Shown: positions 1 through 9,464 of the stretch, one piece after another
How the letters are laid out: every line of letters begins with the position of its first letter
Numbering within the stretch: the stretch's first letter is position 1
IMG/VR virus record: IMGVR_UViG_3300029703_000118
Location: 1 to 9,464 of that record
Direction: 5' to 3' (one strand)
Origin: a virus
Lineage: Duplodnaviria; Heunggongvirae; Uroviricota; Caudoviricetes
DNA: 9,464 nucleotides
The notes under the pieces: generated by a model
Told to the model about the DNA's origin: nothing
The model's database searches: none
What the model saw: only the letters and a program-made list of their open reading frames with translations
Translations under genes and position numbers: made by a program

Positions 1-73
1 ATGTTTAATTTACACTCTTTTTATGCAATTATTCTTTCGACTATAAAAACACCACTATCTCATGTATGACCTT

Positions 74-100
74 GGGGAGCGTGCCGTCTCCCCGTTTTTT
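74..100 (+). terminator. Terminator-like hairpin A on the plus strand
   Basis: A 6-bp stem GGGGAG/CTCCCC with an 8-nt loop, then G plus six T. It follows a plus-strand reading frame that enters from the left edge and stops at TGA 67-69. Confidence 0.5.
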
Positions 101-148
101 CGCTTACAGTTTCATGACGACTTTCAGTTTCAGGAATCAGCAGTTACC

Positions 149-175
149 ATGCAATACGAAAATTCTGTATTGCAT
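149..175. promoter_or_regulatory. Perfect 9-bp inverted repeat ATGCAATAC-N9-GTATTGCAT; candidate operator or RNA hairpin
   Basis: Read directly from the sequence: the two arms are exact reverse complements separated by 9 bp (GAAAATTCT). Confidence 0.4.
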
Positions 176-243
176 CCGCGCCCTCATCTCAATATCTTTG
201 TCGCCGGATAAAAATAACTATCAACCACAAGTATCATGCTCTC

Positions 244-269
244 GGGGAGCACGCACTCCCCAGTTTTTT
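244..269 (+). terminator. Terminator-like hairpin B on the plus strand, paralogous to hairpin A
   Basis: A 6-bp stem GGGGAG/CTCCCC with a 6-nt loop, then AG plus six T. Its flanks share short blocks with hairpin A (ATAAAAA, ACTATC, GTAT upstream; CTT..ACAG downstream). Confidence 0.5.
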
Positions 270-372
270 ATCTTTGACAGGGGTGAAGGAGGCCGTTGCA
301 TCTCCTTTAATTATCATTGCCAGATTATTTCCTCGACCTGAGTATTCTTTATTTAGCCATAGCTTTGTAGCA

Positions 373-398
373 AGGGGCTGGAGCGCCCCTCTTTTTTT
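373..398 (+). terminator. Terminator-like hairpin C on the plus strand, abutting the tfa-like stop codon
   Basis: A 6-bp stem AGGGGC/GCCCCT with a 6-nt loop, then C plus seven T (392-398). On the minus strand the hairpin is not followed by a U-tract, so it is oriented to stop transcription entering from the left. Confidence 0.5.
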
Positions 399-979
399 CA
401 CCTGTCAGCCATGCCGACCTTATACGCCAGTATAGCTTCCGCATCATCCAGCGCTTCAATCTCTTTTTTCATCGTGCGCTGTCTGACATGAATTTCCAGA
501 CCTTTGGTAAACATCGCCTGCTCTGCAGCAGCACTCAGAGCAATCAGTGTTTCAGCGTCCATCGGTACGTCATTATTGTCCGCATCCGTCCAGAAAAACT
601 GCTCCGGCAGTTTCCCCGCTTTCGCTGCCGCCACCGACGGCTCAAGACGCGTCTGCGTTGACTTCCCGTAGTCCCATTTACGCCCATTGTGCTCAAACGT
701 GTAGTTCGCCGCTTCCATCGCATTACGCCAGGCGTTGATCCCGGCGGTTTTGAGTTCTCTGGCTTTTTCCGGGCTGATGGATGGCTGTACATATTCTGCA
801 ATTTCACCGGCCTCTCCTCTCAGACAAGCGGCATAAATATCCCGCCCGTATGCTTCGGTATCGCTGGCTGTTGCAGTGAAAGGAACCGCCTGCTCAATGT
901 GCTCAAACTTCACCATGCAATTGACAGCAGTGTGATCTTTATCTGCCCATTGCGGATTGCTTATTTTTTCCACATTCAT
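398..979 (-). CDS. 193-aa protein immediately downstream of the side tail fibre gene; tail-fibre assembly chaperone or tip protein by position only
   Basis: ORF 398..979 on the minus strand with an ATG at 979..977. A Shine-Dalgarno-like AGGAGA lies 5 nt upstream, and the start is 15 nt after the stf stop, consistent with co-expression. The sequence looks like a globular protein. I do not recognise similarity to lambda Tfa, so the function is inferred from position alone. Confidence 0.7.
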   Translation of the reverse strand: MNVEKISNPQWADKDHTAVNCMVKFEHIEQAVPFTATASDTEAYGRDIYAACLRGEAGEIAEYVQPSISPEKARELKTAGINAWRNAMEAANYTFEHNGRKWDYGKSTQTRLEPSVAAAKAGKLPEQFFWTDADNNDVPMDAETLIALSAAAEQAMFTKGLEIHVRQRTMKKEIEALDDAEAILAYKVGMADR

Positions 980-994
980 GTCATCTCCTGTCAG

Positions 995-2548
995 TCAGTA
1001 TGCGCGCTGGAACAGCCCGATGCCTTCATTGTCATTTGTCGACGTAATTTCATTACACACCATCCATGAGCCCGGAACTGAGGATAGTCTGCCGTCAATG
1101 CCATCGGTGTTAGCTTTCATATAGTTCCCGTTTTCGTCTTTGATTAGGGCGCATCGCTTAAGGCGTGAACCCTGTACAGTTTCTCCTGGCTGATAGGTTC
1201 TGCCGATGTCGGTTGCATACGGGATTATTGCGGCAATAATGTATGTTCCGATGCTGTAAATTTCCCCGGGTACCAGCCTTCCGGTTGGCCCTTGTGGTCC
1301 CTGTGGTCCGGGTTCACCTGTCGGGCCCTGTGGACCTGTCGGGCCCTGTCTTCCTGTTTCTCCCTGCAAACCTCGTGGCCCCGTTTTACCCGCAGGACCT
1401 GCCGGACCAACCGGCCCCGGAACACCCTGTGCCCCCGCTGGTCCCCTTTCACCTCGTGGCCCTGCCGGACCTGCCTTACCTTCCGCTCCGGCGGTACCAT
1501 CCTTTCCTGCGGGGCCTGCATCACCTTTGGGACCAGCTGCACCAGCCGGTCCCCGTGGGCCTGCGGGCCCCACTGCACCAGGTGCGCCAGGTTCCCCCCT
1601 GTCCCCCTTCGGTCCGGGGACTGCTGCCCGGGTTGCTGCCTCTTCTGCCTTCGTTTTTGCTGCCTGCACTTCTGCCATTACCGCTTTCACAGCCTTTGGG
1701 GTTGCCGCTTTTGTTTCATCATCGCTGTTGGTATCGCTGCTCAGCTGTACAACACCTTTCTGTGATGTGCTGGCATCCGGAACACTGGCGACACTGCCTG
1801 CGGGACCCGCAGGACCTGCGGGGCCGGTTTCTCCCCGAGGGCCTGCGGGACCTGCCGGACCTGTTGCGCCGGGTTCACCTTTATCCCCTTTCGGGCCGGT
1901 TTGCCCTGCCGGACCCTGTGGTCCGGGTGGTCCGGCCTCTCCACGTGGGCCGGTGTCACCTTTCGGCCCCGGCGGTCCGCCCGGGTCACCTTTATCGCCC
2001 TTCGGTCCCTGTGGACCTGTTTCTCCCCGTTCTCCCTTTGGCCCCGGCTCACCTTTTGGTCCGACCGCCCCCGTTGCCCCGGCTGGTCCCTTTGCCCCTG
2101 TGGCACCCTGTGGACCTGTGTCCCCCTTCTCGCCCGCCGGTCCCCGGGCATTCTCTGCCCGTTTCTTCGCTTCCTCTGCACTCGCCGCCGACGCTTCAGC
2201 ACGCTTCAGGATTTCCGCTGCCACCGCTTCCAGCTCTGCAAGCGCTTTCGGGTAATACTGCGCCTCATCCTGTTCCATCAGAAATTTATTCAGCGTTCCC
2301 GGCTCAGAATCCGCCTTCACCAGAATGTCACCCACATACGACGGGGCGCACCCTTCCGTGTTCAGCGTCACCCGGTACCACCCCGGCTCCACATCAAAAC
2401 TGTAACTGCCGGTTTCCTCCGGCTGCCCCTGCGCCACCGTGGTGACTATCACTGTCTCTGTGGTGCGTCGCGCTTTCAGCTCTATGGTGCATCCCGGCAC
2501 CGGCTTCCCGGTGCCGTCCTTCAGCACGCCCGATATTCTGACTGTCAT
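995..2548 (-). CDS. stf: Side tail fibre protein with collagen-like (Gly-X-Y) repeats, 517 aa
   Basis: The N-terminus [17 protein letters not shown] resembles the lambda Stf N-terminus as I recall it. Two long Gly-X-Y tracts are separated by a linker containing [26 protein letters not shown], which resembles a conserved phage-fibre motif. A GGGAG Shine-Dalgarno lies 7 nt upstream of the ATG at 2548..2546. This architecture matches the prophage-encoded collagen-like tail fibre proteins described in E. coli. Confidence 0.85.
1280..1615 (-). repeat. Collagen-like block 2 inside stf: 38 consecutive Gly-X-Y triplets (aa 312-423)
   Basis: Direct reading of the translated ORF: Gly at every third residue with Pro, Ala, Lys, Glu and Arg at X/Y. 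The DNA is a GGN-CCN triplet repeat. Confidence 0.9.
1796..2143 (-). repeat. Collagen-like block 1 inside stf: Gly-X-Y triplets (aa 136-251) with a single one-residue register break (GDPGGPPG)
   Basis: Direct reading of the translated ORF. Gly periodicity is 3 throughout, apart from one Gly-Gly step at aa 190-191. Confidence 0.9.
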
Positions 2549-2561
2549 AGATTTCTCCCAT

Positions 2562-2595
2562 AAAAAAAAGCCCGCAGCAGTGACGCCACGGGCTT
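2562..2595 (-). terminator. Candidate intrinsic terminator downstream of lom (minus strand)
   Basis: On the minus strand a GC stem (GCCCG...CGGGC, with flanking A-U pairs) is followed directly by a run of 8 U. It sits between the lom stop (2700) and the stf start (2548). Confidence 0.5.
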
Positions 2596-2699
2596 CAGGA
2601 CAGTGTAACTTTACGTTTCCTCAAACGCAGTTCATCACATGAGGCGGATGAACCTGCGAATTATAACAATGTTTGCAGAAGATAAATCGTCATATACTC

Positions 2700-3299
2700 T
2701 CAGAACCGGTATCCGGTGCCGACAATAAACGCCTCCGTACGCCAGTCACCACGTCCTGAGGCTTCATAAGCCAGGTCGACCACGATATTTTCTGTCGGGT
2801 TAATCTGCACGCCTGCACTGTATGTCAGTGCGGTATGGCTGCGGCGTCCGCTGTCCGAACGGGTCAGGTGCTCCTGCTTTTTACCCTCATCTGACGTGAG
2901 GGTCACATAATCACCGGCAAAAGACGACACCCGGGCATACGACACTCCGGCCAGCGCATAAGCGCTGAACCATTCATTCACGCGCACAGATGGCCCCGCC
3001 ATCACGCTGAACCAGCGGTTACGCACAGAATCCTCATGCCAGCGGGTATCGTTGTAGTGCGTTTTTTGCTCACCTTCAGCATTGGCATAACTGAAGGACG
3101 TAATCAGCCCCAGCGTGTCCGTAAACTCATAACGGTATTTCACGTTAATCCCGTTCAGATCATCGCTGCCTGGCATATCAGTATGGGTCTGAAGATACCC
3201 GGCGCTTAGTGTGGACTGATGCTCTGCTGCGCTCGCTGGCGTACCAGCGGCAACCAGCCAGACGACTGCGGACAGAATAACAGCACATAATTTACGCAT
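2700..3299 (-). CDS. lom: Lom-like outer-membrane beta-barrel protein (Ail/Lom/OmpX/PagC family), 199 aa, lysogenic-conversion moron
   Basis: An N-terminal signal peptide (MRKLCAVILSAVVWLVAAGTPASA) and a C-terminus ending in GYRF, typical of outer-membrane beta-barrels. Motifs GINVKYRYE, SVMAGP and DWRT...FIVG match lambda Lom as I recall it. It occupies the lambda position between J and stf. GAGG lies 5 nt upstream of the ATG at 3299..3297. Confidence 0.9.
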   Translation of the reverse strand: MRKLCAVILSAVVWLVAAGTPASAAEHQSTLSAGYLQTHTDMPGSDDLNGINVKYRYEFTDTLGLITSFSYANAEGEQKTHYNDTRWHEDSVRNRWFSVMAGPSVRVNEWFSAYALAGVSYARVSSFAGDYVTLTSDEGKKQEHLTRSDSGRRSHTALTYSAGVQINPTENIVVDLAYEASGRGDWRTEAFIVGTGYRF

Positions 3300-3320
3300 A
3301 ATTACCTCTCGCTTTTCTGC

Positions 3321-3348
3321 AATAAAAAAGGCACCATTTCTGGTGCCC
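3321..3348 (-). terminator. Candidate intrinsic terminator immediately after J (minus strand)
   Basis: On the minus strand a 6-bp stem GGCACC/GGUGCC with a 6-nt loop is followed by UUUUUUAUU. It lies 19 nt after the J stop and 22 nt before the lom start. Confidence 0.6.
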
Positions 3349-3366
3349 GTATCTGGGTTATAAAAT

Positions 3367-6300
3367 TCAGCTAATCGTGATGCCTGCAGTGGCTTTCTTC
3401 ATCACCACAACCAGCAAATCGCTGATACTTGCTGTGGGATACCAGTTATTTACCAGCCATGCTGACACCGAAAACTCCAGTGTCATGTGACCGTGACCGG
3501 CAGGCATATCAATAACGCCACTGTAAATCAGCGTATTATCCAGCGCGGTACGGTTATAAATTTCAGCACCGTTTTTCCGCACTATCAGACGGCATGAGGA
3601 GTAAATATCAGTATGCTCTCTCTCATGCTTAGCGCCACTGAATGCCACCGCCGGAATAACAATCTGTCGGTCAAACGGCTGATCGTCATAAACCCTGACG
3701 GTAATGGTCCCTGATGGCCACCGCTCCGGTGCACGGGAGTCCCGGGGGAAAGCTTTGCCCACTGTTTTAACGAGATCGCCTTCAATCTGGTTCGCGGACA
3801 GTTTTCCCAGAACCCGACAGTTCTCGTTAATCGTGACGTTGTTGAGCGTCCCGGAATTCGCATTCACGTTACCGCTGATATCAGCATTTCTTGCGGTCAG
3901 CCTGCCCTCCGGCGTCAGGGAAAACGTCGGGGGATTGCCGGACGAGGTGATACTCACCGCAAACAGCCGCTTCAGGAACACATCGTTCATGAACAACTGA
4001 TTCCCCTGCGCCACAAATAACGGCGTGGTGTTGCCGTCCTCCGGGTTAATCATCGCAATACGGTCAGCCAGCAGCAGTATGTTGCTCAGGGGCTGGCCAT
4101 CAGTATCCTCAATCCCCGCTCCAATACCGGCAACATAGGGTATGCCATTTTTTGTTTTCTGTACCTTCAGCATGTAAAGTGCAGCAAGGTCATCATTTGT
4201 GTCCTTCTGCACGCGCTGTATCTGCTGTATGGTGGCGCTCTGGTCTTCCAGCGTTTTACTGACCGTCTGCGTGATTTCATTGCGGGTTTCTGTGATGGTG
4301 GTCTGCATTTCCGCCATCTCGTCCTTCAGCTGACTGTTGTCAATCTCTGCCCACAGCGCCTCTGCCAGATGCGTTTTTCCTATCTTTTCCCGGAAAAGTT
4401 CCAGATAGCCCGCAGCATCATTGCTGGGCTGCCCTCTGGCTTCCACAAAAGCAGATTTACCCACCAGGTTGACGCTGCGCACATAAAACCAGAAATCCTT
4501 TCCGGGCTTAATGTGCGGACCGGAGACACTCCACTGACTGCCGGTCCCCAGATAACGGGCAGAGGTTTCCACCTGTGCGGCGTCTGCAATTTTTGCCTCC
4601 GAAAACCAGAACTCAAACTGCACCGTCGGGTCATACACCGCAAGACGCGGTACCGCCGTTATCTGAAAATACCCCGGCGTCAGCTCAATGGTGGCCGGTG
4701 CTGCAGGCGCATTAATCCGGAACGTGGTGGTGGCGGGTTCGCCCTGCTGGCCATAGCTGTTAATCGCCCTGACCGTCAGGGTGTATTCCCCGAGAGGCAG
4801 GCCACTGAAACGGTGCTCCGTATCGGCAGTGATGGCGGTGGTCAGCAGGCGGCTGTTCTCACCGCTTCCACTGGTCAGGCGCAGACTGAAGCGCACGCCC
4901 TTCACCACCCGCGGCGTGTCCCATTTCGCCAGCGCCAGATACTGGCTGTCAGCCGCGCTCACCTCCACCGTCAGGTGCTGTACTGCCGGTGGGATAACGC
5001 TGTTCAGGGTGCCTGACTGCGGCTCAAAGCGGGCTCCGTTATCCACAATGGCTTCTTTTTCCGGTACGTGCTGCACCGCCGTGATGGCAAAGGTGCCGTC
5101 CGTGTTTTCCCGGATGGCCACACAGCGGAACAGGCGACGGCGCAGTGACGGCAGGGAGAGTCCCCACACCCCGTATGTCTCCACACCATCAGGCAGGGTA
5201 CTGACCTGTATCCGGTCCGGCGCGGGGTGTGCGGTAATGTCCACACTCACCGGCTTACCGCTGCCGTTAATCAGGTTCACCGTCGATGTCCCCGTCTCCG
5301 GGAGTGTCACCTCACGGTCCAGCGTCAGGGTGCGGGTGGCAGCATCAATGGACAGGACACGTCCGCCGGTCATAGTCCCGGCATAGTCGTTATCACAGAT
5401 TTCAATGATGTCACCGGGTGTGTGCCGCAGCCCCTGAGACCCGAGCGTGAAATCCACCGTCTGCGTTTCCAGCAGTTCGGTCTTTATCACCCACAGTCCG
5501 GCACGGTGGGCCTGACCGCGGCTGGTACAGCCGAACGCGTCCATCTTCAGCAGGTTGCGTCCGTAGCGCAGTATGGCTTCCGGGTCTTCCACCAGTTCCG
5601 TGGAGGTCTGCCAGCCGTTCTGCGGGTCGGTGTAATTCACCTCCACCGCCGTGTGCCGGTCCTTCAGGGCACTGAAGCTGTAGCGGAATCCCACGCCGTT
5701 ATCATCCACCACATCGCTGTTGGTGTACGGCCACACCACATCCGACGGGCGGTCCTGAACAAACGTCAGCGTCTGACCGTTCCATACCGGCATACAGCGC
5801 ATCGCAGAGCAGAAATCACTGAGAACGTCCCACGCCTTACGCTGTTGTGCCAGGTACGCATTAAAGGTCATCCGCGGCTCGGTCCCCCCGAAACCATCCG
5901 GGACCGTCTGGTCGCAGTACTGCCCGATGGCATACAGCGCCCACTTGTCCACATCCGCCGCCCCCAGACGTTTTCCCATGCCGTAGCGCGGGTGAGTCAG
6001 CATGTCCCACAGGCACCAGGCCGGGTTGTTGCTGTATGCCGGTTTCAGACTGCCGTCCCAGATACCACTGTACGTGCGTTTTTCCGGGTCATAGTTTGAC
6101 GGCACCTGGATGATGCGACCGCGGATATGGTAGTTCACCGTCATCTGCTGACCACCAAACTGCTCCGCATCCACCTGCATCCCCACAATGGCCGTGTTCG
6201 GGTAGCACTGTTTCACATCGATGATTTCGGTGTATGACGACCACAGCGTTCTGTTCTGCAGCTGGTCCGTGGTGCTGTCCGCCGTCTCCCTGACCATCCG

Positions 6301-6837
6301 GATGTTAAAGGGGCGGGGAGGCAGATTATCCAGAATCACCGACGCAAGGAACTGTGAGGTGGTCTTGCCGTTAATGGTGACATCCTTTTCCGTCACCCAG
6401 TTACCGTTACGCTGTAACTGAATCAGCAGACGGACAGAGGACGGATTACGGTCACCCTTTGACGTGGTCTCCACCAGTGACTGCACCCCGAAGGTCACCC
6501 GCAGGCGGTCAATGTTCGCTGACGTAATGGTGCGTGTTACCGGTTTTGCCCTGGTCACTTCGACACCCAGTACAGTTTCAGAGCCGGAGGACTCAAAGCC
6601 TTCCGGTGGTGTCTGCTCCTGCTCCCCGGCACGCCAGACCGCGGTCACACCGTGTATCACGGGATTACCGTCCGTGTCCGTCAGCGGGGTTTTGTTCACC
6701 AGAATACTCTGCAGGCCTTTCACCGGGCCTTCTATCGGTCCCTCACCAATCGCATCAATCACGCTCATCATCTGCGTGGATTTGAGATTATCCTTCACCT
6801 CACGAGGCGTGTGTGCCTTACCGCCACCTTTACCCAC
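3367..6837 (-). CDS. J: Tail tip / host-specificity protein J (central tail fibre), about 1156 aa from a GTG start
   Basis: The ORF is homologous along its length to lambda J as I recall it (for example [63 protein letters not shown] and [18 protein letters not shown]). I place the start at the GTG at 6837..6835, which gives an N-terminus (M)[12 protein letters not shown] matching lambda J MGKGSSKGHTPRE and is preceded by a GGAGAGGGGG Shine-Dalgarno. The TTG at 6882 listed in the ORF track lies inside the upstream terminator. Confidence 0.93.
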
Positions 6838-6878
6838 TCGATCCCCCTCTCCTGTCTGATGTCTGAATTTGTTTATGC

Positions 6879-6911
6879 CCAAAAAACAACAGGCACCCCG
6901 GAGGGTGCCTG
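6879..6911 (-). terminator. Strong intrinsic terminator in the I-J spacer (minus strand), just upstream of the J start
   Basis: On the minus strand a perfect 9-bp stem (CAGGCACCC/GGGTGCCTG) with a 4-nt loop is followed by UUGUUUUUUGG. Confidence 0.7.
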
Positions 6912-6949
6912 CATCATGACGGAATAAAAATTCTGAATATCTTCACATT

Positions 6950-6977
6950 TTCACAAACTGACTGTGGCGCGTATAAT
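6950..6977 (+). promoter_or_regulatory. Candidate sigma70 promoter on the plus strand, convergent with the tail operon
   Basis: A -35 element TTCACA (6950-6955, 5 of 6 matches to TTGACA), a 16-bp spacer, and a perfect -10 TATAAT (6972-6977). The predicted start site is about 6984. Confidence 0.55.
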
Positions 6978-6983
6978 TTCGCT

Positions 6984-7081
6984 GCGTTAGTGTTTTTTCT
7001 GCCCGAGTAACAAAAACAACTCCTTAACATTAATCTTCATTTGTCTGTCCCGCAGCTCCGCGATCACTGCGGGATTTTTTT
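6984..7081 (+). ncRNA. Candidate small RNA of about 100 nt bounded by the plus-strand promoter and terminator in the I-J spacer
   Basis: The predicted start (~6984) and the terminator U-tract end (7081) define a unit with no plus-strand ORF of meaningful length. The body holds a U-rich tract and a CA-rich single-stranded stretch (AACAAAAACAAC) ahead of a terminal hairpin and poly-U, which is the general shape of Hfq-dependent sRNAs. Confidence 0.4.
7048..7081 (+). terminator. Intrinsic terminator on the plus strand
   Basis: An 8-bp stem (UCCCGCAG/CUGCGGGA) with an 11-nt loop is followed by 7 U (7075-7081). On the minus strand the same hairpin is followed by ACAGACAAA, so it terminates only plus-strand transcripts. 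Confidence 0.7.
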
Positions 7082-7086
7082 ATGTT

Positions 7087-7767
7087 TTATCCCTGTCGAC
7101 CAATAACCACGACCTTTCCGCCCCCGCCTTCATCACGGGTACTGATGTCCTGGGATATACGGCGGGAGCCAACCAGCATTTCCCCGTAAGGCACCGGCAT
7201 CGGGTTACCCTGGGCAATCATGTTGTCCAGTGAGGAAAAGTACGTGTTCTGTCTGCCGTTATCCGTTGCGCGGTAATCCGGTGTTTTTGCCTTCGGGGCC
7301 AGCATCTGGGCCACACCACCCAGAATCATGCTGGCTCCAAGTGAAAACAGCATCGTGGTGGCAGAAAAACCACCGGCTGCCAGGGCTGAACCCCATAACG
7401 CCATCGTGGCTCCGGCAGTGAAGAAAGAGCCCACGATGGCCGCCGCCCCCAGCACAATCTGCAGTCCGCCCTTTCCGGCACCGGCCAGTCGCGGCACAAT
7501 ATGGATGACCGTTCCCTCACCCAGTGGTTCGTGAAGGCGGGCATACACCGCCTCCGGTGCCGTGTCATCACCGGCAATACGTATCTGGTACCAGCCTTCG
7601 TTCATCTGACGGCGAAAGCCCGGCACCTGCAGCGACAGGGCACGGATGGCTTCCGCTGCCGTGTTCACATACAGGCTGATGCGGCGACCAAATCGTTGTA
7701 AATCCCCGTGAAGGCAGATGCGGACCAGTGGCGGTGACGCCAGACAGAATGCGTTCGTCGTTGCCAT
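7087..7767 (-). CDS. I: Tail tip assembly protein I, 226 aa
   Basis: Similarity to lambda I as I recall it (ARICL.GDLQRFGRRI, GWYQ.RIAG, IHIVPR.AGA, SLGASM.LGGVAQMLAPKA.TP, DNG.QNTYFSSLDNM.AQGN, YGEM.VGSR). ATG at 7767..7765. It overlaps the 3' end of K by 103 nt in another frame, as in lambda. Confidence 0.92.
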   Translation of the reverse strand: MATTNAFCLASPPLVRICLHGDLQRFGRRISLYVNTAAEAIRALSLQVPGFRRQMNEGWYQIRIAGDDTAPEAVYARLHEPLGEGTVIHIVPRLAGAGKGGLQIVLGAAAIVGSFFTAGATMALWGSALAAGGFSATTMLFSLGASMILGGVAQMLAPKAKTPDYRATDNGRQNTYFSSLDNMIAQGNPMPVPYGEMLVGSRRISQDISTRDEGGGGKVVVIGRQG

Positions 7768-8408
7768 TTTTCGGAATACCTCTCTCGTTTGCTCAGTTGT
7801 TCAGGAATATGGTGCAGCAGCTCGCCATCACCACAGTAAATGGCGGCATGATTCGGCACCGATGAACCAAAACAGCACAGCAGCACATCGCCCGGTTGTG
7901 CTGATGACAACGGCACCTGATACAGCCCTGTGGCCTCCAGATTATCCAGGTACAGGTTCTGGCCGTTGCGCCACCAGTCATCCTCGCGATGAAAATCCGG
8001 CATATCAATTCCCGCCAGATGATAAGCATCCCGGAACAGCGTGTAACAGTCCGTCACCCCGTGCTCAAAGCGCCGTCCCGTCAGGTGTGGCACACAGCGG
8101 AATTTGTGAATGTCACCCCGGCAGACCAGCCACCAGGGCAGTGCGCTTTTTATCTGCAGCCGCCGGTCAGCCTCGCTCAGCCAGGGCAGCCCACCGGGAT
8201 GACTGTGGACCAGTGCCACAATCTCCCCCGACATCTCTGCCCGCAGCCAGTCTTCCGGTGCGATACGAAAATACGCCTCAGGCTCTGCAGAGATATTCAC
8301 GCACGGCTGGTACTGGTTGCCCTCCGGCGTGCTTATCACGAAGCCGCACGACTCCGCAGGCGCACACCGCCGGGCATGCGCCAGAATCGCTGATTCAGTC
8401 TGTGTCAT
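7665..8408 (-). CDS. K: Tail tip assembly protein K, 247 aa, with an N-terminal JAMM/MPN+ motif and a C-terminal NlpC/P60-like Cys/His region
   Basis: I place the start at the ATG at 8408..8406, 10 nt after the L stop. The longer ORF in the track (from 8669) would overlap L by about 250 nt and is rejected. The JAMM signature HSHPGGLPWLSEAD (H-x-H-x7-S-x2-D) is intact. The NlpC/P60-like residues are Cys in DCYTL and His in NHAAIY plus LLHH. Confidence 0.9.
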   Translation of the reverse strand: MTQTESAILAHARRCAPAESCGFVISTPEGNQYQPCVNISAEPEAYFRIAPEDWLRAEMSGEIVALVHSHPGGLPWLSEADRRLQIKSALPWWLVCRGDIHKFRCVPHLTGRRFEHGVTDCYTLFRDAYHLAGIDMPDFHREDDWWRNGQNLYLDNLEATGLYQVPLSSAQPGDVLLCCFGSSVPNHAAIYCGDGELLHHIPEQLSKRERYSEKWQRRTHSVWRHRHWSASAFTGIYNDLVAASACM

Positions 8409-8418
8409 AAACCGGGAT

Positions 8419-9117
8419 TTACTGCGAAAGTTTATTAATGGAAAGGAAACCGCCAAAATTGCCGACATTCCTGCGCAGTTCACACCCGCGCATGCACTTG
8501 CTGCATCTGTCCTTACGGATATCCGTGGTGGGTTTATCGAACTCATCCGCCACAGCCCCGCCCGTGTAACCACACTCATCAGAGCGGTAGGTCCACATAC
8601 AGGTGTTCGCCAGCATGATACGACCGGGAAACAGCGCCCCGTCCGTCTCGGTCGGTGTGGCCAGCACAAACGAGGCCGTCATGGCTGTCAGCTGCGACAT
8701 CTGCTCCACCACCCAGCGGTCACTCAGCTCCTGCTCCGGGTCCGCCTCCGGATTGCCCGCAACGAAATTCACCGCATCCAGAAAACGGGCATACACCCGG
8801 CGGCGGACCACCGTGGCCCCCACCAGGCTCTGCAAATCCTCCGCCATTCCGGTGACAAGACCAAACAGATTGGACACCGTCAGCAACGGTCTGGCACTGC
8901 TGCCCTTCCCGTTCATCTCAAAGCCGCTGCCCTCAATCGGGTACGCCTGATATTGCCGCCCCTGCCAGGTGACCGGCTCCCCTTTTTCATTCAGCTCATT
9001 GCAGAAAAAATACCGCTCACCGCCCTGTACCGTCAGGTCGATTTCCCAGAGCACCACCCGCGGTGACTGCTCTGATTTAACCGACTCGTTCAGACTTTCT
9101 TCGTGAATATCCTGCAT
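8419..9117 (-). CDS. L: Tail tip protein L, 232 aa
   Basis: Same length as lambda L and similar along the protein as I recall it (VVLWEIDLT, GGERYFFCNE.NEKGEPVTWQGRQYQ.YPI, C-terminal NVGNFGGFLSINKLSQ). Its ATG at 9117..9115 overlaps the M stop (ATGA). Confidence 0.93.
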   Translation of the reverse strand: MQDIHEESLNESVKSEQSPRVVLWEIDLTVQGGERYFFCNELNEKGEPVTWQGRQYQAYPIEGSGFEMNGKGSSARPLLTVSNLFGLVTGMAEDLQSLVGATVVRRRVYARFLDAVNFVAGNPEADPEQELSDRWVVEQMSQLTAMTASFVLATPTETDGALFPGRIMLANTCMWTYRSDECGYTGGAVADEFDKPTTDIRKDRCSKCMRGCELRRNVGNFGGFLSINKLSQ

Positions 9118-9446
9118 CAGTTCACCACCTGCTTAAACTCCGCGCTGAACTCAACGCGCAACATCCCGACCCGCGCAGACCACCCGGCACAGGTCACCTT
9201 TATCTGCCGGTATGCATAGGGTGGCTTCCACAAAAATGCCTTCCAGCCACCGTGCTCTGCCAGGAACGCTTCCAGATGACGGGCCTCCTCCCGGGTCACG
9301 GAAAGCATCACCCGGTATGTTTTCAGGTCAGCATTCAGCCCTGCCGCCATACGCTGTGAGTACCCGTCACCAAAACGCACTTCACGCACCGATGGCTGCG
9401 AGTTCACCTCCATATCCGGCTTCACTTTCCAGCGAAATGTTTTCAT
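9117..9446 (-). CDS. M: Tail tip assembly protein M, 109 aa
   Basis: Same length as lambda M and similar as I recall it (MKTFRWKVKP, VRFGDGYSQR, LKTY, IKVTCA.WS.RV.MLRVEFSAEF.QVVN). Its ATG at 9446..9444 overlaps the TGA of the upstream gene. Confidence 0.93.
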   Translation of the reverse strand: MKTFRWKVKPDMEVNSQPSVREVRFGDGYSQRMAAGLNADLKTYRVMLSVTREEARHLEAFLAEHGGWKAFLWKPPYAYRQIKVTCAGWSARVGMLRVEFSAEFKQVVN

Positions 9447-9464
9447 CGCCCGCTCCCCGATAAC
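9443..9464 (-). CDS. H: 3' end (last 7 codons) of the upstream gene, expected from synteny to be the tape-measure protein H; truncated by the window edge
   Basis: A minus-strand frame reads ...LSGSGR then TGA at 9445..9443, overlapping the M ATG exactly as the lambda H/M junction does. The call rests on synteny; seven codons carry no diagnostic sequence. Confidence 0.4.

Follow-up and report, generated by a model that had tools for sequence, protein, structure and literature searches.

Genomic setting of the tfa-eib spacer

The DNA analysed here is a stretch of 9,464 nucleotides of a Caudoviricetes virus (the window), and its positions 1-400 are the tfa-proximal half of a non-coding spacer of ~0.8 kb between a tfa-like DUF4376 gene and eib in an Escherichia coli Eib prophage. 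The tfa-like gene is the final gene of the late operon within the window. The eib moron is co-directional with it and begins ~410 bp beyond the left edge of the window. Its product is an immunoglobulin-binding adhesin of the YadA type, and a Pfam search confirmed both DUF4376 and the YadA anchor for the genes flanking the spacer. The left end is AT-rich, as the original prediction had it, with a GC content of 39.5-45% in 1-400 against 48-58% in the adjoining tfa gene. The features of the region are as follows.

1-110, plus strand: 3' two-thirds of repeat unit 1, which starts ~50 bp left of the window (tandem duplication, z ~10)
57-173: segment absent from the short haplotype (haplotype comparison; BLAST matches beginning at 174)
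74-100, plus strand: hairpin A, GGGGAG 74-79 / CTCCCC 88-93, 8-nt loop, G, T6 95-100; -12.5 kcal/mol
125-282, plus strand: repeat unit 2, box 2 to hairpin B (tandem duplication; homology to class-4 phages)
155-170: box 2, an exact 16-mer, TACGAAAATTCTGTAT, in common with unit 1
244-269, plus strand: hairpin B, GGGGAG 244-249 / CTCCCC 256-261, 6-nt loop, AG, T6 264-269; -11.6 kcal/mol
284-309, plus strand: hairpin D, TGAAGGAGG / TCTCCTTTA, T-rich tail; -9.6 to -9.9 kcal/mol
293-420: patch with a ~25% diverged allele in copies L008, L016 and L038
373-398, plus strand: hairpin C, AGGGGC 373-378 / GCCCCT 385-390, 6-nt loop, C, T7 392-398; -11.6 kcal/mol
398-979, minus strand: tfa-like gene (DUF4376, 193 aa; PF14301, E = 3.7e-20; RefSeq annotation)

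The 1-400 region was matched in 27 of 5426 genomes, in 70 copies, always with a DUF4376 gene on one side and a gene for a YadA C-terminal domain on the other, and the match is 100% in 8 complete genomes. A pattern-based genome scan returned no Eib relatives outside E. coli, which is a weak negative because the scan was pattern-based. The left flank of the window was deduced from genomes identical or 97.7% identical to it. In the closest complete genomes the order leftwards is eib, an orf156-like, an orf60-like and a dinI-like gene and then host yecD or btsS, and the prophage extends ~2.5-2.9 kb beyond the left edge of the window (genomes 97.6-97.7% identical over window 1-3400). A prophage-host junction or attachment site had been among the readings offered for this AT-rich end, which sits at the window edge past the last structural gene. 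The chance of this is practically nil, because the prophage goes on through these four genes before the host loci are reached, the identical 400 bp are internal both in prophages at differing integration loci and in free phage genomes, and a search of the region for tRNA and tmRNA found none. The stack of predicted plus-strand terminators described below is a real and fairly ordinary boundary feature of the tfa-eib spacer, and the prophage end is elsewhere.

The same spacer is present in P-EibA (GenBank AF151091; Sandt & Hill 2000, Infect Immun 68:2205) as the orf-191A-eibA intergenic region, with 93.7% identity over 86% of 810 bp and with the same flanking genes as here, that is tfa-like orf-191A and then eibA, orf-156A and orf-60A. 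P-EibA differs in having a short haplotype without window 57-173, hence without hairpin A and box 2. The annotation of AF151091 gives a sole stem-loop ~100 bp upstream of eibA, outside the window, and leaves hairpins A-D and the repeat unannotated.

Four hairpins on the plus strand

Intrinsic terminators were defined here by a GC-rich stem of at least 5 bp, a loop of 3-8 nt, a stable fold and a U-tract of at least 5-6 directly 3' of the stem. Hairpins A, B and C, described originally at 74-100, 244-269 and 373-398, lie at exactly these positions with stable GC stems of -11.6 to -12.5 kcal/mol. They combine stem-loop and U-tract in this manner and are thus predicted terminators. As in Rho-independent terminators at large, the stems are 6-9 bp, the loops 6-8 nt, and a T-tract of 6-7 lies within 0-2 nt. 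The T-tract follows each of the three on the plus strand alone, with none after any of them on the minus strand, and both the sequence and the comparison with shuffles bear out the strand bias claimed before, as well as the convergence of these intrinsic-terminator-like elements on the tail-fibre genes. On the plus strand the complement of the tfa stop codon begins with the final T of hairpin C. In the full spacer all terminator-like sites are on the plus strand, 5 compared with 0.8 +/- 0.8 in dinucleotide shuffles, and in window 1-1500 there are 7 compared with 1.8 +/- 1.3.

The description as a stack of three was reasonable in kind and short in number, having missed the fourth plus-strand hairpin D, which is the weakest of the four and has a tail that is T-rich without a full T-tract. 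Bidirectional terminators between convergent operons resemble this arrangement in lying at the 3' end of an opposite-strand gene; here, unlike there, the elements are one-directional, no plus-strand gene has been identified for them to end, and there are four in 330 bp. Further relationships among the hairpins were considered and rejected. The A/B unit has no third copy at hairpin C (alignment z about 0), hairpin D has merely a common 9-mer with another junction class (z 2.3), and the likeness of hairpin B to the terminator of the dinI-like gene is limited to the hairpin and is possibly convergence.

A degenerate tandem duplication

Hairpins A and B are true paralogues, as had been proposed, with z = 8.6 within the window and z ~10 for the full units in global alignment. 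The proposed direct repeat of ~65-75 bp stands as a duplication and not in its extent: without the hairpin the flanks of A and B within the window have no significant similarity of their own (z = 1.0), and the duplication, tandem and degenerate, spans ~172-177 bp and includes the exact 16-mer. This 16-mer occurs at 155-170 and again at -22..-7 (7-22 bp outside the left edge), a direct repeat with a spacing of 177 bp, and in the window there is 1 match where 0.03 is expected. Box 2 is central in a perfect 9-bp inverted repeat, 149-157 / 167-175, whose hairpin has -10.2 kcal/mol. Between the units the 16-mer is exact and the 30 nt upstream of the hairpins are conserved, and the remainder has diverged to near-random similarity. 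In class-4 phages, which carry YadA-like morons, the ~165 nt next to the tfa stop are homologous to unit 2 (z = 9.0; z = 6.0 for the 58-nt 3' module).

Several identities for the 16-mer were tried. A repeated operator or target elsewhere in the Eib phage was rejected, the 50-kb phage holding no second site beyond a single match with 3 mismatches that is expected by chance, and the boxes as minus-strand copies of the eib core promoter give no significant similarity (z 0.2-1.1). Invertase crossover sites of the gix/cix type are an inverted pair of ~26 bp flanking a tail-fibre segment, with an invertase gene adjacent. The 16-mers are direct repeats in non-coding DNA, and no invertase is annotated nearby; such sites were rejected on orientation and context.

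Variation among copies

Twenty copies of the spacer were compared, and unit 1 exists among them as two diverged haplotypes. Hairpin A is intact in 8 of the 20, weakened in one (-9.4), destroyed in six (-2.7) and deleted in five; with 11/20 copies degraded or deleted it is dispensable and being lost, and the stack is therefore redundant. Hairpins B, C and D occur in all 20, B being weakened by a G>T change in four of them and D reaching -16.8 kcal/mol in the diverged haplotype compared with -9.9 here. The short haplotype, carried by P-EibA, L007, L008, L017 and L018, has lost hairpin A and box 2, and the deletion of 57-173 is flanked by a 3-bp microhomology (ATC). Within the patch at 293-420 identity is 66-78% compared with 96-100% outside it, and the stems of D and C are preserved there while loops and tails vary. 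The spacer is also rich in local duplications and indels, including an 11-bp tandem duplication, an 18-nt near-repeat, a deletion of ~113-117 bp and indels of 2-4 bp. Because the copies are all close relatives, conservation among them is a poor guide to selection.

These comparisons bear on the idea that the region encodes small proteins. Open reading frames are certainly present: one of 22 codons at 1-69, one of 20 codons at 149-211, two plus-strand frames of 49 aa that the annotators of PhiR5_2 called, and in the type II haplotype a possible hydrophobic peptide of 24 aa. The original prediction took the first of these as a plus-strand frame entering from the left edge and looked for its gene further left; no gene enters there, and the frame is just a 22-codon ORF starting at 1-3 with an in-frame TGA immediately before position 1. 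Small convergent genes, also suggested, fail as protein-coding genes on conservation. The same DNA is read in different frames in the two haplotypes, 5/20 copies lack 149-173 and with it the start and initial 8 codons of ORF 149-211, and the 49-aa ORF passes through hairpin A. A Pfam search of the small ORFs gave no match, and by our reading of the sequence there are no convincing ribosome-binding sites. We consider any coding function very improbable, and a small protein or type I toxin gene was rejected on the same grounds.

Terminators behind tfa genes

An opposite-strand terminator lies within 100 nt of the tfa stop, usually 5-16 nt off, in 14 of 20 unrelated junction classes, when shuffles give ~1/20 classes and neighbouring 100-nt intervals 1-5. 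Several classes have no convergent ORF of at least 70 aa, and in others the terminator belongs to a convergent cargo gene. Hairpin C shares the position and orientation of the terminators in these 14 classes, and it appears to be the local version of a terminator that stands behind most tfa genes of this family. Phage lambda has no terminator-like hairpin behind its tfa gene, which counts against the insulating role proposed next.

What can be observed directly is the anatomy and strand bias of the hairpins, their homologies, their place in the genome and the regular occurrence of terminators behind tfa genes. The best reading, to which we give about an even chance, is that the hairpins are inward-facing intrinsic terminators that would keep plus-strand transcription from entering the late operon antisense. 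RNA polymerase moving on the plus strand would be released at A, B, D and C before entering the tail-fibre genes antisense; it may have started in the AT-rich eib control region, or alternatively have come from the dinI/early-left side in the circular phage. Late-operon polymerase arriving from the opposite side would meet the same hairpins without a U-tract and would read through into eib. Hairpins A and B would have arisen through the ~172-177-bp tandem duplication of a unit that abuts tfa in the related phage class. With C as the local tfa terminator and A and B as duplicates, the stack is probably largely historical and redundant, and A is being lost. Beyond the direct observations we infer plus-strand transcription, its termination at these sites and the protection of the late operon. 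How the dinI-like and early genes are oriented towards the stack favours this reading, as do the stems of C and D, which are kept through the ~25% diverged patch. Against it, polymerases modified by N or Q would ignore intrinsic terminators, and a position-weight scan of both strands gave nothing above the chance maximum, hence no better-than-chance sigma-70 promoter for the plus strand within the region or left of it; the best plus-strand scores are 7.4 and 7.1 versus a mean maximum of 8.8 in shuffles, and there are -10-like hexamers only, with no -35. It had been proposed that the stack insulates the prophage from read-in transcription. A terminator stack is a reasonable description, and insulation from the host in particular is unlikely because read-in would reach the stack only after ~2.6 kb of transcription antisense to eib; the dinI-like gene moreover already has a terminator of its own. 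Insulation alone would leave the exact 16-mer and the conserved 30 nt upstream of the hairpins unexplained.

An unlikely, though not negligible, alternative is that the hairpins are non-functional relics of former cargo genes or tfa junctions, amassed by duplication and module exchange and drifting neutrally. The many local duplications and indels of the spacer would suit such a history, as would the loss of A, the weakening of B in 4/20 copies and the resemblance of A and B to the tfa junction of another class; in other classes the junction terminator is part of a convergent cargo gene, and the close relatedness of the copies makes their conservation weakly informative on selection. The enrichment at unrelated junctions, on the other hand, argues for selection on at least hairpin C, the stems of C and D outlast ~25% divergence, and the 16-mer is exact between units that have otherwise diverged. 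Remnants of a tfa C-terminus beside A or B were sought and rejected, the nearby minus-strand frames being unlike tfa C-termini in our own reading of the sequence.

Small RNA genes as an alternative

In a rival reading both repeat units, and perhaps that of hairpin C as well, would be small RNA (sRNA) genes, convergent to the late operon and divergent from eib and each with its own terminator, which we regard as possible and hold only tentatively. The 16-mer would then be either a seed, close to the 5' end of RNAs ~115-125 nt long, or a site for a regulator ahead of a short RNA of ~45-65 nt. Such tandem paralogues are exemplified by OmrA and OmrB, which have a conserved 5' motif and a terminator with a diverged middle. 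The units here have the same tandem layout, with the exact 16-mer and the terminator kept and the 60-75 nt between them diverged to near-random, and a run of 16 matches at ~48% overall identity is improbable (~1e-3 by our own estimate); unlike OmrA/OmrB, one copy is decaying. At least one box followed by the same-strand hairpin B is present in 20/20 copies, the deletion haplotype included, the 3' ~60 nt are conserved in a distant phage class, and hairpins A, B and C, like the class-4 hairpin, are each preceded at 24-45 nt by a -10-like hexamer (TATTCT/TATCTT). This must be set against the decay that the type II haplotype shows in hairpin A and in the -10-like hexamer before it, the deletion of box 2 in 5/20 copies, and folded units whose stability does not exceed that of shuffles (z -0.8 to -1.1). 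The promoter scan weighs here too, with nothing above chance, no credible -35 and candidate promoters of the two units that are out of register, as does the want of a second site for the box in the 50-kb phage.

Precedent comes from the AgvB/AsxR "anti-sRNAs", which are convergent prophage sRNAs at moron sites, short and with conserved 3' parts (Tree et al. 2014, PMC4104026). The units resemble them as short non-coding elements that keep their 3' part and terminator, point against Q-dependent late transcription and lie beside a moron in paralogous copies. AgvB/AsxR differ in being downstream of PR' by stx-type morons and not behind tfa. An Rfam search with covariance models, AgvB/AsxR included, was one of the checks put forward originally; it matched no family in the region at the gathering score, nor did it give any meaningful match with E up to 10, which counts against sRNA genes. 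In their favour, EibG expression is regulated and its regulator has not been identified (PMC4352079). A bolder form of the same idea, and one we think rather doubtful, is that the units are a new prophage sRNA family travelling with the YadA-type adhesin morons of Eib and its relatives, divergent from the adhesin gene and running against the tail-fibre operon, that the 16-mer is their seed or their control site, and that they act on host targets or in the regulation of Eib, namely its response to static growth, oxygen and temperature.

Morons and eib regulation

If the hairpins are inward-facing insulators, the stack would be an ordinary boundary element. The distal end of the late operon in this family of lambdoid and related phages would then usually be guarded by an inward-facing terminator set against the last tail-fibre stop codon, and the exchange of morons (cargo) would occur beyond the terminator that abuts tfa. 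In STEC and commensal E. coli the Eib adhesins have a role in resistance to serum, in the binding of immunoglobulin and in chain-like adherence. Expression of eib depends strongly on growth conditions, with no promoter or regulator mapped, and its regulation is most obviously to be sought in the ~640 bp of conserved non-coding sequence that precede the core eib promoter, 1-400 included. Should the units prove to be sRNA genes, they would constitute a new riboregulator tied to a virulence-associated adhesin.

A moron, as defined by Juhala et al. 2000 in the form cited in PMC4104026, is a unit of promoter, gene and terminator inserted in the late operon. The eib block is moron-like in being such an insertion behind tfa. 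Hairpins A-D are unlike a moron's own terminator in lying upstream of the eib moron and facing the opposite way. The lom gene in the window is likewise bracketed by terminators on its own strand.

Genomic setting of the spacer

Positions 1–400 of the window are non-coding and relatively AT-rich, with a GC content of 39.5% in 1–200 and 45% in 201–400 vs. 48–58% in the adjoining gene. The region occurs in 27 of 5426 complete E. coli genomes, which carry 70 copies of it (1–5 per genome, none on a plasmid), and 8 records match the 400 bp at 100%. In all cases examined it is flanked on one side by a tfa-like gene (DUF4376) and on the other by a gene in the same orientation whose product has a YadA C-terminal domain. 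The region matches the spacer between orf-191A and eibA of prophage P-EibA (AF151091), and thus the gene beyond the spacer is eib, a YadA-type adhesin moron. Pfam searches assign DUF4376 to the minus-strand gene at 398–979 (tfa) and identify, next to it, genes for a collagen-repeat tail-fibre protein and for a Lom protein. The closest genome (97.7% over 1–3400) has the order J, lom, tail fibre, tfa, an 807-bp spacer and eib, followed by two small genes, a convergent dinI-like gene and then host yecD; another copy has the identical gene order in a prophage ending at btsS. The window edge lies about 410 bp before the eib start. The prophage–host junction considered in the original prediction is refuted, since the prophage continues leftward for about 2.5–2.9 kb in the closest genomes.

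Prophages that encode an N4-gp56-type capsid and a giant LPD38 protein contain the tfa–spacer–eib block as well, as do phage genome records listed under E. coli K-12 and E. coli C as hosts. Sharing with other adhesin loci is limited to the ~165 bp immediately upstream of eib (70–75% identity); the remainder of the spacer, including window 1–400, is restricted to the 27 Eib genomes, and a pattern-based scan of species-representative genomes with an Eib protein found nothing outside E. coli. Insertions are attracted to the tfa–eib boundary: two other Eib loci (L017 and L019) have tfa interrupted or bordered, right beside the spacer, by IS21-family and IS1 insertions, and an IS21-like element is likewise placed in PhiR12_1.

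Terminator-like hairpins

Terminator-like hairpins in window 1–400
Hairpin A, 74–100, plus strand: GGGGAG 74–79 / CTCCCC 88–93, G, T6 95–100; −12.5 kcal/mol
Hairpin B, 244–269, plus strand: GGGGAG 244–249 / CTCCCC 256–261, AG, T6 264–269; −11.6 kcal/mol
Hairpin D, 284–309, plus strand: nine pairs including two G-T, T-rich tail; weaker, from the consensus scan
Hairpin C, 373–398, plus strand: AGGGGC 373–378 / GCCCCT 385–390, C, T7 392–398; −11.6 kcal/mol

Reading and folding of the sequence placed hairpins A, B and C exactly where the original prediction had put them, and its claim that the T-tracts are confined to the plus strand was borne out. On the minus strand an A-run precedes every hairpin and a U-run follows none, so the signals are one-directional. 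The consensus scan found seven plus-strand sites in window 1–1500 (1.8 ± 1.3 in shuffles) and none on the minus strand; the whole spacer holds five sites, vs. 0.8 ± 0.8 in shuffles. The tract of hairpin C reaches the tfa stop codon, its last T being the first base of that codon's complement. As objects, the hairpins would be ordinary intrinsic terminators, judged by their sequence.

The frame proposed to enter from the left edge turned out to be a 22-codon ORF starting at 1–3 with a TGA immediately upstream, and the open frame over this DNA is a different one in the other haplotype. The 20-codon ORF at 149–211 has lost its start and first eight codons (149–173) in five copies, and a 49-aa ORF called in one phage annotation traverses hairpin A. 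No Pfam hits were obtained for the ORFs of the region and no tRNA was found in it; the Rfam search, also proposed earlier, returned no family even at E = 10.

Tandem duplication and variation among copies

An exact 16-mer, TACGAAAATTCTGTAT, lies at 155–170 (box 2), and a second copy (box 1) is found 177 bp leftward, 7–22 bp outside the window; hairpins A and B are 169 bp apart. The two ~171-bp units that carry hairpin A (unit 1) and hairpin B (unit 2) align with a score of 68, vs. 14.8 ± 5.3 for shuffles. With the comparison confined to the window, z is 8.6 for the A and B blocks and only 1.0 for their flanks minus the hairpin. These values make this an old tandem duplication, of which only the 16-mer and ~45–60 nt around the terminator are still recognisable. 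The predicted paralogy of A and B therefore stands; the predicted unit length does not, since the unit measures about 172–177 bp and extends beyond the window. Hairpin C was ruled out as another copy of this unit (z about 0). Box 2 is centred in a perfect 9-bp inverted repeat (149–157 / 167–175, −10.2 kcal/mol) and box 1 has none such around it. Copies of the spacer differ in having an 11-bp unit, ATGACCATTGA, either singly or doubled about 60–80 bp left of the window (11920–11941 in the compared locus L001), and the doubling creates the sole −35-like hexamer (TTGAAT) upstream of box 1.

Among 20 copies of the spacer, P-EibA included, unit 1 is intact in nine, one of these slightly weakened. 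In six, hairpin A is destroyed (GG--GTCTGTCGTCTCCCC, −2.7 kcal/mol, T5), and in five, P-EibA among them, a deletion of 57–173 with ends at 3-bp ATC repeats takes out hairpin A together with box 2. None of the 20 copies lacks hairpin B, D or C; B is weakened by G>T in four. Three loci (L008, L016 and L038) carry a swapped patch over window ~293–420, with 66–78% identity vs. 96–100% on either side, in which the 12 stem bases of hairpin C are unchanged, its loop grows from 6 to 8 nt, its tail is rewritten, and hairpin D becomes stronger (−9.9 to −16.8). Hairpin A is thus dispensable, and hairpins C and D survive substantial divergence.

Terminators behind tfa genes

From 80 IMG/VR loci whose products are related to the Tfa protein of this window, the 69 with sufficient sequence downstream were grouped into 20 junction classes (<80% identity over 90 nt). 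An opposite-strand terminator-like hairpin lies within 100 nt of the tfa stop in 14 of the 20 classes (about 1 in shuffles), with its T-tract usually 5–16 nt from the stop or overlapping it. Same-strand hairpins occur in eight classes vs. 0.3 in shuffles, and six of these eight cases are one hairpin working in both directions; neighbouring 100-nt intervals inside tfa or farther downstream gave 1–5 of 20. Hairpin C is thus the local representative of a general terminator that faces inward from the distal late-operon end.

Some classes have a convergent ORF that terminates at the hairpin. Others, among them both Eib types, class 4 and the class of L058 (18 loci), have none of at least 70 aa, and the same holds, going by the RefSeq annotation of L021, for the L021/L048 class. 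An ORF of about 100–106 codons opposite the 3′ third of tfa (L058, L061, L069, L075, L112 and L065; several classes) begins at TTCATG just before the junction hairpin and reads through it, and may be an artefact of codon structure.

Class 4 consists of phages with a related YadA-like moron. The ~165 nt abutting tfa in this class show homology to unit 2 (z = 9.0 for the whole unit, 6.0 for the 58-nt 3′ module, 3.2 for the upstream part alone) and to unit 1 (z = 5.4, and 3.9 for its 3′ part). A and B therefore descend from a junction unit of the class-4 kind that was duplicated and is now internal.

Possible function

We infer, at roughly even odds, that the inward-facing terminators block plus-strand transcription before the tail-fibre genes, going by the presence of four one-directional signals, where they stand relative to tfa, the pattern seen across tfa junctions and the redundancy of the stack. 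Plus-strand RNA polymerase would be stopped ahead of antisense transcription through these genes, and late-operon polymerase travelling in the opposite direction would read on into eib, given the lack of a U-tract on that strand and Q modification of the polymerase. Plus-strand transcripts could come from divergent or spurious initiation in the eib control region (35–39% GC), spurious initiation being known for AT-rich horizontally acquired DNA; no plus-strand sigma-70 promoter scored above chance. Another candidate source is the early-left/int and SOS-controlled dinI side, which would be transcribed toward the stack when the phage is circular; the dinI-like gene carries its own terminator, GGGGAGTTAACTTACTCCCC-ATTTTTT, which resembles hairpin B. 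Two LexA-box-like sequences (CTGT-N8-ACAG) lie over the dinI-like promoter, about 2.5 kb left of the window (7416–7470 in the compared locus L003), which makes SOS control of this prophage-end gene probable.

The main alternative, which we regard as rather doubtful, is that the units are small-RNA genes. An exact 16-mer and conserved terminator region around a diverged middle is the pattern of sRNA paralogues; each of the 20 copies retains one box or more with hairpin B after it, the 3′ module is conserved in a distant phage class, and hairpins A, B and C and that of class 4 are each preceded, at 24–45 nt, by a −10-like TATTCT/TATCTT. A precedent is provided by short convergent sRNAs at the moron sites of prophages (PMC4104026), and EibG is regulated, in response to static growth, oxygen, pH and temperature, without a mapped promoter or regulator (PMC4352079). 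Plasmid complementation used 168 bp of upstream DNA (PMC13534694). However, the promoter search found none above chance, Rfam gave no match, the folded unit RNAs are not more stable than shuffles, unit 1 is decaying, and the box has no second site in the phage. That the hairpins are pure relics seems slightly less probable still.

The sequence has been public since 2000 in AF151091, where hairpins and repeat are unannotated, and we found no description of them in the literature searched. Two points are modestly new: the inward-facing terminator as a general feature behind tfa genes, and the possible adhesin-linked sRNA pair.

Other features of the spacer and tail operon

A perfect 11-bp inverted repeat, GAAATTCCGAA-N16-TTCGGAATTTC (L001 11694–11731), lies about 100–140 bp upstream of eib and about 270–310 bp left of the window. 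The repeat falls within the adhesin-shared part of the spacer, and the predicted eib core promoter (TTGAGT-17-GATAAT) is downstream of it. It appears to be the stem-loop annotated in AF151091 at an equal offset from eibA, which makes the repeat a candidate regulator site.

The gap at 6883–7086, between the J-like gene (3367–6882) and the gene at 7087–7767, contains a near-consensus plus-strand promoter-like site (TTCACA-16-TATAAT, 11/12, 6950–6977), also present in L003, and about 80 nt after it a plus-strand terminator-like hairpin (7057–7073 + ATTTTTTTAT), as well as a strong minus-strand terminator at 6912–6889. These elements might make up an antisense RNA unit of ~100 nt within the tail operon; an Rfam search of the gap gave no hit. 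The lom gene (2700–3299) is bracketed by strong same-strand terminators, which fit with lom as a self-contained moron inside the late operon:

Terminators bracketing lom
2567–2596, minus strand: 13 pairs + T5
3329–3348, minus strand: 8 pairs + T5

The tail-fibre protein (995–2548) has collagen triple-helix repeats (Pfam PF01391, residues 315–371) and its gene a GC-rich stretch of about 72% GC, a combination that is a feature of the collagen-like proteins of pathogenic E. coli prophages (PMC3368898).

What the first reader, a model, noticed from the sequence alone, without database searches (positions are those of the whole stretch)
398..979. Protein in the tfa position does not resemble lambda Tfa
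The 193-aa protein is coupled to stf (15-nt gap, good Shine-Dalgarno) and sits where lambda carries tfa, but I see no similarity to lambda Tfa as I recall it. It may be a different class of tail-fibre chaperone, or a distal adhesin that binds the short Stf C-terminus. Either would affect host range.
Basis: inference. Interest (0 to 1): 0.5.

Follow-up and report, generated by a model that had tools for sequence, protein, structure and literature searches.

The report
DUF4376 tail-fibre chaperone, not lambda Tfa
The small gene after the side tail fibre gene of this E. coli lambda-like prophage is not a lambda-type Tfa but belongs to the DUF4376 family, whose members in marine and Campylobacter phages have been shown to be tail-fibre chaperones, so it is an ordinary member of a second known chaperone class.

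Summary
A 193-aa ORF (398-979, minus strand) follows stf after a 15-nt spacer containing AGGAG. It has no detectable similarity to lambda Tfa by Pfam, BLASTP or profile-profile comparison.

The protein is not unknown. Residues 73-183 are Pfam DUF4376 (E 3.7e-20). It is about 94% identical to ORF-191 of the P-Eib phages, and RefSeq annotates it as a DUF4376 protein. DUF4376 proteins encoded after fibre genes were needed for fibre function in Alteromonas phage V22 (gp27) and in Campylobacter CJIE1.

The protein has two modules. Residues 1-70 always travel with the fibre tip. In five related prophages, DNA identity is lost somewhere in the distal part of stf and resumes at window 770 (four loci) or 739 (one), that is at codon 70-80. 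In L016 the swapped block is exactly 771-1504. The same N-module occurs elsewhere fused to the C-terminal half of true Tfa (Caudo_TAP) or to Phage_tail_APC, again next to fibres ending ...GTWR...LFQRI.

Best reading: the N-module docks on the Stf tip and the helical DUF4376 module drives assembly. The adhesin reading is weakly supported. This is a new member of a known kind, of low to moderate interest.

The parts
398..979 (-). 193-aa ORF, a DUF4376-family protein (the ORF-191 of the P-Eib phages)
   Evidence: Pfam PF14301 E 3.7e-20; PHROG 1141 E 5e-79; 94% identical to ORF-191C/E; RefSeq label 'DUF4376 domain-containing protein'.
771..979 (-). N-terminal module (codons 1-70): three strands plus a helix; proposed adaptor specific for the fibre tip
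   Evidence: AF2 model with E3-11, E18-25, E32-37, H43-53. It co-segregates with the fibre-tip family in 35/35 and 21/21 loci. It is 48% identical to Pbunavirus LMA2 gp45 and 53% identical to the N-terminus of P0224, a Caudo_TAP hybrid.
431..763 (-). DUF4376 domain (residues 73-183): helical body with two short beta-hairpins; proposed oligomerisation and assembly module
   Evidence: HMM positions 2-102 of 106. (H70-90, E93-97/E100-104, H106-120, E129-131/E137-139, H142-176). It stays 91-94% identical in prophages with unrelated tips.
980..994 (-). 15-nt stf-ORF spacer with Shine-Dalgarno AGGAG (989-985)
   Evidence: Read directly.
995..2548 (-). Side tail fibre Stf, 517 aa: phage_tail_N, collagen repeats, Phage_fiber_2, and an unassigned C-terminal tip of about 95 aa ending ...[27 protein letters not shown]
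771..1504 (-). Exchangeable host-range cassette: about 170 distal Stf codons, the spacer, and ORF codons 1-70. The limits 771-1504 are those seen in L016; in the other loci only the proximal edge (770 or 739) is sharply defined.
   Evidence: L016 is 99.3% identical over 2577-1505 and 98.3% over 770-1, with no similarity in between. The 770 breakpoint recurs in L018, L019 and L031; in L017 it is at 739.
373..390 (+). GC-rich hairpin just past the ORF stop codon; its T-run lies on the plus strand, not on the gene's strand

Best explanation
The ORF encodes an intermolecular chaperone for the side tail fibre, of the DUF4376 class (V22 gp27 type). It is translated right after Stf from the same late transcript. 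Its N-terminal module of about 70 residues docks on the C-terminal tip domain of Stf, the family that ends ...PG[ST]W...LFQR. Its helical DUF4376 module self-associates, probably as a trimer, and brings three Stf chains into register from the distal end. It then leaves the fibre or stays only loosely as a transient cap.

Shown here: family membership, gene position and coupling, the two-module architecture, the genetic linkage of the N-module with the fibre tip, and the exchange of modules with true Tfa proteins.

Inferred: physical binding, trimerisation, the requirement for Stf folding, and release from the virion.
For: 1. PF14301 matches at 72.8 bits against a cutoff of 25, over residues 73-183. 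V22 gp27, an experimentally shown fibre chaperone, has the same layout, with DUF4376 at 87-187 of 195 aa directly after its fibre gene. The pairwise BLASTP E-value is 8e-5.

2. Experiments on family members: V22 gp26 binds its host only when co-expressed with gp27 (PMC7289586). The CJIE1 H-fibre needs the downstream DUF4376 gene (PMC7882524). The authors' multimer models for A5 and V22 show trimeric caps (PMC10579305).

3. The gene is translationally coupled to stf.

4. The N-module family and the fibre-tip family pair perfectly in 56 loci, 35/35 and 21/21. Within the family, tip identity correlates more with N-module identity (Spearman 0.80) than with C-module identity (0.58).

5. The mosaic breakpoint lies at window 770, codon 70, in four loci. 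This coincides with the interdomain linker of the AF2 model (pLDDT 91.7).

6. The same N-module is fused to Caudo_TAP HMM positions 62-131 in P0224 (E 6.8e-13) and to Phage_tail_APC in P0265 (E 2.8e-22). Their upstream fibres end ...PAGSWKCMG...TLWQRIA and ...SGTWRALG...TLFVRIS, like the Stf here. The Pbunavirus pair gp44/gp45 shows the same association.

7. Conversely, the DUF4376 module is found fused to a P2 gpG-like N-half (P0093: 48% identity over 85 aa, E 4e-24).

8. This mirrors the established Tfa logic of a variable N-domain that binds the fibre and a conserved C-domain that multimerises, seen in Pam3 gp25 (PDB 7YPX) and TfaMu (PMC9608196).
Confidence: 0.72

Rival explanations
1. The protein stays on the fibre as a cap or accessory virion component. 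It folds with the fibre but remains at the Stf tip in released particles, where it masks or modulates receptor binding. This is the transient-cap idea proposed for A5 gp9, and TfaMu behaves similarly.
For: A5 gp9 and some V22 gp27 co-purify with their fibres, and the authors propose a cap role (PMC10579305). TfaMu stays bound to the Mu fibre (cited in PMC7289586).
Against: The database names are untested labels. The E217 virion reconstruction lists 19 built proteins without the small protein encoded after the fibre gene, although the distal fibre was not resolved (PMC10329688). The Tfa-type chaperone Pam3 gp25 was absent from virions by mass spectrometry (PMC9608196). V22 gp27 separated from the fibre on size-exclusion chromatography (PMC7289586).
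Confidence: 0.15
2. The protein is a distal adhesin of the gp38 type. It binds the Stf C-terminus and itself carries the receptor-binding surface that sets host range.
For: It has the position and size of T2/S16 gp38-type adhesins. Some records annotate homologues as tail fibre protein.
Against: There is no gp38-family Pfam hit and there are no glycine-rich or hypervariable segments (sequence). The only variable part, residues 1-70, co-varies with the fibre tip, while the rest is 91-94% identical among prophages with unrelated tips. That is the opposite of what an exposed receptor-binding surface would show. The model is mostly helical. In Pbunavirus PE1 a receptor-range mutation (T896I) lies in the fibre tip itself (PMC12635225). 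Four plaque-forming PhiR12 isolates match only from residue 22 onward, with two match places per record, and in PhiR12_2 an IS is seen splitting the gene; they still plaque on K-12 or C.
Confidence: 0.06
3. The gene is cargo unrelated to the fibre, for example part of the downstream Eib/YadA-like lysogenic-conversion region, and only happens to sit after stf.
For: It was first described as ORF-191 upstream of the eib genes. Its 3' half and the downstream intergenic region form one conserved block.
Against: It is translationally coupled to stf. The N-module co-segregates with fibre tips in phages that have no eib genes, including Pbunavirus and metagenomic contigs. Family members have been shown to act on fibres (PMC7289586, PMC7882524).
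Confidence: 0.03

Closest known systems
Alteromonas phage V22 gp27 and A5 gp9 (DUF4376 tail-fibre chaperones; PMC7289586, PMC10579305)
   Same: Both carry a Pfam DUF4376 domain at the C-terminal end of a protein of about 195 aa, encoded immediately after the fibre gene. Both have a helical body with beta-hairpins (one search compared with the papers' description). BLASTP E-value is 8e-5 over the last 66 residues.
   Different: The N-terminal parts are unrelated and the fibres are unrelated: the V22 fibre is a beta-helical, lectin-headed myovirus fibre, whereas this one is a collagen-repeat lambdoid Stf. No experiment exists for the E. coli protein. The hairpins here are short.
Lambda Tfa, P2 gpG and Mu U (Caudo_TAP, PF02413) and Pam3 gp25
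   Same: Same gene position and size. Same logic of a variable N-module that tracks the fibre tip plus a conserved C-module. The window's N-module also occurs on Caudo_TAP C-halves (P0224), and the DUF4376 module occurs on gpG-like N-halves (P0093).
   Different: No Caudo_TAP match. hhalign probability is 7%. The protein lacks the C-terminal W-x2-Y...WP-x-P motif. TfaMu (5YVQ) and 7YPX do not appear among the fold matches. Mu U, Mu U' and P2 G score only Caudo_TAP and not DUF4376, contrary to a statement in PMC7882524.
ORF-191 of the P-EibA/C/D/E prophages of E. coli ECOR-9 (AF151674 and related records)
   Same: 94-95% identical for C, D and E and 76% for A. The location is the same, upstream of an Eib/YadA-like gene.
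Pbunavirus (PB1-like) small protein encoded after the tail fibre gene (LMA2 gp45)
   Same: The N-terminal 61 residues are 48% identical (E 1e-14). Its upstream fibre ends ...PTGTWRCMGYILNRDGTNPDSATLFQRVT, resembling the Stf end.
   Different: It is 142 aa and has no DUF4376 or any other Pfam match in its C-part. It belongs to a myovirus with a 964-aa fibre.

Membership tests
Caudo_TAP / lambda Tfa-P2 gpG family (PF02413) | Match to the PF02413 profile at or above its gathering score | tested here: not met
   No hit at E<=1. Controls score well: lambda Tfa 147.6 bits, Mu U 127, P2 G 130.7.
Caudo_TAP / lambda Tfa-P2 gpG family (PF02413) | Detectable sequence or profile homology to lambda Tfa, P2 G or Mu U | tested here: not met
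   BLASTP gives only a 12-aa match at E 0.039 against lambda Tfa and nothing against P2 G. hhalign probability is 7%.
Caudo_TAP / lambda Tfa-P2 gpG family (PF02413) | Conserved C-terminal helical region ending W-x2-Y-[RS]-x-[LV]...WP-x-P | tested here: not met
   The protein ends ...DDAEAILAYKVGMADR. The motif is visible in alignment A2.
Caudo_TAP / lambda Tfa-P2 gpG family (PF02413) | Gene immediately downstream of the fibre gene, about 175-195 aa, with a variable N-module and a conserved C-module | tested here: met
   This is a functional resemblance, not evidence of membership.
Caudo_TAP / lambda Tfa-P2 gpG family (PF02413) | Fold like TfaMu (5YVQ) or Pam3 gp25 (7YPX) | tested here: not met
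DUF4376 tail-fibre chaperones (PF14301; V22 gp27 type) | PF14301 match above its gathering score, located C-terminally | tested here: met
   72.8 bits against 25, residues 73-183 of 193. V22 gp27 has it at residues 87-187 of 195.
DUF4376 tail-fibre chaperones (PF14301; V22 gp27 type) | Encoded directly downstream of the receptor-binding fibre gene | tested here: met
   15-nt spacer after stf. The same arrangement is seen in 56 related loci and in V22.
DUF4376 tail-fibre chaperones (PF14301; V22 gp27 type) | Alpha-helical body with protruding beta-hairpin(s) | tested here: met
   AF2 model at pLDDT 91.7 with helices 70-90, 106-120 and 142-176 and hairpins 93-104 and 129-139. The comparison with the paper's description (PMC10579305) is qualitative. 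BFVD matches to DUF4376 proteins reach E 3e-7.
DUF4376 tail-fibre chaperones (PF14301; V22 gp27 type) | Needed in co-expression for a functional fibre | not testable with these tools
   This requires expressing Stf with and without the ORF.
DUF4376 tail-fibre chaperones (PF14301; V22 gp27 type) | Homotrimer, or a 3:3 complex on the fibre tip | not testable with these tools
gp38-type distal adhesins (T2, S16) | Glycine-rich motifs framing hypervariable receptor-binding segments; match to the gp38 family | tested here: not met
   No such Pfam hit. No such segments in the sequence. The C-module is nearly invariant across different tips.
Intramolecular chaperone domains (T5 pb1, K1F endosialidase) | Fold match to 4UW8 or 3GW6; C-terminal fusion to the fibre with an autoproteolysis site | tested here: inconclusive

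The most novel reading that the evidence does not exclude
DUF4376 and the Caudo_TAP / Phage_tail_APC C-terminal regions may be unrelated but functionally interchangeable assembly modules. They recombine freely with a shared pool of tip-specific adaptor N-domains. The true host-range cassette of these phages would then end inside the chaperone gene, at the interdomain linker (window 770, codon 70), not at the end of the fibre gene. If so, fibre retargeting would need to move only the tip plus about 70 codons of the next gene.
Probability: 0.5. Interest if true: 0.45.

Novelty: new member of a known kind. Interest (0 to 1): 0.3.

Why it matters
It settles the annotation. Lambdoid E. coli prophages use at least two unrelated chaperone classes after stf, and this window carries the DUF4376 type. 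Public records label homologues inconsistently, as 'tail fiber protein', 'tail fiber assembly protein', 'hypothetical' or 'DUF4376'.

The practical point is the cassette boundary. The unit that recombines is the distal Stf plus the first 70 codons of the next gene. This matters for predicting host range from prophage sequence and for engineering Stf swaps, where the chaperone's N-module must be moved along with the tip.

The reciprocal hybrids with true Tfa parts give a simple, testable argument that the two C-modules do the same job.

Tried and rejected
1. PDB sequence search found only chance matches, E 0.9 or worse.

4. The AF2 model of the Stf tip (118 aa) had pLDDT 35.7 and is unusable. 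Its alignment was nearly invariant.

5. BLASTP of Stf against the Pbunavirus fibre found nothing. A tip HMM gave only 11.7 bits, so that link rests on the shared terminal motif plus the shared N-module.

6. BLASTP of the second tip family against P2 H, Mu S and lambda orf-314 found nothing at E<=1e-3. Only a motif-level resemblance (ITG...RP[ILV]Q...G[ST]xW) is visible.

7. NCBIfam gave no hit. Rfam gave nothing in the window.

8. The lambda Tfa homologue search returned only close relatives of at least 78% identity, so the Tfa profile used for hhalign is shallow, at 10 sequences.

9. Folding of the intergenic region 1-400 gave z -1.87, which is not informative.

Full report
**What is there**

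The window is the distal tail region of a lambda-like E. coli prophage, with all genes on the minus strand. The order is M-like, L, K (C40 peptidase), I, J (3367-6882), lom (2700-3299), stf (995-2548, 517 aa) and the target ORF (398-979, 193 aa). Stf carries the prophage tail fibre N-terminal domain, collagen repeats and a Phage_fiber_2 repeat. The stf stop codon (995-997) and the ORF start (977-979) are separated by 15 nt, CTGACAGGAGATGAC on the mRNA, with AGGAG 5 nt before the ATG.

**Is it unlike lambda Tfa? Yes.**

- The ORF gives no Caudo_TAP hit even at E<=1. Lambda Tfa, Mu U, Mu U' and P2 gpG score 127-148 bits on that model.
- BLASTP against lambda Tfa gives only a 12-residue match (E 0.039 for the single comparison). 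Against P2 gpG it gives nothing.
- A profile of 84 diverse relatives compared with a Tfa profile by hhalign gives probability 7%.

**What it is**

Residues 73-183 match Pfam DUF4376 (PF14301, E 3.7e-20, 72.8 bits against a cutoff of 25). The best PHROG is 1141, labelled 'tail fiber protein'. The protein is 94-95% identical to ORF-191C, D and E of the P-Eib prophages of ECOR-9. In a near-identical chromosome region, RefSeq labels it 'DUF4376 domain-containing protein', followed by a gene with a YadA C-terminal domain (Eib-like).

The family is large. It has 1283 representative clusters at E<=1e-3 in the 1.84-billion-protein library. BFVD fold matches to DUF4376 proteins come from Bacillus, Synechococcus, Pseudomonas and crAss-like phages.

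Three papers tie such proteins to fibres:
- V22 gp27 is required in co-expression for the gp26 fibre to bind its host, and it separates from the fibre on SEC (PMC7289586).
- A5 gp9 and V22 gp27 are modelled by their authors as trimeric helical bodies with beta-hairpin tentacles that cap the fibre tip (PMC10579305).
- The CJIE1 H-fibre needs its downstream DUF4376 gene (PMC7882524).

V22 gp27 has the same layout as the window protein, with DUF4376 at 87-187 of 195 aa directly after the fibre gene. The pairwise E-value is 8e-5.

**Anatomy and how it probably works**

The model has a small N-module (strands 3-11, 18-25 and 32-37, helix 43-53) and a linker with the lowest confidence (61-70). The helical DUF4376 module follows, with helices 70-90, 106-120 and 142-176 and two short hairpins.

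An alignment of E. coli relatives shows an almost invariant C-module joined to at least three unrelated kinds of N-terminus. I fetched 80 related viral loci and extracted each protein with the end of the upstream fibre ORF. The findings were:

- In the 56 loci with an intact upstream fibre, the N-module family and the fibre-tip family pair perfectly, 35/35 and 21/21.
- Within the window's family, tip identity tracks N-module identity (Spearman 0.80) more than C-module identity (0.58). Loci L016, L017 and L018 have C-modules 91-94% identical to the window, but N-modules only 27-39% and tips only 25-38% identical.
- At the DNA level, L016 is 99.3% identical to window 2577-1505 and 98.3% identical to 770-1, with no similarity in between. 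The same 770 breakpoint recurs in L018, L019 and L031, and L017 breaks at 739.
- Window 770 is codon 70, the interdomain linker.

So the unit that is exchanged is the distal Stf (about 170 codons in L016), the spacer and the first 70 codons of this ORF. The loci are related to one another, so the counts overstate the number of independent events. The recurrent breakpoint in loci carrying three different cassettes is the stronger evidence.

**Link to true Tfa proteins**

The N-module is not confined to DUF4376 proteins.
- P0224 (134 aa) is 53% identical to window residues 1-68 (E 3e-28). Its C-half is Caudo_TAP, HMM positions 62-131 (E 6.8e-13).
- P0265 carries the same kind of N-module followed by Phage_tail_APC (E 2.8e-22).
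- On their contigs, both follow fibre ORFs that end ...PAGSWKCMGASSNKDERTLWQRIA and ...LSGTWRALGRTNRRPFNTRSRATLFVRIS.
- These ends resemble the Stf end here (...[27 protein letters not shown]) and the Pbunavirus fibre LMA2 gp44 (...PTGTWRCMGYILNRDGTNPDSATLFQRVT). The downstream LMA2 gp45 shares the N-module (48% identity, E 1e-14) but has no DUF4376.

In the other direction, the common 223-aa E. coli DUF4376 proteins (for example P0093) have an N-half 48% identical to P2 gpG residues 26-110 (E 4e-24). They give a sub-threshold Caudo_TAP hit to HMM positions 2-57.

The two chaperone classes therefore exchange modules in both directions, and the N-module goes with the tip whichever C-module it carries. 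This is the same logic shown structurally for Tfa-type chaperones, where a variable N-domain holds the fibre and a conserved helical C-domain trimerises (Pam3 gp24-gp25, PDB 7YPX, and TfaMu; PMC9608196). By analogy I infer that the N-module docks on the Stf tip and the DUF4376 module multimerises. Neither step is shown here.

**Adhesin or chaperone?**

Several observations argue against an adhesin:
- There are no gp38-like features.
- The non-tip-linked part is nearly invariant among prophages with different tips.
- The fold is helical.
- In Pbunavirus PE1 a mutation that changes LPS recognition lies in the fibre tip itself (PMC12635225).

PhiR12_2, a temperate phage recorded with K-12 MG1655 as host, has this gene split by an insertion sequence. 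PhiR12_1, PhiR12_2_star and PhiR12_4 match only from residue 22 onward, with two match places per record, which suggests the same disruption. The gene is therefore dispensable for plaque formation on laboratory hosts. That is expected for a side-fibre accessory gene and does not discriminate strongly between the readings.

A lingering cap role, as proposed for A5 gp9, cannot be excluded.

**Comparison and novelty**

The protein fails every sequence and fold criterion for Caudo_TAP and meets the testable criteria for the DUF4376 chaperone family. It works like a Tfa but is not one. The class has been described, and the protein is already labelled DUF4376 and known as ORF-191. I found no functional study of the E. 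coli lambdoid members in the library searched. I rate it a new member of a known kind.

The statement in PMC7882524 that Mu U carries DUF4376 is not reproduced: Mu U, Mu U' and P2 G hit only Caudo_TAP.

The most interesting by-products are the breakpoint inside the chaperone gene and the reciprocal Tfa/DUF4376 hybrids.

**Prevalence**

At megablast stringency, 141 of 5426 complete E. coli genomes match the ORF, with a median of 3 and up to 8 places per genome. Only 29 genomes match over the full length. In the sampled rows the partial matches fall in the 3' (DUF4376) part of the gene, consistent with the mosaic structure.

Noticed in passing
window 1-397 (hairpins at 73-94, 244-261, 373-390): The intergenic stretch between the ORF and the downstream Eib-like gene holds three GC-rich hairpins, each followed by a T-run on the plus strand, opposite to all genes in the window. 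The scan of window 1-1100 found 7 terminator-like sites, all on the plus strand, against 1.0 +/- 1.0 in shuffles. The stretch is 99.5-99.75% identical in L001, L008, L016 and L019. No Rfam hit, and the fold z-score is only -1.87. Function unknown.
   Followed up: partly
L004 (PhiR12_2, PV340550) 6314-9481; also PhiR12_1, PhiR12_2_star and PhiR12_4: In PhiR12_2 the homologous gene is split by an insertion sequence (transposase plus ATP-binding helper), leaving a 41-aa fragment and a 172-aa fragment. The other three isolates match only from residue 22 onward with two match places per record, which suggests the same disruption but was not inspected. All are recorded with K-12 or C as host. This is a natural knockout that could be compared with PhiR12_5.
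   Followed up: partly
L001 4508-5590 (NZ_CP145698), downstream of the window's left end: In the near-identical chromosomal copy, the next gene after the ORF encodes a protein with a YadA C-terminal domain (Eib-like immunoglobulin-binding adhesin), followed by two small ORFs and a DinI-like gene at the prophage end next to yecD/aspS. The window therefore probably belongs to a P-Eib-type prophage.
   Followed up: partly
proteins P0228 and P0242: The same fibre-chaperone N-module (about 56% identical over 60 aa for P0242) is fused to a DUF4145 domain in proteins of 234-253 aa, an unexpected partner for a tail-fibre adaptor. Their genomic context was not examined.
   Followed up: no
alignment A3: One of the 84 DUF4376 representatives also matches XkdW (E 1.6e-10), a protein family of the Bacillus PBSX phage-like element. 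This is another fusion partner for the DUF4376 module.
   Followed up: no
window 998-1290 (Stf C-terminal ~95 aa): The Stf tip has no Pfam assignment and only 25 close homologues in the 5.8-billion-protein collection, all E. coli. Yet it shares a terminal motif (G[ST]Y...PG[ST]W[RM]xC...[LI]FQR[AIV]x-stop) with the fibres of many other prophages, two metagenomic contigs and Pbunavirus phages. This looks like an undescribed tip-domain family.
   Followed up: partly

Follow-up and report, generated by a model that had tools for sequence, protein, structure and literature searches.

PasB, pathogenicity-associated sRNA B, was found by RIL-seq and northern blot in the EPEC strain E2348/69 (Pearl Mizrahi et al. 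2021, PMC8550237). It is listed there as an 83-nt RNA on the minus strand of prophage PP6 (NC_011601.1, 1466343–1466261), flanked by E2348C_1436 and E2348C_1437 and detected with the northern probe AATCCCGCAGTGATCGCGGAGCT (Table S6, PMC8550237). The same study reported that PasB depends on Hfq for its stability and is more abundant in the non-activating growth condition. [quoted passage not shown] The RNAs EcOnc22, EcOnc23 and EcOnc24 were recovered by Hfq-CRAC from the EHEC Sakai prophages Sp15, Sp14 and Sp11, respectively (Tree et al. 2014, PMC4104026, Table S2). EcOnc22 was placed on the plus strand of Sp15 at 2902714–2902774, measured about 85 nt by northern blot and was destabilized in a Δhfq strain (PMC4104026).

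Here we analysed 9,464 nucleotides of viral DNA (positions 1 to 9,464 of IMG/VR record IMGVR_UViG_3300029703_000118; hereafter, the window), which contain the tail region of a lambda-like E. coli prophage with its operon on the minus strand. An identical sequence is present in E. coli JE86-ST05, in which RefSeq annotates M, L, K (as a C40 peptidase), I, J, Lom, a tail fibre and a DUF4376 protein. On this annotation, the tail assembly protein gene I lies at 7087–7668 and J, the tail tip or host specificity gene, at 3367–6837 with a GTG start at 6837, both on the minus strand, leaving an I–J intergenic gap of 249 bp (6838–7086). In lambda, I occupies 14773–15444 and J occupies 15505–18903, and the gap measures 60 bp; the first-pass annotation, which was made from the letters of the window, had given about 250 bp against roughly 60 bp and was right on both figures. 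It had also proposed aligning the spacer with that of lambda to see whether the difference is an insertion. This alignment placed extra DNA at approximately 6936–7086, consisting only of a promoter, an RNA and a terminator. It is a minimal insert in the sense of the morons of Juhala et al.

Two features of the J leader bear on how the gap is measured and how it varies. A mechanical list of open reading frames starts J at a TTG at 6882 (3367–6882), which would wrongly cut the gap to about 200 bp and overlap the tail-sense hairpin described below; the RefSeq start, GTG at 6837, is preceded by GGAGAGGGGG. Directly upstream of the J Shine–Dalgarno sequence, a heptamer is repeated in tandem at 6853–6866 (plus-strand TGTCTGATGTCTGA; TCAGACA on the tail-sense strand). 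The window has two copies of this heptamer and some related IMG/VR loci have three or four (for example, L052 and L055), so that the 5′ untranslated region of J varies in length from locus to locus in steps of 7 nt.

Within the insert, we found a plus-strand promoter at 6950–6977, in which a −35 element TTCACA (6950–6955) and a −10 element TATAAT (6972–6977) are separated by a 16-bp spacer. It matches the sigma-70 consensus at 11 of 12 positions in a consensus scan, which bears out its first reading as near-consensus, and no other site in the 9.4-kb window, on either strand, scores at least 11/12, where 0.09 such sites are expected per dinucleotide shuffle. A Rho-independent terminator follows 71 nt downstream of the promoter, at 7049–7081 on the plus strand (called at 7048–7081 in the first pass); the terminator scan and the fold give a 7-bp stem, CCCGCAG/CUGCGGG, formed by 7049–7055 with 7067–7073, an 11-nt loop and a run of seven T residues at 7075–7081. 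As had been claimed, there is no credible plus-strand open reading frame between the promoter and the terminator, the nearest being a 21-aa TTG frame that overlaps the terminator. The predicted primary transcript is 98 nt long (6984–7081, plus strand) and antisense to the tail operon, close to the roughly 100-nt antisense transcript suggested earlier.

The predicted 98-nt RNA folds slightly better than shuffled sequences (z = −2.1), with the terminator as its dominant element. Its 5′ variable part (6993–7020) contains a U-tract at 6993–6998 and the CA-rich stretch AACAAAAACAAC at 7009–7020. Both had been noticed from the sequence and are present, but the CA-rich stretch had been described as unpaired, and the predicted fold pairs the two with each other. 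The region that follows, UCCUUAACAUUAAUCUUCAUUUGU at 7021–7044, is unpaired in the minimum-free-energy fold and contains a CUCC motif resembling an anti-Shine–Dalgarno sequence; it is the likely seed region.

This unit of the I–J gap is a copy of pasB, an sRNA gene previously identified experimentally in pathogenic E. coli. In E2348/69, the pasB locus is likewise the I–J gap, between the end of I at 1466255 and the start of gpJ at 1466496. The published 23-nt northern probe matches 7054–7076 of the window exactly on the minus strand and therefore would detect a plus-strand RNA. From the predicted start to the U-run, the window and E2348/69 PasB are identical in 95 of 99 aligned columns (96%). 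The 83-nt EPEC RNA corresponds to 7000–7081 of the window, and its RIL-seq 3′ ends, at 1466260/1, fall at 7081/7082, in agreement with the U-run of the terminator. The predicted start at 6984, which gives the 98-nt form, lies 16 nt upstream of the position that matches the annotated 5′ end of PasB (7000). The four differences between the two RNAs comprise two substitutions and two single-base indels. Both substitutions, A in the window for C in EPEC at 7026 and A for G at 7032, lie inside the proposed seed. Position 7026 is position 27 of the 83-nt RNA; because this change falls where Zhu et al. place the difference between PasB and PasB-2, the window allele may be PasB-2 or a close variant of it. 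The feature is thus real and already known, and the first pass was correct in reading it as a self-contained sRNA gene like those of prophages in pathogenic E. coli, although it could not name the gene. An Rfam search, one of the checks it had proposed, returned no family at the gathering score or at a permissive E-value, and the identity came from the literature.

The supplementary data of the EPEC study describe how PasB behaves in a lysogen. In the Δhfq strain, its level changed relative to the wild type by log2 values of −6.8 and −2.4 in two conditions. The baseMean of PasB (482–1082) is 30- to 200-fold above that of I and J (5–15), and this abundance beside nearly silent flanking genes argues that PasB is transcribed from its own promoter in the EPEC lysogen. 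RIL-seq identified 37 distinct partners, 30 of which are coding sequences or 5′ untranslated regions and none of which is an sRNA, and PasB was the second RNA in 99–100% of its chimeras, as is characteristic of canonical Hfq sRNAs. Partners in the activating condition include bfpB, bfpI, ler, perB, ftsZ, galE and rplX, and those in the non-activating condition include espC, fabR, the 5′ untranslated regions of tolC, raiA and ydbJ, yhhX, gshA and trmJ. The Hfq-bound partners of EPEC PasB therefore span virulence mRNAs (ler, bfp, perB and espC) and core mRNAs (tolC and ftsZ). As to a shared target motif, the target-motif table of that study (Table S7, PMC8550237) does not mention PasB.

We found that the EHEC RNAs map to the same junction. 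In the current Sakai record (NC_002695.2), the I–J gaps lie at 2902691–2902930 in Sp15, 2676622–2676861 in Sp14 and 2166672–2166911 in Sp11, each within a minus-strand tail operon, and the published peak starts of EcOnc22, EcOnc23 and EcOnc24 fall 24, 22 and 23 nt beyond the current J starts, respectively, so that their relative position agrees across the three prophages. The coordinates in Table S2 of Tree et al. belong to an older version of the genome, and mapping them uncorrected onto the current record lands on the wrong feature. At Sp5, the version offset is +142: Table S2 gives the AsxR peak at 1268494–1268542, the AsxR gene is 282 bp 3′ of stx2AB (PMC4104026) and the end of stx2B is at 1268347 in the current record. 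For 2.92 Mb, we bounded the offset to between +119 and +218 by means of EcOnc42, which must fall in the part of the Sakai genome that is homologous to the sRNA candidate from EPEC with which Pearl Mizrahi et al. equated it. Shifted by +128 to +142, the EcOnc22 peak becomes 2902842–2902916, inside a PasB-like RNA predicted at 2902836–2902926. Because the offset-corrected Hfq peaks fall inside this PasB-like RNA, EcOnc22–24 are an approximately 78%-identical allele of the same gene as pasB. On this link, the homologue note for PasB is blank in Table S6 (PMC8550237), and Zhu et al. never mention EcOnc. Sakai Sp5 was also considered as a second I–J gap, for EcOnc36, and was rejected; Sp5 is short-tailed and has no I–J junction.

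Outside pasB, about 50 nt upstream of J, the terminator scan identified a GC-rich hairpin with a U-run in the tail sense (6879–6912, minus strand), which the first pass had not mentioned. The hairpin runs from 6912 to 6889 on the minus strand and the U-run continues to 6879; UGUUUUUU follows this strong GC-rich hairpin upstream of J. A hairpin with a U-rich tail is found at the homologous position in lambda (inside the 60-bp gap, a short way upstream of the J ribosome-binding site), in E2348/69 and in Sakai Sp15. It looks like an intrinsic terminator within the late operon that would need Q antitermination for read-through. The family STnc100/PasD (RF02076; STnc100 is related to PasD, Zhu et al. 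2026, bioRxiv 10.64898/2026.05.13.724894) was rejected as an identity for this region, scoring 25 bits against a gathering threshold of 47 on the minus strand at 6880–6961. This partial match (E = 0.0012 in a 351-nt search) skipped 127 model positions, and its score seems to come mostly from the minus-strand hairpin.

An exact-pattern scan of IMG/VR yielded 101 loci, and hairpin conservation within this sample is by construction because the scan was anchored on the minus-strand hairpin. The loci carry 41 distinct versions of 6913–7095; with E2348/69 included, there are 33 distinct RNAs. Of 98 related loci, 90 have a −10 element of the form xATxAT in the same place (of the 98, AATAAT in 44, TATCAT in 35 and TATAAT in 10). 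The −35 element is variable and weak in other alleles, TTCACA being confined to the window and the EPEC allele. When the 33 distinct alleles were folded singly, all had the terminator hairpin and U-run, with compensatory changes at two stem pairs and with a wholly different stem sequence in the most divergent alleles. RNAalifold on a 19-allele alignment recovered only three pairs, because the most divergent alleles are misaligned in the terminator; the alleles were then folded one by one and the pairs counted by hand. Also kept across alleles are the 5′ start GCGUUAC and the block AACUCC..UUAAUCUUCAU. The variable segments are the 5′ third of the RNA (in both sequence and length), the CA-rich stretch and the terminator loop. 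Conservation of the promoter and terminator in related loci, which had been named as a point on which the first reading could fail, therefore holds for the −10 element and the terminator.

The 99-nt RNA has a match in 1,232 of 5,426 complete E. coli genomes, with 925 matching records at 95% identity or more; among the matches listed from these genomes, none has a RefSeq feature at pasB. In a search of one genome per species, pasB was found only in E. albertii and in two probable contaminant contigs. These contigs, from Parendozoicomonas haliclonae (NZ_FWPT01000051.1, 460 bp) and Streptomyces flavalbus (NZ_JBHTEB010000006.1, 3,408 bp), carry pasB, are 83–96% identical to this E. coli prophage tail region and most likely reflect contamination of those assemblies.

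To locate the seed, we fetched ten RIL-seq target sites of EPEC PasB, picked for their narrow read windows and not at random. Eight of the ten lie at or adjoin start codons or ribosome-binding sites. Pairing was scored with a longest-helix statistic on the 64-nt body of PasB; RNAduplex with full-length PasB gave unrealistically long duplexes that used the terminator. At the ribosome-binding site of yijD, AAUGUGAAGGA forms 11 Watson–Crick pairs with PasB nucleotides 37–47. In tolC, GCAAAUGAAGA spans the start codon and pairs with nucleotides 50–60, UGAAGAUCAG upstream of ydbJ pairs with nucleotides 46–55, and UGUGAAGGA in ler pairs with nucleotides 37–45. The summed best-helix score was 87.5, compared with 74.9 ± 3.1 for dinucleotide-shuffled targets, and was reached by none of 200 shuffles. 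For six of the ten targets, the best helix has its centre in PasB nucleotides 37–60, which correspond to 7021–7044 of the window; this preference for the seed region exceeds that of shuffled sequences only weakly, as 20 of 200 shuffles reach it. The same segment is the most conserved internal block across alleles. We place the seed at 7021–7044 because this segment is predicted to be single-stranded, is conserved and is the centre of the best helices; through this seed, PasB most likely acts in trans on the start regions of mRNAs. The seed that Zhu et al. put forward independently likewise adjoins the terminator on its upstream side.

In the action that we propose, transcription would start near G6984 at the near-consensus sigma-70 promoter and end in the U-run at 7075–7081, and the shorter form seen by experiment would start near 7000. 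The single-stranded segment at 7021–7044, just upstream of the terminator, would serve as the seed and pair with the ribosome-binding sites and AUGAAGA-type start regions of the tolC, yijD, ydbJ and ler mRNAs. Such pairing would occlude these start regions, changing the translation or stability of host or virulence mRNAs. We consider it very probable that the expanded I–J gap is a pasB copy, an insert of about 150 bp comprising promoter, sRNA and terminator, that would act through the seed at 7021–7044 on host and virulence mRNAs. Because two substitutions fall inside the seed, the target set of the window allele may differ from that of EPEC PasB.

A rival reading is that PasB acts mainly in cis, where it would control J expression or the integrity of the late transcript after induction. 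The route would be convergent transcription and full complementarity to the I–J RNA, leading to an RNA duplex, to cleavage by RNase III or to interference with transcription. Consistent with such a role, PasB is perfectly antisense to the tail transcript and occupies the same position, from the I stop codon to the tail-sense hairpin, in every related locus examined. However, the part of the transcript that PasB covers is non-coding, with its end some 140 nt upstream of the J ribosome-binding site, lambda does well without the insert, and RIL-seq gave abundant trans partners and no I–J chimeras, in cultures in which the tail genes were nearly silent. A mainly cis-acting PasB is quite unlikely on this evidence. 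A broader proposal, that PasB is one allele of a wider modular family of I–J-gap sRNAs that includes EcOnc22–24 and possibly also acts in cis at induction, is tentative, and we hold it to be unlikely. If it were true, the terminator and core seed would be fixed, whereas promoter strength, the 5′ region and the seed-flanking bases would be swapped between prophages, and different lysogens would retune different host mRNAs.

The first pass had suggested another trans activity, in which the CA-rich stretch would mimic the targets of GcvB or another sRNA with a GU-rich seed, making PasB an anti-sRNA sponge as AgvB is. The stretch AACAAAAACAAC is indeed present at 7009–7020, and prophage anti-sRNAs exist in EHEC, but the partner data point elsewhere: the 37 RIL-seq partners of PasB include no sRNA, and the sole sRNA partner of GcvB is SroC. 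The GcvB target consensus CACAACA is absent from PasB, and the pairing prediction against GcvB that had been suggested as a check was negative, the PasB–GcvB duplex energy being no better than 74% of shuffles. Moreover, the CA-rich stretch is predicted to be paired with the U-tract, and in most alleles its place is taken by AAAAAUAAC or a different sequence. We found no match to the AgvB and AsxR families (RF02702/RF02703) or to their shared 42-nt 3′ region at the gathering score or at E ≤ 10, and we regard the sponge activity as very improbable. AgvB itself was first suspected as the identity of the RNA and was dropped; AgvB and AsxR sit at the PR′ moron site, not in the I–J gap. As an alternative, a small protein encoded by the gap in the tail sense (minus strand) and ending immediately before the hairpin on that strand is scarcely credible. 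Sakai Sp15 does contain an open reading frame of 39 codons on the minus strand here and the window has minus-strand frames of 26 and 38 aa, but in the window the frame is interrupted, alleles reading ACGAAG have lost the ATG, and the 3′ part is conserved as nucleotides without a codon pattern. The preferred reading remains a pasB copy whose RNA would act in trans on mRNA start regions.

Careful reading of the raw sequence thus recovered an sRNA gene that has been validated by experiment but is missing from standard annotation, and no model in Rfam 15 matches the pasB unit. To what was known, this analysis adds the link between PasB and EcOnc22–24, an allele series that splits the conserved from the variable segments, and seed–target helices at ribosome-binding sites and start codons.

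Compared with known systems, the window shares the gene order M, L, K, I, J and lom with lambda, whose I–J junction is 60 bp and lacks the promoter–sRNA–terminator insert. AgvB and AsxR resemble PasB in being short, Hfq-bound sRNAs of lambdoid prophages that have their own promoter and terminator and are inserted like a moron. Unlike PasB, they lie downstream of PR′ and Q beside stx or other moron genes; they are 51–60 nt long, have a common conserved 42-nt 3′ part and sequester GcvB or FnrS. EcOnc22–24 share with the window both the I–J gap and the antisense strand relative to the tail operon. The Sp15 allele is about 78% identical to that of the window, the EcOnc −10 element is AATAAT with a weak −35 element, and the 5′ part of these alleles is 6–7 nt shorter and lacks the CA-rich stretch. 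EPEC PasB, like the window RNA, is encoded between I and J of a lambda-like prophage, antisense to the tail operon; its promoter is one base apart from that of the window, in the spacer, and the stem, loop and U-run of its terminator are identical.
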